Origin: an uncultured Bdellovibrionales bacterium
GTDB taxonomy: Bacteria; Bdellovibrionota; UBA1018; CAIPTA01
NCBI GenBank assembly: GCA_964416595.1
Contig: CAYQES010000006.1
Span: forward strand, 44,414 to 108,413
Direction: 5' to 3'
DNA length: 64,000 nucleotides
Shown: positions 1-64,000 of the stretch, one piece after another
How the letters are laid out: the number at the start of each line of letters is the position of its first letter
Position numbering within the stretch: the first letter of the stretch is position 1
Notes under the pieces: model-generated
Databases searched by the model: none
Told to the model about the DNA's origin: nothing
What the model saw: the letters and a program-made list of their open reading frames with translations, nothing else
Translations under genes and position numbers: made by a program

Positions 1-1943
1 ACGGCGCCCGCAGAGATGGCTTGATCCTTTGCCATAAGTTTGGTTTGTAGGGGAAGGGCTTGCGATATTTGCTCGTTGATCAAGGAATCGATCGTTTCTT
101 TTTCCTCTTCGCTTAAAGGTTTAAAGTGCGCGAAGTCAAAGCGCAAAAGATCGGGGGTCACGAGGGAGCCCGCTTGTTTTACGTGGGTGCCCAAAGTTTT
201 TCGTAAAGCCCAGTGCAAGAGGTGGGTTGCCGTATGGTTGGCCATGGTTTTTAAGCGAACTGCTCGGGGCGCCCGCTGCAAATATTTTTTTCCCACTTCT
301 ATGCTATGGCCGGCTTCTAGGGTTCCTCGCAGCAAGGTGAGGTGTGGTAGAGGTTTCACCGCATTTTTTAGTTTGGCTACCACTTGGTCTTTGAGTAAAA
401 GTTCGCCAGTATCGCCCACTTGGCCACCACCTTCTCCATAAAAAGGAGAAGAATCAAAAACCGCTTCAAACGAGCCCGCAGAAACCCGTTGCACTTCTTT
501 GCCGTCTTGGAAAAGGGCCAGGAGCTTACCTTCGCCCTCTAAACTTTCATAGCCCGTGAAATTCGTGGGGGGCAGGTTTAAGCTTTCATAGATTTTGGAG
601 CGATCCTCGGTTTCGCCCTCTTCCTGGGCGGCTCGGCTCTGGCTGCGTTGCTTTTCCATGGCAGTAGCGAAATTGGCTTCATCCACTTCCACGCCCTGCT
701 CCCGGCACACCACACTTGTGAGATCTAGCGGAAAACCAAAGGAGTCGTAGAGTAAGAACGCAACCGCTCCTGGTAACTTTTGCCCTTTGGGTAATTTTTT
801 TAATTCGTCCGAAAGAATCTGCAAGCCCTTTTCTAGAGTGAGAAAAAACTTTTCTTCTTCGGCGCGCACGGCTTCCCGAATGAAAGCTTCTTTTACTTTT
901 AATTCCGGATAGGCCTGGCCCATGGCTTTGGTAAGAGAGGGTACGAGTTTTTCGAGGAAGGCTTTTTCAAATCCTAGTTTCTTACCGTAGCGCACGGCTC
1001 GGCGGAGAATCCTACGTAGCACATAGCCTCTGCCTTCGTTCGAAGGCAACACGCCATCGGCGATGAGGAAGGAAATGGCCCGTAAATGATCGGCGATCAC
1101 CCGGGTGGCTACGGATTTTTCGTTTGCGCCGTCTGAGTAGGTAAAGCCCGAAAGTTTTTCGATGGCGCCGATGATTTCTTTGAATACGTCGGTGTCGTAA
1201 TTGGTGCGAGCATTTTGCAGGATGGAGGCGATGCGCTCCAAGCCCATGCCAGTATCAACGCTTGGTTTGGGGAGTGGCGACAGGCGCCCAGACGCATCCC
1301 GGTTGTATTGCATGAACACGAGATTGTAGAACTCTAGGTACCGATCCCCATCACCACCCATGCGGTCAAGCTCAGGATTGCCGGTATTGAAATCCGCGCC
1401 CCGATCGAAATAAATTTCTGTGCACGGACCACAAGGGCCCACGTCGCCTGCACTCCAAAAATTATCTTTTTCGTCGAAACGGTAGATACGTTCCTTCGGG
1501 ATACCCACCACTTTATGCCAGATGTCGTAGGCTTCGTCGTCGTCCCGAAACACGGTCACGTGCAAACGATCCTTGGGCAGCTTAAATTTTTCCGTGACCA
1601 ATTCCCACGCCCAAGTGATGGCTTCGGTTTTAAAATAATCACCGAAGGAAAAATTCCCCAGCATTTCAAAAAAGGTATGGTGCCGGGAAGTGAAGCCCAC
1701 GTTTTCTAGATCGTTGTGTTTGCCACCGGCCCGCAAACATTTTTGGGCTGTGGTTGCCCGGGTGTAGGGGCGTTTTTCAATGCCCGTGAAAACATCCTTA
1801 AATTGCACCATGCCAGCGGAGGTGAAAAGGAGGGTTGGATCATTCAAAGGAACAAGGGACGCGCTCTTTTCCCGGGTGCAGCCCTTGGACTCAAAAAAAT
1901 GTAAGAAAGTTTCACGGATTTCGGCAACGCTTAACGAATTCAT
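1..1943 (-). CDS. alaS: Alanyl-tRNA synthetase, N-terminal ~647 codons; the C-terminus lies beyond the window start
   Basis: The minus-strand frame starting at the ATG whose reverse complement occupies 1941-1943 translates MNSLSVAEIRETFLHFFESKGCTR...SLVP.NDPTLLFT.AGM.QFKD. That is a characteristic AlaS N-terminus. The ORF runs off the window edge, so it is absent from the ORF track. Confidence 0.88.
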   Translation of the reverse strand, partial: MNSLSVAEIRETFLHFFESKGCTREKSASLVPLNDPTLLFTSAGMVQFKDVFTGIEKRPYTRATTAQKCLRAGGKHNDLENVGFTSRHHTFFEMLGNFSFGDYFKTEAITWAWELVTEKFKLPKDRLHVTVFRDDDEAYDIWHKVVGIPKERIYRFDEKDNFWSAGDVGPCGPCTEIYFDRGADFNTGNPELDRMGGDGDRYLEFYNLVFMQYNRDASGRLSPLPKPSVDTGMGLERIASILQNARTNYDTDVFKEIIGAIEKLSGFTYSDGANEKSVATRVIADHLRAISFLIADGVLPSNEGRGYVLRRILRRAVRYGKKLGFEKAFLEKLVPSLTKAMGQAYPELKVKEAFIREAVRAEEEKFFLTLEKGLQILSDELKKLPKGQKLPGAVAFLLYDSFGFPLDLTSVVCREQGVEVDEANFATAMEKQRSQSRAAQEEGETEDRSKIYESLNLPPTNFTGYESLEGEGKLLALFQDGKEVQRVSAGSFEAVFDSSPFYGEGGGQVGDTGELLLKDQVVAKLKNAVKPLPHLTLLRGTLEAGHSIEVGKKYLQRAPRAVRLKTMANHTATHLLHWALRKTLGTHVKQAGSLVTPDLLRFDFAHFKPLSEEEKETIDSLINEQISQALPLQTKLMAKDQAISAGA

Positions 1944-1978
1944 ATGCAGGAATCTACCAGATTAAGAGCCCAATGCGC

Positions 1979-2008
1979 AAAAAAAAGGGCCCCGGACAGG
2001 GCCCTTTT
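1979..2008 (-). terminator. Rho-independent terminator: an A8 run, a GGGCCC / GGGCCC hairpin and a T4 run. Read on the minus strand, the hairpin is followed by T8.
   Basis: GGGCCC at 1987-1992 pairs with GGGCCC at 1999-2004. It is flanked by an A-run at 1979-1986 and a T-run at 2005-2008. It sits immediately 3' of the minus-strand gene ending at 2030. Confidence 0.6.
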
Positions 2009-2029
2009 CCTTAAGCGATTGCCGACGAT

Positions 2030-3796
2030 CTATTTTTTCGAGGCACAGAAAGGCTGGATGGCATTGGCCACATTGGCCATACCGGTGATATCCCACACAG
2101 CATCGTTGCTGTAATGCGGGTTTTTGGCCATACGGAATCCCACCATATCGTTCGGAAAGAGGGCAATCACATTGCCGCCCCAACCTTGCATTACGGGAAT
2201 TTGATAAAAACAATTATTGTTTCTATAGGGCTGGCGCCAGAAAGAGTGCATGTATTTGTACTCACCGGCGGGAGTCATCCAGGCGGTGCCAAACCCTTTT
2301 TCCTCTTGGCTGTAGAGCGACTCATTGATCAAGCCGCGGTGGAGGTATTGCGTGTTTTCGTGTCTGCCGCCTTTTTGCATGAGTGTCGTGATTTTAGCCA
2401 AATCATCCACGGTGGCAAACATGCCGTAGGCTGCGAGTGGCACGCCGGGCCCGGAGCTTTCAACGGTTTTTGCTACTACGGGGTGGTGGATACCGATGGG
2501 CCGGAACACTTGCTGCACTAGGCTTGTCCAGAGGGACGCATTGTTGCCGTCTCTTCTTTTCACAAAGGCATCCAGTGCCACGGAGAGGATGAAGCTATCT
2601 TGGTCCCGGTAGCGGGCATATTGGCCGGGGCCCCAAGGATACATTCCTTCCTGGAATAATTTATCTAGTTTATCGGCCTTGGATCCAGATTGGATCCATT
2701 CCATATCGAGTTCATTGAAGTCGTAGCCGTCTTCAATATCGTTCGGAGTGGTAGTTGTGCTGCCATGACCAATGCCCGTGGCCATATTCCATGCGTCTAC
2801 GAAACGCACTAGGTTCCAGCCATTGTGGCTCGCAGTGACTGTTACGTAATCCCTAATGAGGGCGTTCAGCACATTGTTTTTTCCGTATTTCTCGGCGGCC
2901 CAGAACATGGCCAAGGCGCCAAAAAGGGATTTTTCCATGGATTGCACACCGAGGTGCATATAGGAGCAGTAAGGAAAATCGCCGTAAGGAGTGGCGCAAT
3001 CTTTTGCGTACACTCTGTTGCCGATAATCAGGCCACTGATTAACATAAATTTTTTCTGGGCAGTGCCATCAAAACCGGCCAGAGCATCTTCCCCGTATTG
3101 TGCTTCTAGCTGGCTCCAGGGAAGCACATTGGCGCGGTTGTTTTTTTCCTGCACATAATCTTGCACCAGGGTCGGAGGCACGGCGCCGTTTTTGGGTTGA
3201 TAGCTGGCGGCCAGAGCGCCCCAAGCCACAAAATCTTGAGGAATCAAAAAGGTAAGACCCCCTTGTACGATTTGAAAGCGCACGGAGCTTACTCTGTTGC
3301 TGTTAAAAAGGAAGGTGGCAATCCCGTTATGGCTATCGCCATCTAATGAGTTCACAAGAGCAAACGGAAAGGAGGCGCGGGACCAGCCTCGATCCGAAGC
3401 TTCGGACCAAACTCTTCCGGGTGACACAATGATCTCCCAATAACTGCTTTGGGGTTCGGGTCGAATGATATCTCGCACTACGGGAACAAGCTCATTGCCA
3501 TGAGTGAAAAACTCCAAGTTTACTCGGGGGAAAAGTTGTGGATTTTTACCAACCACAGGATCTTTAGAAATTCTTCTGGGATTGGAATTCATGGACCCTT
3601 GTGTAAGGCTTAAGGTGCCGTAGAAGTTATGTAGAGCGGTAGAAGAGTTTTCATCTTCCATATAAGACTTATTTTTTACGGGAGCTGTTCCTTCCACGCC
3701 ATTCATCAATTGCTGGTAAGTGATTTCCGTGCGGGCTAAGGCAGGAGCACTATAGTAGAGAGATAAAAGGCAGGCTAAAAAAATAGCTGGTTTCAT
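2030..3796 (-). CDS. Secreted serine hydrolase of the beta-lactamase / penicillin-binding-protein-like family (588 aa)
   Basis: The N-terminus MKPAIFLACLLSLYYSAPALA is a signal peptide. An S-x-x-K motif (GVQSMEKSLFGALAM) is typical of the beta-lactamase / transpeptidase fold. Confidence 0.65.
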   Translation of the reverse strand: MKPAIFLACLLSLYYSAPALARTEITYQQLMNGVEGTAPVKNKSYMEDENSSTALHNFYGTLSLTQGSMNSNPRRISKDPVVGKNPQLFPRVNLEFFTHGNELVPVVRDIIRPEPQSSYWEIIVSPGRVWSEASDRGWSRASFPFALVNSLDGDSHNGIATFLFNSNRVSSVRFQIVQGGLTFLIPQDFVAWGALAASYQPKNGAVPPTLVQDYVQEKNNRANVLPWSQLEAQYGEDALAGFDGTAQKKFMLISGLIIGNRVYAKDCATPYGDFPYCSYMHLGVQSMEKSLFGALAMFWAAEKYGKNNVLNALIRDYVTVTASHNGWNLVRFVDAWNMATGIGHGSTTTTPNDIEDGYDFNELDMEWIQSGSKADKLDKLFQEGMYPWGPGQYARYRDQDSFILSVALDAFVKRRDGNNASLWTSLVQQVFRPIGIHHPVVAKTVESSGPGVPLAAYGMFATVDDLAKITTLMQKGGRHENTQYLHRGLINESLYSQEEKGFGTAWMTPAGEYKYMHSFWRQPYRNNNCFYQIPVMQGWGGNVIALFPNDMVGFRMAKNPHYSNDAVWDITGMANVANAIQPFCASKK

Positions 3797-3847
3797 GTAG
3801 GGCTTCCTCGAAATTTTTTGTTTAGGGCTAATGGTATCGGTTGAATA

Positions 3848-3880
3848 TTTTTTTAAAAAGAAAAAAGCGTTGTAACGCTT
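3848..3880 (-). terminator. Candidate intrinsic terminator for the 3927-5945 gene
   Basis: The inverted repeat AAGCGTT-gt-AACGCTT sits at 3865-3880. On the minus strand it is followed by a T-rich run (reverse complement of 3845-3864). Confidence 0.4.
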
Positions 3881-3926
3881 CGCGCGTTTCTTGCAAAAAG
3901 TTATGATTCAATGCGCCCAAGTGGAA

Positions 3927-5945
3927 TTAAGGCACAAGTCCCCAGAGGGAGGCTAGCTCTTTTTCGCCAGTGGCCATGGCCAGGGCACGCACTAGTTGTT
4001 GTGTGTATGGACCAATAAAATCTGTTTGTTGAAAAGCGCCAAGGGTGGCACTTGTTTCGGAAGAGCTGATTAGTTGGCCCTGCCCCGGCCTTAGGCGAAA
4101 GTCGTAGGATTCCGGCGCTACAAATTTTGGTTCCGTGCGCACAAGTTCAGGCACCGTGAGCGCGCGCCCTTGGGCTTGGATTTTGGAGCGCCAGGTGACA
4201 TTGCGCCCAATATTGGCAACGGGCATGGTGCTGGAAACGAGTATTGCATAGGGGCATTCGTAAAATATATTTTCATCCAGGCGCAGACGTGTGCCAGCGC
4301 CAGAAACTTTTACACCGGCGCTCGTGCGGATAAAAGAATTGTGGCTCACGCGCACATTTCCACTGAGAGAAGAAACACTAATCGCTTCTTTGTTTTCGAA
4401 AAATAAATTTCGTTTAGCTTCTAGATGGCAAGCGCGGTCCACGGAAACGGCTGTGGGCCAATCCCCCACAAAAGCATTATTTTCTAATACGATATCCGAT
4501 TTATCGCAGGAAAAACCCCGGGAGATACCGCGGGCAAAGGCATTGCCTTGGATTTTAACAGCGGAAGATTCGTGGGCCCAAACTCCTACACCGCCCTTGG
4601 CTTCGATCACATTGCCCAAGAGAGTAATGTTTTGGGTTTTGCTTAAGATGATGGTGGGTGCTTTTAGTTTTTGCAAAGTGGCAGGCACTAGCCGAAAACC
4701 CGATACCATGGAGTTGCGGATACCCTGAAATAAAAGCAAGGGTTTCTCTGGATCCGTGCCAATGAGCACGGTGCGGTCTGGCCCGGAGCCTGAAAGAGAA
4801 ATATTGGCTGGTAAAATGATCGGCTTAGATTCTCGATAAATGCCCGGCATTACTTTAATCACTACTTTAGTGCTCTCTTTTGGCGCCACGGCCTTATCTT
4901 TGGCGGGGGTGTAACGGGCCGGATCCGCTTTGGGAGCCACGCCCTTTTTGATTGCGTCCAAAGCTAGGGTAATGGACTGAAAGGCGTTAGGGTTTTTAGG
5001 ATCCACTAATACGCCCCGACCCAAGATCACGCCAATCTGAATCGGATCTAAAGGAGTGGTGCGCTGGGCTTTTTGCGCAAGTTTTTGCAAAGTGGAAGCC
5101 AGCACTCCGCGGCCTTTGGGCAAGAGCATGCCCATGAGTTCCCCTTGGGTGTTGATGATCGCCGTGCCCGCTTGGGTTTCGCTTAGATCTGTGCTGGAAA
5201 GGGAGAGCAGGCCCGTTTCCGAATTGGCTGCGGCTACCTGCCCCCGTTGGATCTGGGGCTCGATTTTGCCATCGGGGCCATCGGCAAAAGAAAAAGTAAA
5301 CACATCTACTTGTGGACGTTCATCCTGCATGGGCACATAGGGTAGGGGCGCGGGGTTTGCTTCCGGAGCCAAGAGCACGAGATTCTTTTCTTCGTCGATC
5401 AACGCAATTTTAGCGCTATAGGTGTTGCCAGTGTGGTGGGTGATTTCAATGCGATCGGCCCATTGCTGTTCGTTGCCCAACACGAGAGAAAGCGCCGTGG
5501 CGATGTAGGGAGCATTGCGACCCACGCCCACTCCCATAGCCCGGGCCAATTCATTGCCTGCGAGATCCCGCGCAATCACTCGCACCACGGAATGCTTGTA
5601 ACGATCCAAAAACATTTTAGTGATGTTCACTTCTTTTCGAGAGTTGCGGTATTGGCCAAGGGAGGGATTGGTTAGATCCGTGTTCGTGGGCGCAGGAATG
5701 GTATCGGGCGTGGGTAGTTGGCCAATATTCGTGGGGGCTTGAGTGCCGGAAGCTGGGGGAGCGTTGGTGGGATTAGTAAGCCGTTGTTGCACAGCGGGGC
5801 TTGATAGGGCAGAGCTCGGCACATAGGTGCCAGCGCCTTGGTTCACGGGCGGATCTGCGGCGATGGCAGTTTGGATTGCAAAAAGGCTAAGGCTTAAGGC
5901 CCACACTGGTATGGAAAAAAGAAAAGCCCATCGGAAATTTCCCAT
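3927..5945 (-). CDS. Secreted multidomain protein: signal peptide, Pro/Thr-rich linker, trypsin-like (S1C/HtrA-like fold) domain and a C-terminal right-handed parallel beta-helix repeat domain
   Basis: The N-terminal signal peptide is MGNFRWAFLFSIPVWALSLSLFAIQTAIA. A low-complexity P/T-rich stretch follows. The trypsin-2-like segment is VVRVIARDLAGNELARAMGVGVG...GTAIINTQGELMGML. The PbH1-like repeats include GNVIEAKGGVGVWAHESSAVKIQGNAFA and NNAFVGDWPTAVSVD. Confidence 0.55.
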   Translation of the reverse strand: MGNFRWAFLFSIPVWALSLSLFAIQTAIAADPPVNQGAGTYVPSSALSSPAVQQRLTNPTNAPPASGTQAPTNIGQLPTPDTIPAPTNTDLTNPSLGQYRNSRKEVNITKMFLDRYKHSVVRVIARDLAGNELARAMGVGVGRNAPYIATALSLVLGNEQQWADRIEITHHTGNTYSAKIALIDEEKNLVLLAPEANPAPLPYVPMQDERPQVDVFTFSFADGPDGKIEPQIQRGQVAAANSETGLLSLSSTDLSETQAGTAIINTQGELMGMLLPKGRGVLASTLQKLAQKAQRTTPLDPIQIGVILGRGVLVDPKNPNAFQSITLALDAIKKGVAPKADPARYTPAKDKAVAPKESTKVVIKVMPGIYRESKPIILPANISLSGSGPDRTVLIGTDPEKPLLLFQGIRNSMVSGFRLVPATLQKLKAPTIILSKTQNITLLGNVIEAKGGVGVWAHESSAVKIQGNAFARGISRGFSCDKSDIVLENNAFVGDWPTAVSVDRACHLEAKRNLFFENKEAISVSSLSGNVRVSHNSFIRTSAGVKVSGAGTRLRLDENIFYECPYAILVSSTMPVANIGRNVTWRSKIQAQGRALTVPELVRTEPKFVAPESYDFRLRPGQGQLISSSETSATLGAFQQTDFIGPYTQQLVRALAMATGEKELASLWGLVP

Positions 5946-5986
5946 GGGCTAATGGTAACAAAGATTGGGGGTTTTCACCCCCTTTC

Positions 5987-7141
<1,155 letters not shown>

Positions 7142-7200
7142 TTCTTACTCCTTCTAATTTATCCGATATTTATATTTGTCGGCTCGTTCTTATACGTTGA

Positions 7201-7218
7201 TGTACCCATTATGTACCC
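7201..7218. promoter_or_regulatory. Direct repeat TGTACCC-N4-TGTACCC (GTAC-N7-GTAC) 60-75 nt upstream of the recA start; a candidate SOS/LexA-type operator
   Basis: The repeat GTACccattatGTAC at 7202-7216 was read directly. Its architecture resembles direct-repeat LexA boxes such as GTTC-N7-GTTC. Confidence 0.3.
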
Positions 7219-7289
7219 CTTCCTGGGATAATGCTACATTTTTCGTACAGTCACTTTACCGTAAAACACGTTTGCGTGAAAACGGAAAA

Positions 7290-8576
7290 CTAAGCACGCA
7301 GCGCGTCTTTCAAAAGGCTAAGAGCAAGATGCGTGGCAATCACGCGATTCTGATCTCGGCTACCTTTCCCACTTAAAATCACCTGGTGGAGGATTTTCGA
7401 ACCCGCCTTGTTCGAAAGCGCTACATAAATAGTGCCCACGGGTTTTTGGGCGCTGCCCCCACCGGGGCCAGAAATGCCTGACAAAGCTAGCGCGTAATCA
7501 GCGCCGGTTTGTTGTCGTAAAGATTCAGCCATTTGTCGCACAGTGGCTTCGGAAACGGCGCCTTCCGTTTGCAGTATGGTTTTGGGCACAGCCAAAAATT
7601 TTTCCTTCCAAGCATTATGATAAGTCACAAGGCTGCCCAAAAAATATTCCGAAGAGCCGGGAAGATCCGTGAACATCTTGGCCAAGAGACCGCCTGTACA
7701 ACTTTCGGCTAAAGCTAGGGTAGATTTTTTTTCTTTGAGTAGTCCCGCCACCACTTGCACCAAATCTTCCCGTTGGTGTGTGAATGCAATATCTCCTAGA
7801 GCAGCGTCTATTTTTTGGCTGACAGTTTTTATTTCCTCTTGGCTAGGGGATTTTTGCCCCGGGATCTTCCAGCTTTCTAAAGTGAGATCGATGCAAGGGA
7901 AGGTGATATGCACACCAAAATAAAAAGTTTGCGGATATTTTTTTTCAAGCGGCTCAATAAGGCTCGCGACCCGTTGGTACACTTCGCTCTCACCCCGGCC
8001 AAAGGTGCGCCAGAATTTTCGTTCTTGTAATTTTTTACGAGCCATTTTTTTGGCGAGGCCTGGTAAAATTTCTTCGGCGAAGATCGGCCGGCATTCATTG
8101 GGCGGGCCAGGCAGAAAATAAAAAAGAGATTTCCCTTTTTTTACGGCAAGCCCGGGAGCTGTGCCCGTGGGATTGGATAAAATTTTACTGCCCTTTAGCA
8201 CAAGCGCGAGGCGCTGGCGCTGCTCTGTAAGAGGCAAACCGCGGGCAAGGTAGCGGGAGCGCACATGTTCGAGGGAGGCTTTTGTGAATTGGAGCGGGAG
8301 TTTTAAGGCTTTAGCGGCGCTCGCCAGAGTGCGATCATCATTGGTGGGCCCGAGGCCCCCCGTAACAATCGTGACCGGAAAAGCGGCGGCCGCTTTTAGG
8401 GCGCCCCCAATATCTTCCGTGCGATCAGAAACGCAGCGCACCTCGCTTACACTCAAGCCATGTTCTCTTAATTTTTCTGCGAACCAAGTGGCGTTGGTGT
8501 TGGGAGTTCGGCCATCCAGCAATTCATCACCGATGGATAGGAGAAAAATGCCGAGGTTAGAGGGAGTTTTTTTCAT
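7290..8576 (-). CDS. cinA: Competence/damage-inducible protein CinA (MoCF-biosynthesis-like N-domain plus CinA C-terminal nicotinamide-nucleotide amidase domain)
   Basis: The product is 428 aa. The N-terminus MKKTPSNLGIFLLSIGDELLDGRTPNTNATWFAEKL is typical of CinA. The gene lies immediately upstream of recA, as in the classic cinA-recA operon. Confidence 0.85.
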   Translation of the reverse strand: MKKTPSNLGIFLLSIGDELLDGRTPNTNATWFAEKLREHGLSVSEVRCVSDRTEDIGGALKAAAAFPVTIVTGGLGPTNDDRTLASAAKALKLPLQFTKASLEHVRSRYLARGLPLTEQRQRLALVLKGSKILSNPTGTAPGLAVKKGKSLFYFLPGPPNECRPIFAEEILPGLAKKMARKKLQERKFWRTFGRGESEVYQRVASLIEPLEKKYPQTFYFGVHITFPCIDLTLESWKIPGQKSPSQEEIKTVSQKIDAALGDIAFTHQREDLVQVVAGLLKEKKSTLALAESCTGGLLAKMFTDLPGSSEYFLGSLVTYHNAWKEKFLAVPKTILQTEGAVSEATVRQMAESLRQQTGADYALALSGISGPGGGSAQKPVGTIYVALSNKAGSKILHQVILSGKGSRDQNRVIATHLALSLLKDALRA

Positions 8577-8577
8577 C

Positions 8578-9075
8578 TTACGCTAGGGAAAAACCAAAGA
8601 AGGAGTTGGCGAGCTGCAAGGTTACGTAGAGCAGGAGGGTGGCAAAAATGGCGGCGGCCATATCATCTAACATGGCACCTAAGCCCCCCTTCACTTTGGC
8701 ATCGATCCAACGGATGGGACCGGGTTTAAAAATGTCGAAGAAACGAAAAAACACAAAAGCTAGTGCATAGTGCCACCACAAATGTTGGGTAATGCTCGTG
8801 GTGAAAAGAATGCCCGCCACTTCATCGATAACTATGGTTTGATGATCCTCTGTGCCTGTTTTTTGGATTACTTTTTTTGCGGCCCAAACGCCCAAGAGAA
8901 AAATTATGATCGCGGTGCCCCAAGCAAATTCAGCAGGAAGTTTCCACATCCACCACGCTAGCGGTAGGGCTGCAAGGGAGCCAAAAGTGCCAGGAGCTTT
9001 GGGCAGTTTTCCAACGTAGAAAAAAGTGGCGATGCATTGGGCAATGGAAAAGTTCATGGCTCGAGATTCCAGCAT
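8578..9075 (-). CDS. pgpA: Phosphatidylglycerophosphatase A
   Basis: The PgpA signature segments are GSLAALPLAW..., IDEVAGI... and FDIFKPGPIRWIDAKVKGGLGAMLDDMAAAI. The stop lies 2 nt before the cinA start. The start may instead be the internal Met at 9057. Confidence 0.8.
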   Translation of the reverse strand: MLESRAMNFSIAQCIATFFYVGKLPKAPGTFGSLAALPLAWWMWKLPAEFAWGTAIIIFLLGVWAAKKVIQKTGTEDHQTIVIDEVAGILFTTSITQHLWWHYALAFVFFRFFDIFKPGPIRWIDAKVKGGLGAMLDDMAAAIFATLLLYVTLQLANSFFGFSLA

Positions 9076-9170
9076 AAAACCGCGCCGGATGCGAGCGGAT
9101 AAATCTACATAAAATGCACCTTTACGTCCCCTTGATCATCCATTAGGGTGAAGGGCAGAGGGGTAATGGT

Positions 9171-10430
9171 TTGGATTCACAGCAGCACGAAATATTAGAA
9201 TTCGTGGATTCCCTGCGCTTGGGGCGCGAGGTCATGAACCTCATGCTAAAAGGCCGCAGCGTGATCGATTCCCACCACGGTTTGCCTTTGCACACAGTGG
9301 AAGCGGCCGATGAGTTTTTGTTGCGCTATGGTTTTAATTTAGAAAATCCCGTGGAGCGGGCTGAAGTGTTGGGCAACTACCAAGAGGCGTTACGATTCAT
9401 TCGTAAATATTTTCTAAAACCCGAAAATCCTGATGGCGCCGATCTTGAGATTCCTAAAAATTTTCAGGAACTAGTGGATGTTCGTCTGCTCTTTATTTGG
9501 GCCGCCGATAAAGCTTTGGGCCAAGCTGTGCGGGCCCGCTGGGCGTGTGCCGTGCTGCGGGTGATGCATGCCATTTCCCACTTAGATAAAGATTTGCGCC
9601 ACGATTTTTTCCCGGACATCCAAAAACAAATCTTCGATCGTTTTTATAAAGAAATTCATTCAGAGAATGAGGGCTTGTATTTGGGCGATCCGAAATCTGC
9701 CGCTTCTGTGCCCCTGGAAAAATTTCTCACCAAGCCCCGCAAAACCCGGGATTCCGTGATTTTGAAATTGCTCCATAAAAAAGAAACCCTGGCCGAAGAT
9801 GTGTTCGATCAGATCGGCGTGCGTTTTGTGACCAAAAACCGCGTGGATGTTGTGAAGGTGCTAAAATATTTACGGGATCGTTACATTGTTATGTCGATGA
9901 ATTTACGCCCCTCCCGCTCCCGCAATAATTTGGTGGATCCGCTTCTCTACCGCCGTACTTGGCGGGAAATCCGGCAAGCGGTGCAAAAGGGCGAAGTAAT
10001 GGACCGCGCGCGCGTGATCAGTGCTTTAGAGAAGGCTGTGGGTAGGGGTTACTCGGAATCGCAAAAAGAAATTGGCGAACACAATCCTTTTTCCAGCCGG
10101 GAATTTCTCTCGATCCAATTTACTTGCCGACAATTAATCAAATACCGCAGCCCTGCCTACGAAGAATTAAAAGCGTTGCGGGCCCATTTAAAAAATACGG
10201 GTGACGAAGAGACGAAGAAAATATTAGAGCGCCTGGATTTCGGACAGCTCGCCAAAGAGCAGCGCTTCTTTTATCCCTTCGAGGTGCAAATCTTGGATCG
10301 GGAAAATTTCGAAGAGGCTGAGAGCGGCCGTGCCTCCCATGCTTCTTATAAAGCCGCGCAGACGCGTATGGCGATGAAGCGGGTGCTTGGGCAATTGCTG
10401 CTGGATTATAGCGAAGAAGCGAAGGGGTAG
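9171..10430 (+). CDS. Hypothetical 419-aa protein with a central RelA/SpoT-like (alarmone-synthetase-type nucleotidyltransferase) domain
   Basis: RKTRDSVILKLLHK resembles the R-x-K-x3-S-x3-K ATP-binding motif. DQIGVRFVTKNRVDVVKVLKYLRDRYIV follows, resembling the D-x-x-G-x-R plus beta-strand motif of the RelA_SpoT synthetase domain. The flanking about 180-aa N-terminal and about 150-aa C-terminal regions are unassigned. Confidence 0.45.
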   Translation: MDSQQHEILEFVDSLRLGREVMNLMLKGRSVIDSHHGLPLHTVEAADEFLLRYGFNLENPVERAEVLGNYQEALRFIRKYFLKPENPDGADLEIPKNFQELVDVRLLFIWAADKALGQAVRARWACAVLRVMHAISHLDKDLRHDFFPDIQKQIFDRFYKEIHSENEGLYLGDPKSAASVPLEKFLTKPRKTRDSVILKLLHKKETLAEDVFDQIGVRFVTKNRVDVVKVLKYLRDRYIVMSMNLRPSRSRNNLVDPLLYRRTWREIRQAVQKGEVMDRARVISALEKAVGRGYSESQKEIGEHNPFSSREFLSIQFTCRQLIKYRSPAYEELKALRAHLKNTGDEETKKILERLDFGQLAKEQRFFYPFEVQILDRENFEEAESGRASHASYKAAQTRMAMKRVLGQLLLDYSEEAKG

Positions 10431-10648
10431 GGCCGCCGCGGGGTGGCGCCGAAGAATTGTAAGACGAAGATCAACCCCTAACACTCCCACCTGCCTCCGC
10501 ATAAAACTCCATTACTTTGCACGCGCTAAGTAAATAAATTGTACCACTGCCTGGGGCGCGCAAGGTGAGCATGTCACTCAAGAACCCGCAGCCCGGCGCA
10601 AAAAATTCTCTTCCTACTAAAACACGGCTTTCCTGCTAGAATCCTTCC

Positions 10649-12118
10649 ATGCATTTTTTCTTCCTGGTCCTTGCAGTACTAGCCACAGCCGCAGTCCCCA
10701 CCGTTACCACTAACTCGGCGAAAGAACCCTCCACCTTCCGCGTGCGGCTTGTGGAAGATCTCGGCACCCTCGATTGGAACTACGGAGAGATCAATCCGGA
10801 AATTTCTTATCAGCTAATGGAAGGCCTGTTCCGCACCAATGCCAAAGGCCAGGCGGTGCCGGCGGCGGCTAGAAGCTTTCGTTGGAATAAGGAAAAAACG
10901 GAACTTGTGGTGCAGCTCGATCCTGAGAGTCGCTGGAGCGATGGTTCGCCCCTCTGTGCCCAGCAGTTTGTGGATTCTTGGCAACGCTTAAAAGATAAAA
11001 CCTTCGCTTCTCCCTATGCGCACTATGCCCATACTTTAAAAAGTTTTGAGGCCAAGAGTTGCCGGGAGTTGCGGGTAAAATTTGAGCGGCCTAGCCCCGA
11101 AGCCACGGCGCTCTTTGCCCATTATGTGTTTTTTCCGATTCGCCTCGATCAGTTGAAAAAATCCCCGCAAATTTTTAAAGAGGGCGTGGGTTTGCTCGTG
11201 AATGGTCCTTATCAAGTGCAAGAGTGGAAAACAAACCAGAATCTCATGCTTCTGCGCAACCCTAGGTATGGGCGGAAAAAACCTGTGGTGGAACGGCTCG
11301 AGTTTTATTTTATTCCCGATGAAAATACCGCGCAGGTGATGTTTGAGCAAAAACGCATCGATTGGCTAAAAGATGTGCCACAGCTACTACGCACCAAAAC
11401 CATGGAGAAGAGCGCTGCCTTTCAAAGTTTTCCGAATCTTACGACATTTTATTTTGGCTTGAATGTGGGCAAATCAGAATTATTGCAAGACGAAGAAATC
11501 CGTTTTGCTTTGAGTGAAAGCTTGGACCGAAAAGAAATTTCCAAGATCCTCGGGAAAGAATACAAGGGCACAAAAGACTGGCTGTCGCCGGTGATTTTTC
11601 CCGCTCTCACGCCAGCCGCCACAGCCAATAAAAAGAAATTAGAAAGCGCCCGCAAAAAACTTGAGGCCGCCAAAGCCGCCGGTAAAATGGATTTGCTCTT
11701 AAGGGTGTATAGCAAAGCCGCCCACCGGTCCCTGGCCGAATGGGCCCAGGGGCAATGGGAGAAAAAACTTGGCGTGCGCATTCCCATAGAAGTGATCGAG
11801 GCCAAGGTGTACTGGCGGGAAATCTACACCGATCCGCCACCGATTTTCTTGAGCGGCGTAACGGCGCCTTATAGCCACCCGCGGGCGTTTCTCCAAGAAT
11901 TTCTTTCCACGAGTACTGCTAACTGGACAGGCTGGAGTTCTCCTGAGTACGACAAAGCTGTGAATGAAGATTTATTCCAAGAGGCCGAAGATATTTTGCA
12001 AAAGAGCGGCGTGATTGTGCCGCTCTACACGAGAGACACAGTGGCCCTAATCAATCCCCGCTGGAAAGGGTTTTACATTAATCCTTTAGGGCAGATTTTT
12101 CTGGGCGACTTACGCTAG
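10649..12118 (+). CDS. Solute-binding protein, ABC transporter family 5 (oligopeptide/dipeptide-binding-like), secreted
   Basis: The signal peptide is MHFFFLVLAVLATAAVPTVT. The family-5 SBP core is RVRLVEDLGTLDWNYGEI...YQLMEGLFR. No permease or ATPase genes are adjacent. Confidence 0.7.
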   Translation: MHFFFLVLAVLATAAVPTVTTNSAKEPSTFRVRLVEDLGTLDWNYGEINPEISYQLMEGLFRTNAKGQAVPAAARSFRWNKEKTELVVQLDPESRWSDGSPLCAQQFVDSWQRLKDKTFASPYAHYAHTLKSFEAKSCRELRVKFERPSPEATALFAHYVFFPIRLDQLKKSPQIFKEGVGLLVNGPYQVQEWKTNQNLMLLRNPRYGRKKPVVERLEFYFIPDENTAQVMFEQKRIDWLKDVPQLLRTKTMEKSAAFQSFPNLTTFYFGLNVGKSELLQDEEIRFALSESLDRKEISKILGKEYKGTKDWLSPVIFPALTPAATANKKKLESARKKLEAAKAAGKMDLLLRVYSKAAHRSLAEWAQGQWEKKLGVRIPIEVIEAKVYWREIYTDPPPIFLSGVTAPYSHPRAFLQEFLSTSTANWTGWSSPEYDKAVNEDLFQEAEDILQKSGVIVPLYTRDTVALINPRWKGFYINPLGQIFLGDLR

Positions 12119-13013
12119 TTTTGCGTTTGGCGGCTTTGGGCTTATTTTCTACCTTCTCCAAAAAAGAACGGATGATTTCTGTCACCAGATCCGCCTTTTC
12201 CATCTGCGGGCAGTGGGAGCCCTCGGGGATCACATGCAATTCTGCATTGGGTATAAGTTCCGCAAAAATTTTCTGGTTCTTTGAAGGCGTGATCAAATCG
12301 TTTTCGCCAGCGATCACGAGCGTGGGCGCTTTCACTTCCTGGAGCCAGTGGGTGCAGTCGGTTTTCATAAAATCGCTGATAAGGTTTAAAAAAATATCAA
12401 GATCTACAGTGCTCGTGAGGCGAAGGTATTCGTTGATATCTTCCCGTTTGGCGTACTTCGGATTGAAGCCTGCGAGGGCTACGAATTCCCGGTTGATGGG
12501 ATTGGTGCCTTGGTTCGCCCAGACTTTTTGTAAAATATCGGGAATAAAGCCGTGGGCTTTCTGCAAGAGGGGGAAAAGCACTTGCAGAAAATTGTGATGG
12601 AACATGGTTTCGAACGGATCTTTTGGCGTGCCGTTGGCTAATACGAGGGCCTGCACCCGTTCTGGCGCGAGGCGATAGAAATCCAAAATGATGTTCACGC
12701 CGAGGGAGTGGCCCAGCAAAGGAGCTGATTTAATTTCCAATTCGTCGAACAGCTCCAAAAGATCCCGGGCACAGCTTTCGATTGTCATGGTGCGGGCGTC
12801 TTCCGGGCGGGCGCTTTGGCCGTGGCCCCGGTAGTCCATGAAATACACCCGGTGGGTTTTGGCAAAGGCCTCCATTTGGTATTTCCACTGGAGCTTGGAA
12901 CACACAAGGCCATAGCAAAAAACTAAGGGCGGGGCATTTTTCGGGCCTTCGATAGAATAAAAAAGGCGCACTCCATCGCGGGTGCGGAAATAGCCCTGTT
13001 CTTCGCGGCTCAT
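12078..13013 (-). CDS. Alpha/beta-hydrolase fold protein
   Basis: The nucleophile elbow is GHSLG, with the HGxxxS-like context FCYGLVCSKLQW...MDYRGHGQS. The C-terminal tail is lysine-rich. The 3' end overlaps the convergent SBP gene by about 40 nt. Confidence 0.75.
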   Translation of the reverse strand: MSREEQGYFRTRDGVRLFYSIEGPKNAPPLVFCYGLVCSKLQWKYQMEAFAKTHRVYFMDYRGHGQSARPEDARTMTIESCARDLLELFDELEIKSAPLLGHSLGVNIILDFYRLAPERVQALVLANGTPKDPFETMFHHNFLQVLFPLLQKAHGFIPDILQKVWANQGTNPINREFVALAGFNPKYAKREDINEYLRLTSTVDLDIFLNLISDFMKTDCTHWLQEVKAPTLVIAGENDLITPSKNQKIFAELIPNAELHVIPEGSHCPQMEKADLVTEIIRSFLEKVENKPKAAKRKTSVSRPEKSALKD

Positions 13014-13507
13014 GGGGATCCTTTTTTGGGCAAGGGCGGAGGTTTGGGTGGGCCACCGGCGCCAGGTAGGGGCGGAGGTTTAGGCATGCCCGCACTGCTG
13101 GATTTCTCTAAATGCTCCAGAGCGTCTAAAATTGCTTTTTCCCGGCTACCTTCCACAAAACGGCTCGCTGCTTGGGGGTGTTGGAAGGGTTCAGGGGGAG
13201 TGGGTGGGTTTAGGTCCAGGCGGGAAAAGCTTACAGTGGTGCGTCCCATGCTGATGCTATCCCGTTCCTTCAAGGGCGCAGGATTTTCAAAAGGGCGGCC
13301 ATTCAAGCGGATTTCAATGTCTTCATCCAAATTTTCCAGGAAAAATCCTTGGCCTTGCGCAAAAACCCGGATTTGCAAGGGTGCCAGGGCCGGATCATCG
13401 ATCAGCATATCACCTTCCGTTTGGCCGAACGTGAGTTGGTTGCCCAGATGTTGGTAGGTAGACTGTTGGCTTTTGTCCGGGGCAACGATGATTTTAAACT
13501 CGATCAT
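13010..13507 (-). CDS. FHA-domain protein with a proline-rich C-terminal tail
   Basis: The FHA core is LTFGQTEGDMLIDDPALAPLQIRVFAQGQGFFLENLDEDIEIRLNGRPF. The C-terminal PKPPPLP motif occurs twice. Confidence 0.7.
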   Translation of the reverse strand: MIEFKIIVAPDKSQQSTYQHLGNQLTFGQTEGDMLIDDPALAPLQIRVFAQGQGFFLENLDEDIEIRLNGRPFENPAPLKERDSISMGRTTVSFSRLDLNPPTPPEPFQHPQAASRFVEGSREKAILDALEHLEKSSSAGMPKPPPLPGAGGPPKPPPLPKKGSP

Positions 13508-13537
13508 TTCTTCTTAGTATAACGGGAAAAATTTCCT

Positions 13538-16500
13538 TTGCACCCCCTCACCTTTCATCTAGATTGGAAACCCATGAAACAGGTAGAGAACCGAAAAGAA
13601 CGGACTACTTTGCTCCGAAATCGCTTGAAAGAGCGTATTTTGGTGTTAGACGGCGCCACGGGTACCGCTCTGCAGGAAGAAAATCTTACCGCCAAGGATT
13701 TTGGCGGCGAGGAATTCGAGGGTTGCAACGAGAATTTGGTTCTTACGCGCCCCGATGTGGTGAAGCGCATCCACGAAAAATATTTAAAAGCCGGCGCTGA
13801 TATCGTGGAAACCAACACTTTCGGCGGCACACCGATGGTGCTCGGCGAATATGGGCTTTCCGAGAAGGCTTACGAGATCAACAAGCGAGCCTGCGAAATT
13901 GCGCGGGAAGCTTGTAGGGAATTTTCCACACCTGACTGGCCCCGCTTCGTGGCCGCGTCCATTGGCCCTACCACAAAAGCAATCTCCGTAACTGGCGGAA
14001 TCACGTTTGATGAATTGGCCGAACAATTTTACCAGCAAGTCAAAGGTCTCTATGACGGTGGCGCCGATTACTTCTTAATCGAAACTTGCAACGATACTTC
14101 CAACGTGAAAGCTTGCTTGCACGCCATTGATCGCTTGCATAGTGAAGTGGCTGATCCTTTGCCTGTGGCTGTTTCCGGCACGATTGAACCTATGGGAACC
14201 ATGTTGGGTGGCCAGGGCGTGGACGCTCTTCTGACTTCCCTCATGCATCGGGATTTACTCTATGTGGGCTTGAATTGCGCCACGGGCCCTGAGTTCATGA
14301 CAGATCACATTCGCACGTTGGCTGGTATGTCGCCTTTCCCCGTGGCTTGCGTGCCCAATGCGGGTTTGCCGGACGAAAACGGCCAGTACTTAGAAACTCC
14401 AGAGCTTGTGGGCAAAGTGATTTCCCGATTTATCGAAAAAGGTTGGCTAAATGTGCTCGGTGGCTGTTGCGGTACCCATGGTGGTCACGTGCAACATTTG
14501 CGGGAAATTGCTGACCGCGCTAGTCCTCGAGTGGTTGCCGCGCCTCGGGCATCTCGTCTTTCAGGGATTGAGTATTTAGAAGTCACTGACGAAATGCGGC
14601 CATTACTCGTGGGCGAACGCACCAACGTGATCGGCTCCAAAAAATTCCGGGAACTGATCCAGGCCGGCAAATGGGAAGAAGCTGCGGAAGTGGGCCGCGC
14701 CCAAGTGAAAAAAGGCGCCCATATCGTGGATGTTTGCCTCTCGAACCCCGATCGCAACGAACAAGAAGATTTACAAAAATTCATGCCCGAGCTTCTAAAA
14801 AAAGTGCGGGTGCCCGTGATGATCGATTCCACGGATGCCTCCGTGATCGAAGACGCTTTAAAACTCGTGCAAGGCAAAAGCATCATCAATTCCGTGAATT
14901 TGGAAGACGGTGAAGAGCGCTTTGCCCACGTTCTACCTTTGGCGCGCAACTATGGCGCCGCCGTGGTGGTGGGCTGCATCGACGACGATCCAGAGCAGGG
15001 CATGGGCGTAACCCGTGAGAGAAAATTAGCCATTGCCGAGCGCGAATACAATTTACTCACGAAAAAATACGGCATTCCGCCGGAAGATATTTACTGGGAC
15101 GCCCTCGTTTTCCCCTGCGGCACGGGCGATGCGCAATACCGCGGCTCCGCCGTGGAAACCATCGAGGGCGTGCGGCTGTTGAAAGAAAAATTTCCTGGCA
15201 CAAAAACGGTGCTCGGAATTTCGAACGTCTCCTTTGGTTTACCCGCTGTGGGCCGGGAAGTACTGAATGCGGTTTTCCTCTACCACTGCGTGAAGGCGGG
15301 CTTGGATTGCGCAATCGTGAATTCTGAAAAAATTCCGCGCTTTGGTTCTTTGAGTGCTGAAGAAGTGAAGGTGTGTGAGGATCTGTTGTGGAACCGGGGC
15401 GAAGATCCCGTGGCCACGTTCGCCGCTTTTTTCCGGGCCGCACGGCCCAAGGCCAAGGAAGTGCGCCAAGAACTTCCTTTGGATGAGCGCCTGGCCCAGT
15501 ACATCGTGGAAGGCACGAAAGAGGGTTTGTTTGCGGATCTCGATTTAAAACGAAAAGAGATGAAGCCACTCGATATCATCAACGGCCCACTCATGCGGGG
15601 CATGGATACGGTGGGGCGCCTCTTTAATAAAAACGAAATGATTGTGGCCGAAGTGTTACAAAGCGCCGAGGCCATGAAGGCCGCGGTAACTTACCTCGAA
15701 CCCTATATGGAAAAAACGGACACGGCTCTGCGCGGAACCGTGGTGCTTGCCACCGTGAAGGGCGATGTGCACGATATCGGCAAAAATTTGGTAGATATCA
15801 TTTTCTCCAACAATGGTTTCCGCGTGGTGAACCTCGGCATCAAAATCCCTTCGGAGCAATTGATCCACGCCGTGCGGGAACATAAGCCAGATATTTTGGG
15901 GCTCTCAGGATTGCTCGTGAAGAGCGCTCAGCAAATGGAACTTTCCGCCGGTGATTTGCAGCAGGCGGGTTTAAATGTGCCAATTCTCGTGGGGGGCGCC
16001 GCGCTCACACAAAATTTTACGGATAAACGCATTGCCAAAGCTTACGGTGCTGGTCTCGTGGCTTACGCCCGGGATGCCATGGGGGGCCTCGAACTCGCCA
16101 AACAGATCGTGGACAAAGAACTGCGCCCGGGACTAGAAGACACTTTGCGGCAGCGCCAGAGCGAATTGCAACGGCAAAGTGCGGAAGGGGCATCGGCGCC
16201 GGCGGTGACCGTGAAAGAGCGTTCGAAACTTGTGCCTGTTTTGGGCGAATTACCCCGGGCTCCCGATTTTGAACGCCATGTGATCCGCGGTCAGTCTCTA
16301 GATCTCGTGTGGAAGTATATGAACAACCTTGTGCTCTTCTACCGGCACTTAGGAATTCCCGGAGAAGCCGTGAAGCTCTGGCAAAAAGGGGATCGCAGTG
16401 CTTTAGCTTCGCACCCGAGTGGCGCCAAGATGCTGGAGTTCGCGCAAGTGGTAGAAGATTTGAAGGGTGAAATTAAACGTAATGGCCTCGTGGCCGTGGA

Positions 16501-17092
16501 AGCCGTTTACCAATTCTTTCCCGCCGCGAGCGAAGGCAATGCTTTGCACCTTTACGGAGCAGAAAGTTTTCCAAAACCCAGAGCGGTGTTTGAATTTCCC
16601 CGCCAGGCAAAGGTAGATGGTTTATGTTTATCAGATTTTGCTCAGCCTTTAGCGGCTTCGGCTAAAGGACGTTTAGATCAGGTAGCACTCTTCTGCGTGA
16701 CGGCCGGTAAAGGCGTGCGAGCCCGCACGGAAGAGTTAAAAAAGCGGGGCGAATATTTGAAAGCCCATGCGCTTGCGGCCCTCGCCATCGAAACGGCGGA
16801 AGCCTATGCTGAGTTACTGCATGCACAGATCCGCTCCCAGTGGGGCTTTCCTGACTCTCCTGATCTCACCATGATGGATCGTTTCCAGGCCAAATACCGG
16901 GGTTGTCGTTATTCTTTTGGCTATCCCGCTTGCCCCCGTCTCGACGACCAGGCGATTTTGTGGCAGCTCCTGGATCCCACGGAAATCGGCGTGCAACTCA
17001 CCGACGGTTTCATGATGGATCCTGAAGCTTCCGTTTCCGCCTTGGTATTTCATCATCCAGAGGCCAAGTATTTTGGCGTGGGGGAAGCATGA
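13538..17092 (+). CDS. metH: Cobalamin-dependent methionine synthase
   Basis: The product is 1184 aa. It has a homocysteine-binding barrel, a pterin-binding domain, the B12-binding motif DVHDIGKNLV and a C-terminal AdoMet-activation domain. The true start may be the ATG at 13574. Confidence 0.95.
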   Translation: MHPLTFHLDWKPMKQVENRKERTTLLRNRLKERILVLDGATGTALQEENLTAKDFGGEEFEGCNENLVLTRPDVVKRIHEKYLKAGADIVETNTFGGTPMVLGEYGLSEKAYEINKRACEIAREACREFSTPDWPRFVAASIGPTTKAISVTGGITFDELAEQFYQQVKGLYDGGADYFLIETCNDTSNVKACLHAIDRLHSEVADPLPVAVSGTIEPMGTMLGGQGVDALLTSLMHRDLLYVGLNCATGPEFMTDHIRTLAGMSPFPVACVPNAGLPDENGQYLETPELVGKVISRFIEKGWLNVLGGCCGTHGGHVQHLREIADRASPRVVAAPRASRLSGIEYLEVTDEMRPLLVGERTNVIGSKKFRELIQAGKWEEAAEVGRAQVKKGAHIVDVCLSNPDRNEQEDLQKFMPELLKKVRVPVMIDSTDASVIEDALKLVQGKSIINSVNLEDGEERFAHVLPLARNYGAAVVVGCIDDDPEQGMGVTRERKLAIAEREYNLLTKKYGIPPEDIYWDALVFPCGTGDAQYRGSAVETIEGVRLLKEKFPGTKTVLGISNVSFGLPAVGREVLNAVFLYHCVKAGLDCAIVNSEKIPRFGSLSAEEVKVCEDLLWNRGEDPVATFAAFFRAARPKAKEVRQELPLDERLAQYIVEGTKEGLFADLDLKRKEMKPLDIINGPLMRGMDTVGRLFNKNEMIVAEVLQSAEAMKAAVTYLEPYMEKTDTALRGTVVLATVKGDVHDIGKNLVDIIFSNNGFRVVNLGIKIPSEQLIHAVREHKPDILGLSGLLVKSAQQMELSAGDLQQAGLNVPILVGGAALTQNFTDKRIAKAYGAGLVAYARDAMGGLELAKQIVDKELRPGLEDTLRQRQSELQRQSAEGASAPAVTVKERSKLVPVLGELPRAPDFERHVIRGQSLDLVWKYMNNLVLFYRHLGIPGEAVKLWQKGDRSALASHPSGAKMLEFAQVVEDLKGEIKRNGLVAVEAVYQFFPAASEGNALHLYGAESFPKPRAVFEFPRQAKVDGLCLSDFAQPLAASAKGRLDQVALFCVTAGKGVRARTEELKKRGEYLKAHALAALAIETAEAYAELLHAQIRSQWGFPDSPDLTMMDRFQAKYRGCRYSFGYPACPRLDDQAILWQLLDPTEIGVQLTDGFMMDPEASVSALVFHHPEAKYFGVGEA

Positions 17093-17604
17093 AACATTTG
17101 TGGTGGCCCGTGATTGTGGTAGGAATTTTGGCGGGCAGTGCGTGGCTGCTATTGCGCACGGAGCAAGCGCCCTTACCGCCCGTGGTGGCGGAAAATCCTG
17201 TGGCGGCGGTTGATCCTGCGGCTGCCGTGGTGGAAGAAGAAAGCACTCCGCAAATTACGGTAGAACAGTTTCGTTCCTTAGGCGCAGAAGTGATGCGCTC
17301 CCTTCCCACGAGGCAATCCGTAAAGTCCCTTACGGCCGAGGAAACCCATGGAGTGCCAGTGCCTTTATTTGTGGCGGGCGAACGTTTGGGCGCCATCGCT
17401 GAAGCTGTGGAAAATAATTTTTCTTTAGCTGAAGAAGCTATTCTTTTGTACAAAGGCTGCGCGAGCTCAGGTCAGTACCCGGATTCGGTGCGGGCTCTGT
17501 GTTATCTCAACTACCGCGCATTAGTGAAAAAATTAGGCCAACCCGTTGCTCGCAAATTGGTTCCTTCCCACATCAGTGATTTTGCGGAGCGGTTGAAGAA
17601 TTAA
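17089..17604 (+). CDS. Hypothetical membrane-anchored protein with an Ala/Pro/Val-rich linker
   Basis: The start overlaps the metH stop (ATGA). An N-terminal transmembrane helix is MKHLWWPVIVVGILAGSAWLLL. Confidence 0.5.
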   Translation: MKHLWWPVIVVGILAGSAWLLLRTEQAPLPPVVAENPVAAVDPAAAVVEEESTPQITVEQFRSLGAEVMRSLPTRQSVKSLTAEETHGVPVPLFVAGERLGAIAEAVENNFSLAEEAILLYKGCASSGQYPDSVRALCYLNYRALVKKLGQPVARKLVPSHISDFAERLKN

Positions 17605-17605
17605 T

Positions 17606-18082
17606 ATGTGGCTGGTGTTGTTAGTTCTTAGCGTGCATTCGCTGGCGGCGCAGATTTCGCAAAAAGAATTGCTGGATTACGCGGATAAATATTCCTATAG
17701 CGATAATCGTAAAAATTTGGGACGCGATAAAGTTTATTCTGCCCAGAAGGGGGATAGAGACGAAGAAACATCCACTTTGCTGCTGGCCTTTCCTGGTCCT
17801 AAATCCTTTCGGCAGGTGGCACTTATGTGCAACCGTTGCGGGGCGGATCTATCTTTGGAAGTTTGTAAAAATGAGTTTATCCAGCTGTATCAAAAATTGA
17901 CGGGTAAGGAACCCTCTTCCAAGCTCATTGCCAAGATCCAAATCCATCAAGATGAAAAGCAAAAGCTGGATTCTTTTAACTCTCAGTTAAGGCTTCGGTT
18001 GTCATCGGGTGCTTTGTACTGTGACGGAGCTAGAGGGAATGGTTTGGGAAGTAGTTTGCGGTTCGATTTTTTTCTGAACTAG
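17606..18082 (+). CDS. Hypothetical secreted protein
   Basis: It follows the previous gene after a 1-nt gap. The signal peptide is MWLVLLVLSVHSLAAQ. Confidence 0.45.
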   Translation: MWLVLLVLSVHSLAAQISQKELLDYADKYSYSDNRKNLGRDKVYSAQKGDRDEETSTLLLAFPGPKSFRQVALMCNRCGADLSLEVCKNEFIQLYQKLTGKEPSSKLIAKIQIHQDEKQKLDSFNSQLRLRLSSGALYCDGARGNGLGSSLRFDFFLN

Positions 18083-18164
18083 GGATAACGCAAAGCGACT
18101 TCGCGCCGGGGGAGCTATGCGTCGCAAGCCCAGAAAAATTTTAAGCCATTGTTTTTATTCAATA

Positions 18165-18200
18165 ACGCAATGCGAACTCGTGGCGAGTTCGCATTGCGTC
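18165..18200. repeat. REP-like perfect palindrome, copy 1 (16-bp arms, 3-nt loop): ACGCAATGCGAACTCG-tgg-CGAGTTCGCATTGCGT
   Basis: The palindrome was read directly. It shares the core TGCGAACTCG-N3-CGAGTTCGCA with a second copy at 36510-36540. It is intergenic, between convergent genes. Confidence 0.6.
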
Positions 18201-18207
18201 AACAAAC

Positions 18208-20406
18208 CTATCCGCTCTTCAATGTCTGCGCCGCCGCTTCCACGGCCTGGCGGAACCAGGCCCCAAGCTTTTCATGCTCCGGCATTCGGAGCTCTGGATC
18301 TGAGTGGTAAATCCGCTCTGCTTCCTTACGAGCCAATTCCAATAATTCTGCGTCCCGCTGCAAATCCGCCAAACGGAAAGTGGGCGAGCCGCTTTGCTTA
18401 GTGCCGAAAAAATCTCCCGGGCCCCGGAGCTTTAAATCTTGCTCGGCGATATCGAAGCCGCTCCGGCTCTTTTCCAAAACCATCAATCGCACCCAGGGGC
18501 TTTCGTCTTCCACGCCCTCTTCACTATCCACCGCTTCCGCTGCCCGCACCACGCCAGGTGGTGGCACTTCGGTAACCAACACACAATAACTTTTATGCTC
18601 ACCCCGGCCCACTCGGCCCCGGAGTTGGTGCAATTGAGAAAGGCCAAAGCGCTCCGCATTTTCAATTGCCATCACGGTGGCGTTGGGCACATCCACGCCC
18701 ACTTCGATCACAGTGGTGGAAACCAAAACATCATACTCATGGTTTTTAAAAGCCCGCATCACGCGGTTGCGCTCATCGGAGTCCATCTGGCCATGCACCA
18801 TCGCCAGGCGTAATCCGGCCAAGGGGCCCTCCTGCAAGCGGGCAAATTCGGTTTCCACGCTGCGGATTTTTTCCATTCCTTCTTTATCGGAGTCAGAAAC
18901 CAACGGATACACAATATAGCCCTGACGTTTTTCGTCCGCCTCGCGCCTTAGCAAATTATACAAACGGCTGCGGTCGCTGCCCCGAATGATCTTGGTCACG
19001 ATTTCCTGACGGCCCGGAGGTAATTCATCAATCGTGGTTACATCGAGCTCGCCAAAGATGGTAAGCGCAAGCGACCGGGGAATGGGTGTGGCTGTCATGG
19101 TGAGGATGTGGGGAAAACTGCCGGAGGGAGATTTTTCTTTCAAGGCCGCCCGCTGGCGCACACCGAAGCGGTGTTGTTCGTCCACGATCACGAGGGATAA
19201 ATGTTTCCAGTTTACGCCCTCTTGGATCAGCGCATGGGTTCCGATCACGATGCGCGCTTCTCCCGAGGCAATTTTTCGTAAAGCCGCCTCCTTCTCTACG
19301 CGCGATAAGCTCCCCGTGAGCAATACCGCCTCCACACCTGTGCCCGCCAGAATCTTCTGGGCATTTTGGAAATGTTGTTCCGCCAAAATCTCCGTGGGCG
19401 CCATCAAGGCGGTTTGCCGATCGCTCTCTGCCACTTCAAGGGCCGCGAATAGTGCCACAAAAGTTTTCCCGCTGCCCACATCCCCCTGCACGATGCGGTT
19501 CATGGCTTTATCCCGCTGAAGATCGCCCAAAATTTCGGCGATGGCCCGCTCTTGGGCTTGGGTCAGCTGGTAAGGAAAATTCTTCCGCGCCTTTTGCGCA
19601 AGCCCGCCCTTCACCCGCAGCGGAATGGCGGGTTCCGGCTGCACGCCGGTGCGGTCCATGAGCAGTACCAATTGGAATTTAAAAAATTCCTCGAAGATCA
19701 AACGACGCAAAGCCGGGCTGATTGTTTCCACAGAAGGAATTTCCGGCGGAAAGTGCATGAGCTGCAAAGCCTCAGCTAAGGGAGGCAAAGAAAACTTTTC
19801 CCGCACGGAAGCCGGCAACACATCCTCCACGAGAGGTAGACCAGTTTCCAAACAGCGCTGCATGGTTTCCCGGATGAATTTTTGCGTGAGTTTTTCCGAG
19901 CGGGAGTAAATCGGCACCACCCGGCCCCAGTGGAGAGAAACTGGTACTTTCTCCTTACCGGGCCGTCCGCGAAGGATCTCTACGTCCGGGTGCACGATCT
20001 GGGGCGCGCCTTTATATTTTTTTAAAGCGCCTTGGAAAATCGCCCATTGGCCCGGAGCGAGTTTTTCTTTTAAACCTTTGTAAGTGCGAAACCAGGTAAG
20101 CGTGAGGAGATCGCCCTTTTCGCCCATGGCCACTACTTCAAACAAGGTGAGTTTACGACCCCGTAGCGGGATTTCTTTTTGGCGCTCGATGCGGGCGGCT
20201 ACGGTAACTTGCACGCCTTCTGATAGAGAAACTAAATCCTGGGGCTCGCACAAGCGGCGGCGATCCTCATACCGGCGGGGAAAATAGTAGAGAGCATCCT
20301 GTAGCGTGATAATGCCCTTACGCGCGAAGGCCGCAGCCCGGGCGGGACCTAAGCCTTTTAAGTACTGCAGGGGAGTTGCAAGGGATTTAGCGGTACTGGA
20401 TGCCAC
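18208..20406 (-). CDS. recG: ATP-dependent DNA helicase RecG
   Basis: The product is 732 aa. It has wedge/OB N-terminal and helicase motifs ([15 protein letters not shown]). The C-terminus is typical of RecG. Confidence 0.9.
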
Positions 20407-20869
20407 GAATTTCGTAACTGCTACCGCCGCGGGGCGTAGCGACTTTTACTTCATCGCCCTGCTTTTTGCCGATGAGCGCACGGGCGATAGGTGAGGCTAT
20501 ACTAATTTTGTTTTTGGAAATATCCGCTTCATCGATGCCTACAATTTTATACGTAACGGCTTGACCAGAATCCGTGTCTTCCAATTCCACGGTGGCGCCA
20601 AACACAATATGTGGATAGTTCAAGGTAGAGGGATCGATCACTTGGGCGCCGGAAATCACGCCATTAATGTGTTGGATGCGGCCTTCCACGAAGGCTTGTC
20701 GCTCCTTGGCAGCAGCGTATTCGGCATTTTCCTTCAAATCCCCGTGGGCGCGGGCTTCTTCGATGGCTTGGATCACACTGGGGCGCTCCACGCTGAGCAA
20801 GCGTTTTAATTCTTCTTCGAGAAGACGCTTACCTTCAAGGGTGATGGGGAAGATTTTTGAGTCCTGCAT
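20387..20869 (-). CDS. greA: Transcription elongation factor GreA
   Basis: The product is 160 aa. It has a coiled-coil N-terminus with the acidic tip and an FKBP-like C-terminus. It overlaps the recG start by 20 nt. Confidence 0.9.
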
Positions 20870-20968
20870 AGTGAAAATTAGTAGTACTTCCGCGGCGTTT
20901 TCCCGTCAAGTTCTCCTTGTAAAAGAGCGAGGTTTGTTAGACCTTTTAGGAACATTAGGAGGGAAATT

Positions 20969-21284
20969 CATGAAAATTTTTAAGGCAGGCATTCGCCGTG
21001 AGCCAGGCTTTCTCTATTTTATCGACAAAAAAGGCAACGTTTGCAAAGTGAAGATGGCCCGGGGTGGATCCGGTGGTAAGGCTAAGCCCATCGTGATCGT
21101 AAAAGCCGGAATTAAGCGGCAAGAGGGCCATTTGTATTTCGTGGACAAACAGGGAGATGTTTCCGCTGTGAAAATGAGCCGAGGTGGTCGTAAAAAAAGC
21201 AAAAAGAAAGCGACCAAAAAATCCGCTAAGAAAACGAAAAAGTCTGCGAAGAAGACCAAGAAAAAAGCGAAGCGCAGACGTTAA
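20969..21284 (+). CDS. Small basic nucleoid-type protein: tandemly duplicated ~35-aa N-terminal module plus a histone H1-like Lys/Ala-rich C-terminal tail
   Basis: GGAGG lies 7 nt upstream of the ATG at 20969. Two modules, KAGIRREPGFLYFIDKKGNVCKVKMARGG and KAGIKRQEGHLYFVDKQGDVSAVKMSRGG, are tandemly duplicated. The tail is KKSKKKATKKSAKKTKKSAKKTKKKAKRRR. Confidence 0.6.
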
Positions 21285-21322
21285 GTTCGAAAAGCGCATA
21301 GCTAATTTAAGCTAAGTTGGTT

Positions 21323-21694
21323 TTATTTCTTTTTAAACAGGGCCTCGGCGGCGCTCTTCAGCGAATCCTTTGCGGGGCCCGAAGCCAAGCCAGATCCGCC
21401 AGAGCGGGCTTGGAACCACTCACAAAAATTGCCTTTTTCTTTTTCCACTTGCCGGGGGGCCTGTTCTTCCCGGCATTCGTTATTGTAGGAGCGATCATGG
21501 TGCTGGCAATTGCGGCACACGCGGGTATCCGCGCCGCAAGCGCTACAGCTATCTTGCCGGCCTAAATTATTTTCGCCGATTTCTTTTCCGCAGCGATAAC
21601 ACAGCAAGCTCACAGGGGCATGACCTCTAGTTTCTCTTCGTTGATTTCCAAAGCCTTCAATAGGGCCAGCGCTTCGGAAATCGTGGTGAGGCAA
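21323..21694 (-). CDS. Hypothetical Cys-rich zinc-ribbon-like small protein; the start is uncertain
   Basis: Four C-x2-C pairs are present: CYRCG, CSACG, CRNC and CEWF..C. The ORF overlaps the 3' end of carB (21610-21694) in another frame. The real start is probably internal or downstream of the carB stop. Confidence 0.3.
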
Positions 21695-24600
21695 GGCGTT
21701 TTACTTTCGAGCGAAGTGCGACGGATGAAATAAGAATCCTGCACAGCCTTTTCATCGCTCGTGGTGTTCACCACCAACACAAACTCTTTTAGTTTAAGCA
21801 TATCCACACAATTGGGTGAGCCCTCTTGGTATTTCTTCACCACCTGGGAAAGGATGCCGTGCTCTTTTAAGAAAGTATGGGTGCCGCGAGTGGCAAAGAG
21901 GTTGAGACCATGGGCCTGCAGATCCCGGCACACCGAGAGGGCGGCGGCTTTGTCTTCGTCTCTTAAAGATAAAAACACATTCCCTTTTCTGGGCAGCTTC
22001 ATGCTGTTGCCTAAGAGGGCTTTCGCAAAAGCGGCACCAAATGTGGGCGCCCGGCCCATCACTTCACCCGTGGAGCGCATCTCGGGGCCGAGGATGGTAT
22101 CCGTATTATCAAAGCGGTTAAAAGGGAATACGGCGCCTTTCACGTGGTATTGGGAAAGGTTTTCGTCGAGGGCCTTAGGCAGAGAAAATTCTTCGAGCTT
22201 TGCGCCGAGCATAATTTGGGCGGCGATTTTGGCGAGAGGCTTACCCACAGCTTTGCTCACGAAGGGCACCGTGCGGGAAGCCCGCGGGTTTACTTCGATT
22301 AAATAAATTTCGTCTCCCTGCACAGCAAATTGCGCATTCATTAAACCCCGCACTTGGAAAGCAAGGGCCAAATCACAGGCGGCTCGGCGGATTCTTTCGG
22401 CGGTGGAAGGCGAGAGTGAGAAGGGAGGAATTGCGCAGGAAGAATCCCCCGAATGGATGCCCGCTTCTTCGATATGTTCCATCACGCCACCCACCACGGT
22501 GCTAATGCCGTCGCAGAGAACATCTACGTCCACCTCGATCGCATCCCGTAAGAAACGATCCACAAAAAGCGCGCGCCCTTCGGAAACTTGCAAAGCAATC
22601 TCAGCAAAAGCGCGTAGGGAGGTTTCCGTATAGGCGATTTTCATGGCTTGGCCGCCGAGCACATAGCTCGGGCGCACGAGCACAGGAAAGCCTAAAGATT
22701 TACCGAGCGCCACAGCCTCATCCACGGTGCGCACGGTGCCGTTCTCGGGTTGCTTCAAGCCGAGGTGCGTGGCTAAGGTTTCACAACGCTCCCGATCTTC
22801 TGCTTGGTCGATGGCGTTCACGGAGGTGCCGAGGATCGCGAGCCCTCCAGCTTCCAACGCGTGGGCAATCTTCAAAGGCGTTTGGCCCCCAAACTGCACA
22901 ATGGCACCCAAAGGTTTTTCCATGCGGGCGATTTCCAGCACGCTCTCTGTAGTAACGGGTTCAAAATACAAACGGTTTGATACATCGAAATCCGTGCTCA
23001 CGGTTTCCGGATTGCAATTGACCATCACCACTTTATAGCCCCGATCTCGCAAGGCCATGGCTCCGTGCACGCAGCAATAATCAAACTCGATGCCTTGGCC
23101 GATGCGGTTTGGGCCGCCGCCGAGGATCATCACGGTTTTATTCTCTTGGCTCAGCACCGGGGTTTGCTCTGGGGGAATGGGATTCGGCAGCCAGCAGTTT
23201 TGATAGGTGGAGTAGAGGTAAGGCGTGAAGGCTAAAAATTCGGCGGCGCAAGTGTCTACGGCCCTGTAAGAAGGGTGGAGATTTAATTCTTGGCGTAAGT
23301 TGCGGATGTTTTCTTCTTTGGTGTGGAGAATTTCCGCTAGATATCGATCGCTAAAACCAAAAGCTTTGGCGCGGCCCAAGGTTTCTGGGCGGGCTCGGAA
23401 TTTTTCTTCTTTCCAGCCAAGGGCGGCCAAAGATTTTTCTGCGTCTAAAATTTCCGCGAGCTGCCGCAAGAACCAAAGATCAATATGGGTGGTGCGGTAG
23501 AGTTCTTCCAAGCTAATGCCTTGGCGGATGGCCGAAGCCACATAGAAGAGCCTGAGGTAGTGGGATTTAGAAAGAAATTTTAAGAGAGTGTTTTTGCGCT
23601 CCTCTGTGAGTGGCGCTTCGTCGTATTCGGTGGGTTTTAGCCAAGTGTAACGGCTTTCCATGGAGGCCAGGGCTTTTAAAAATGCTTCTTTAAAATTTGC
23701 CCCGATGGCCATGGCTTCGCCCACGGATTTCATGGTGGTGTTGAGGATCGGAGTGGAATCCCTAAATTTATCAAAATCAAATCGGGGGATTTTCACCACC
23801 ACATAATCCAAGGTGGGCTCAAAACTTGCGGGTGTGGAGCGGGTCACATCATTGAGTAGTTCGTCCAGCGTATAACCAACGGCTAAGCGCGCCGCGATTT
23901 TGGCAATGGGGAAACCCGTGGCCTTGGAGGCCAAAGCGGAAGAGCGGGAAACCCGCGGGTTCATTTCGATCACGATCACCCGGCCCGTGGCAGGGTTCAC
24001 GGCGAATTGAATGTTGGAGCCGCCTGTGTCCACACCAATTTCCCGGATCACGCGGATCGATTGATCCCGGAGCACTTGGTATTCCACATCCGTGAGAGTT
24101 TGCGCAGGAGCCACAGTGATGGAATCCCCCGTATGCACGCCCATGGGATCTAGGTTCTCGATGGAGCACACGATGATCACGTTGTCTTTTTTGTCGCGTA
24201 CTACTTCGAGTTCGTACTCTTTCCAACCGATGAGGCTTTCTTCCACGAGCACTTCGTGCACAGGAGAAAGTTCAAGGCCCCGCTGCAAAAATTGCACAAA
24301 TTCTTCTCTTGAATTGGCCGTGCCGCCGCCTTCACCACCCAAAGTGAAAGAAGGGCGCAAGATCACGGGGAAGGGAATTTGTTGCAAGGTTTCGAGGCCC
24401 TCATCCACGCTTTTTACGGTGCGGCTCTGGGGCACATCGAGCCCTGCTTTCAGCATGGCTTGGCGGAATAGTTCCCGATCTTCCGCTTTTTTGATCGATG
24501 TAATATTCGCGCCGATAAGTTCCACGGAATATTTTTCCAAAATTCCCCGCTCGGCTAATTCACAGGTGAGGTTCAGGGCCGTTTGCCCGCCCATGGTGGG

Positions 24601-24861
24601 CAAGATCGCATCGGGCCGTTCTTTCTGGATTACTTTTTCTAAAAAATTAACGGTGAGGGGCTCAATGTAAACAGCGTCGGCGGTTTCAGGGTCCGTCATG
24701 ATCGTAGCCGGATTGGAATTCACAAGAATCGTGCGGTAGCCTTCGGCGCGCAACGCTCTCAAGGCTTGGTTGCCGGAGTAGTCGAACTCGCAAGCTTGGC
24801 CGATCACGATGGGCCCGCTACCGATCACCAAAATGGATTTAAGGTCTGTGCGTTTAGGCAT
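21610..24861 (-). CDS. carB: Carbamoyl-phosphate synthase large subunit
   Basis: The product is 1083 aa. It has duplicated ATP-grasp halves and an MGS-like C-terminal domain. The N-terminus is [30 protein letters not shown]. Confidence 0.96.
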
Positions 24862-24872
24862 GATACTCCTTC

Positions 24873-25454
24873 TTAGGGACTCAAAAATTCTAAGTTGTCG
24901 GCCCCCGTTTGTTGGGGTTCGATCTTGTGGGGGCTTTTTTCGTTAAAGGCACTTACGGCTTTCACTAATTCCTCTTTAGCGTCCTGGGTGGAGCGCCAGC
25001 TAAAGAGGGTGGCGCCTAAGAAAAATCCGGCGGTAACTCCGGAGATGATGTCGTACTCCCGGCGCTTATCCGTGTTTTTTTCTGGGGCCTGTAAAATAAC
25101 GCGGTTTAAGATCAGACCCGATAAAAATACGCTAGCTAAGATCGTATGAAATTTGGCGTCCTTTTGGTGCGCAGTCATGCGATTCAAGTGCTCATTGGAT
25201 TCTGGCACCCGTTGTAAGGCGTAGCGTAAATCCGTTTCAATGGGGCGGGCCAAGGCTTCCCGGGTGAGGGGGGCCAGATCGTAGATCTTACCCCGGTAGG
25301 TAACCATCCAGTTGCAATCGTTGAGTACACTAAGATCAGGGGTTTTGGCTGGGCTCGCGCCGCTTGCAGACACAGCAAGAAAGAAAAAAGGCACTAAAAA
25401 TTTCCAGTACCTTCTATTTGTTCTCACCTTTGCCACCTCCATTAGAACTACCAT
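24873..25454 (-). CDS. Hypothetical secreted/membrane protein
   Basis: The signal-like N-terminus is [24 protein letters not shown] second hydrophobic segment is present. The stop lies 12 nt before the carB start. Confidence 0.45.
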
Positions 25455-25512
25455 AAAGAACCAGGGGGGATAAGAAGGAAAATGCCAATTTCTGGGCGGG
25501 CCTCGACGGGCT

Positions 25513-26844
25513 GTGTCTAGTCCGAGGAATGTGGTTTTCTTAATGCTTTGCTATAGTACAGCCATGGCAAACGTAGACCGCACTTCCCTCTGGGCTTGGG
25601 CTCTGGCTCTGTGGGCCGCTGCAACTTTAAGTTTCATGGCGGGCATGGGCATCGGTAGCACGGTTTTTGTACTCACTTGCCTCTGGTATTTGCGGAAAGA
25701 AAAAATCTGGCCCGTACTGAAAAAAGAGCCCTTACTGTGGGTGAGCCTTGGCCTCTTGCTAGCCGCTTTATTGAGTATAGTTTCTGCTCACCTTGCTCCG
25801 CCCCTTGGCCTGCCCCTACAAAACTTTCGCGAGTTGCAAAAATTCCATTATTTTTTACTGCCGTTTTTTACGGCCTTCGCGCTCCTAAAAACCTCAGGGC
25901 CAAAACTCGAATTCGAAAAACACCCCCTATGGAAAGCCCTATGTGCCATGGCGCTTTTGGTTTCTGTGGTTTCTATTTTGCAATTTTGGGGCGGTTATCT
26001 TTTCCCCGAGTCTTGGCGAGAATCCCGTTTTTTCCGGTCCGTGGCAACGGGAGAAGATATCGCTTTTTACCATGCGCAAGGCTTGATGTATTTCCATTTG
26101 AGTTTTGCTTCCGCCATGGGTTTTGTGTGCTCTTATGTGGGCGCCCGTTTATTGTGGCCGCTAGCTACGGACGGAAAAAAGGAAAAGATTTTATGGGCTG
26201 TACTATTACTGTTTACCTCCCTCGCTTTTTTCTACACCTATTCCCGCATCTCTTGGGTGGCGTTAGGCGCCCTCTTTGTGGCCTTGTTTTTTTTAAAACG
26301 CCCAAGCTTAGGTGTGGCCGCTGTGCTGGCCGTAGTGATTGGCGCAAGTTTAGTGTGGCACTTTTCGCCCACGGTGCGGGGCCGTTGGCATTTAGCCCGT
26401 AATGCCATCGTGGAACGGCAGCAGGTTTGGGCAGGTGCCAGGGAGATGATAGCGGATCGCCCGTGGCTAGGAGTAGGTTTTGGCAAAACCGGTTACTACA
26501 GCACGCCCTACGCTACCCGGGCCATTGGCTCAAAACCGATTTTTTCTAGCCATGCCCACAATAATTTTCTCGATATTTTAGCGGCCACCGGTGTGGTGGG
26601 CTTGGTGCCATTTCTTTTGTGGTGGATCGTGCTTTGGATCTACGGTTGGCGTAGTTTTTGGCGCTCCCCGGAAAATGAACGTTGGCTACCGGGGGCGTGC
26701 CTCGCAGCCTTTGTGACCTTTCATGTGAATGGACTCACACAGGTGAATTTTTTCGACGCTAAAAGCCAGCATTCCTTGATGTTATGGGCGGGAATCTTGC
26801 TCGCCTTGGAGTGGCGCAGGCGGGCTCGTTCGGAAATTATCTAG
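25513..26844 (+). CDS. O-antigen ligase family (WaaL / Wzy_C-like) polytopic membrane protein
   Basis: About 10 predicted transmembrane segments are present. The Wzy_C-like segment is FFYTYSRISWVALGALFVALFFL, and a large periplasmic loop follows. Confidence 0.6.
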   Translation: MSSPRNVVFLMLCYSTAMANVDRTSLWAWALALWAAATLSFMAGMGIGSTVFVLTCLWYLRKEKIWPVLKKEPLLWVSLGLLLAALLSIVSAHLAPPLGLPLQNFRELQKFHYFLLPFFTAFALLKTSGPKLEFEKHPLWKALCAMALLVSVVSILQFWGGYLFPESWRESRFFRSVATGEDIAFYHAQGLMYFHLSFASAMGFVCSYVGARLLWPLATDGKKEKILWAVLLLFTSLAFFYTYSRISWVALGALFVALFFLKRPSLGVAAVLAVVIGASLVWHFSPTVRGRWHLARNAIVERQQVWAGAREMIADRPWLGVGFGKTGYYSTPYATRAIGSKPIFSSHAHNNFLDILAATGVVGLVPFLLWWIVLWIYGWRSFWRSPENERWLPGACLAAFVTFHVNGLTQVNFFDAKSQHSLMLWAGILLALEWRRRARSEII

Positions 26845-27888
26845 CACCAATTGGTAGAGCGCGAGTGTTTTACTGGCCAATTGCTCCAAAGAATACTGTT
26901 CTTGAATCCAGCCTTGGCTAGATGGCGAAACTTTGCGCGTGGGCTCCCCGGATCGCTCGCGAAAACTTTTTTCCCACAGTTCAATAGAGTTTGGATCCAA
27001 GAATTCTGCCTCTCGAACACCCGCCAAGGCTTCCCGGTGGGGGGGGATATCGGAAACCACTGGCACCGCACCCGCCAAAGCCGCTTCCAAAGGCGGCCGG
27101 CCAAAACCTTCGTAGAGGGAAGGAAAATAAAAAGCTTTCGCTCCAGCCATCAGGGCTTGGATTTCGCCGCCGGTTAAGAGGCCCATGCGCACTAGGCCTT
27201 TTTGCTCTGGGCCCGGAACATTGGTAACCAATGGTAAACAATTTCCTTTTATAAAGGCCTTGTAATGGGCTTGGAAGAGCATATTTGTGTTTTTGTGGGC
27301 TTTCGGATTCGAGAGGCAGAAAAAATATTGTCCAGCTGGCAATTTCAATTTGGCTAGTACGTTTTCATCTTCTTTCCCTAAGGGTTCGATGGCGTTGGGG
27401 ATCACGGAAATCTTTTTCCGTAGGTTTTGGGATTTTAGCCAATTGTCGAGCTCGTCTTTGGCCGCGTGGCTCACGGTGCTTACGGCGCTGGCGCCGAGCA
27501 ATGAGGGCAAGAGCAAGTAGCGGTAATAGGAACGCTGCAGAAGGGAGCCAAAACGCAAATGGTTGAGGTCGTGCACGGTTTGGATATGGGGGCAGGGGTA
27601 GTGCCAGAGGCTCGCAAAACTTGGGGTATGGTAAAGGGCGGGGCGTAAGGCGCTAACGGTTTTGGGCAAAAGCCAGGGCTCCAGGGGATGCAGGAAGTCC
27701 AAGGATTCCTGATGGGGAAAATGCCGCAAGGGGGAGTGGGCCGGGCAGCCTTTGCTCACTAGAAAAAAAATTTCTAAAGGCGGTTTTTGTTTTTGCCAAG
27801 CGTTGGCGAGTGCGAGCACATATTGGGCAATGCCGTGCCCTTGGGTTCCCACCATTCGCCCGTCCACCACAATCCTTGGTTTCGCCAT
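26782..27888 (-). CDS. Glycosyltransferase family 4 (GT-B fold, RfaG-like)
   Basis: The motif EGFGRPPLEAALAGAVPVV matches E-x-F-G-x-x-x-x-E. The 3' end overlaps the convergent ligase gene by 63 nt. Confidence 0.75.
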   Translation of the reverse strand: MAKPRIVVDGRMVGTQGHGIAQYVLALANAWQKQKPPLEIFFLVSKGCPAHSPLRHFPHQESLDFLHPLEPWLLPKTVSALRPALYHTPSFASLWHYPCPHIQTVHDLNHLRFGSLLQRSYYRYLLLPSLLGASAVSTVSHAAKDELDNWLKSQNLRKKISVIPNAIEPLGKEDENVLAKLKLPAGQYFFCLSNPKAHKNTNMLFQAHYKAFIKGNCLPLVTNVPGPEQKGLVRMGLLTGGEIQALMAGAKAFYFPSLYEGFGRPPLEAALAGAVPVVSDIPPHREALAGVREAEFLDPNSIELWEKSFRERSGEPTRKVSPSSQGWIQEQYSLEQLASKTLALYQLVLDNFRTSPPAPLQGEQDSRP

Positions 27889-27964
27889 AGATCATTCTTA
27901 TCATGGAGGAATAATTCCGCACATCCTCTTGCGCCTTTATCTGGTCACAATGTATCACTACCCT

Positions 27965-28915
27965 ATGGCTAAACAATCCGTTCTGATCACCGGCGCTGCC
28001 GGCTTCATTGGCTCCCATCTTTCTGAACGTTTTTTACAAGAAGGCTACTCGGTGCTGGGCGTGGATAACTTTCTCACGGGTCGGGAGCAGAATTTAAAAG
28101 ACGCTCTACAGCATAAAGATTTCCGTTTTGAAAAGGCGGACGTAACCAAGCGCTTTGATTTCGCGAATCCCTTTGGTGGAAAATTTTCCTGGGTGTTTCA
28201 CTTTGCTTGCCCCGCAAGCCCTATCGATTTTGAAACCCTTTCCCAGGAAATTTTGGAAGTAGATTCCAAGGGCACTTTACTTGCCCTCGAATTTGCCCGT
28301 CAAAATGGCGCCGCTTTTTTCCTGGCGAGCACTTCGGAAGTGTATGGCGATCCATTGGTGCATCCACAAAAAGAAGACTACTGGGGCAATGTGAGTTCCA
28401 TTGGCCCCCGCTCCTGCTACGACGAAACCAAGCGTTTTTCCGAAGCTGCCGTGATGGTGTTTCACCGCAAATATAAGCTCGACACCCGCATCGTACGCAT
28501 TTTCAATACCTATGGGCCTCGCATGCGTTTGGATGATGGCCGTGTGGTGCCCGAGCTTTGCAGCCAAGCCCTAAAAGGCAAAAAACTCACCCTCCACGGA
28601 GATGGATCCCAAACGCGCTCTTTTTGTTTTGTGAGTGATCTTGTGGACGGCATTTTCAAAATGAGCCAGAGCAAGGAAAACTATCCCATCAATTTGGGCA
28701 ATCCCGTGGAATATTCCTTGAACGATTTTGCCAAAGTGATTGAGCGTTTGGTGGGCAAAAATTTGGGCGTGGAATATTTGCCCGGCCGCCCCGATGATCC
28801 CCGCCGCCGTTGCCCCGATATTTCCAAGGCGCGAAAGCTCCTCGGTTGGGAGCCCAAAGTTTCTTTGGACGAAGGCCTAAAACGCACCATGGAAGCCTTC
28901 CGCCGGGAGCTATAA
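27965..28915 (+). CDS. UDP-glucuronate decarboxylase (UDP-xylose synthase)-like NAD-dependent epimerase/dehydratase
   Basis: The Rossmann motif is GAAGFIGSHL. The catalytic YxxxK region is present. GDGSQTRSFCFVSDLVDG matches the UXS-family segment. The start was chosen at the internal ATG of the 27752 ORF (MAKQSVLITGAAGF). Confidence 0.75.
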   Translation: MAKQSVLITGAAGFIGSHLSERFLQEGYSVLGVDNFLTGREQNLKDALQHKDFRFEKADVTKRFDFANPFGGKFSWVFHFACPASPIDFETLSQEILEVDSKGTLLALEFARQNGAAFFLASTSEVYGDPLVHPQKEDYWGNVSSIGPRSCYDETKRFSEAAVMVFHRKYKLDTRIVRIFNTYGPRMRLDDGRVVPELCSQALKGKKLTLHGDGSQTRSFCFVSDLVDGIFKMSQSKENYPINLGNPVEYSLNDFAKVIERLVGKNLGVEYLPGRPDDPRRRCPDISKARKLLGWEPKVSLDEGLKRTMEAFRREL

Positions 28916-28921
28916 AATTCC

Positions 28922-30085
28922 ATGAGTAATTTGCCCGTGCCTGCGCTTCCTTCTTGGACTCAAACTTCCGGCAGGGTGGCCATCGTGCACGATTGGCTAA
29001 CAGGCATGCGGGGGGGCGAAGCCATTCTCGATGTGATCGCGGAACTTTTTCCAAACGCTGATCTTTTCACGCTCCTGCAAACCGACTTCACCATGACGCC
29101 CACCATTTTAAATGGGCGAAAAATACATACTTCTTATTTACAAAAGCTCATGGGCCTGCGCCGTTTTAACCAAGGCTATCGCCAGCTTTTACCCCTCTTT
29201 CCCCACGCCATCGAGAGCTTGGATCTTTCTGGCTTTGATCTCATCCTCTCCAACACCCATTGCGTGGCCAAGGGCGTGCGCAAAAAACCGGGTGCCTTGC
29301 ATGTGGCTTATGTTTCCACGCCCATGCGCTATATCTGGGATATGTTCGACGAGTATTTTGGCCCCGGCAAAAGCGGGAAACTCACAACGCTCGCGGCGAA
29401 GGCCGTGCGGAAACGTTTGCAGGAATGGGATGTGCGGAGCACCAATGGCGTGGATCACCTAATCGCCAATTCCCATTTTGTGCAAAAGCGCATCCAGGAT
29501 TTTTGGGGTAGGGAATCCACCGTGATTCATCCGTTCGTGGAAACAAATAAATTTCCCGCGGAACTAAACGGCCCTCCGAAAGATTATTATTTGATTGTTT
29601 CGGCCTTTGCGCCCTACAAGCGAATCGATCTTGCCGTAGAAGCTTTCCGCCGCTTGGGGCTACGGCTCGTGGTGGTGGGCAAGGGGCAGGACGAAACAAA
29701 ACTCCGGCGTTTGGCTCGAGGTGCTGCCAACGTGCAATTCCATGGTGGCCTTTCCAACGAAGCCCTAGGCGAATTATACCGCCGGGCCCGGGCGTTAATT
29801 TTTCCAGGCCTCGAGGATTTTGGGATCACGCCCTTAGAATCCATGTACAACGGCCGGCCCGTGATCGCCTATGGCAAGGGCGGCTTGCTCGATACGGTGA
29901 CCCCCGCCACAGGGATTTTTTTTCCGGAACAAACCGTGGAAAGTTTGATGGCTGCTGTGCAGCGTTTTGAAAAAGAGAGGGAAAATTTTGATCCCCGCGC
30001 GGCCCGGGAGCGGGCCCTTGGATTTACCCGTGATCATTTTCGCTCTGCGTATGTGGGCTTTCTTGCCTGCCATCTAAAAACCTAG
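28922..30085 (+). CDS. Glycosyltransferase family 4
   Basis: The GT4 ExFG...E signature is LEDFGITPLESMYNGRPVIAYGKGG. The gene lies 6 nt after the UXS stop. Confidence 0.75.
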   Translation: MSNLPVPALPSWTQTSGRVAIVHDWLTGMRGGEAILDVIAELFPNADLFTLLQTDFTMTPTILNGRKIHTSYLQKLMGLRRFNQGYRQLLPLFPHAIESLDLSGFDLILSNTHCVAKGVRKKPGALHVAYVSTPMRYIWDMFDEYFGPGKSGKLTTLAAKAVRKRLQEWDVRSTNGVDHLIANSHFVQKRIQDFWGRESTVIHPFVETNKFPAELNGPPKDYYLIVSAFAPYKRIDLAVEAFRRLGLRLVVVGKGQDETKLRRLARGAANVQFHGGLSNEALGELYRRARALIFPGLEDFGITPLESMYNGRPVIAYGKGGLLDTVTPATGIFFPEQTVESLMAAVQRFEKERENFDPRAARERALGFTRDHFRSAYVGFLACHLKT

Positions 30086-30117
30086 TGTACGGTTTTGTCT
30101 TTTGTGCTTATCTTTAA

Positions 30118-30411
30118 ATGAACGAGGGTTTTATGAAAAAAATTTTATCGATCTTAGTTCTATCCTGTCTTTTTTCCACGTCCACTTGGGCGGCTGAATA
30201 TTGCGGTATGTATTTTAAAAAGAGAGCACACCGTAATTACCAATATATTTTATCCTTTATGAATGGGAGCCAGCGGGTGCAGGCGGGTCTTTCCTCCCGG
30301 AATTACGATGTGGTTCGTTTCCTTCATATGGCCCAAAGCGGTACAAGGATTTGCGTAGAAGGTGTGTGGAACGGACGCGTGATCAAGGTAAGTAGCGTTC
30401 GCCCCCAATAG
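30118..30411 (+). CDS. Hypothetical small secreted protein
   Basis: The signal peptide is MKKILSILVLSCLFSTSTWAAEYC. Confidence 0.4.
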   Translation: MNEGFMKKILSILVLSCLFSTSTWAAEYCGMYFKKRAHRNYQYILSFMNGSQRVQAGLSSRNYDVVRFLHMAQSGTRICVEGVWNGRVIKVSSVRPQ

Positions 30412-30414
30412 GCT

Positions 30415-30822
30415 TTAAGCACCCTTTAACAACTCTTCCATTTCTTTTAAGAGGCGGCTCTCTTCATCTTCTGGAGCGGCTTCGTTCGTTTGCGGCGGCA
30501 CCAGTGTGAGCGTGGGATTTTCTTTGGCCGCGGGTGTGGTGTTCAAATGTAAGGTGATGTCGTCGTCGAAAGTGGGAAGACCTTTAATCACTTGCCCATG
30601 GGATTCAAACAATAAAATCCACGGACGCTCGGCTTGCGGGGCATTTTTGTCTTCGCTCTTAGGCAATGGGCCCAACACAGGATAGATTTTTCCATGCTGG
30701 AAAAAAATTGCTTCGGATTTTAAGTGGTGGTGTTGCAATAAACCTGTGGACGGAAAAATGCCTAAGGCTTCTTCCCGCCGGATTTCTTGAAAGCTACCAT
30801 CCATGAGCTTGATGCGGACCAT
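30415..30822 (-). CDS. Hypothetical protein (possible cupin-like); co-directional with and downstream of the metallophosphoesterase
   Basis: The His-rich segment LLQHHHLKSEAIFFQHGKIYP is present. The assignment is weak. Confidence 0.35.
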   Translation of the reverse strand: MVRIKLMDGSFQEIRREEALGIFPSTGLLQHHHLKSEAIFFQHGKIYPVLGPLPKSEDKNAPQAERPWILLFESHGQVIKGLPTFDDDITLHLNTTPAAKENPTLTLVPPQTNEAAPEDEESRLLKEMEELLKGA

Positions 30823-30873
30823 ACTGTATATAGAATCGACAGTTTACGTCTAAGACTTAAGGGCCCTGGAAGC

Positions 30874-31989
30874 TTACACGTTAAAAATCCGGTGGGGCCT
30901 GTGTAATCCCGACCATTCTTCTAGAGTAGCCCGGGGGCGGCCAGTGGAGTCATATTCAATCAGAGCGAAGGTAAGGTTGGTGGATTGGCCGAGGTGCCGT
31001 AAATCTAAATTGATCATGCGAGTCCAGGTGCCCGTATTGATATAGGTTTTGCCATCCGGATAGTAACGTTGCATGGGCCCGTGGGTGTGGCCAAAGATCA
31101 CGGTATGTAAATGGGGATTTTTATCTAGAATCGCGCGAGCGTCGTCTTCCAGACCATAAAAGGGCGTGATTTCTTCCTTCATGATTGCAAGGGTGTTGGC
31201 GATATTGGCCCGGCGCTTAGGGTTATAAACAAAACGTGTGTTGAAAAAATAGAAGGCCGAAAAAAGGAGAAACTTAAAAATCACAATCGGGTGGATGAAG
31301 AGGCCGATAAAGATAAAGAGTTTGGCGGGCTTTACTTTGTCGATATGATCAAGTTCCCACTTTAAGCGATTGATGATCTTGATCACGTACACCGAGCCCC
31401 AGGGCATATAGAGCACGGGTTCGGGCAAGTTTTCGGTAACAAAAGGCTGCTGGTAATTGGTGGTGTGCACTGCCTCGAATTGATTGCCATGGTGGATTTG
31501 GATGCCGTCGTACTCGAGGAATTCCACTTCCGTGTTCACCCATACTTTTTCTTTTTTCCAGCTTTCACCGCCGATCACGCGGCAGAATTCTTCCCGTACG
31601 GCGGGGAAGAAAAAATCCATATCGTGGTTGCCCACATTGTAGAGCACGCTTTTTCCAGGCTTTGCGGCAAAGGCTTGGAGCCCCTTGGTTACTTCGGGGT
31701 GGCCCTTAAAGATGGTTTTCAAGCGCTCCACAGCGAGATCCGAGGTGATTAAATCGGGGAAATCCCCCTGGTGGGGAACGTTCAGGAAATCGAACACATC
31801 GCCATTTAAAATCAGCTGTACTTCACAGCCATCCCCATAATCCCCAGTGGAAAAATACTCGAGGAATTCGCAAAATTCCCGATCGAAGAAAAAATCCTCG
31901 TGGGGATTGCGGATGCCATCCAAGAAACGCCCGGCGGAGAGGTGCATATCGCTTGTGATCACTTTGATTTTGCGGGGGAGGCCGGGCAT
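30874..31989 (-). CDS. Membrane-associated metallophosphoesterase (calcineurin-like), 371 aa; paralog of 53363-54478
   Basis: The MPE motifs are D-x-H (ITSDMHLS), GDVFD, GNHD and GHTHG. An internal hydrophobic stretch is LFIFIGLFIHPIVIFKFLLFSAFYFF. Confidence 0.75.
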   Translation of the reverse strand: MPGLPRKIKVITSDMHLSAGRFLDGIRNPHEDFFFDREFCEFLEYFSTGDYGDGCEVQLILNGDVFDFLNVPHQGDFPDLITSDLAVERLKTIFKGHPEVTKGLQAFAAKPGKSVLYNVGNHDMDFFFPAVREEFCRVIGGESWKKEKVWVNTEVEFLEYDGIQIHHGNQFEAVHTTNYQQPFVTENLPEPVLYMPWGSVYVIKIINRLKWELDHIDKVKPAKLFIFIGLFIHPIVIFKFLLFSAFYFFNTRFVYNPKRRANIANTLAIMKEEITPFYGLEDDARAILDKNPHLHTVIFGHTHGPMQRYYPDGKTYINTGTWTRMINLDLRHLGQSTNLTFALIEYDSTGRPRATLEEWSGLHRPHRIFNV

Positions 31990-32202
31990 AGCCTTTAGTT
32001 TACCTTAAGTTGCACAGCTTTGTGTGGGGGCGGGGGGTATTTTTTAGTAGCAGGAGTGGCGGGCAGGTCAACGGGTTGAGGGTGGAGTCTTTTACTGGTT
32101 TTAAGGGCTATTTTTGGGGTGGGCGGATCTTTTCAAGTATTTGATTTTATTGGATTTTATATCTGTTTTTTTAACCCGTAAAACCGTTTAAAGCGTAAGC
32201 AC

Positions 32203-32221
32203 TTGTCTAAAAAATAGACAA
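32203..32221. promoter_or_regulatory. Perfect palindrome TTGTCTA-aaaaa-TAGACAA in a 300-bp intergenic region upstream of the GH73 gene; a candidate operator
   Basis: The palindrome was read directly. The only support is its perfect symmetry and its position about 105 nt upstream of the ATG at 32328. Confidence 0.3.
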
Positions 32222-32327
32222 TTGTTTTTTAAAAAATCACCTGTCTCCGTCTTGAACATCATAAAAAAATCACGCCCTTAGCGAGTTTTGGAGCGTGGCA
32301 CAAGAATTGAGATTATCCTATCTTAAG

Positions 32328-33698
32328 ATGGGTAAATTTCTTTTTATAGCCATACTCCTTAGTCCACCAGCCTTAGCCGAATGGGATCAGGGCGGCCTCG
32401 TGCAAGGCGAAGATGCGGCCTATCGGGGCAAGGACGCTAATTACGTTATTGAAAAGAACATAAAAACGGATCTCAACGATTACTTCGCTTCGGGCAAAAC
32501 CCCTAAATTCATCCGCGTAAATATTGAAGGTTATAATGTTCGTAAGCCAGACATAAACGGCTACCCCCCAAGCTTCGATCCTGACGACAAAAAAAGCATC
32601 GATTTCAAAACTAAAAAAGGCATGGTGTTCGCCGTGCAAGAAATGCTTCCTTTAAAAACGGGCGTAGCCGTGCGGATTTTAGTGGAAGGCAAAGAGCGCT
32701 GGATTTTTGTTCCCAAATGGCGCCAAGAAGATTTTCAATTCTGTGAATCTCCCCAATGTTTTTCGGATTTAGCCCAGGTACTGGATATTCTCTGGGAGAA
32801 AAATATCGACGAAGACCAATTGCATAAGTGCGGAGTTGTGCTGGGTAGTTTAGGCCAGCAGCAAGAAGCGCTGCCTTCTACGGTGGAAGGTTATGGTTTG
32901 AGTGCTACGGGTGGTGGCTCTGGTGGTTCTACTTCTGGTGGTTCTTCCGGAGGATCTTCGAGCGGCTCTGCTACAGGTTCCGGCAGCGAATCTCCTACCC
33001 AGGTTACGGAGACGGTGAGCTCCAGCGTGGGAGCGGAAAGCGGCAAGTGCGTGCCCGATACCCGCGGCTCGGGCGTGAAACCAGATTTTCGGGCGATTGA
33101 TAAAAAATACGGCACTAAAGCCAAGAAACAAGCCTTCATTGAACATATGACTCCCTTTGCTCTAGAGATCCAAGCGACTACGGGTTTCCCCGCGTCGGTG
33201 GTGATTGCCCAAGCGGCCCTAGAGACGGGCTGGGGTGCGGATCCAAATTCCGCTCACTTTAAAACCGATGGTATGTATGGCCACTCTTGTTTCAAGAAGG
33301 GTAAAGTAAAAGAATTTGAGGTTAAGATTGCAGGCGTGCAAAGAAAAATTAGGGCTGTCTGCGAAATTCCACGGCCAGAAAATGAGGGCGGATATTACTA
33401 TAAATTCGATAGTCGCGAAGATTCTATGTACGCCTATATGTCAAACTTGCTCTTTGATCCTGATACGGAAAGCTATTATCGTGGTGTGAGGAAAACAGTA
33501 CAGCGGTATTACCCGGCCGTGGCGCCCTGGGTAGAAGTTGTAGGATATGGAGCGGTTAGTAAGAATGGAAAACCAGAACCTGGAGCTATAGTTGGATTGT
33601 TTCACTATGCCAGTGATGAAAATTACCGGTCTAAACTTAGGAATATAGTAGAAAAAAATAATCTCGGTGCATTGGAGACCCAAAAGTTATGTCGATAA
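32328..33698 (+). CDS. Secreted peptidoglycan hydrolase: unknown N-terminal domain, Gly/Ser-rich linker and a C-terminal GH73 glucosaminidase (FlgJ-like) domain
   Basis: The signal peptide is MGKFLFIAILLSPPALA. The linker is GGGSGGSTSGGSSGGSSSGSATGSGSE. The GH73 core is FIEHMTPFALEIQATTGFPASVVIAQAALETGWG. The longer ORF begins at 32295. Confidence 0.65.
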   Translation: MGKFLFIAILLSPPALAEWDQGGLVQGEDAAYRGKDANYVIEKNIKTDLNDYFASGKTPKFIRVNIEGYNVRKPDINGYPPSFDPDDKKSIDFKTKKGMVFAVQEMLPLKTGVAVRILVEGKERWIFVPKWRQEDFQFCESPQCFSDLAQVLDILWEKNIDEDQLHKCGVVLGSLGQQQEALPSTVEGYGLSATGGGSGGSTSGGSSGGSSSGSATGSGSESPTQVTETVSSSVGAESGKCVPDTRGSGVKPDFRAIDKKYGTKAKKQAFIEHMTPFALEIQATTGFPASVVIAQAALETGWGADPNSAHFKTDGMYGHSCFKKGKVKEFEVKIAGVQRKIRAVCEIPRPENEGGYYYKFDSREDSMYAYMSNLLFDPDTESYYRGVRKTVQRYYPAVAPWVEVVGYGAVSKNGKPEPGAIVGLFHYASDENYRSKLRNIVEKNNLGALETQKLCR

Positions 33699-34195
33699 TA
33701 ATTTTTAGCTTACTTTTTTTCTTCAACGGTCATGCGCAAGCAGAAACGGTGCAATTGGGTAAAGATGGCCAAGCGGAGATTTCTTTAGAAGAAAACAAAC
33801 TTACGAAAGTAAATATTTCGTTGCCTGGCAAGAAGTCGCAATCGATCGGAGGCATTGGTTCGGAATTTGTGCCTTTTACGTTTGATGGCGAGGAAACGGA
33901 AATTGCGGTTTTAGATTTGGATAAAGATGGCGTAGAAGAGTTTGCTGTACGTTTGATTGTTCCACCTCAAGCCGGTGCTCTCCACGTGTTTCGCTGGAAT
34001 AAAAGGAAAAAAGAATTTGAGCCCATAACTTTTCCTCACGGAAAATTCTTAATGGCTTCGGCTTTTGATTCACTGAGCTTATCGCGGGATGGAAAGATCG
34101 AATTTACCGTGAAGATCTACGGCGACGACGGAGCTCCCAGCAAAAAAGTGAAAGATTCTTGCTCATTTAAAGACGGTGAGTTTCGAGAAGATTGA
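33689..34195 (+). CDS. Hypothetical secreted protein, translationally overlapped with the GH73 hydrolase gene
   Basis: The start overlaps the upstream stop by 10 nt. The signal peptide is MSIIIFSLLFFFNGHAQA. Confidence 0.5.
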   Translation: MSIIIFSLLFFFNGHAQAETVQLGKDGQAEISLEENKLTKVNISLPGKKSQSIGGIGSEFVPFTFDGEETEIAVLDLDKDGVEEFAVRLIVPPQAGALHVFRWNKRKKEFEPITFPHGKFLMASAFDSLSLSRDGKIEFTVKIYGDDGAPSKKVKDSCSFKDGEFRED

Positions 34196-34240
34196 CTGAG
34201 GGGGCGAAAGGCAAAAAAGCCTCTTCGTCGATCCTCTCCC

Positions 34241-35194
34241 TCAAGCGGGCGAAAGTGACCGCTGAAAATCTTCCCGGGCATGCATGGCTTCTTCTGCTGT
34301 GGCCTTAAAAAATTTCTGAAACAATTTATCTAATTCTTGGCTCGAAGCCCCCGCTTCCCAAGCGAGCCAAATCTCTAACGGCTTCCCAGTTAGATTCGTG
34401 AGTCCTTTGCCCGGCACGAAGAGCGACCACTCTTTTTTCCCCACGGGCCAGCCGATGGCTTTTTGTGGGGCCGTGCGGGAGAAGGCGCAGGGGCGGTGGG
34501 ATTGCTCGAGGCCCGTGCGTAGGCCAGAAGCGAAGGCGAGGGCGGCGTCTTCCAGGGCGGGTGCGAGAGATTTAATAGAGGCTGCTTGGGAATGGTGGCG
34601 CAGGCGCTGGAAGGCGTTGGCGGTGGTAAGCAAAATAGACTCCCGCTCGCCTTCTTCGAGGAAAGAATATTCTCGGTGGAGCCAGGCTTCACCCCGGCCG
34701 AAATGGTCGAAAAGTTCCAGAATGGCTTCCCGATTGTACTCTCTTTGCAGAGTGGTTTTGGCTTGGGGAATGTATTCTAAGCGCGCGCCTTGGAGGAGTG
34801 CACGCCAGCACCAGTCGATGTCGAAGGCGTTACGGGCGGCGGTGGAAAAGGGGCCCACTTTTTCGAACCATTCTTTTTCGATAGCTAAATTGTGGATCGG
34901 TCCCCAGGGCAGGGCGTGACCCAGGGCTTGGGCGGCCCGTTGGCTATGGCCGTGGAATAATTTTTCTGCGAGTTTACCGTATGGATTGGTTTTGCCCAGG
35001 TGGCGGTAGAGGGTTTGACCCACGCGGATCGGGGCGGTGGCAGATTCTAGGGCTTTTTGCCAGCCGGGTGCGGATTTGGCCCGGGTGTCGAGGAAGAGAA
35101 GGAGATCGCCGGGAGCGCGGGCTACGGCCTGATTCAGTTCTTCGGCCGTATTGCCGGGTGCCACGGGGATGAGAGTGGTTTTGTGTCTTGCCAT
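34241..35194 (-). CDS. Hypothetical protein (possible nucleotide-diphospho-sugar transferase-like fold)
   Basis: The product is 317 aa. The LLLFLDTRAKSAPGW segment is weakly reminiscent of a GT-A fold. No firm motif was found. Confidence 0.4.
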   Translation of the reverse strand: MARHKTTLIPVAPGNTAEELNQAVARAPGDLLLFLDTRAKSAPGWQKALESATAPIRVGQTLYRHLGKTNPYGKLAEKLFHGHSQRAAQALGHALPWGPIHNLAIEKEWFEKVGPFSTAARNAFDIDWCWRALLQGARLEYIPQAKTTLQREYNREAILELFDHFGRGEAWLHREYSFLEEGERESILLTTANAFQRLRHHSQAASIKSLAPALEDAALAFASGLRTGLEQSHRPCAFSRTAPQKAIGWPVGKKEWSLFVPGKGLTNLTGKPLEIWLAWEAGASSQELDKLFQKFFKATAEEAMHAREDFQRSLSPA

Positions 35195-35226
35195 GGGGAG
35201 CGATCCTAGCGCAGAATGCGGGCGAG

Positions 35227-35895
35227 ATGCTAGTCACAATCAATATGGCGATGTCGATGGACGGTAAGATCGCAACCCCTGCCCGGGGGCCGATTAAGTT
35301 CAGCTCCGTTTATGATTCCCGGCGCATGTCAGAGATCCGGGCCGAGCAGGATGTGGTGATCAATGGAGCGTCTACCTTTCGGGCGTACCCGAAACCTTTG
35401 GTGGTGAAGGGCGAGGATTTGCTGGCGCAGCGGCGGGGCTTAGGTTTAGCGGAGCAACCTGCGTCGGCGATGGTTTCTTCCCGTCTAGAAATTCCTTTTG
35501 GTACTCCTTGGCAGAAGGCCAAGGAAATAGAGCGCTGGGCGTTTTGTGGGAAAAAGGCTCCCTTAGGCAAGCGAGAGAAGTTAGAAGCCAGTGGCGTAAA
35601 AGTTGTGGTGGGCCGAGGTGCGCGTCCGAGCCCAAAGGAAATATTGAAGGCTTTTTCGGGCGCGGGTTTTTCGAAAGTATTGCTCGAGGGGGGAGGGGAG
35701 TTTAATGCCTCTTTCTTGGAAGCAGGTTTGGTGGACCGGATTCATCTTACATTAGTGCCCTTGGTGATCGGCGGTGCGGAATCGCCCACTTGGCTTGAGG
35801 GCAAGGGATTTCTTAAGGGGAAATTTCCCCGCTTTTGCCTCGAAGAATGCCGGAACGTGGAAGGCGAGCTCTACCTCACGTACTTGCGCTCCTAG
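35227..35895 (+). CDS. RibD C-terminal-domain-like reductase (dihydrofolate reductase-like fold)
   Basis: MLVTINMAMSMDGKIA is typical of the RibD_C/YwjB family. The C-terminal segments are VLLEGGGEFNASFLEAGLVDRIHLTLVP. The start was moved to the internal ATG to avoid a divergent overlap. Confidence 0.6.
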   Translation: MLVTINMAMSMDGKIATPARGPIKFSSVYDSRRMSEIRAEQDVVINGASTFRAYPKPLVVKGEDLLAQRRGLGLAEQPASAMVSSRLEIPFGTPWQKAKEIERWAFCGKKAPLGKREKLEASGVKVVVGRGARPSPKEILKAFSGAGFSKVLLEGGGEFNASFLEAGLVDRIHLTLVPLVIGGAESPTWLEGKGFLKGKFPRFCLEECRNVEGELYLTYLRS

Positions 35896-35934
35896 AACCT
35901 TGCGCAAGGGCCGTGAAGCAGCTAAATTGCCCCC

Positions 35935-36177
35935 ATGACCCTCGACCAAATCAAAGAGCGCATTGAATCCCATTTAAAAACCACCCACGTGCAGATCATC
36001 GATCTTGGCGGTGGGGATCATATCCGGGCCGTGGTAGTTTCGCCGGATTTTAAGGGCTTGCCCTTGATCCGCCAGCATAAAATGGTGCTGGATTTATTCA
36101 CGAGCGAAATCAATTCCAACGAAGTGCACGCGCTCACGGTGAAAACCCTCACCCCCGAACAATTTGCCAATTTGTAA
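35935..36177 (+). CDS. BolA family protein
   Basis: The product is 80 aa. The motif HALTVKTLTPEQF is BolA-like. The gene is adjacent to a monothiol glutaredoxin. Confidence 0.8.
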   Translation: MTLDQIKERIESHLKTTHVQIIDLGGGDHIRAVVVSPDFKGLPLIRQHKMVLDLFTSEINSNEVHALTVKTLTPEQFANL

Positions 36178-36191
36178 AAGGAGAACTCAAA

Positions 36192-36500
36192 ATGCCTGAC
36201 TATAAATCTATCATCGACCAACAAATCCAATCGAAGCCTGTGTTCATTTACATGAAGGGCTCCCCCAATATGCCCATGTGCGGTTTCTCCGCCCGGGCCA
36301 CGGAAGTGTTGAAAGCTGCCGGTGCTGATTTTGGCCACTTCAATATTTTGGACGATATGAATTTGTTCGAAGAACTCAAGCGCCGCAACCAGTGGCCTAC
36401 TTCTCCCCAGATCTACGTGAAGGGTGAGTTCGTGGGCGGCTGCGATATTATCTGTGAGCTGTTCGAGAGTGGTGAACTCCAGGGGATGTTGAAGAATTAG
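36192..36500 (+). CDS. grxD: Grx4-family monothiol glutaredoxin
   Basis: The CGFS active site (PMCGFSARA) and GGCDI motif are present. An RBS-like AAGGAG lies upstream. Confidence 0.9.
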   Translation: MPDYKSIIDQQIQSKPVFIYMKGSPNMPMCGFSARATEVLKAAGADFGHFNILDDMNLFEELKRRNQWPTSPQIYVKGEFVGGCDIICELFESGELQGMLKN

Positions 36501-36509
36501 GGGTTTGCT

Positions 36510-36540
36510 GCACTGCGAACTCGCAACGAGTTCGCAGTGC
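36510..36540. repeat. REP-like palindrome, copy 2: GCACTGCGAACTCG-caa-CGAGTTCGCAGTGC. A second perfect hairpin, GATTCCTCG-ccg-CGAGGAATC, follows at about 36572-36592.
   Basis: Both palindromes were read directly. They lie immediately 3' of grxD. Confidence 0.6.
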
Positions 36541-36655
36541 GAAACAAAACCACTGGTACAATGACTCACTGATTCCTCGCCGCGAGGAATCGCTGCGTTA
36601 TAAGCTCTCACAACCAACTCGGTATCCCGCCCCTTTCTATGGTCTAATAACCTCC

Positions 36656-38146
36656 ATGGAAAACTCCAAAGCCGAAGCTTTTCTGGCCACCGCCCAGGCC
36701 TTCCAGTTAGGAAATTTACCCACCGAGCAGCGGCACCCGGAAACTACTTCCCTCGCGGATCTTTCCCGCACAAATATTCCTAAAGCCCTCCAGATCCTCC
36801 ACAAAATTGATCTCGACGCCGTGGAAGCCATCACACAAAAAGTTCCAGAAATAAACCAGCTCGCGGCCGCCATGAAAGAAACCCTCGCCACGAAAGGCCG
36901 GATTTTTTTCTACGGTTGCGGCGCCACGGGCCGCCTGGCTCTTTCTCTCGAATACCTCTGGCGGCTCCAGCATAAAAACAACCAGGTGCTGGGGTTTATG
37001 TCCGGCGGGGATCTCGCCCTCGTGCATTCCATCGAAACTTTCGAAGATCATCCCGAATACGGCGCCCGCCAGTTAAAAGAAATCGGCTTCAAAGCTAACG
37101 ATCTCCTCGTAAGTTGCACGGAAGGGGGCGAAACGCCTTCCGTGATCGGCGCCACGGAAGAAGCCACCAGGCGCTCCCGTCGCAAACCCTGGTTTCTTTA
37201 CTGTAATCCCAACCAAGAACTCCAAAATATTGAGCGCTCCCATCGCGTGCTCGAAAATCCCGCTATAGAAAAAATTTGTTTATACGTGGGCCCCATGAGC
37301 CTTTCGGGTTCTACCCGCCTCCAAGCCACCACTGTGCTCCAGCTTGCCGCCGGCTGCGCCCTTTTCAACCTCAAGCCCCAAGATTTTGCCCGCGAACTCC
37401 AACGCCAAAACTACAACTTCCTCACGCCCTTCATCGAAGCCGAATCCGCCGCGTACCAAAATAAAGAGTTCCTGCTCTACGAAACCAAAGCCTACGCCAT
37501 CACGATCCTCACGGACACCACCGAGCGCTCGCCCACGTTTTCCCTTCCCGGTTTCGAAAACCAAAAAGAAAAAGGAAAACCTCCAGCCCTCGCGTACCTC
37601 ACCATCACGGGGGCCAAAACCAGCCAAGACGCCTGGAAAAAACTTCTCCTGCGCCAGCCCAAACCGCTTGAATGGAAGGTGCTCCAGGGAATTGCGGGAA
37701 AAAAGCGACTCTTAGGTTTTGATTTTTCCCAAAAAGTAAAAGCTGCCCGGAAAAAAATTCTTAAAGATAAAAAACAGCACCTCTTCCGCATCCACAAAAA
37801 AGCTCAAGCCATGGAATTTTCCCTAGGCAAACACCGCCACCAAATTCCCGTAAAAAATCTTCCGCCTCTCTTCGAACACCTTCTTCTAAAAGGCTTCCTC
37901 AACGCCCATTCCCTCCTCGTGATGGGCCGGCTCGGCCGTTTTGAAAGCAATGTGATGACTTGGGTTCGCCCCAGCAACAACAAGCTCATCGACCGCTCGA
38001 TCCGCTACATAAAATTTCTCTTAGAAAAAGACGGCATAAAACCTCCCGCCTACGAAATTGTAGCTCGCCACCTCTTCCAAGAAGTAGAAAATCTGCCCGA
38101 GGGAGAATCCGTGGTTCTACGCACCGTAGCCCGGCTGAAAGGATAA
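36656..38146 (+). CDS. SIS-domain protein of the MurQ (MurNAc-6-P etherase) / glucokinase-regulator family, carrying a ~200-aa C-terminal extension
   Basis: GRIFFYGCGATGRLA and GFMSGGDLALVHSIE...LLVSCTEGGETPSVIGA parallel the MurQ LIYLGAGTSGRLG / GLIAGGE segments. Confidence 0.55.
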   Translation: MENSKAEAFLATAQAFQLGNLPTEQRHPETTSLADLSRTNIPKALQILHKIDLDAVEAITQKVPEINQLAAAMKETLATKGRIFFYGCGATGRLALSLEYLWRLQHKNNQVLGFMSGGDLALVHSIETFEDHPEYGARQLKEIGFKANDLLVSCTEGGETPSVIGATEEATRRSRRKPWFLYCNPNQELQNIERSHRVLENPAIEKICLYVGPMSLSGSTRLQATTVLQLAAGCALFNLKPQDFARELQRQNYNFLTPFIEAESAAYQNKEFLLYETKAYAITILTDTTERSPTFSLPGFENQKEKGKPPALAYLTITGAKTSQDAWKKLLLRQPKPLEWKVLQGIAGKKRLLGFDFSQKVKAARKKILKDKKQHLFRIHKKAQAMEFSLGKHRHQIPVKNLPPLFEHLLLKGFLNAHSLLVMGRLGRFESNVMTWVRPSNNKLIDRSIRYIKFLLEKDGIKPPAYEIVARHLFQEVENLPEGESVVLRTVARLKG

Positions 38147-38148
38147 AA

Positions 38149-39510
38149 ATGGACAAAAGTTTTTTCGCCAATTTCCGCGCTAATCTTTTCAGCACCGATC
38201 CGGAAGATTTGGAGCACTATGGGAAAGACTGGACGAAAGTCTATCCCCCAAAACCCTCCGTCATCGCTTTCCCCACCTCCACGGAAGAAGTTTCTGCTCT
38301 TCTTAAAGTTTGCCACGCCCGCAAAATTCCCGTAGTTCCTTCCGGTGGCCGCACGGGCTTATCTGGCGGAGCTGTAGCCGCTAACGGTGAACTCGTGCTC
38401 TCGCTCACGAAAATGAATAAAATTGGTCCACTGGAACCCCTCTCACTCACTCTGCCCGTGGAAGCCGGTGCCGTTACCGAAGCCGTGCACCATTTTTGTG
38501 AACCCCACGGCCTCACCTGGCCCGTGGATTTTGGTTCCAAGGGTTCCTCTTGCGTGGGCGGAAATATTTCCACCAATGCGGGCGGCATCAACGTGATCCG
38601 CTACGGCATGACCCGCCACTGGGTGTTGGGCCTCACGGTGGTATTGATGGACGGTACCATTCTGCGCTTAAACGGCGCCCTTGAGAAAAACAATACGGGT
38701 CTAGATTTAAAACATCTTTTCATCGGCTCCGAAGGCACCCTCGGCGTGATCACGGAAGCCGTGCTGAAACTCACGCCCATCGTGAAAAACAAAACTCTCT
38801 TTTTCTTTGGCGCGAGCTCCCTCACCCAAGTGTTTCATCTTTTGGAAGCTGTCCGCCGTGCGCCTTTCGAAATTTTTGCTTTCGAAGTTTTTTCCCGCAA
38901 CTGCTTCGCGGCCACCACGAAACTTCACAACCTCCGAGATCCTTTCGAAAGCAAGCATGAGCAGTACGTATTGCTCGAAGCCAAGGGTGAAGATTTTGAC
39001 CCTTGGCTAGAAGAAATTTTTTCGAAAGGTTTCGTGGAAGAGGGCGTGCACGCCAAATCCCAGGAAGAAGCACGCGCTTTTTGGAAAAGCCGGGAGACTA
39101 TCAGCGAATCTTTACGCACCCAAGGACAACTCCACACGAGCGATATTTCCGTGCCGATCGCCAAGCTAAAAGAATTTATCGAAGAGTGGCAGGAGCTTTT
39201 CCACAAACGCTTTTCCGCCTGGGAGCTTTTCCTTTTTGGCCACTTTGGGGACGGGAACCTCCACGTGCATGCCTTGAAGCCAGCCAATATGAGCCAAGAA
39301 GAATTTTTAAAACAAAATCTCTTGGTAGAAGAAGATCTCTTCGCTGTAGTGGGAAAATATGAGGGAAGTATTTCCGCGGAGCACGGGATAGGGCTTCTCA
39401 AAAAAGAGCATTTGCATTTATCCAAGAGCCCGGAAGAACTCGAGCTTATGCGGGCGTTGAAAAAAACGCTGGATCCCCAAGGGCTGCTCAATCCGGGGAA
39501 GGTACTTTAG
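38149..39510 (+). CDS. FAD-linked oxidase (GlcD / D-lactate dehydrogenase family)
   Basis: The ATG at 38149 lies 2 nt after the upstream stop. The FAD-binding PCMH motifs are PSGGRTGLSGGAV and GINVIRYGMTRHWVLGLTVVLMDG. Confidence 0.75.
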   Translation: MDKSFFANFRANLFSTDPEDLEHYGKDWTKVYPPKPSVIAFPTSTEEVSALLKVCHARKIPVVPSGGRTGLSGGAVAANGELVLSLTKMNKIGPLEPLSLTLPVEAGAVTEAVHHFCEPHGLTWPVDFGSKGSSCVGGNISTNAGGINVIRYGMTRHWVLGLTVVLMDGTILRLNGALEKNNTGLDLKHLFIGSEGTLGVITEAVLKLTPIVKNKTLFFFGASSLTQVFHLLEAVRRAPFEIFAFEVFSRNCFAATTKLHNLRDPFESKHEQYVLLEAKGEDFDPWLEEIFSKGFVEEGVHAKSQEEARAFWKSRETISESLRTQGQLHTSDISVPIAKLKEFIEEWQELFHKRFSAWELFLFGHFGDGNLHVHALKPANMSQEEFLKQNLLVEEDLFAVVGKYEGSISAEHGIGLLKKEHLHLSKSPEELELMRALKKTLDPQGLLNPGKVL

Positions 39511-40432
39511 TCTTATTCCTCTCCACAATCTCCGCATTTCTCTGCAATCCCGCCCGCTTAGCCCGGGAAACGGCCCGTCCGCGAAACCGCTTTTTAAAGC
39601 CTTCCTCATCCAACCCTAAAATTTCCGCCAAAGGCAAATACTCCAAGGGGGGCGCGCCCACATCCACGCGGGCCTTGCGCAACGAATGCTCATTCCACGG
39701 GCAAACTTCTTGGCAGATATCGCAGCCTAGTAACCAATCGCCCATTTTCCCCTGAAACTCCGCCGGAATCGGGCCCCGATGTTCAATATTCCAGTAGGAT
39801 AAACACTTCTTACTGTCCACTGTGCGTAAGCCCTCAATGATCGCACCCGTAGGGCAAGCGTCCACGCAGCGGCGGCATTTTCCGCAGTGGTCGGCCATAG
39901 GCTCATCAGCCACAAGGGGCGCCCGGGTGATCACTTCACCCAACCAAAACCAAGATCCTTCTTCCGGGTGGATTAGCATGGCGTTTTTTCCAATCCAGCC
40001 GATACCCGCCTGGGCCGCCAAGGCCCGTTCGTTTAAGGGGCCAGTGTCCACATACGCAAGGCTTCCTTCCACTCCCGCCTTTTCATCCAAACGCCGCCCT
40101 AATTCTTCCAGCATCGGCAGCAAGCGATCGTGGTAATCCTCGTTCAAAGCGTAACGGGCGATTTTTCCACTCGCGCCATCCCCACCATCAACCACCGCCC
40201 CCCCAGGAAAGCGCAACGCACACACCACGGCGGCCCGCGCCCCGGGCAAAATGCTGCCTAAGGATTTTTTTCTTCGTAAATAAAACATATTTGCGCCGAA
40301 GCCCTGGTTCAGCCACCATTCGTGAAACTCGGCGCGCCCCCGGGAGAGTTCTCCGGAAATTCCGCAAAGAGAGAAGCCGAGAGACTGTGCCTCCTCTTTT
40401 ACCCAGGAAGAAAGATTCACAGCTCCGCCCAC
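39488..40432 (-). CDS. queG: Epoxyqueuosine reductase
   Basis: Two 4Fe-4S motifs, CGKCRRCVDACP and CDICQEVCPWN, are present together with a HEAT-like C-terminus. Confidence 0.85.
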   Translation of the reverse strand: MGGAVNLSSWVKEEAQSLGFSLCGISGELSRGRAEFHEWWLNQGFGANMFYLRRKKSLGSILPGARAAVVCALRFPGGAVVDGGDGASGKIARYALNEDYHDRLLPMLEELGRRLDEKAGVEGSLAYVDTGPLNERALAAQAGIGWIGKNAMLIHPEEGSWFWLGEVITRAPLVADEPMADHCGKCRRCVDACPTGAIIEGLRTVDSKKCLSYWNIEHRGPIPAEFQGKMGDWLLGCDICQEVCPWNEHSLRKARVDVGAPPLEYLPLAEILGLDEEGFKKRFRGRAVSRAKRAGLQRNAEIVERNKTKVPSPD

Positions 40433-41481
40433 ACCTGCTTGTGGAACTCAAGACGCGTGTCAATCCAGCGGCTGTCAGTTCTCGCGGGATGCACGCGGTT
40501 GGAAAGTAAAATCGCCATAGTGCCCGAGGGTTCGTGGAACCAGGCGCTTGTGCCCGTATAGCCGGTGTGCCCTAAGGCGCCGGCGAAGCCCGGGCCGGGG
40601 AAGGGGCGCAGGCCCGGATATGTCATGAAGCCGTAGGAGAAAATTCCGGGTGCTTCGATCCGGCGAGCCAAGAAAGAAGGATTTGCCTTCGCTTGTTTCC
40701 ACAAATGCTCAAACAACACCACCGATTCTCTTAAAGTAGAAAACAAGCCTGCGTGCCCCGCATAGCCCCCCAAGGACCAGCAGTTATCGTCGTGTACTTC
40801 GCCCTGGAGAGTTTTTTTCCGCCAAGGGCAAGTTTCCGTGGCCACAAAACGGGATTTTTCTGCGAGCAAGCCATACATACGGGCCGGGGCGGGGGCGTGG
40901 GGTAGAGTTACATAGCCAGAACTTTCCAACTTTAAACGCCCTACCATTCTCTCATGGAAAAGTTCCGGTAAATTTTTTCCGTACAAACTTTCCAACAAAA
41001 GCCCGAGTAGCATAAACCCTAAATCCGAATAAACCTGTTGGCCTAAATTAGGAAAGCCAGCTTCGCATATCCATGAAAGCAGGGGTTTTTGGTCTCCCAT
41101 CTGCGCCCGGCCTTCCTGAAAAAAACGAAAAAATTCAATGTGGGCGGGCAAGCCTGATCGGTGCACCATTAAATCCAGCAAGGTGGTTTCGGCCCGGGGA
41201 AAGAGCGTAAAATATTTTTGCACAGGATCGGTGAAGGCGATTTTGCCTTCGGATTCCGCGATCAACAACAAGCTCACCGTGGAAAGAATTTTCGAAACGG
41301 AAGCGAGGTCAAAAATCGAATCTTCGGCCACGGGTCGCTCGGCGCAACCCAAGCCCGGCCAGGCGTGTGAGCCCAAATAATGCTCCACATCTTTTTTTCC
41401 TGGGCGTCGCAAAAGAAAGGCGATGGCGCTGGCCTGCTTTTCGGCGAGAGCATTTTCTAGGAGGGCGATCGCTTTCTTCAT
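40417..41481 (-). CDS. Serine hydrolase, beta-lactamase family (class C / esterase-like)
   Basis: The S-x-x-K motif is LASVSKIL, and Y-x-N-like motifs follow. Confidence 0.75.
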   Translation of the reverse strand: MKKAIALLENALAEKQASAIAFLLRRPGKKDVEHYLGSHAWPGLGCAERPVAEDSIFDLASVSKILSTVSLLLIAESEGKIAFTDPVQKYFTLFPRAETTLLDLMVHRSGLPAHIEFFRFFQEGRAQMGDQKPLLSWICEAGFPNLGQQVYSDLGFMLLGLLLESLYGKNLPELFHERMVGRLKLESSGYVTLPHAPAPARMYGLLAEKSRFVATETCPWRKKTLQGEVHDDNCWSLGGYAGHAGLFSTLRESVVLFEHLWKQAKANPSFLARRIEAPGIFSYGFMTYPGLRPFPGPGFAGALGHTGYTGTSAWFHEPSGTMAILLSNRVHPARTDSRWIDTRLEFHKQVWAEL

Positions 41482-42105
41482 CTATGGCATCGATTGTAAC
41501 AGGGCGCGGGAACCGCCGATAGCTAGTTTCGCAGCGAAGAATACAAAGAGCAGGGCGACAGTGCGATAGAGGAGGTGCAGGTTTTTATTGCTCTGGAAAT
41601 AGGGGCGAAAAAAACCAAAGAGGTAGGCTAAGGATAAAGTGGACGCTAGCCACCCGAGCTCAAACAGCCCAATGAAAAGCCATTGGCCCCCGGGAACAAT
41701 GCTTCCCATGGCAATGGCTTGGGGCGTGCACACGGTGATCCAGAAAATCCAGGCCATGCCGTTCACGAGGGAGAGAAAAAACACCCGTTGGTTGCTAAAA
41801 AGCGGTTCATGTTCAGAAATTTCTTCCACGCGCCAAAGATCCCAGGCGAGGCTCGCCAAAATCAAGGCGCCAAACACACTTAAAATGGCAAAAATGGGAC
41901 TATCGGGGGGCAAAAAAGAAAGGGCCCCCACACAGGTAATAGACATCAACAACTCGCCGCAGCCAGCCCAGAGAATGATGCGGCGGGAACTTTTCCAGCC
42001 CTGGCGGATGGTTTCGGTAAACACAGCGGTGACAACGGGCCCCGGAATCAGGCCACATAAAAAGCCCAGGAACAAAACTTCTAGGAAGCGCAGCATGGCG
42101 GGCAA
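41482..42105 (-). CDS. LysE/RhtB-type amino-acid exporter
   Basis: The product is 207 aa with six predicted transmembrane segments. The N-terminus LFLGFLCGLIPGPVV is LysE-like. Confidence 0.65.
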   Translation of the reverse strand: MPAMLRFLEVLFLGFLCGLIPGPVVTAVFTETIRQGWKSSRRIILWAGCGELLMSITCVGALSFLPPDSPIFAILSVFGALILASLAWDLWRVEEISEHEPLFSNQRVFFLSLVNGMAWIFWITVCTPQAIAMGSIVPGGQWLFIGLFELGWLASTLSLAYLFGFFRPYFQSNKNLHLLYRTVALLFVFFAAKLAIGGSRALLQSMP

Positions 42106-42174
42106 GATAGCGAATTTTGTGGGCTGTCACAAGGGAGAGTGTCACGGAGAATTCTTCTGTGGTACAAAAGTTCC

Positions 42175-43011
42175 ATGCAAAAACACGATTTAAAAGAAAA
42201 AGCGAAAGAGCTAAGAGTTTGGTGCATCAAGATGATTACCGCTGCGGGCAATGGTCACCCCGGTGGCAGCCTTTCTTTGGCGGATCTCATCACGGCCTTT
42301 TATTTTCAGCTCTTAAAACATGACCCCAAAAATCCCACCTGGAAAGAACGGGATCGTTTTATTTTAAGTAAAGGCCACGGCGTTCCCGCGCTCTACGCAG
42401 CCATGGCCATGACAGGCTATTTCCCCACGGAAAAACTCATGACCCTCCGTCAGCTGGGCTCACCCCTCCAAGGCCACCCAGATCGCCATCGTTTGCCCGG
42501 CATTGAAGCCAGCACCGGCAGCTTGGGCCAAGGCCTATCGATCGCTCAGGGTGCGGCCCTCGCCATGCGTTTGGATAAAATTGATTCCATGGTTTACTGC
42601 GTGATGGGCGATGGCGAGATCCAAGAGGGCCAAGTGTGGGAAGCAGCCCTTTCCATCCCCATGCACAAACTCGATCACGTTTGCGCCATTGTAGATTGGA
42701 ACAAAGGCCAGATCGATGGCCAGGTGAAAGACGTAATGAATATCGAACCAATCGGCGAAAAATTCGCGGCCTTTGGCTGGAATGTGCTGGAAGTGGATGG
42801 TCATGATTTCCCCGCCATCATAGGTGCCGTGGAAAAAGCCAAAGCTAACGCGAAGGCGGGCACAGGAAAACCCACCCTGATCGTGGCGGATACGGTTAAA
42901 GGAAAAGGCGTGAAGTTTATGGAAGAAGGAAAAAATGCGTGGCACGGAGCTGCACCAACTTCCGAACAAGCCAAAGCCGCTTTGGAAGAACTTTTAAAGG
43001 CCACGAGCTAA
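42175..43011 (+). CDS. Transketolase, N-terminal (thiamine-diphosphate-binding) subunit of a split enzyme
   Basis: The ThDP motif is GHPGGSLSLADL...GDGE..EG. The GTG-initiated ORF begins at 42139. The ATG at 42175 gives a canonical ~278-aa subunit. Confidence 0.85.
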   Translation: MQKHDLKEKAKELRVWCIKMITAAGNGHPGGSLSLADLITAFYFQLLKHDPKNPTWKERDRFILSKGHGVPALYAAMAMTGYFPTEKLMTLRQLGSPLQGHPDRHRLPGIEASTGSLGQGLSIAQGAALAMRLDKIDSMVYCVMGDGEIQEGQVWEAALSIPMHKLDHVCAIVDWNKGQIDGQVKDVMNIEPIGEKFAAFGWNVLEVDGHDFPAIIGAVEKAKANAKAGTGKPTLIVADTVKGKGVKFMEEGKNAWHGAAPTSEQAKAALEELLKATS

Positions 43012-43022
43012 AGGAGAAAACG

Positions 43023-43967
43023 ATGATCGATACAAGCGTAAAACCTGTGGCTACCCGGCAAAGTTTTGGAGAGACTCTCGCAAAGCTCGGGGAAAAATAC
43101 CCAGAGATCGTGGTGCTCGATGCGGATCTTGCAAAATCCACCAAGAGTGAATTGTTCGCCAAAAAATTCCCTAACCGCTTTTTTGAAATGGGCATTTCCG
43201 AAGCCAATATGATTGGCGCCGGTGCGGGTTTGGCCTTGAATGGCAAGGTGCCTTTCATTTGTAGCTTTGGTTGCTTCGTGACGGGACGCTTCGACCAGAT
43301 CCGCATGTCCGTGGCCTATTCTCGTGCTCGGGTGCGCATCGTGGGCACCCATTCCGGCGTGGGCATCGGGGAAGATGGTCACTCGCAAATGGCCTTGGAA
43401 GATTTGGCGTGTTTGCGCACTCTTCCCGAGATGGCCGTTTTGCAACCGGCCGATGATATTGAAACCGCCGCCATGGTGGAAGAGCTCGTGCACTACCCGC
43501 ACCCGGCCTACCTCAGGCTCACTCGGCAGAATGTGCCGAGAGTGCATAAAGCGGATACCAAGTTTGCTATCGGCAAAATCCATTCGTTGAAACCCGGAAA
43601 AGACGTGATGGTTCTCGCCACCGGCGGCGTAGTAGGCGAAGCCCTGGAAGCTGCGGCTACTTTAGAGAAGCAAGGCATTAGCGCGGAAGTGGCCAACGTT
43701 TCGAGCCTTAAACCTTTGGATGAAGCTTTCTTAAAAGAAGCCTGCAAGCGCCACAAAAAATTTATCACCATCGAAGATCATTACATCATTGGTGGCTTGG
43801 GCGGCGCGATCGCCGAATTCTTGACGGGCCAGGGCCACGGGAAACTTTCCCGCATTGGTGTGGGCGAAGAGTTTGGCCAAAGCGGAACTCCCGAAGCCCT
43901 CTATGATGCCTATGGTTTATCCCATCCGCACCTCACTCGTAAGATCCAGGAGTTCGTGAGAAGTTAA
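43023..43967 (+). CDS. Transketolase, C-terminal (pyrimidine-binding plus C-terminal domain) subunit
   Basis: The RBS AAGGAG lies at 43012-43017. The segments FEMGISEANMIGAGAGLA and VRIVGTHSGVGIGEDGHSQM were read directly. Confidence 0.85.
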   Translation: MIDTSVKPVATRQSFGETLAKLGEKYPEIVVLDADLAKSTKSELFAKKFPNRFFEMGISEANMIGAGAGLALNGKVPFICSFGCFVTGRFDQIRMSVAYSRARVRIVGTHSGVGIGEDGHSQMALEDLACLRTLPEMAVLQPADDIETAAMVEELVHYPHPAYLRLTRQNVPRVHKADTKFAIGKIHSLKPGKDVMVLATGGVVGEALEAAATLEKQGISAEVANVSSLKPLDEAFLKEACKRHKKFITIEDHYIIGGLGGAIAEFLTGQGHGKLSRIGVGEEFGQSGTPEALYDAYGLSHPHLTRKIQEFVRS

Positions 43968-44374
43968 TGCCTGCCTATCTCGATCATATCGGCATTGCTG
44001 TTACGGAACATTCCCGCCTGGCGGAAGCGCTGGAAGTTTTGGGATTGAAGGTGACAGGCCAAGAGCGCGTGGAGCGGGAAAAGGTGGATACTGTTTGGAT
44101 CCCACTGCCCGTGAAGCAAGGCAATGTGGAACTGTTAAAACCCACAGAACCCGACAGCGTGATCGGAAAATTCCTGGCTAAATCCGGCCGAGATGGCATC
44201 CATCATTTGAGTTTTAGGGTGGATGATATCGGGGAAGTTTCTGGAAAATTAGCGGCCGCGGGATTTCGTTTGATCTATCCCCAGGCGAAACCTGGAGCCC
44301 ACGGCACTTTGGTGAATTTCATTCACCCGCAAACTACGGGTGGAGTGCTGCTGGAGATTTCGGAGAAAACTTAG
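43967..44374 (+). CDS. VOC-family protein, methylmalonyl-CoA epimerase-like
   Basis: The N-terminus LDHIGIAV is typical of VOC/glyoxalase folds. Metal ligands H and E lie in the HHLSFRVDD segment. The start overlaps the upstream stop (TAATG). Confidence 0.65.
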   Translation: MPAYLDHIGIAVTEHSRLAEALEVLGLKVTGQERVEREKVDTVWIPLPVKQGNVELLKPTEPDSVIGKFLAKSGRDGIHHLSFRVDDIGEVSGKLAAAGFRLIYPQAKPGAHGTLVNFIHPQTTGGVLLEISEKT

Positions 44375-44706
44375 TCCGTTCCCCGCAGCAAAAACTGATG
44401 GAAAAACTTTTTCAATTCCATGCGGTTTGTTTCTGAGAGATTCAAAAATTCGTAGGCGCAGCCTTTATGGTCGCCTTTTTTTGCTTCCCGAACGATGCGG
44501 GCCGTGAGGTTTTGTAAACGTTTGCCATTGGGCAGGGTGAAAGTGAGTTGGGAGAAGGGCTCCTGGCTGCTCACGCAAAAGCGATTGCGCAGGAAAATGC
44601 CTTCTTCTGAAATATCTTTGGCCTCATAGGCGAAGAAATAGTCCCCATTGGTTTCTTTCACGGAGATTTTGAGCGCGAGACGATCTGAATTACGACGTTC
44701 CAACAT
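44371..44706 (-). CDS. PilZ-domain protein (c-di-GMP receptor), ~111 aa
   Basis: The PilZ motifs are RRNSDR (RxxxR) and DISEEGIFL (DxSxxG). The internal ATG at 44706 was chosen. The long ORF extends to 44883 with a Cys-rich N-terminus that also overlaps the divergent rhomboid upstream region. Confidence 0.55.
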   Translation of the reverse strand: MLERRNSDRLALKISVKETNGDYFFAYEAKDISEEGIFLRNRFCVSSQEPFSQLTFTLPNGKRLQNLTARIVREAKKGDHKGCAYEFLNLSETNRMELKKFFHQFLLRGTD

Positions 44707-44927
44707 AAGATCCTTCAACTGGCACAGCGAGCAGCAGCGGGGGTGTGTCTGGGCTGTGCATTCCAGATACCCGCCGCCCCTTGTGCAGGGGTTGTGCCAC
44801 AGTGCTTTACCTTTAAATGAGTAAGAAAAACAGGTAGTTATGGAGAAAGGTGCAAGCCGACCCTGAAAGCAAATCTGTCTCAAAACTAGACAGTTGCGAC
44901 CCCCATGCTACACTATTCTCTAACGTT

Positions 44928-45668
44928 ATGAACCGTTTCGCCCCGCAATTAGCTGCCCCGCCCATGACCCCCCTCGTGAAGGGGGTATTGATTGCTTCCG
45001 TGCTGTTCTTCCTCCTGCAATTGGCGGGAGATTCCTTAGGCTTTTCTCTCGTGGGAGTTTTGGGGTTTGTGCCCGCTAAATTGGCCGAGGGCTGGATTTG
45101 GCAGGTGTTCACCTATGTGTTTCTGCATGGGGGCCTGTTTCACATGCTCTTCAATCTCTTGGTGATTTGGAGCGTGGGAGGGGAGCTTGAGAACCTCTGG
45201 GGAACTAAGGTTTTTGCGGCATTTTTTGTGGTCTGTGCCGTGGGGGCGGCGATCGTTCATGGGATTTTTAGTCTAGTGAGCATTGGCCCCGGGGCCCTCT
45301 CGCCCGTGGTGGGATCGTCCGGGGTGGTCTATGGCCTGCTCTTGGCCTACGGGATCCTCTTTGGGGAGCGGATGATGTATTTCTTCCTGCTTTTTCCCAT
45401 GCCCGCCAAGTATTTCGTGATGATTTTGGGGGCCATTGAGCTCGTTTCCAGCGTTTTTTACGGCAAAGACGGCATTTCCCACCTGGCCCATTTAGGCGGC
45501 ATGGCCTTTGGCTTTTTCTTCCTGATCAGCATGGCCGCCTGGCGCCGCCGCTCCCGGGGCGATCATAAATTCGCCCAAGAGGAGCGAGAGCGCAAAAAAC
45601 GCCTCAAAAAAGCCGGGCATTTGCGCCTCGTGGCGGAAGAAGATGAAGATCCTAAGCACTGGAATTGA
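44928..45668 (+). CDS. Rhomboid-family intramembrane serine protease
   Basis: The GxSG motif is VGSSGVVYGL. The catalytic His lies in HLAHLGGMAFG. About six transmembrane segments are predicted. Confidence 0.8.
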   Translation: MNRFAPQLAAPPMTPLVKGVLIASVLFFLLQLAGDSLGFSLVGVLGFVPAKLAEGWIWQVFTYVFLHGGLFHMLFNLLVIWSVGGELENLWGTKVFAAFFVVCAVGAAIVHGIFSLVSIGPGALSPVVGSSGVVYGLLLAYGILFGERMMYFFLLFPMPAKYFVMILGAIELVSSVFYGKDGISHLAHLGGMAFGFFFLISMAAWRRRSRGDHKFAQEERERKKRLKKAGHLRLVAEEDEDPKHWN

Positions 45669-45727
45669 CGGCCAGAAGCCTGCATGGTAACCCCATTAGT
45701 CTATCAATCTTATAGTGAGGAATTGCC

Positions 45728-46009
45728 ATGGGCCTCTTTGAAGCGCACGAAGAGAAAAAATTAGACGTACGGGTAACGGAACGGGCACGACTTTTCGGCC
45801 GTTTGGATCGTAAAGCCCACGAACAGCTTTTAAAATCTTTGCCTGACGAAGCAGAGCGCGGCCAATACGTGAACGTGGACGAGCTCAATGCCCGGGACAA
45901 TCCTGTGCACATGGCCCGGAACCTTCCCAACTTGGATGCTCCCGTTCGCCGCAATATCGAAGATCTTGAGTTTGATTCGGATGAAGCGAATCGTTCTTTT
46001 GAGCAGTAG
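45728..46009 (+). CDS. Hypothetical small acidic protein
   Basis: The 93-aa ORF has an ATG and an RBS-like GAGGAA upstream. No motif was recognised. Confidence 0.35.
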   Translation: MGLFEAHEEKKLDVRVTERARLFGRLDRKAHEQLLKSLPDEAERGQYVNVDELNARDNPVHMARNLPNLDAPVRRNIEDLEFDSDEANRSFEQ

Positions 46010-46041
46010 TGTCCGGCTACTTTTTGTGTCGCAGTTGCGTT

Positions 46042-46076
46042 AAAAAAGGCCGAACTCGAGAGGGTTTGGCTTTTTT
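46042..46076. terminator. Bidirectional intrinsic terminator between convergent genes (A-run, imperfect 7-bp stem, T6)
   Basis: The sequence is aaaaaaGGCCGAAC-tcgagagg-GTTTGGCtttttt. Confidence 0.45.
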
Positions 46077-46164
46077 GTTTTAGGGCTCCGCAGCTCGTTT
46101 CAAAACGAAGCCGAGACTGTGCACCGTGAACCGAGAACAGCGAACTGAAAAACAGATTTTCCCA

Positions 46165-46719
46165 CTACTGCACCAAAAAACTCGTAAACAAAACATCCAC
46201 GATCGCAGCATCCTTCAAGAAAGAATTCACTTTCCCCAAAATCTCATGCTTCACGCGAAACTTTACTTCCAAAGATCCTAACTCAGTATAGGAGCGGGAA
46301 CTGATTCCAGTTTGAATGGCATCTTCAATTTTGGCTTTGTTGGCTTTCACTTGCTGGAAACAAGACTCGGATCCGCAAATCAAAGTTACTTCCACCGTGG
46401 CGTAATGGTTTTTTCCGCCCTGGGGGCTTTTCAAGGTGATGGTCATTTCCGGATAGGATTCGGCAAAAAAACCATCGCCCACTTGCACCTTGGTGGCTTC
46501 TTTTGTGATCTTTTGCACCACTTGGGTTTCGGTGATGGCGGGTTTTTTGTAGAGGAGGCTTGCCCACACAATAAATCCAAGTCCGCCCAGCATTACGAGC
46601 AAATTCCCCGCCACAAAAGCGAACTGCGGCAGCGGCATGCCCATAATCATTTTTGGGCCAGCCGGTGCTTCTTTTTCTTTGTCAGCGGAGGCATCTGCTG
46701 CTGGTTTTTCGTCGGCCAC
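46165..46719 (-). CDS. fliL: Flagellar basal-body-associated protein FliL
   Basis: The product is 184 aa. It has an N-terminal charged region, a single transmembrane helix (FAFVAGNLLVMLGGLGFIVWASL) and a periplasmic FliL-like domain. Confidence 0.55.
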   Translation of the reverse strand: MADEKPAADASADKEKEAPAGPKMIMGMPLPQFAFVAGNLLVMLGGLGFIVWASLLYKKPAITETQVVQKITKEATKVQVGDGFFAESYPEMTITLKSPQGGKNHYATVEVTLICGSESCFQQVKANKAKIEDAIQTGISSRSYTELGSLEVKFRVKHEILGKVNSFLKDAAIVDVLFTSFLVQ

Positions 46720-46777
46720 GGTAACTCCTTACGTTAACTTTAACCCGCAAGGCCAGGGAAAGCGAAGCAAGAAAGGC

Positions 46778-47896
46778 TTATAGCCTCACTGCTTCATAGG
46801 GCAGATTCAAATCATCAGCCACTTGTTTATAGGCCACTTTGCCGCCATGCACGTTTACACCTTTGTAGAGCGCTTTATCCATGCTGATGGCTTTTTGGAA
46901 GCCATTATCGGCCAAGAGCAGAGCGTATTTCATGGTGCGGTTGGTGAGCGCATAAGTAGAAGTTTGGGCCACGGCACCGGGCATATTGGTCACGCCGTAG
47001 TGGATCACGTTTTCTTCCCGGAAGATTGGATCCGAGTGGGAGGTAGGACGAATCGTTTCGATGCAACCACCTTGGTCGATGGAAACATCCACCACCACGG
47101 AATTGGGTTCCATTTGTTTGATCATATCCCGGGTCACGAGTTTTGGAGCTTTTGCTCCGGCGATCAGCACGGTGCCGATCACGAGGTCCGCTTCTTTTAC
47201 GGCCTTCTCGATATTCACGGGGTTGGAGTAAAGGGTGTTAATGGAATTTTTGAAGATATCGTCGAGGTACTGGAGGCGATTCATGTTCACATCCAAAATC
47301 GTAACCTGAGCGCCCATGCCCATGGCGATGATCGCCGCGTTGGTGCCGGCCACGCCGCCGCCGATCACGGCAACTTTTCCGCGGCGAACGCCGGGCACGC
47401 CGGAGAGCAGAATGCCTTTTCCGCCTTCATTTTTCTGTAAGTAGCGGGCGCCGATTTGGGTGGCCATGCGTCCGGCCACTTCGCTCATGGGAGTCAGGAG
47501 CGGCAAGCCGCCGTCGTCTAATTGAATGGTTTCATAGGCCACGGCGGAAACTTTTCGTTCCATGAGTTGTTTGGTGAGCTCGGGTTCTGCAGCCAAGTGC
47601 AAATAGGTGTAGAGGATCAAGCCTGGTTTCATGTGGCCATATTCTGCTTGGATCGGCTCTTTTACTTTGATCACCATATCGGCCCTGTCCCAAACTTCTT
47701 TGGCGGAATCGATGATGGTGGCACCGGCTTTGGCGTAAGCATCGTCGGAGGCGCCGATGCCTTGGCCCGCTTTCGTTTCCACGATCAATTTGTGACCGCG
47801 GTGAACAAGCATTTGCACACCACCGGGAGTTAAGCCCACGCGGTTTTCGTTATTTTTAATTTCCTTCGGTACACCGATGATCATAGCCACTCCCAA
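46778..47896 (-). CDS. ald: Alanine dehydrogenase
   Basis: The N-terminus [23 protein letters not shown] and the NAD-binding motif [10 protein letters not shown] were read directly. Confidence 0.9.
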
Positions 47897-47911
47897 TGGT
47901 TTTTATTTATC

Positions 47912-48724
47912 TTAAGGCAGGCGTAATTGCATGCCGTCGTAGGCGGGCACCATTCCCCGCGGAAGCGATTTGCGAAATGCTTCGTATTCCAATTCGTGAC
48001 TCATATGAGTGAACACCGTTTTTCTGGCGCCAATCCGGCGCGCATACTCTAAGGCGAGGTCCACATGCAAATGAGTGGAATGCGGTTTAGGCCGGAGGCA
48101 ATCGAGCACGAGCACATCCAGGCCTCGCATTTTCGCGATCGTTTCGTCAGGAATATAGCTGCAATCTGTGAGGTAGGCAAATTGCCCTATGCGGAATCCG
48201 AGGGTGCCAATTTTCCCGTGGGCTAAAACCAAAGGTGTGACTATTATTTTATGCAATAGAGCGTCATGGCAGGAACTAAGAGTAAAAGGGTCATGATTGA
48301 TGGGGTGCAAGATAAGCCGGGGAACTCCACCCCCCTCTTGGTAGGGGTGAAAGATATAGGAAAATTTGGTTTTGATTTCTTCCAGGGCATGATTTTCCCC
48401 GTAGAGGGGGATGGGGCCCTTCTGGTGAAAATTAAAAGGACGGATGTCATCGAGGCCGTGGAGATGGTCCGCATGGGTGTGGGTGAGAAGAATGGCATCC
48501 AGCTGGGCTTTTTTCGGGAAAAAACGCAGCACTTGTTGCCGAAGATCCGGAGCAGTATCCACCAAGATGGCTGGTCCTCCCCGGCCGAAAGGTTCGATCA
48601 GCACGCTCGCCCTTAGCCGCCAGTTTTTAGGGTTTTTGAATTGGGGCTTTCCCTGCATGCCGATCATCGGCACGCCCACGGAGGTGCCACAACCCAAAAT
48701 GGTGACCACCATTTTTTTCTTCAT
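47912..48724 (-). CDS. MBL-fold metallo-hydrolase
   Basis: The HxHxDH motif is HTHADHLHG. Confidence 0.75.
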   Translation of the reverse strand: MKKKMVVTILGCGTSVGVPMIGMQGKPQFKNPKNWRLRASVLIEPFGRGGPAILVDTAPDLRQQVLRFFPKKAQLDAILLTHTHADHLHGLDDIRPFNFHQKGPIPLYGENHALEEIKTKFSYIFHPYQEGGGVPRLILHPINHDPFTLSSCHDALLHKIIVTPLVLAHGKIGTLGFRIGQFAYLTDCSYIPDETIAKMRGLDVLVLDCLRPKPHSTHLHVDLALEYARRIGARKTVFTHMSHELEYEAFRKSLPRGMVPAYDGMQLRLP

Positions 48725-48827
48725 AGCGGGAGACTAACGGTAACTCCTCCGGCGAGCAAGAGCGAGGGGGTAATTGCGCTCTGCGTTTGGGGACGACAAT
48801 TCCCTTCCGCCCACGTAAGATAGCCCC

Positions 48828-49817
48828 ATGAAAGTTTTAGTCACCGGCGCTTCGGGTTTTGTGGGCAGCACTTTGTGCGAAGAATTGCATAGCCGCGGTT
48901 TGGATGTGCATTGCTTGCTTCGCTCCACAAGTTCCCTAGAGAATCTCACCTCCGCTACATTTCAAAGAGTGGATGGAGACTTAAGCAATGAGCGTGCTTT
49001 GCAAAAAGCCGTAGATGGCGCCGAGCTCATTTTCCATGTGGCCGGCAAAGTGGCCTCGAAAGATCGGGAGGGATTTTTCCGGGCCAATAGCGAGGGCACA
49101 AAAAATCTTTTACGAGCCGTGGAAAGCTCCAAACAGAAACCTCGTTTTGTGTACGTGAGTTCTTTGGCGGCCGCGGGGCCTTCCACTCCCACGCGAGCAA
49201 GAATTGAGAGCGATCCCAACACTCCCGTTTCCGATTACGGTGCTAGTAAACTCGCCGGGGAAGAAGCGGTGCTCGAGTGCCGGGAAAAATTTCCTGTCAC
49301 CATCGTGCGCCCGCCAGCAGTGTATGGTCCGAGAGATAAAGGTGTGTTCACTTTTTTCCAAGCGATCCAAAAGGGCATACTGCCACTTTTAGGAATGCGA
49401 CAAGCGGAGCCCCGGCGCTATAGCTTCGTGCACGTGGCGGATCTTGTGCAAGGCTTGGTGTTGGCCGGTGTGCACGCCAATTCCCGATCGGGAGAAGTTT
49501 TTTATGTGGCGGGTGATGGGGAATACACCTGGGAAGAAGCCATGGGTTTCATTGCGGCGGGCATGGAAAAACAAACTTTATCTTTGCCCATTCCCTTGGT
49601 GGCCTTGAAGGGTGCAGCTTTCGCTTGCTCCGCTTACACCAAGGCCTTTGGCAAGGTGCTGCCCTTTTCCATCGACAAAGCCAAAGAGATTTCTGCACCC
49701 GCTTGGACATGCTCCAACCAGAAAGCCAAGCGGGAGTGGGGTTTCGAGCCCCACTGGGAATTGGCCCGGGGTTTAAGCCATACGGCGCGGTGGTATAAGG
49801 AAAATGGCTGGTTGTAG
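48828..49817 (+). CDS. NAD-dependent epimerase/dehydratase (extended SDR)
   Basis: The Rossmann motif is TGASGFVGSTL. The catalytic YGASK motif is present. Confidence 0.8.
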   Translation: MKVLVTGASGFVGSTLCEELHSRGLDVHCLLRSTSSLENLTSATFQRVDGDLSNERALQKAVDGAELIFHVAGKVASKDREGFFRANSEGTKNLLRAVESSKQKPRFVYVSSLAAAGPSTPTRARIESDPNTPVSDYGASKLAGEEAVLECREKFPVTIVRPPAVYGPRDKGVFTFFQAIQKGILPLLGMRQAEPRRYSFVHVADLVQGLVLAGVHANSRSGEVFYVAGDGEYTWEEAMGFIAAGMEKQTLSLPIPLVALKGAAFACSAYTKAFGKVLPFSIDKAKEISAPAWTCSNQKAKREWGFEPHWELARGLSHTARWYKENGWL

Positions 49818-49844
49818 GGCGAGTGGACGTTAGCGGGCCGCGCT

Positions 49845-50219
49845 TTAAGCCGTGCCCTTCCCACTCGCCGTGATCGCTCGGCCCTCGAAATGCGCGCCGA
49901 ACTTCACTTCGAACTTAGGCGAGCTCACATCGCCAATTAACCGCCCCGATTCGGAAACAGTCACCTTGGTTTTGGCGCTCACATTTCCGTGCACGAAACC
50001 GTCGATGATGATTTCGTCACCTTCCATCTCCCCATGGATAGTGGCGGTTTCTCCTACCACAATCATGCTGCCGGGAAGACCTCGCACGCGGCCTTCCACG
50101 CGGCCGTGGATGCGGGTCATGCGGTCAAAGGTAACATCGCCTTTTAATAAAGATCCTTGGCTAAGAAGCGTGACTTCGGATTCCAGTTGGCGCCCGGGGA
50201 TTGCGTGCACGTCCATCAT
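49845..50219 (-). CDS. Bactofilin-family cytoskeletal protein
   Basis: A repetitive beta-helical bactofilin (DUF583) core is present: GDVTFDRMTRIHGRVEGRVRG...VVGETATIHGEMEGDEIIIDGFVHGNVS. Confidence 0.7.
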   Translation of the reverse strand: MMDVHAIPGRQLESEVTLLSQGSLLKGDVTFDRMTRIHGRVEGRVRGLPGSMIVVGETATIHGEMEGDEIIIDGFVHGNVSAKTKVTVSESGRLIGDVSSPKFEVKFGAHFEGRAITASGKGTA

Positions 50220-51016
50220 CGGAAATCCTCCACGTGGGTATTGCCTAGCACTTTGCCGTCGGTGCCGAAGAGTAGGATTTGGTAATGGGCTTTTTTGTTT
50301 TCCAAGGGAGCTGCAGTAAAAGTAGCCCGGGCTTGGCGGAAGCGGGAAATAGCAAAGGTCTCACCGCGGGTGAAATCCAGCACGATATTTTGCGTGGGGC
50401 TAAATACACCCGGAGGATAAGAGAGCACAAGATCCTGGGTTTTGGCGAGCACCACGATGTAACCGCGGGCTTGCCGTTGGCTAGGATCTACATTGTGCAA
50501 TTCAAAATCCAATAAAACTTGTTTATTTCCCGCTTCCCGGTTGATCTTAGGATTCTTGATCCGCACGAGGGATTCGTTTTCGGGCACTAAACTTGAGCGG
50601 GGCCCAAAAAACTGCAAGAGGCTCTGGCTGTTGTTGGCGCCTAAGTCTTTGCGCCCGTCGATCTGGCTATTGATCCTGGCGATATCTTCCCTTAAGCCCG
50701 CCACTTCTTTTTGTAATTCACTGTCGCTCGCTGCGGGAGGGGCCGTGGCGGTGGTTTTTAGTTGCTGCCAGAGGGAGCTAGAAGGGGCGGCGGTTTCTTC
50801 GGATTTAGTAGACGAAGATGGATTGCTATTTCCCAGCCAAAGACCGAACGAAATGATTGAGGCCAGAATCGCAAAGGCGAAGAGAAACCCGAGGGTTGTG
50901 ATCGACCGATGGAAAGCAGGTAAAGAAAGCCGGAAAGATCGGGGGCTTCCGTTTCCGCGTAAGAGCACGATGGTAAGATCGTCGGAAGATTTGGCTTTCT
51001 TTTTGTTAGTATTCAA
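50216..51016 (-). CDS. Hypothetical membrane-anchored protein co-transcribed with bactofilin
   Basis: The stop overlaps the bactofilin start (ATGA). The transmembrane helix is ITTLGFLFAFAILASIISFGLWL. Confidence 0.5.
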   Translation of the reverse strand: MNTNKKKAKSSDDLTIVLLRGNGSPRSFRLSLPAFHRSITTLGFLFAFAILASIISFGLWLGNSNPSSSTKSEETAAPSSSLWQQLKTTATAPPAASDSELQKEVAGLREDIARINSQIDGRKDLGANNSQSLLQFFGPRSSLVPENESLVRIKNPKINREAGNKQVLLDFELHNVDPSQRQARGYIVVLAKTQDLVLSYPPGVFSPTQNIVLDFTRGETFAISRFRQARATFTAAPLENKKAHYQILLFGTDGKVLGNTHVEDFR

Positions 51017-51111
51017 GGGGATTGCTCTCTTTATCGTTATGCTAAGGAGAAGCTGACTTCAAGTCAAATCCTGTTTTTTGACAGGGGGTTGCGAGAGAAG
51101 TACACTAATAG

Positions 51112-52488
51112 ATGGAGCCAAGAAGGTTCCGTCTTGGGGGGAAGCACAGGATGCGCGTTCTCTGGGTTGACGCAAATGATAATCCTTGGACAGAGTCCAA
51201 GGGCTGGCAAGTGCTGGAAGATTTTGGTCTCCATGTGCTGCGGGTGCCAACGGCAGCGGAGGCCCAAGAGCTTTTAAGCGGCAAAGATTTTGATCTCTTG
51301 CTTGTGCGCGCTGAAATTCCCGATGCCCTTTCTTTTTTCAACAAAGCTCGCAAATTTTTAGCCAAAGATCCACGGCGCATTGTGCTCGCATCAAGCGAAT
51401 GGAGCAAAGATCAATTTAAACAGCATTCCAAGGGCAAGGATTCTGCTCACCGCTACGCCCGCATTCCGATGCCGCCCATGGGTTTTGTGAAATTAGTGGC
51501 CGATGTGTTTGGCTGCAGCGTGGATCAGTTAGCAAATTTCCGGGTTGAGCCTGAAGAGGTTTCTGCGGAAATTTCTGTGGAAACGGAAAAGCCTCTTTTG
51601 AAGAAAAAAGAAATTTCTGTGAGTCCGAATGAATCTTCGGAAGTTTTGCAAAAGTATTTGCGCATGCGGGAAGAGCAATTAGAAATTTCCGAAGGTGAGC
51701 GGGAAGAGTTAGCTCTCGAGAATGAACGTTTACAAAAAGAAGCTCATCAATTGCAATTAAGGATGCGGGAACTTGAGCACCTCCACGAAGAGCTCGCACA
51801 AAAGCTCCAAAGCATGGATGAAGAGCAAAGAGCCAAAGCCCAGGAGTGGGAGCGGGAGCGGGAAGCGAAGGAGCAAGAAGAGCGCTTAAATGCCGATCGT
51901 TTACGCCATCTAGAAGGGCAACTCGGTGAAGCTGGGGAAAAATACGAAAATCTTCGGGTACGGGTGCGAAAAGACATCCGCAAGATCCGAGAGAATGAAC
52001 GGGATTTAGAAGCGCGTTTGGAGCTTTTACGAAAAGATTCGGAAACTTTATTACAAGCTCGGGACGAAAAAGTGCTCGAGATGCAGCGGAAAATCGACGC
52101 CCTAGAGTTTGATTTGGACCAAGTGCAAGACGGCCGGGTGCAAGCCCAGATGGAAGCGGAACGCTATTTAGCAAAACTTTCGCGAGTGGCCCGTGCCCTA
52201 CACATTGCTGTGGGAATGATCGAAGAAGACGCGATCACGGAAGACGCATTGGCCGAATTTGAACCGAGCATGGGTGGCGCTGCCATGGCAGAGGAAGTTC
52301 CTGCGGCGGCGAGCCCCGTGGCACCAGCTCCTGTTGCGCAAAGCCCAGCTCAAGAAGAGGCGGCGGCGGAGCAAGATGCATTATCTGCGGAGCTTGCGGC
52401 TTTGGCAGCCGACGGAGAGCCCACCAAAATGCTCAGCGCCGAAGAATTACAAGAAATGGACGGAGAGCCCGAGTCGTCTTCAGGATAA
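51112..52488 (+). CDS. Pseudo-receiver (degenerate CheY-like) domain protein with a long coiled-coil and acidic C-terminus
   Basis: The receiver-like fold is RVLWVDANDN...DFDLLLVRAEIPD. Arg sits at the phospho-Asp position. About 250 aa of heptad-like E/R/K/L/Q-rich sequence follows. An alternative start is the ATG at 51151. Confidence 0.5.
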   Translation: MEPRRFRLGGKHRMRVLWVDANDNPWTESKGWQVLEDFGLHVLRVPTAAEAQELLSGKDFDLLLVRAEIPDALSFFNKARKFLAKDPRRIVLASSEWSKDQFKQHSKGKDSAHRYARIPMPPMGFVKLVADVFGCSVDQLANFRVEPEEVSAEISVETEKPLLKKKEISVSPNESSEVLQKYLRMREEQLEISEGEREELALENERLQKEAHQLQLRMRELEHLHEELAQKLQSMDEEQRAKAQEWEREREAKEQEERLNADRLRHLEGQLGEAGEKYENLRVRVRKDIRKIRENERDLEARLELLRKDSETLLQARDEKVLEMQRKIDALEFDLDQVQDGRVQAQMEAERYLAKLSRVARALHIAVGMIEEDAITEDALAEFEPSMGGAAMAEEVPAAASPVAPAPVAQSPAQEEAAAEQDALSAELAALAADGEPTKMLSAEELQEMDGEPESSSG

Positions 52489-52510
52489 GTGCGGCTAGGG
52501 TAAGCTTAAG

Positions 52511-53359
52511 ATGGCCAAGGATAACGATAGATTGTTGCTTGCGCTCTGTTTGGAATTATCTTCCGCAAAAGAGAGCTTGGCGGCCCTTGAGGCCATGGGC
52601 CGTTATTTGAAAAGCCGCTTCAAGCCCGCGTTCCAAGAGCAGCGGGATTACGATAAGAGCGAAAGCACTGAGTGTAAGATTTTTACTGTGCAAGGGCGGG
52701 ACTGTAAATTCGTACTCTCCTTACCACTACCTGTTTTATTTGAATTAAAAGATTGCGCGGATTTACCCACAGATTTCGAATTGGATGTGCTCGAAAAAAC
52801 CTGTCACTTTTTCCGGGAGCGCATGGAAACGATCGCGGAGCTGCGGGGCCTCACGCATACGGATGATCTTACGGGCCTCTACAACCAGCGCTACCTTGAG
52901 TTGATTTTGGATCGAGAACTTTCGCTTTCCAAACGGAATAACACAGAATTTTCCGTTCTCTTTTTGGATCTCGATCATTTTAAAAACGTGAACGACTCCC
53001 ACGGCCATTTGATTGGTAGTCGCTTGTTGTTTGAGGTGGGCCAGGAAATCAAACGCACCTTACGGGATTCCGATATTACCTTCCGTTACGGTGGAGATGA
53101 ATTCGTGATCATCCTTTCCCACACAGGCTTGGATGATGCCATGTTTGTGGCCGAACGGATTCGCTCACAGATCGAGAAGAAGCGTTTTTTGGTTCGGGAA
53201 AATATGGAAATCCGTTTGACCGCCAGCATCGGTGTGGCCACGGTGCCATTGCATGCAGGCACCAAACAACAAATCCTCAAAGCGGCCGACGAAGCCCTCT
53301 ACGGCGTGAAAAAAGCCGTGCGCAACAAGGTGATCGCCGCCACTGCGCCGAAGGGCTAA
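52511..53359 (+). CDS. GGDEF-domain diguanylate cyclase with an uncharacterised N-terminal domain
   Basis: An intact RYGGDEF active site and DxLT motif (DDLTGLYNQRY) are present. Confidence 0.85.
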   Translation: MAKDNDRLLLALCLELSSAKESLAALEAMGRYLKSRFKPAFQEQRDYDKSESTECKIFTVQGRDCKFVLSLPLPVLFELKDCADLPTDFELDVLEKTCHFFRERMETIAELRGLTHTDDLTGLYNQRYLELILDRELSLSKRNNTEFSVLFLDLDHFKNVNDSHGHLIGSRLLFEVGQEIKRTLRDSDITFRYGGDEFVIILSHTGLDDAMFVAERIRSQIEKKRFLVRENMEIRLTASIGVATVPLHAGTKQQILKAADEALYGVKKAVRNKVIAATAPKG

Positions 53360-53362
53360 GCC

Positions 53363-54478
53363 TTGAAACGCGTAAAAGTAATCGTAAGCGATTTTCATTT
53401 GGGTAAAGGGCCATTGCTGAAAGATGGCACCGTAAACATTTTGGAAGATTTTCGTTTTGGTCCTTCGTTTGTGGAGTTTCTAAATTACTACCGCACGGGC
53501 GAATATGAAAACTGCGAAGTGGAGCTCGTGATCAACGGCGATTTTTTGAATCTTCTGCAGATCGATTATTTCGGCGTGCACAGCTATTTGATTACGGAAC
53601 GCATGGTGAATCACGCGGTGAGGTCTATCTTGGATGGGCATGCGGAAGTTTTTCAGGCTTTGCGTGAGTTTGCTTCCACTCCTCATCATGCGATTGCTTA
53701 TATTATCGGCAACCACGATATTGGTTTGCTATTTGATGGGCCGCGGAAATTGTTACGGGAAGCCGTTGGACCAAACTTACGTTTTTACGATACCTACTAT
53801 GAATTCGAGCGAGTGCGGGTAGAGCACGGTCATATGTACGAAGCCATCAACGCCACGAACCCCCAGCGATTTTCGTTGCGGGATCCCGATTACCCGGAGC
53901 CTGTGTTGAATTTGCCCTGGGCATCTTTATTCGTGACAATCTTTTTGCCGAAGATCAAAAAAGAGCGGCCATTTGTGGATAAGGTGAAACCGTTCACGGG
54001 CTATATGCGCTGGGCTTGGCTGCACGACACTTTCTTCGCGCTGCGGATTTCTTTTTTTATTTTATTGTCGTTTTTGCGAATGCTTTCGTTGGCCCGGAAA
54101 CATCCATTGCTGGATTTTAAGATCAGCTTGGCGCGGCTAAAGGGAACCACGATTTATCCGAGCTTCGTGAAGGAGGCTAGGAAGATTTTGCGGCTAAATC
54201 CACATCTCCAGGCCGTGATCTTCGGTCACACCCATGTGCTTCGCTATCGGCAGTGGGGTGGGGGTAAGGAATATTTCAATACCGGAACTTGGAACGAAGT
54301 AACGAGTTTGGACATTGCGGATTTTGGTCTACAGACGTTGCTCACCTATGCATACGTGGAATTGCCAGAGGCTGGTAGCTCGGCGGAGGCTGGCCCCAAG
54401 GCGCGGATCCGCTTGAAAGAGTGGCGGGGCATGTGGCGGCCGGAGGTGGATACTAGCGTGATGCCGGTGGGGAGATAG
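53363..54478 (+). CDS. Membrane-associated metallophosphoesterase, 371 aa; paralog of 30874-31989
   Basis: The motifs are SDFHLG, GDFLN, GNHD and GHTHV. The internal hydrophobic stretch is FFALRISFFILLSFLRML. It has the same length and motif order as the 30874-31989 protein. Confidence 0.75.
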   Translation: MKRVKVIVSDFHLGKGPLLKDGTVNILEDFRFGPSFVEFLNYYRTGEYENCEVELVINGDFLNLLQIDYFGVHSYLITERMVNHAVRSILDGHAEVFQALREFASTPHHAIAYIIGNHDIGLLFDGPRKLLREAVGPNLRFYDTYYEFERVRVEHGHMYEAINATNPQRFSLRDPDYPEPVLNLPWASLFVTIFLPKIKKERPFVDKVKPFTGYMRWAWLHDTFFALRISFFILLSFLRMLSLARKHPLLDFKISLARLKGTTIYPSFVKEARKILRLNPHLQAVIFGHTHVLRYRQWGGGKEYFNTGTWNEVTSLDIADFGLQTLLTYAYVELPEAGSSAEAGPKARIRLKEWRGMWRPEVDTSVMPVGR

Positions 54479-54588
54479 GTTGTAGAGGCATACGGCATCG
54501 TCACTTTGTATTGGCTAGGCCACTACAAAAAAACCTAGCAGCAAAATACAGAGTCCGTGCATCCCCCAGTAGGGTGGAGCTAGTGTAT

Positions 54589-55857
54589 TCATAATTCCAA
54601 AATAGAAAATAAGTTCGCGTCTTCCATGGCATTTTGCGTAGCCCTTTGGGCTTCGCGGTTCATCTGTTTTATTTGCGGGTCAGACAAAACTTTTTCCACT
54701 GCTTGAGCAATACGCTGGGCCCCCGCTTTTCTTAAAGGGAGCACTAATCCTAACTGACGATCTTTTATTCTCTGCGCGATGAAGGGTTGATCATTGGTGA
54801 TTGGAATGCAAACCATTGGCACGCCAAAGTAAATGCATTCCGCCACGCTATTGGCCCCCCCGTGCGTGATCATGCACGCCGCGTATGTGAGCACGGAAAT
54901 TTGGTCCACAAATGGCACGAGTTCTACATTCGGCGGCAAGCCTTCTAATTCCTTTAGCTGGGTGTTATATCGCCAGGCACCGCGGGAAAGGAGAAATTTT
55001 CGATGGGGGAGCAGGGTCGCCGCCTCGATCACATTCTGGTAGAGATCCAGTAAACCTGTCTGGAGAGTACCAAAAGAGCAATACACCAAATTTGGGTCGC
55101 GCTCCGTAACCACATTTTTTGCATGATCCAGTAAGCGCATGGGCCCGAGGTAATGCATCGACCTCTGCTCCCGGGGTAAAGGTCGCATGGGAAAATCTAG
55201 AAACTCGGGCATCTGCGTGAGCGTGAGAAGCGGAGAATAACTTTCCCGTAAAGAACAAAAAGTCGGTTGCCCATTGGATTTAGCCAAGTGATTGCCCTCT
55301 CGCAGAATCATTCCATACCAAGATTCCAGTACGAGATGCATCACTTTATTCAACCATCGCCGCCAACGGGAATTTGATTTATAACCCCAGGGTGCGCCGG
55401 GGGGGGGATACTGAGGGTCTAAAGAAAGGGGAAAGTGAATGGCGCAAGCGAAGGAATAAAAAGGCACACCCACCGCCTGGGCGATGGCTGCTCCCTGAAA
55501 CTGCAACTGGTCCACCAAAAATTTATCAATTCCTAAGGCGCGTGCGTGGCTCGGAATTTCCTTGCACATCATCTGCGCGAGGCGCCGATGAAGGAGGCCA
55601 GTGCGTAGGGTGGTCAAAAGCCCGTGGCCGCGGGAGAGTTTACCCCACTCTCTTTCCATCGAACCTAAAGGAAAAGTTTTTTGGCCAATTTCCACCGCTT
55701 CGACGCCTTGCTGACGTACAAGGGCAAGAGAATCGGCTAGTGTAAAAACGGTGACGCGATGGCCTCGTTTCCTCAAAATCCGCCCCAAATTGCATAAGGG
55801 GAGCAAATGTCCAGGCACCGGCGAACTAATGATTCCGAAATGATGGGTGGATTTCAA
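54589..55857 (-). CDS. GT1-family UDP-glycosyltransferase (MGT / CrtX / RhlB-like)
   Basis: The N-terminus is SSPVPGHLLP. The UDP-sugar-binding signature is HGGANSVAECIYFGVPMVCIPITNDQPFIAQR. Confidence 0.75.
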   Translation of the reverse strand: MKSTHHFGIISSPVPGHLLPLCNLGRILRKRGHRVTVFTLADSLALVRQQGVEAVEIGQKTFPLGSMEREWGKLSRGHGLLTTLRTGLLHRRLAQMMCKEIPSHARALGIDKFLVDQLQFQGAAIAQAVGVPFYSFACAIHFPLSLDPQYPPPGAPWGYKSNSRWRRWLNKVMHLVLESWYGMILREGNHLAKSNGQPTFCSLRESYSPLLTLTQMPEFLDFPMRPLPREQRSMHYLGPMRLLDHAKNVVTERDPNLVYCSFGTLQTGLLDLYQNVIEAATLLPHRKFLLSRGAWRYNTQLKELEGLPPNVELVPFVDQISVLTYAACMITHGGANSVAECIYFGVPMVCIPITNDQPFIAQRIKDRQLGLVLPLRKAGAQRIAQAVEKVLSDPQIKQMNREAQRATQNAMEDANLFSILEL

Positions 55858-56921
55858 TGGTTCTTCCTCTCACGCATCCATTCGCGCCCAACCCGGCCTA
55901 GGGTATGCCAGAAGGAAACGCGTAAGCTGTTGTGAAAGGCGTGGGGTGGTTGGATTTTTTCTAGGGCCAACGCGTGGGCTGCGGGCAAGGAGTAGTAGGG
56001 AATGCCCGGGAAAAGATGATGGGTGGCGTGGAAATTCAAATGGAAGGGGGCCCAGATCCACGCCAAGCTGCTGCGCTCTACCACGTTCGTGCCGGCGAGG
56101 TGCACGTCCAAATAATGCTCTTTTTCCGTAAAACCCACGTGATAGTTATGTAAAACGAGCGTGCGCACAAATGCTGTCGCTGAAGAAAAAGCCACGCCAA
56201 AATACCATACCAATAATAACTTCGGATTATGAAAGGTCCAGGTGGCGCCAATTTGGACCATTGTGATCACTAGGCACGCGAGGTCAGCGCGGAGCATCTC
56301 GCTTGCCTCCTCGGGGTCTGGACCCACACGCTGGAATCCACTTTCAAATTGAATCGTAGACCACCGGCGAAAAACAAAATCACGCGCGCGCTTTCCCACT
56401 AGTACCCAGCCAATCGTAACGAAGCTGAAACGCAACAAAAGGATCAGCGGAGAAGCCAAAGGCTCAAGCACAATCTTAAACGGCAAAAAAAACCAAGGAT
56501 TCTTTTCCCGCAAGTCAAAATGTTCCGGATCGTCAATAGTGCCAAACCTATGCGCCGAATGGTGCACTCGGTGCAGGCGAAATAAATAGATTGGCAGCCT
56601 CAGCCAGTAGCCGAGAAATAGATCGTAGATCCTAGCCAAATGAGAAACTTTCATTTCTAAATGTACCACCTCGTGAGCAAAACCAATCGCACGGGAAATT
56701 AAAATGATGCTAATGAGGAAAAAAATAAAATTTAGCGGTTTTGAATTCCAGCTGTAGCAGGCGAGAAAGAATCCCAACCACGCGAGGCTTGCCACCAAGA
56801 AGAAATCGCGGAAAATGCGCCCGTGGGATACGAAAAAAAGTGAACGTTGCTGAGAGGCTTCCCTTAGTTCCGTCATAGAAATACTGTCAGACCAATTGAC
56901 TTTCTGACCACTAGTGTTCAT
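55854..56921 (-). CDS. Membrane fatty-acid-desaturase-family di-iron enzyme (His boxes HEVVH / HRVHH / HATHH)
   Basis: Three His boxes with desaturase spacing and multiple transmembrane segments are present. The stop overlaps the downstream GT start by 4 nt. Confidence 0.75.
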   Translation of the reverse strand: MNTSGQKVNWSDSISMTELREASQQRSLFFVSHGRIFRDFFLVASLAWLGFFLACYSWNSKPLNFIFFLISIILISRAIGFAHEVVHLEMKVSHLARIYDLFLGYWLRLPIYLFRLHRVHHSAHRFGTIDDPEHFDLREKNPWFFLPFKIVLEPLASPLILLLRFSFVTIGWVLVGKRARDFVFRRWSTIQFESGFQRVGPDPEEASEMLRADLACLVITMVQIGATWTFHNPKLLLVWYFGVAFSSATAFVRTLVLHNYHVGFTEKEHYLDVHLAGTNVVERSSLAWIWAPFHLNFHATHHLFPGIPYYSLPAAHALALEKIQPPHAFHNSLRVSFWHTLGRVGREWMRERKNH

Positions 56922-57832
56922 GTAATACTGCTCCGGTACGGAGCTACCGCGAAGAGATGTTCCCGCTCTAAGGATTCCGTGAGAGTGCGGTGGCCTGATT
57001 TCTCGATAAGAGTGCGAATTTTTTTCAGTCGCTCACCGATTCTTCCTTCCCAATCAATTTCCCGCAAGAAATCTTCTTTTTCATTGTTGGTCATGGCCCT
57101 GCCTTCGGCTTCTATCGCTTGGCTTACCCAGTTGGCACTCACCAAGGCTTTCATGAAAATTCGCGTGGCTTCAAAAATCCTATCGTGGTCATTAGCAGAA
57201 ACAGTCGATTGCGACCAGAGGAGTAAACCGCTCCCATGGTGATTGGCTTCGTCTTGAAGCACATTGGTAAAAACTGCTCTTAGTTGAGGATCTTTACAGC
57301 CCTCTCGTAAACTATGGTAGTGCATAATTCCGAAACCCTCGAGCAGCACTTGCACGATAAAAATAAGCACTTCACGACTACTCCCAGTGATGATTTCGGA
57401 TAGTGCGGGCAGTAGGGGGTGAAATTCATATTTTGAACCGGGTTGCTCCACGAGAAAGAGTTCGATCATTTTGCGGTGGAGAGTTTCTTCACCAACCATC
57501 AGGGAGTATAACGACTTTTCTTCTACCGATTCCGCCAAGAGAATCATTTTGGCGCCGAAGTGCAGTCCCGATTTTTCAATGAAGTAAGCGAGCGTAAGGC
57601 TCTGTTGGCTCAACCTCCGCAGCACCTGTTCGCGGGATGCGGAGCTCATCGAGCGAAAAATAGCACTGCGATCTAGCCCCCACTGAGTATCATCCCAATA
57701 TTGGCCCGCAAAATCAGCGCCAGGAAGCGGAAGCTCTATTTTCTTACGCAGAACAGAATCCAATAAAGCGGTAAGACGAGAATCCACGGAAAGATTAGGA
57801 GCGCTTAAACCGGAGGTGAAGTTAATTTTCAT
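56918..57832 (-). CDS. Ferritin-like di-iron-carboxylate protein (putative oxygenase/desaturase)
   Basis: Two E-x-x-H motifs (EETLH, DEANHH) and additional conserved Glu (YFIEKSG, LLEGFG) suggest a four-helix-bundle di-iron site. Confidence 0.45.
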   Translation of the reverse strand: MKINFTSGLSAPNLSVDSRLTALLDSVLRKKIELPLPGADFAGQYWDDTQWGLDRSAIFRSMSSASREQVLRRLSQQSLTLAYFIEKSGLHFGAKMILLAESVEEKSLYSLMVGEETLHRKMIELFLVEQPGSKYEFHPLLPALSEIITGSSREVLIFIVQVLLEGFGIMHYHSLREGCKDPQLRAVFTNVLQDEANHHGSGLLLWSQSTVSANDHDRIFEATRIFMKALVSANWVSQAIEAEGRAMTNNEKEDFLREIDWEGRIGERLKKIRTLIEKSGHRTLTESLEREHLFAVAPYRSSIT

Positions 57833-58463
57833 GTGTCATCTCCACTTTTTGGTTGGGATACAAACGCGTGCCTGCCTCTACTTGCGCTTTTTCCGCAATA
57901 CATACACCGGGGGCAACGTGGCTCGCATAGCCGACCAGCGAACGAGCGCCGATCGTGAGGGGTTTATAATAGACGAGAATGCGTTCGTGCGTCCTCTTCA
58001 CGATGTGGCCGGAGAGGGTTACGTCGTTTCCAAAAATGACAAAGTTGCCTAACTTAAGTGCGGTTCGATCAAATACCTGTACCCCCGGCGACCAAAAAAT
58101 GCCGGTGCCAATTTTACTTCCCCACAGCCGCAGCCAGAAACTAAACGCACCAGGGAAAAGCATCAGCATCCGTTCGAAGAATGAAAAGGAGATAAAAAAA
58201 ATCTGGAGACGGTTAGAGATGTACCAACTATTTGCGACCGCCTCCCGGCGTCCCACGTAACTTACGCCTTCGCGAATTGGGAAAAACAAAGCAAAAATTC
58301 GCCACAGGAGAAGCGGCAAAACAAAAATAACCATTGGCAACAGCGATAACTTAAGCCAACTAAAAGAAATGAAAGTGGAAGCCACCAGAACGCCGATTAT
58401 CAATAGATGCAAGGCCGGAAAAAATGTGGCCGCAGTTTCAAAGATCTTTGGAGGCTTGCGCAT
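57822..58463 (-). CDS. Membrane-anchored hexapeptide-repeat (left-handed beta-helix) acyl/acetyltransferase
   Basis: Two N-terminal transmembrane helices are present. The LbH repeats are IGTGIFWSPGVQVF, LGNFVIFGNDVTLSGHIV and IGARSLVGYASHVAPGVCIAEKAQV. Confidence 0.55.
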   Translation of the reverse strand: MRKPPKIFETAATFFPALHLLIIGVLVASTFISFSWLKLSLLPMVIFVLPLLLWRIFALFFPIREGVSYVGRREAVANSWYISNRLQIFFISFSFFERMLMLFPGAFSFWLRLWGSKIGTGIFWSPGVQVFDRTALKLGNFVIFGNDVTLSGHIVKRTHERILVYYKPLTIGARSLVGYASHVAPGVCIAEKAQVEAGTRLYPNQKVEMTHEN

Positions 58464-59190
58464 CGCCTAACCTTTCTGGGAAAAGGCGCACTAGCGAGCT
58501 GTAACGCGTGTTTTTTCCTTCTTTCAAAGCGACGAACTCATGAAAAATGGCCTCCATCAAATCGGCCGTAAGATCCAAGGAACGCAACATAACCGCTTCC
58601 ACTGCGCGCAGATCCTCGTCGGAATTAACAAATTGTTTAATCACTTCCGCCACTTCGATGGCATGGGTTTGGTCGATTTCTGCGTGTTGCACAAGAAAGC
58701 TCATTTGCTCGGGCTGCACTCCTAAAGAGCTAGTGAGCATCTTTAGGATCGGTTGAATGTATTCGTAAGATCGCTCTGCCCAGTAGCTATATCCCAGCCG
58801 GCCCAATGGATTTCCTTCGCGGGAAATTTGGTAAAGGTAGTCCACCAACGCTTGGGTTTCGGGCAGGGGCACGGGTAAATCATCGGGGGTGATCGACTGA
58901 CCAGAAATTTTTTGCAGATCGTAGAGAGCTAGGTTCTCGTGGCCTAATTCCTCGGTGGCGTGCTTTAGGCAATAACGGAGGTAATTGATATCAATATTCT
59001 CCGAACGCGCGGCCACCGCGGCTTGATTTTTCGCGTTGTGCCTAGTGTAGTGATAGGTTTCCACTAAATAAACTGCATAGAGTCTTAAATCAGCAAAGTT
59101 AGGCGATAGGGCTCGCAAGAGATTTGGACGATCCATGAGAGATCCCATGCGCGAGAGTAGGCTTTGGTCTAATGTATCCATTTTTTTCAC
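58438..59190 (-). CDS. Heme-oxygenase-like fold iron enzyme (HDO / iron-containing redox enzyme family, TenA/PqqC-like)
   Basis: An all-helical 250-aa protein with candidate metal ligands in TEELGHE and HAEIDQTHAIE. The start overlaps the upstream gene by 4 nt. Confidence 0.45.
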   Translation of the reverse strand: MKKMDTLDQSLLSRMGSLMDRPNLLRALSPNFADLRLYAVYLVETYHYTRHNAKNQAAVAARSENIDINYLRYCLKHATEELGHENLALYDLQKISGQSITPDDLPVPLPETQALVDYLYQISREGNPLGRLGYSYWAERSYEYIQPILKMLTSSLGVQPEQMSFLVQHAEIDQTHAIEVAEVIKQFVNSDEDLRAVEAVMLRSLDLTADLMEAIFHEFVALKEGKNTRYSSLVRLFPERLGDAQASKDL

Positions 59191-59921
59191 GGGAAAATTC
59201 CCCCGGCCTTGGCCAAGAGGCCGTTGCCAAAATATTTTTGAAGTTTTTGACGAATCTTTAATTCCGTGGTTTGGATCCGCTCAGCCCTACTGATGATCGT
59301 TTCCATGGAAGCCGCAAGTAGTAGATAATGGCCGTTCCTTGAAGGGAGTTCGAATGCTTGTGGTAATATGTTGCGCATGCCAAATTTGGCGTAGATCGGA
59401 AACTTTGCTTCCCGGCAAACTGCCACGAGACCTTTCGGGTTAAACCGATCCACCGCAAGTTTTCCCGCCGAGCAAATCAGAAAGCGGAGGATCAGGGGGC
59501 TCAAAACTATATCTGGATTTATTACCAAGCGGCTAAATTCAACGTGGTCACGGTATTTTTGCCAATCCACCGGCAAGTCACTCAATAGCGACTGCGCCTC
59601 GAACGGAAATTTCGTTGCCCGGATGGAGGCGATGAGGGTGTGGCCAAGCCGTAGGGCGAGATGCACGCTACGGGCATCCACTGCGCGCTCGAGCTCAACT
59701 TCCTTCTCGTCACGAGCGCACATATAAGGCGCATGCCGCGTAAAATAAGCGGTTCGCAGGTTTGCAACGTCCAGGAGAGCTCGAGGATTCACTAAAGGTT
59801 CGATGAAGTCGAGCTTGAGATCGCTGGGTAATGCATTCAGTGTTTCTTGTGTTAGTTGGTACGCTATACTCTCACGGAAATGCACGGCGCCTCCTTTCGT
59901 AAATACGTCCAATTGCGCCAT
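59187..59921 (-). CDS. GNAT-fold N-acyltransferase of the LuxI / FeeM / OlsB (N-acyl amino acid synthase) superfamily
   Basis: LRTAYFTRHAPYMCARDEKEVELERAVDARSVHLALRLGHTLIASIR parallels the R-x-x-vF...E-x-D-x-x-D...H-l-l...G-t-l-R core of autoinducer-synthase-like enzymes. The long ORF extends to 60125 but would overlap the upstream desaturase by 262 nt. The internal Met at 59921 was chosen. Confidence 0.45.
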   Translation of the reverse strand: MAQLDVFTKGGAVHFRESIAYQLTQETLNALPSDLKLDFIEPLVNPRALLDVANLRTAYFTRHAPYMCARDEKEVELERAVDARSVHLALRLGHTLIASIRATKFPFEAQSLLSDLPVDWQKYRDHVEFSRLVINPDIVLSPLILRFLICSAGKLAVDRFNPKGLVAVCREAKFPIYAKFGMRNILPQAFELPSRNGHYLLLAASMETIISRAERIQTTELKIRQKLQKYFGNGLLAKAGGIFP

Positions 59922-61009
59922 AGAAGGGTGGCAAAAAAACGCCAAAATCCTTGGCGGCGAGAAAAACCAAAAAAACTTAGCTGCTCGGTCGTGAGTAACT
60001 GGTGTTTTAGGTAAAAATGTAAGCGCCACTGCTGGATCCAAGTTAGGCTCGGTCCCAGGTGGTGCGAAAAATGAAATATTTGTCCCCAAGGTCCGCCACC
60101 TACTAGAAGTTCCGTGATTCCACACCCCAATTCGCGGGTGCCGGCATTTAACTCCGCGGGCATTAGATTATGTTCAAAAGAATCACGAATCCTATCGAGA
60201 GAAAGCCCAACCCAGGTGGAAATGAAAACCAATCCGATCAGCGCGATCCACCAGTCAAGGTAGCGCGACAATAAAATCAACTCGATGCTTAAAGTTACCG
60301 CGCCCACAAAATAAGAGACTAAACGCGATCGCGTCCAAGTTTCTTCACCGTAAACCTGAAAATCCACCTTAAAAAGAACGCCGGCGCCGGGCAGGAGGGT
60401 TTTCGCGAGTCTCCTCGGATCTACAAATTGCACAAAAGTTTGATCTTTAAGGGTGCCTAGCTGGGAATGGTGGCTCGCATGATTTTCAGCGTAAAAAAAT
60501 GGATCGGCAAAAAATAGACGGCAAGCGTTTTGGGCGAGAAAGTGTAAAAATTTCGATTTCGTGACGCGCCTAATGGTCTGGTGCGCTGCCCATTCGTGCA
60601 TCGTATAGATTACCCACTGGTAAGCAAATACTCCGTGAAATAGACCCACCGCGAGGGCCACCAAGAGGGGATGTAAGCCGGCCTTTAAAAGTAATGGTGG
60701 AAACCAAGTGAGCAAAAGCACGAACAACAAAAATAGAAATAACACTGGCACTAGTTGTAAGAGAAAAGCGGAGGTGTGTTGTTGGCTATCTTTACGCAAC
60801 AAGGTGGTTATAAATAGTTTTATTTTTTCATTCTGAATTACTGAAAGACGAACACCCTGTATCGAATCATGTTCGCGGGAGTAGCGAGAAAATGCTGAAA
60901 TTTCGGCGGGATATGTTTTCATTTCGACCGACTCCATCCACTCTATGACATCGGGATGCCTGTTTGCGCGAAGAAATACCCTCGCCACAATAGATAGCAT
61001 AAAATTCAA
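59864..61009 (-). CDS. Membrane fatty-acid-desaturase-family di-iron enzyme (His boxes HEWAAH / HASHH / HFSHH); first gene of the operon
   Basis: Three His boxes and four or more transmembrane segments are present. Confidence 0.75.
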   Translation of the reverse strand: MNFMLSIVARVFLRANRHPDVIEWMESVEMKTYPAEISAFSRYSREHDSIQGVRLSVIQNEKIKLFITTLLRKDSQQHTSAFLLQLVPVLFLFLLFVLLLTWFPPLLLKAGLHPLLVALAVGLFHGVFAYQWVIYTMHEWAAHQTIRRVTKSKFLHFLAQNACRLFFADPFFYAENHASHHSQLGTLKDQTFVQFVDPRRLAKTLLPGAGVLFKVDFQVYGEETWTRSRLVSYFVGAVTLSIELILLSRYLDWWIALIGLVFISTWVGLSLDRIRDSFEHNLMPAELNAGTRELGCGITELLVGGGPWGQIFHFSHHLGPSLTWIQQWRLHFYLKHQLLTTEQLSFFGFSRRQGFWRFFATLLWRNWTYLRKEAPCISVRV

Positions 61010-61199
61010 TCATCTAGCTAAAATCTTAAGTCGAGGCACAAAAAATGCGGTTATCTTGGATCTTAATTTGTCAGAAAGGCCGAACGATATTCTGGAAATG
61101 ATAAAATCAAGTATTAGCCTTAAAGTGTGCTTATCGTAAGCGCGCCAGCTTTTAGTCTCGCCAAAGCCAGCGCACTCCTTTACAGAAAGCCAACTTAAA

Positions 61200-62114
61200 C
61201 TAAAAACACGGCTTATATTCTCGTGCTACCCGCAAAGTTTTCTGACCTGGTTTGCTCTGGGGTCGTAGCACTTGCCAATAATTTTTGTTTGAAGGAAAAA
61301 TCTTTCCCGTGCGAGCGAGATCTCGTCCCAAAATCGTAAGTCCGCACTCCAAGTTCTGCACTCCATCCAGAGAATCCATGCCCCGGCGGCAGCCATAGGC
61401 GTATTCTTTTCCGAGATGCAATTGCAATAAACCGGCGGCGATGCCGTTTACTCCCTGGGCTTTTACGCGCTCATTGCAGGAGCTTTCGAAATTGGCCATG
61501 GAAGCGATCAACCACACCCAGAAATTCTTTTTGTCTGCCTCGTTCATTTCCCGAAAGCGGGGGCAAACCATATCTAGATCTGCGTAATGATCCGCAAAAA
61601 GCTGGGGGTGTTCCTGGGGATTGATGCGATTCATAAGATAAGCGCCCCAATTGCCAAACTCTCCCCGCTCGTTAATGAAGCGTGTGCAGTTTTTATTCAC
61701 GCCAAGTGCTTTCGGATCAAAAGGGTGACGGCTGGTGGTATTAGTAGAAAATACTTCCTCCGCCGTTTTTTTCTCCGAGCCCACTTCCACAGACTCCACT
61801 ACAGGTTGTTTAAATAAGTAAGCGGGTCGCTCCACTCGCAAGGTTTCGCCCACTTTTACGGTCATGCCTTTTTCCAACTGCAGCCAATATTTTTTTCCTT
61901 TCACCAGCACTTGGGCGAAGTGATGACCGCCAGCTAAAACTCGCAATCCCACAACGGGATAACTATCTCCAGGCTGAGCGATGCCTGCCACTTGTTCCTG
62001 GGCGGAGAGAGTGAGGAGTTCAGGCAGGCCTGTTTCCTGGCCAAAAGCTAATCTGGCGGTGAAAAGTAAAGCGAGCCCCACGGCTAGCCAGGTGGTTAAG
62101 TTTATTCCCTTCAT
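61200..62114 (-). CDS. Secreted lytic transglycosylase-like protein (SLT domain)
   Basis: The signal peptide is MKGINLTTWLAVGLALLFTARLAFG. The SLT catalytic E-S motif is FESSCNE, with a downstream GLLQL motif. Confidence 0.6.
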   Translation of the reverse strand: MKGINLTTWLAVGLALLFTARLAFGQETGLPELLTLSAQEQVAGIAQPGDSYPVVGLRVLAGGHHFAQVLVKGKKYWLQLEKGMTVKVGETLRVERPAYLFKQPVVESVEVGSEKKTAEEVFSTNTTSRHPFDPKALGVNKNCTRFINERGEFGNWGAYLMNRINPQEHPQLFADHYADLDMVCPRFREMNEADKKNFWVWLIASMANFESSCNERVKAQGVNGIAAGLLQLHLGKEYAYGCRRGMDSLDGVQNLECGLTILGRDLARTGKIFPSNKNYWQVLRPQSKPGQKTLRVAREYKPCF

Positions 62115-62231
62115 ACGTATGCCTCCTTGAAGTCAAGCAACGCTGAACGGAATGGAAAAAAACTCTGCAACCGGTCGGGTCGGCTGAAGAATTCATCAAA
62201 TTGGGCGTGAGTTCAGTATGTATGCGCTTGT

Positions 62232-62271
62232 AAAGATTTGTCAAAAAAATCTTTAAACGGTTCCGTTTAAA
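62232..62271. promoter_or_regulatory. Nested inverted repeats in the AT-rich kdsB upstream region: AAAGATTT-N7-AAATCTTT overlapping TTTAAACGG-tt-CCGTTTAAA
   Basis: The repeats were read directly. They are followed by the small hairpin AGTTGC-ggt-GCAACT plus CTTTTTC at 62326-62347. Confidence 0.3.
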
Positions 62272-62459
62272 TTAAATATATTTATAAATATAAATAATTT
62301 ATTAAAAAGGGGGTAACTCGGCGAAAGTTGCGGTGCAACTCTTTTTCAAAAATCCAACATGACTCATAGCATAATTCACCCAAATAACTCTAGCAAAAAT
62401 CCCAAAATCTACGCTTTTCCCTTTACCTATTGCAGCGCTCTCTACTAGAGTGAAATTCC

Positions 62460-64000
<1,541 letters not shown>

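Follow-up and report, generated by a model that had tools for sequence, protein, structure and literature searches.

An open reading frame of 312 codons lies in an operon within the 64,000-nt stretch analysed here (the window), taken from a contig of an uncultured Bdellovibrionales bacterium. Its 5' part runs into the preceding desaturase-like gene, and the locus raises the question of which part of the frame is a gene, what kind of enzyme that gene encodes, and what the enzyme would contribute to the product of the operon. An earlier note, made from the sequence, had described the frame, the 262 nt that it shares with the upstream gene, and two internal start candidates, ATG 59921 and GTG 59885, all of which are present as described. 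It had also proposed that the frame encodes a LuxI/FeeM/OlsB-like N-acyltransferase, starting at one of the internal codons and setting the scaffold of the operon's product. The features discussed below are collected in Table 1.

Table 1. Features of the locus, in positions of the window; residue numbers follow the 244-aa form of the protein.
Feature	Position	Strand	Remarks
Long open reading frame	59187..60125	-	312 codons, GTG start; carries the LRTAYF...ARDEKEVELERAVDARSVHLALRLGHTLIASIR core
Preferred coding sequence, predicted FeeM/LuxI-like GNAT N-acyltransferase	59187..59885	-	232 aa; begins with GTG and stops with TGA (59187-59189)
Extra codons if ATG 59921 is the start	59886..59921	-	12 codons; gives the 244-aa form, listed by NCBI and Logan (P0001)
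Shine-Dalgarno site AAAGGAGG	59890..59897	-	4 nt upstream of GTG 59885
Frame shadow within the long frame	59922..60125	-	68 codons without homologue; the conserved frame here is that of the upstream protein
E128-F-S-R131	59529..59540	-	equivalent of the LuxI-type E-x-S-R catalytic motif; E and R invariant in 79/79; aligns with ELSR of TofI
R101 codon	59619..59621	-	invariant Arg; in the alignment it matches an Arg conserved among AHL synthases (TofI: CARLLP)
Membrane His-box protein, fatty-acid desaturase/hydroxylase type, upstream of the GNAT gene	59864..61009	-	HEWAAH, HASHH, HFSHH
Heme-oxygenase-like diiron oxidase (HDO)	58438..59190	-	Pfam Haem_oxygenas_2, E 1.9e-17
Membrane-anchored hexapeptide-repeat (left-handed beta-helix) acyl- or acetyltransferase	57822..58463	-	weak matches to WcaF, LpxD and the Pls/PosA terminal domain
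Ferritin-like diiron protein (E...ExxH...E...ExxH)	56918..57832	-	syntenic with the GNAT gene in all Bdellovibrionota-type loci
Second membrane fatty-acid desaturase/hydroxylase family protein	55854..56921	-	Pfam FA_desaturase, E 5.2e-19
GT1 (MGT/UDPGT-type) glycosyltransferase	54589..55857	-	last operon gene; profile matches

Extent and start of the gene

The upstream frame ends at a TAG (59864-59866) and so shares 262 nt with the long frame, each read differently. Judged from the sequence, only the 3' stretch of about 232 codons is the gene, and the remainder of the 312 codons is a frame shadow. The 3' part is itself no chance frame by the same measure, since it has 118 homologues and keeps all family-invariant residues, and we regard the gene as intact because its protein, P0001, retains every residue conserved in the family. 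Translation of the whole frame, which would give the GNAT protein an N-terminal extension of 68 to 80 residues overlapping the desaturase gene, is extremely improbable. The frame is indeed open from 60125, but the first 68 codons give only E>0.5 against everything fetched, their own contig excepted. No relative aligns before codon 82, and all but one of the 118 are 103-264 aa long. No Shine-Dalgarno site precedes the GTG at 60125 (duplex of -2.0 kcal/mol), and in the other frame the overlap encodes the conserved third, catalytic His box (GGGPWGQ.FH.SHH) and the C-terminus of the upstream desaturase-like protein. The suspicion of the earlier note that the true start is internal, and that some 70 upstream codons are a shadow, is thus upheld, and homology across the full 312 residues, which the note had named as evidence to the contrary, was absent.

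Two in-frame internal starts are available, the ATG at codon 69 and the GTG at codon 81, and we consider GTG 59885 most likely to be the true one. Its Shine-Dalgarno duplex with AAAGGAGG has a free energy of -11.6 kcal/mol, below the 1st percentile of all operon positions, whereas ATG 59921, at +0.7 kcal/mol, has no such site. In alignment, the nearest homologues (P0002 and P0007) have their N-termini opposite MHFRESIAY..., and the AlphaFold pLDDT over residues 1-10 of the 244-aa form is 50. Against this choice stand the short spacing of 4 nt, the selection of the ATG by gene callers in the public annotation, N-terminal tails in some homologues as long as the 12-codon extension, and the fact that the exact gene is carried by one genome only. 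Translation from GTG 59885 is most likely coupled to the 3' end of the desaturase-like gene that precedes it, and the public gene call is probably 12 codons too long. For any cloning, the construct should begin at GTG 59885, the 312-codon frame being a trap. In the upstream protein, the Shine-Dalgarno site corresponds to the C-terminal tail, which is not conserved.

A divergent member of the FeeM/LuxI type

Direct searches do not reveal what the protein is. The 312-aa and 244-aa forms gave zero matches to Pfam and NCBIfam in hmmscan even at E<=10, including the Acetyltransf_5 and Autoind_synth models against which the earlier note had proposed to align them; phmmer against PDB sequences returned a chance DARPin match only, and a GTDB genome scan with the protein returned no match. 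Word-indexed homology searches found the protein itself or three to seven family members, and the family became visible only in an exhaustive HMMER scan of 1.84 billion representatives, which recovered the 118 homologues at E<=1e-3 and no more than 34% identity. At E<=0.1, FeeM is matched by 50 of 79 homologues (best E 4.3e-8), Acetyltransf_5 by 15 and Autoind_synth by 11. The consensus of this 79-member family scores 47.3 bits on FeeM, the N-acyl amino acid synthase family (PF21926; gathering cut-off 27), over profile positions 2-142 of 158. It stays under the cut-off both on Autoind_synth (PF00765; 18.5 bits against 24) and on Acetyltransf_5 (PF13444; 19.6 against 22.4); since the autoinducer-synthase and OlsB-type models both fall short, FeeM-like is the closest label, and not LuxI or OlsB. 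When the family profile was compared with the PDB, the sole significant sequence match was the AHL synthase TofI (3p2f, E 5e-8).

The AlphaFold2 model (pLDDT 90.8, pTM 0.86) predicts a GNAT fold that lies nearest to FeeM by TM-score. Foldseek returned 407 PDB matches at E<=1e-3, the top ones all GNATs at probability 1.00, and the best TM-scores belong to FeeM 2g0b (TMq 0.57, TMt 0.73; 13-14% identity in the structural alignment). AHL synthases, including the CoA-dependent BjaI, RpaI and MesI, are among the top matches, and the acetyltransferases SpeG, PA3270 and PaiA take the top E-values; Foldseek E-values do not separate FeeM/LuxI from ordinary acetyltransferases such as SpeG and PaiA. Compared with LuxI-type enzymes, the model carries an additional helix and strand at the N-terminus and, at the C-terminus, a long helix (residues 206-238).

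The gene is a real, intact and very divergent member of a known superfamily, of the FeeM/LuxI type, and because the window protein matches no Pfam or NCBIfam model directly, this assignment rests on transitive homology and predicted structure. The core recognised in the earlier note as autoinducer-synthase-like stands by way of the homologues, the consensus, TofI and the predicted fold, though not as a direct profile match, and of its threefold label the FeeM element is retained while LuxI and OlsB drop below their cut-offs. We note that standard models miss this FeeM/LuxI-like subfamily for the window sequence, whose best relative is 34% identical, and such enzymes would therefore be undercounted when genomes are mined for N-acyl amino acids, aminolipids or AHL-like signals.

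Could the protein be an ordinary short-chain acetyltransferase, acetylating an amine made by the oxidases, for example in self-protection or activation, and playing no part in the scaffold? Apart from the E-values of SpeG and its like, this would agree with the 36.7 bits that the consensus scores on Acetyltransf_1 (cut-off 20.7) and with the lack of acyl-ACP or acyl-CoA supply genes in the operon. Yet the acetyl-CoA pyrophosphate-binding motif Q/R-x-x-G-x-G/A, which follows strand beta4, is missing in 74 of the 79 members, the window protein included. The motif is degenerate in LuxI- and FeeM-type enzymes as well, so its absence counts against an ordinary acetyltransferase and not against the GNAT fold. 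With FeeM as the best Pfam family, TofI as the one PDB sequence relative, a LuxI-type E-x-S-R in place and lipid-type enzymes abundant in the operon (two His-box desaturases), we hold this reading to be unlikely.

Conserved residues and relation to known synthases

R101, E128, R131, G164 and R195 are invariant in the 79-member family. The conserved set of LuxI and LasI, R24, F28, W34, D45, D48, R70, E101, S103 and R104, finds counterparts through the TofI alignment in R56, F60, R101, E128, S130 and R131, all present and conserved, and the LuxI-like spacing R56-x3-[YF]-x5-[YH] is kept. The position of the LuxI Trp is taken by Tyr or His, and D-x-x-D reads D-x-R-S, with Ser for the second Asp. 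The family also has residues of its own, D82xRSxH, C169 and R195xxxY199, of which the invariant C169, R195 and Y199 lie outside the LuxI motif set.

These residues bear on the idea of a true LuxI-type synthase, which would acylate S-adenosylmethionine and release an acyl-homoserine lactone or related signal for the HDO to modify. The protein resembles LuxI-type enzymes (TofI 3P2F, LasI 1RO5, BjaI 5W8A) in size. In LasI numbering, R-x3-F-x5-W, R70 and E-x-S-R correspond to R56-x3-F-x5-Y, R101 and E128-x-S-R131, and an AHL synthase is its closest solved structure by sequence. The DUF3419 protein that follows the GNAT-HDO pair in Pseudomonas, Corallococcus and Pyrinomonadaceae loci, presumably of a BtaA-like SAM aminocarboxypropyl transferase family, points the same way. 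Against this, even the consensus stays below the Autoind_synth threshold, the Trp and the second SAM-binding Asp are replaced, the family shows invariant residues of its own, and no LuxR-type receptor (Autoind_bind or GerE) was found among the 8 operon and 10 flanking proteins scanned. A genuine AHL synthase is, in our judgement, decidedly unlikely.

The relationship between OlsB/GlsB, LuxI and FeeM/Nas enzymes has been reviewed (PMC11631085). FeeM has in common with the protein described here the fold, a single domain of about 200-240 aa, and the lack of the acetyl-CoA motif. It differs in that the window protein itself scores nothing on the FeeM model, in the family-specific residues, and in context, the GNAT here being linked to an HDO and FeeM to fee-type or PEP-CTERM/exosortase settings. 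The NCBIfam models for N-acyl amino acid synthases also gave no match with the protein.

The operon and a possible membrane lipid

Gene junctions in the operon are tight or overlapping, with the GTG start of the HDO gene overlapping the GNAT stop (GTGA), and the same gene order recurs in another locus (L005). The upstream His-box protein is 37% identical to its L005 homologue over residues 30-355; on Pfam FA_desaturase the consensus of its homologues reaches 51.3 bits, against a cut-off of 29.7, and its real start is probably ATG 60922. The profile of the HDO matches PDB entry 3dde at E 5e-75; an UndA-like identity was set aside, UndA being missing from the PDB matches of that profile. The consensus of the hexapeptide protein exceeds the Hexapep threshold, and its gene is syntenic in Bdellovibrionota loci. 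The ferritin-like protein has weak matches to Ferritin_2, MiaE and aldehyde decarbonylase only. A cluster of the pvf/mgo/ham type (HDO plus AurF-like N-oxygenase) was likewise rejected: the ferritin-like protein has no similarity to AurF and there is no NRPS. Neither an acyl carrier protein nor an acyl ligase nor an amino-acid-supplying gene occurs in or near the operon, and the acyl donor and amine acceptor are thus unconstrained by gene content. The locus is chromosomal and lies amid housekeeping genes.

This gene complement invites comparison with OlsB, which is accompanied by OlsA, OlsC, OlsD and OlsE. A specific version of our main explanation, given below, would make the GNAT an OlsB/GlsB-like first enzyme of a membrane aminolipid pathway, placing a 3-hydroxyacyl chain on an amino acid. 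The hexapeptide transferase would take the role of OlsA and add an O-linked second acyl chain, the diiron enzymes would act as lipid hydroxylases or desaturases (OlsE-like), and the glycosyltransferase would decorate the head group of what would be a structural membrane lipid, not a secreted metabolite. OlsB/GlsB belongs to the same GNAT clan, with the same predicted chemistry (acyl-ACP to an alpha-amino group), and the GNAT gene here is co-transcribed with a second acyltransferase and lipid-type hydroxylases/desaturases. A core of GNAT, TM-hexapeptide transferase and ferritin-like protein is constant in Bdellovibrionota-type loci, whether or not the HDO is present; the hexapeptide protein weakly matches LpxD and LpxA, which are acyl-ACP-dependent beta-helix acyltransferases. 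The chromosomal setting, the 15 homologues with Acetyltransf_5 matches and the two-step synthesis logic described in PMC11631085 also agree. However, the family consensus remains below the Acetyltransf_5 cut-off, and the operon has no PlsC-type O-acyltransferase (OlsA/GlsA), its only second acyltransferase being the TM-anchored hexapeptide-repeat protein, the best matches of which are acetyltransferases (WcaF, LacA-like) and the Pls/PosA terminal domain. In Pseudomonas and actinobacteria, moreover, the GNAT-HDO pair sits in secondary-metabolism-like clusters, with chorismate-binding enzymes, aryl-CoA-type ligases and exporters. An aminolipid is, on balance, a rather doubtful product.

Linkage of the GNAT and HDO genes

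The linkage of the two genes is conserved and near-obligatory. In 80 loci chosen by HDO homology alone (a GTDB genome scan with the HDO, which is more conserved than the GNAT), a GNAT gene of the present family directly adjoins the HDO gene on the same strand in 62, neighbours being counted as HMM-confirmed ORFs only, as a simple six-frame gene caller is unreliable in GC-rich loci. Such loci span Bdellovibrionota, Pseudomonadota, Myxococcota, Actinomycetota, Planctomycetota and Sericytochromatia. In Pyxidicoccus (L017), what looked like an OlsB-like GNAT lies downstream of the HDO, but Pfam did not confirm it and it is not claimed. Literature searches returned nothing specific on GNAT-HDO pairing, 3DDE, DUF3419 clusters or Bdellovibrio aminolipids.

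Proposed function

We lean towards the view that the gene encodes a GNAT-fold N-acyltransferase of about 232 aa, from the autoinducer-synthase-like branch, which makes an amide scaffold tailored by the other enzymes of the operon. The role of scaffold-setting enzyme, which the earlier note had assigned to it, is plausible. The analysis establishes the limits of the gene, its fold and superfamily, the conserved motifs and the GNAT-HDO linkage, and from these we infer a putative acyl donor, amine acceptor, step order and product. By the precedent of FeeM, LuxI and OlsB, the acyl chain would be drawn from acyl-ACP or acyl-CoA; Glu128 and Arg131 of the E-x-S-R motif, with Arg101, would serve to join it in amide linkage to a small amine through its amino group, the likeliest acceptor being an amino acid. 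The amide may then be tailored by the HDO, the ferritin-like diiron protein and the two membrane His-box desaturases/hydroxylases, and also by the membrane hexapeptide acyltransferase and the glycosyltransferase, giving an oxidised, possibly glycosylated, N-acyl lipid. The gene thus adds a new and divergent representative to a known superfamily, within a conserved and unstudied cassette, and the GNAT-HDO pair likely makes an oxidised N-acyl compound.

A precedent exists for a small N-acyl amino acid synthase encoded beside an oxidase that acts on its N-acyl amino acid product (PMC10404671; PMC12479983). The operon logic is the same, an acyltransferase gene with an oxidase gene, but the oxidase there is of the flavin nitroreductase superfamily whereas here it is an HDO, and no ThiF-like cyclase is present here.

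More tentatively, we suggest it is possible that the GNAT and the 3dde-type HDO form a widespread two-enzyme cassette, found in at least six phyla, that makes N-acyl amines of a new, oxidatively modified class. Candidate products would be enamides, dehydro- or hydroxy-N-acyl amino acids, or an AHL-like signal, which different lineages may elaborate into lipids or secreted metabolites. In the window the lipid route would employ three further diiron enzymes, the membrane acyltransferase and the glycosyltransferase. The linkage leads us to hypothesise that the amine or amide with which the GNAT deals is either a substrate or a product of the 3dde-like HDO clade; if the cassette reading is true, the GNAT tells which class of substrate is used by an orphan HDO clade that has a PDB structure. 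Cassettes also occur in culturable Pseudomonas fluorescens-group strains, myxobacteria and actinomycetes, and the presence of homologous cassettes in culturable Pseudomonas makes knock-outs with metabolomics feasible.

A divergent relative of the FeeM-type synthases

From the sequence alone, the earlier note had placed the minus-strand gene studied here (GNAT; residue numbers are those of its 244-aa form) among the LuxI/FeeM/OlsB-like enzymes of the autoinducer-synthase superfamily. The direct profile match by which it proposed to judge this was not obtained for the protein itself: Pfam and NCBIfam scans returned nothing even at E ≤ 10, and a word-indexed homology search recovered only a self-match. 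Taken alone, this direct HMM test would have led to the idea being wrongly dismissed. When 1.84 billion representatives were scanned exhaustively with HMMER, 118 relatives emerged at E ≤ 1e-3, 28 of them at E ≤ 1e-10, the closest sharing 34% identity and all but one being 103-264 aa long. Among 79 aligned homologues, hereafter the family, Pfam matches at E ≤ 0.1 were to FeeM (50), Acetyltransf_1 (31), Acetyltransf_5, the OlsB type (15), and Autoind_synth (11). On FeeM the family consensus reaches 47.3 bits (cut-off 27), which makes FeeM-like the closest label; it falls short of the LuxI and OlsB models, with 18.5 bits on Autoind_synth (cut-off 24) and 19.6 on Acetyltransf_5 (cut-off 22.4). Searched against solved structures, the family profile matches the AHL synthase TofI (3p2f; E 5e-8) and next ordinary GNATs. 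An AlphaFold2 model built from the 79-sequence alignment (pLDDT 90.8, pTM 0.86) gave only GNAT folds as top Foldseek matches in the PDB, with the highest TM-scores for FeeM (2g0b; TMq 0.57, TMt 0.73) and with the CoA-dependent AHL synthases BjaI, RpaI and MesI also in the top group. Membership of the superfamily is thus supported by homologue scans, consensus, TofI match and predicted structure alike, and we conclude that the enzyme has the GNAT fold and belongs to the autoinducer-synthase-like branch. The family is nearest to the FeeM-type N-acyl amino acid synthases, yet forms a subfamily of its own that has diverged very far; the gene thus adds a new, divergent member to a superfamily already known.

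The LuxI/FeeM-type catalytic positions are conserved. In the alignment with TofI, the invariant R101 is paired with the CARLLP Arg, and ELSR lies opposite E128-x-S-R131, also invariant; these positions correspond to the LuxI-family hallmark residues R70, E101, S103 and R104. The family signature reads R56-x3-[YF]-x5-[YH]; D82-x-R-S-x-H87; R101-x-T-x-x-P-x-E108; E128-x-[SG]-R131; G164; C169-[RK]; R195-x3-Y199. Every one of these residues is kept in the window protein, and the gene therefore looks intact. An ordinary acetyltransferase would account for the consensus score on Acetyltransf_1 (36.7 bits, cut-off 20.7); the Q/RxxGxG/A acetyl-CoA motif of ordinary GNATs is missing in 74 of the 79 family members, and we consider that reading unlikely. 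One metagenomic homologue of 1009 aa, P0117, carries six tandem copies of a stretch of about 40 residues matching GNAT residues 18-57, that is, the N-terminal helix, a strand and the start of the R-x3-F helix, without the remaining domain.

Conserved linkage to a diiron oxidase

The gene beside GNAT encodes a heme-oxygenase-like diiron oxidase (HDO). With HDO alone as query, a GTDB scan of 185,579 species genomes returned 80 loci, the top matches (49-55% identity) being in Bdellovibrionota MAGs (Bdellovibrionales, Bacteriovoracia, Halobacteriovorax). The window thus probably stems from that phylum, although its own genome is absent from these representatives. By the GNAT-family HMM, 62 of the 80 loci have a family member adjoining HDO and transcribed in the same direction, and six more have one nearby, not adjoining. 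The pair occurs in Bdellovibrionota, Pseudomonas (two cluster types), Lysobacter, Trinickia, Corallococcus, Archangium, Frankia, Nocardia, Mycobacterium, Streptomyces, Planctomycetaceae and Sericytochromatia, and its neighbours vary by lineage. Type A clusters of the Pseudomonas fluorescens group (L021-L039; e.g. L025 9331-14425) are a five-gene insertion between tsaC and qor/hemF that comprises GNAT, HDO, DUF3419, a class I/II aminotransferase and an AMP-binding enzyme, and they are found in culturable strains including HKI0770 and HKI0874. DUF3419, a BtaA-like SAM-dependent family, also lies 3' of HDO in Corallococcus (L032) and Pyrinomonadaceae (L042). Clusters of the second type, type B in Pseudomonas (L047, L050, L052-L057, L081), contain a chorismate-binding enzyme with a glutamine amidotransferase, a PaaK-like adenylate-forming ligase, an NADPH-FMN reductase, an EamA exporter and an alpha/beta hydrolase, a gene content that suggests an aryl-acyl donor in those lineages. 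In a single MAG of proteobacterial origin, genes around the pair encode a sulfotransferase and a P450.

Within the PDB, the nearest structure to the HDO clade is 3dde (E 5e-75, HDO profile), a structural-genomics entry described as a 'TENA/THI-4 protein, domain of unknown function with a heme oxygenase-like fold', of which we found no mention in the incomplete library that we searched; BesC is far away (E 0.29), and UndA is not among the PDB matches. The same incomplete library yielded no literature on the GNAT subfamily or on the GNAT-HDO pairing, and a recent HDO review includes no such enzyme. As a conserved cassette, the pair is a new variation on the theme 'N-acyl amino acid synthase plus tailoring oxidase'. 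The main interest for us is that GNAT is linked, in a way open to testing, to an orphan clade of diiron oxidases; the start-codon question taken up below matters less.

The operon and a possible pathway

Features of the GNAT region (window coordinates)
Feature	Coordinates	Strand	Remarks
Gene upstream of operon	61200-62114	-	304 aa; SLT-transglycosylase weakly, E 0.033
His-box membrane protein	59864-61009	-	TAG stop at 59864-59866; consensus of homologues passes Pfam FA_desaturase
GNAT, long ORF	59187-60125	-	312 codons, GTG start; contains the peptide quoted in the earlier note
GNAT, from GTG	59187-59885	-	probable coding sequence
HDO	58438-59190	-	Haem_oxygenas_2, E 1.9e-17; GTG start overlaps GNAT stop as GTGA
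Hexapeptide-repeat transferase	57822-58463	-	membrane-anchored
Ferritin-like diiron protein	56918-57832	-	unassigned; E...ExxH...E...ExxH
Second FA_desaturase family protein	55854-56921	-	
GT1 glycosyltransferase	54589-55857	-	

The operon is tightly packed, and the presence of metH, carB and recG in the wider window marks the DNA as chromosomal. The His-box protein of the window itself misses the Pfam FA_desaturase model that its family consensus passes. The transferase carries its membrane anchor at the N-terminus, and its best NCBIfam match, far below threshold (E 2.2e-7), is the C-terminal domain of Pls/PosA-type NRPSs; the membrane-embedded tandem domains of such NRPSs form amide bonds in poly-lysine synthetase. 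The ferritin-like protein (304 aa) belongs to a family that reaches no Pfam threshold, resembles Ferritin_2, MiaE and aldehyde decarbonylase weakly, and has the invariants E86, E116xxH119, E165 and E195xxH198. This family occurs in the window and at L002, L003, L005, L007-L016 and L044, and in Bdellovibrionota loci always with GNAT and the hexapeptide transferase. Metagenome contig L005 repeats the order His-box protein, GNAT (with an overlap of 38 nt), HDO, hexapeptide transferase and ferritin-like protein. The nearest GNAT homologues, P0002 and P0005, lie in clusters of GNAT, hexapeptide transferase and ferritin-like protein without HDO. The gene upstream of the operon has a strong Shine-Dalgarno site (-11.4 kcal/mol), and its product appears to bear an N-terminal signal peptide; the gene also has the region's single good promoter-like site (62215-62244), from which the operon may therefore be transcribed.

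We infer that the enzyme would acylate an amino acid or another small amine on its amino group, with acyl-ACP or acyl-CoA as the donor, with Glu128 as the putative base and Arg131 and Arg101 as candidate substrate-binding residues, and that the amide might then be a substrate for HDO, the other oxidases, the acyltransferase and the glycosyltransferase. Neither the operon nor the ten flanking genes scanned contain an acyl carrier protein, an acyl ligase or a LuxR-type gene. A true AHL synthase using SAM would suit the TofI match and the LuxI-type positions; given the sub-threshold Autoind_synth score and the missing LuxR-type neighbour, we regard it as distinctly improbable. The kinship of the OlsB/GlsB, LuxI and FeeM/Nas enzymes is reviewed in PMC11631085. 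A more specific version of N-acylation would be an aminolipid pathway of the OlsB kind, in which the second acyltransferase would be the hexapeptide protein; with the consensus below the Acetyltransf_5 cut-off, we think this somewhat unlikely.

Translation starts

The ORF list and the in-frame codons confirm what had been described earlier: a 312-codon ORF overlapping the upstream ORF by 262 nt in a different frame, with internal starts at ATG 59921 (codon 69) and GTG 59885 (codon 81). With the full 312-aa translation as phmmer query against all retrieved proteins and locus ORFs, the earliest homologue alignment begins at residue 82, one codon past the GTG, and the 68 codons 5' of the ATG gave only E > 0.5 against all of these sequences bar the Logan contig of the window itself. 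The upstream protein, encoded in the other frame, shares 37% identity with its syntenic homologue at L005 in an alignment that runs through residue 355 (about window 59945) and takes in GGGPWGQ.FH.SHH, the third His box. Absent homology in one frame and conservation in the other mark the 5' portion of the long ORF as a frame shadow cast by the desaturase-like gene, as the earlier note, essentially right in its overall reading, had suggested together with an internal start; translation of all 312 codons is accordingly extremely improbable.

That note had left the choice between the two internal codons open, and the GTG is the better supported. It has AAAGGAGG 4 nt upstream, a short spacer that counts against it, and a Shine-Dalgarno duplex of -11.6 kcal/mol, a value within the lowest 1% of operon positions; the ATG has no such site (+0.7 kcal/mol, anti-Shine-Dalgarno duplex), and most other operon genes are preceded by Shine-Dalgarno-like sites (-5.8 to -11.4 kcal/mol). 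The nearest homologues, P0002 and P0007, begin with MNHSFEIAK... and MHLAYERAS..., N-termini that line up with MHFRESIAYQ..., and residues 1-10 of the 244-aa form have a pLDDT of 50 in the AlphaFold2 model. In favour of the ATG, public gene calls start there (P0001, 244 aa), and some homologues have N-terminal tails of that length. Translation thus probably starts at the GTG, the ATG being a possible but doubtful start.

The HDO start (59179-59190, minus strand) is ambiguous too: for GTG 59190 the Shine-Dalgarno duplex is -8.6 kcal/mol and the N-terminus is as long as in homologues, and for the public start, ATG 59181, the duplex is -3.3 kcal/mol. For the His-box protein, the listed TTG at 61009 and the database ATG at 61000 probably lie too far 5'; similarity to the L005 protein sets in at residue 30 (MKTYPAE, ATG at 60922), where the Shine-Dalgarno site is better (-5.9 vs 0.0 kcal/mol).

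At 59940-59956 (minus strand), within the 3' end of the desaturase-like gene and about 20 nt upstream of ATG 59921 and 55 nt upstream of GTG 59885, there is a terminator-like hairpin (CGCCAAGGATTTTGGCG, then T7). Such sites number 17 in the region against 12.7 expected, and this one may be due to chance or may be an intra-operon attenuator or RNA-stability element.
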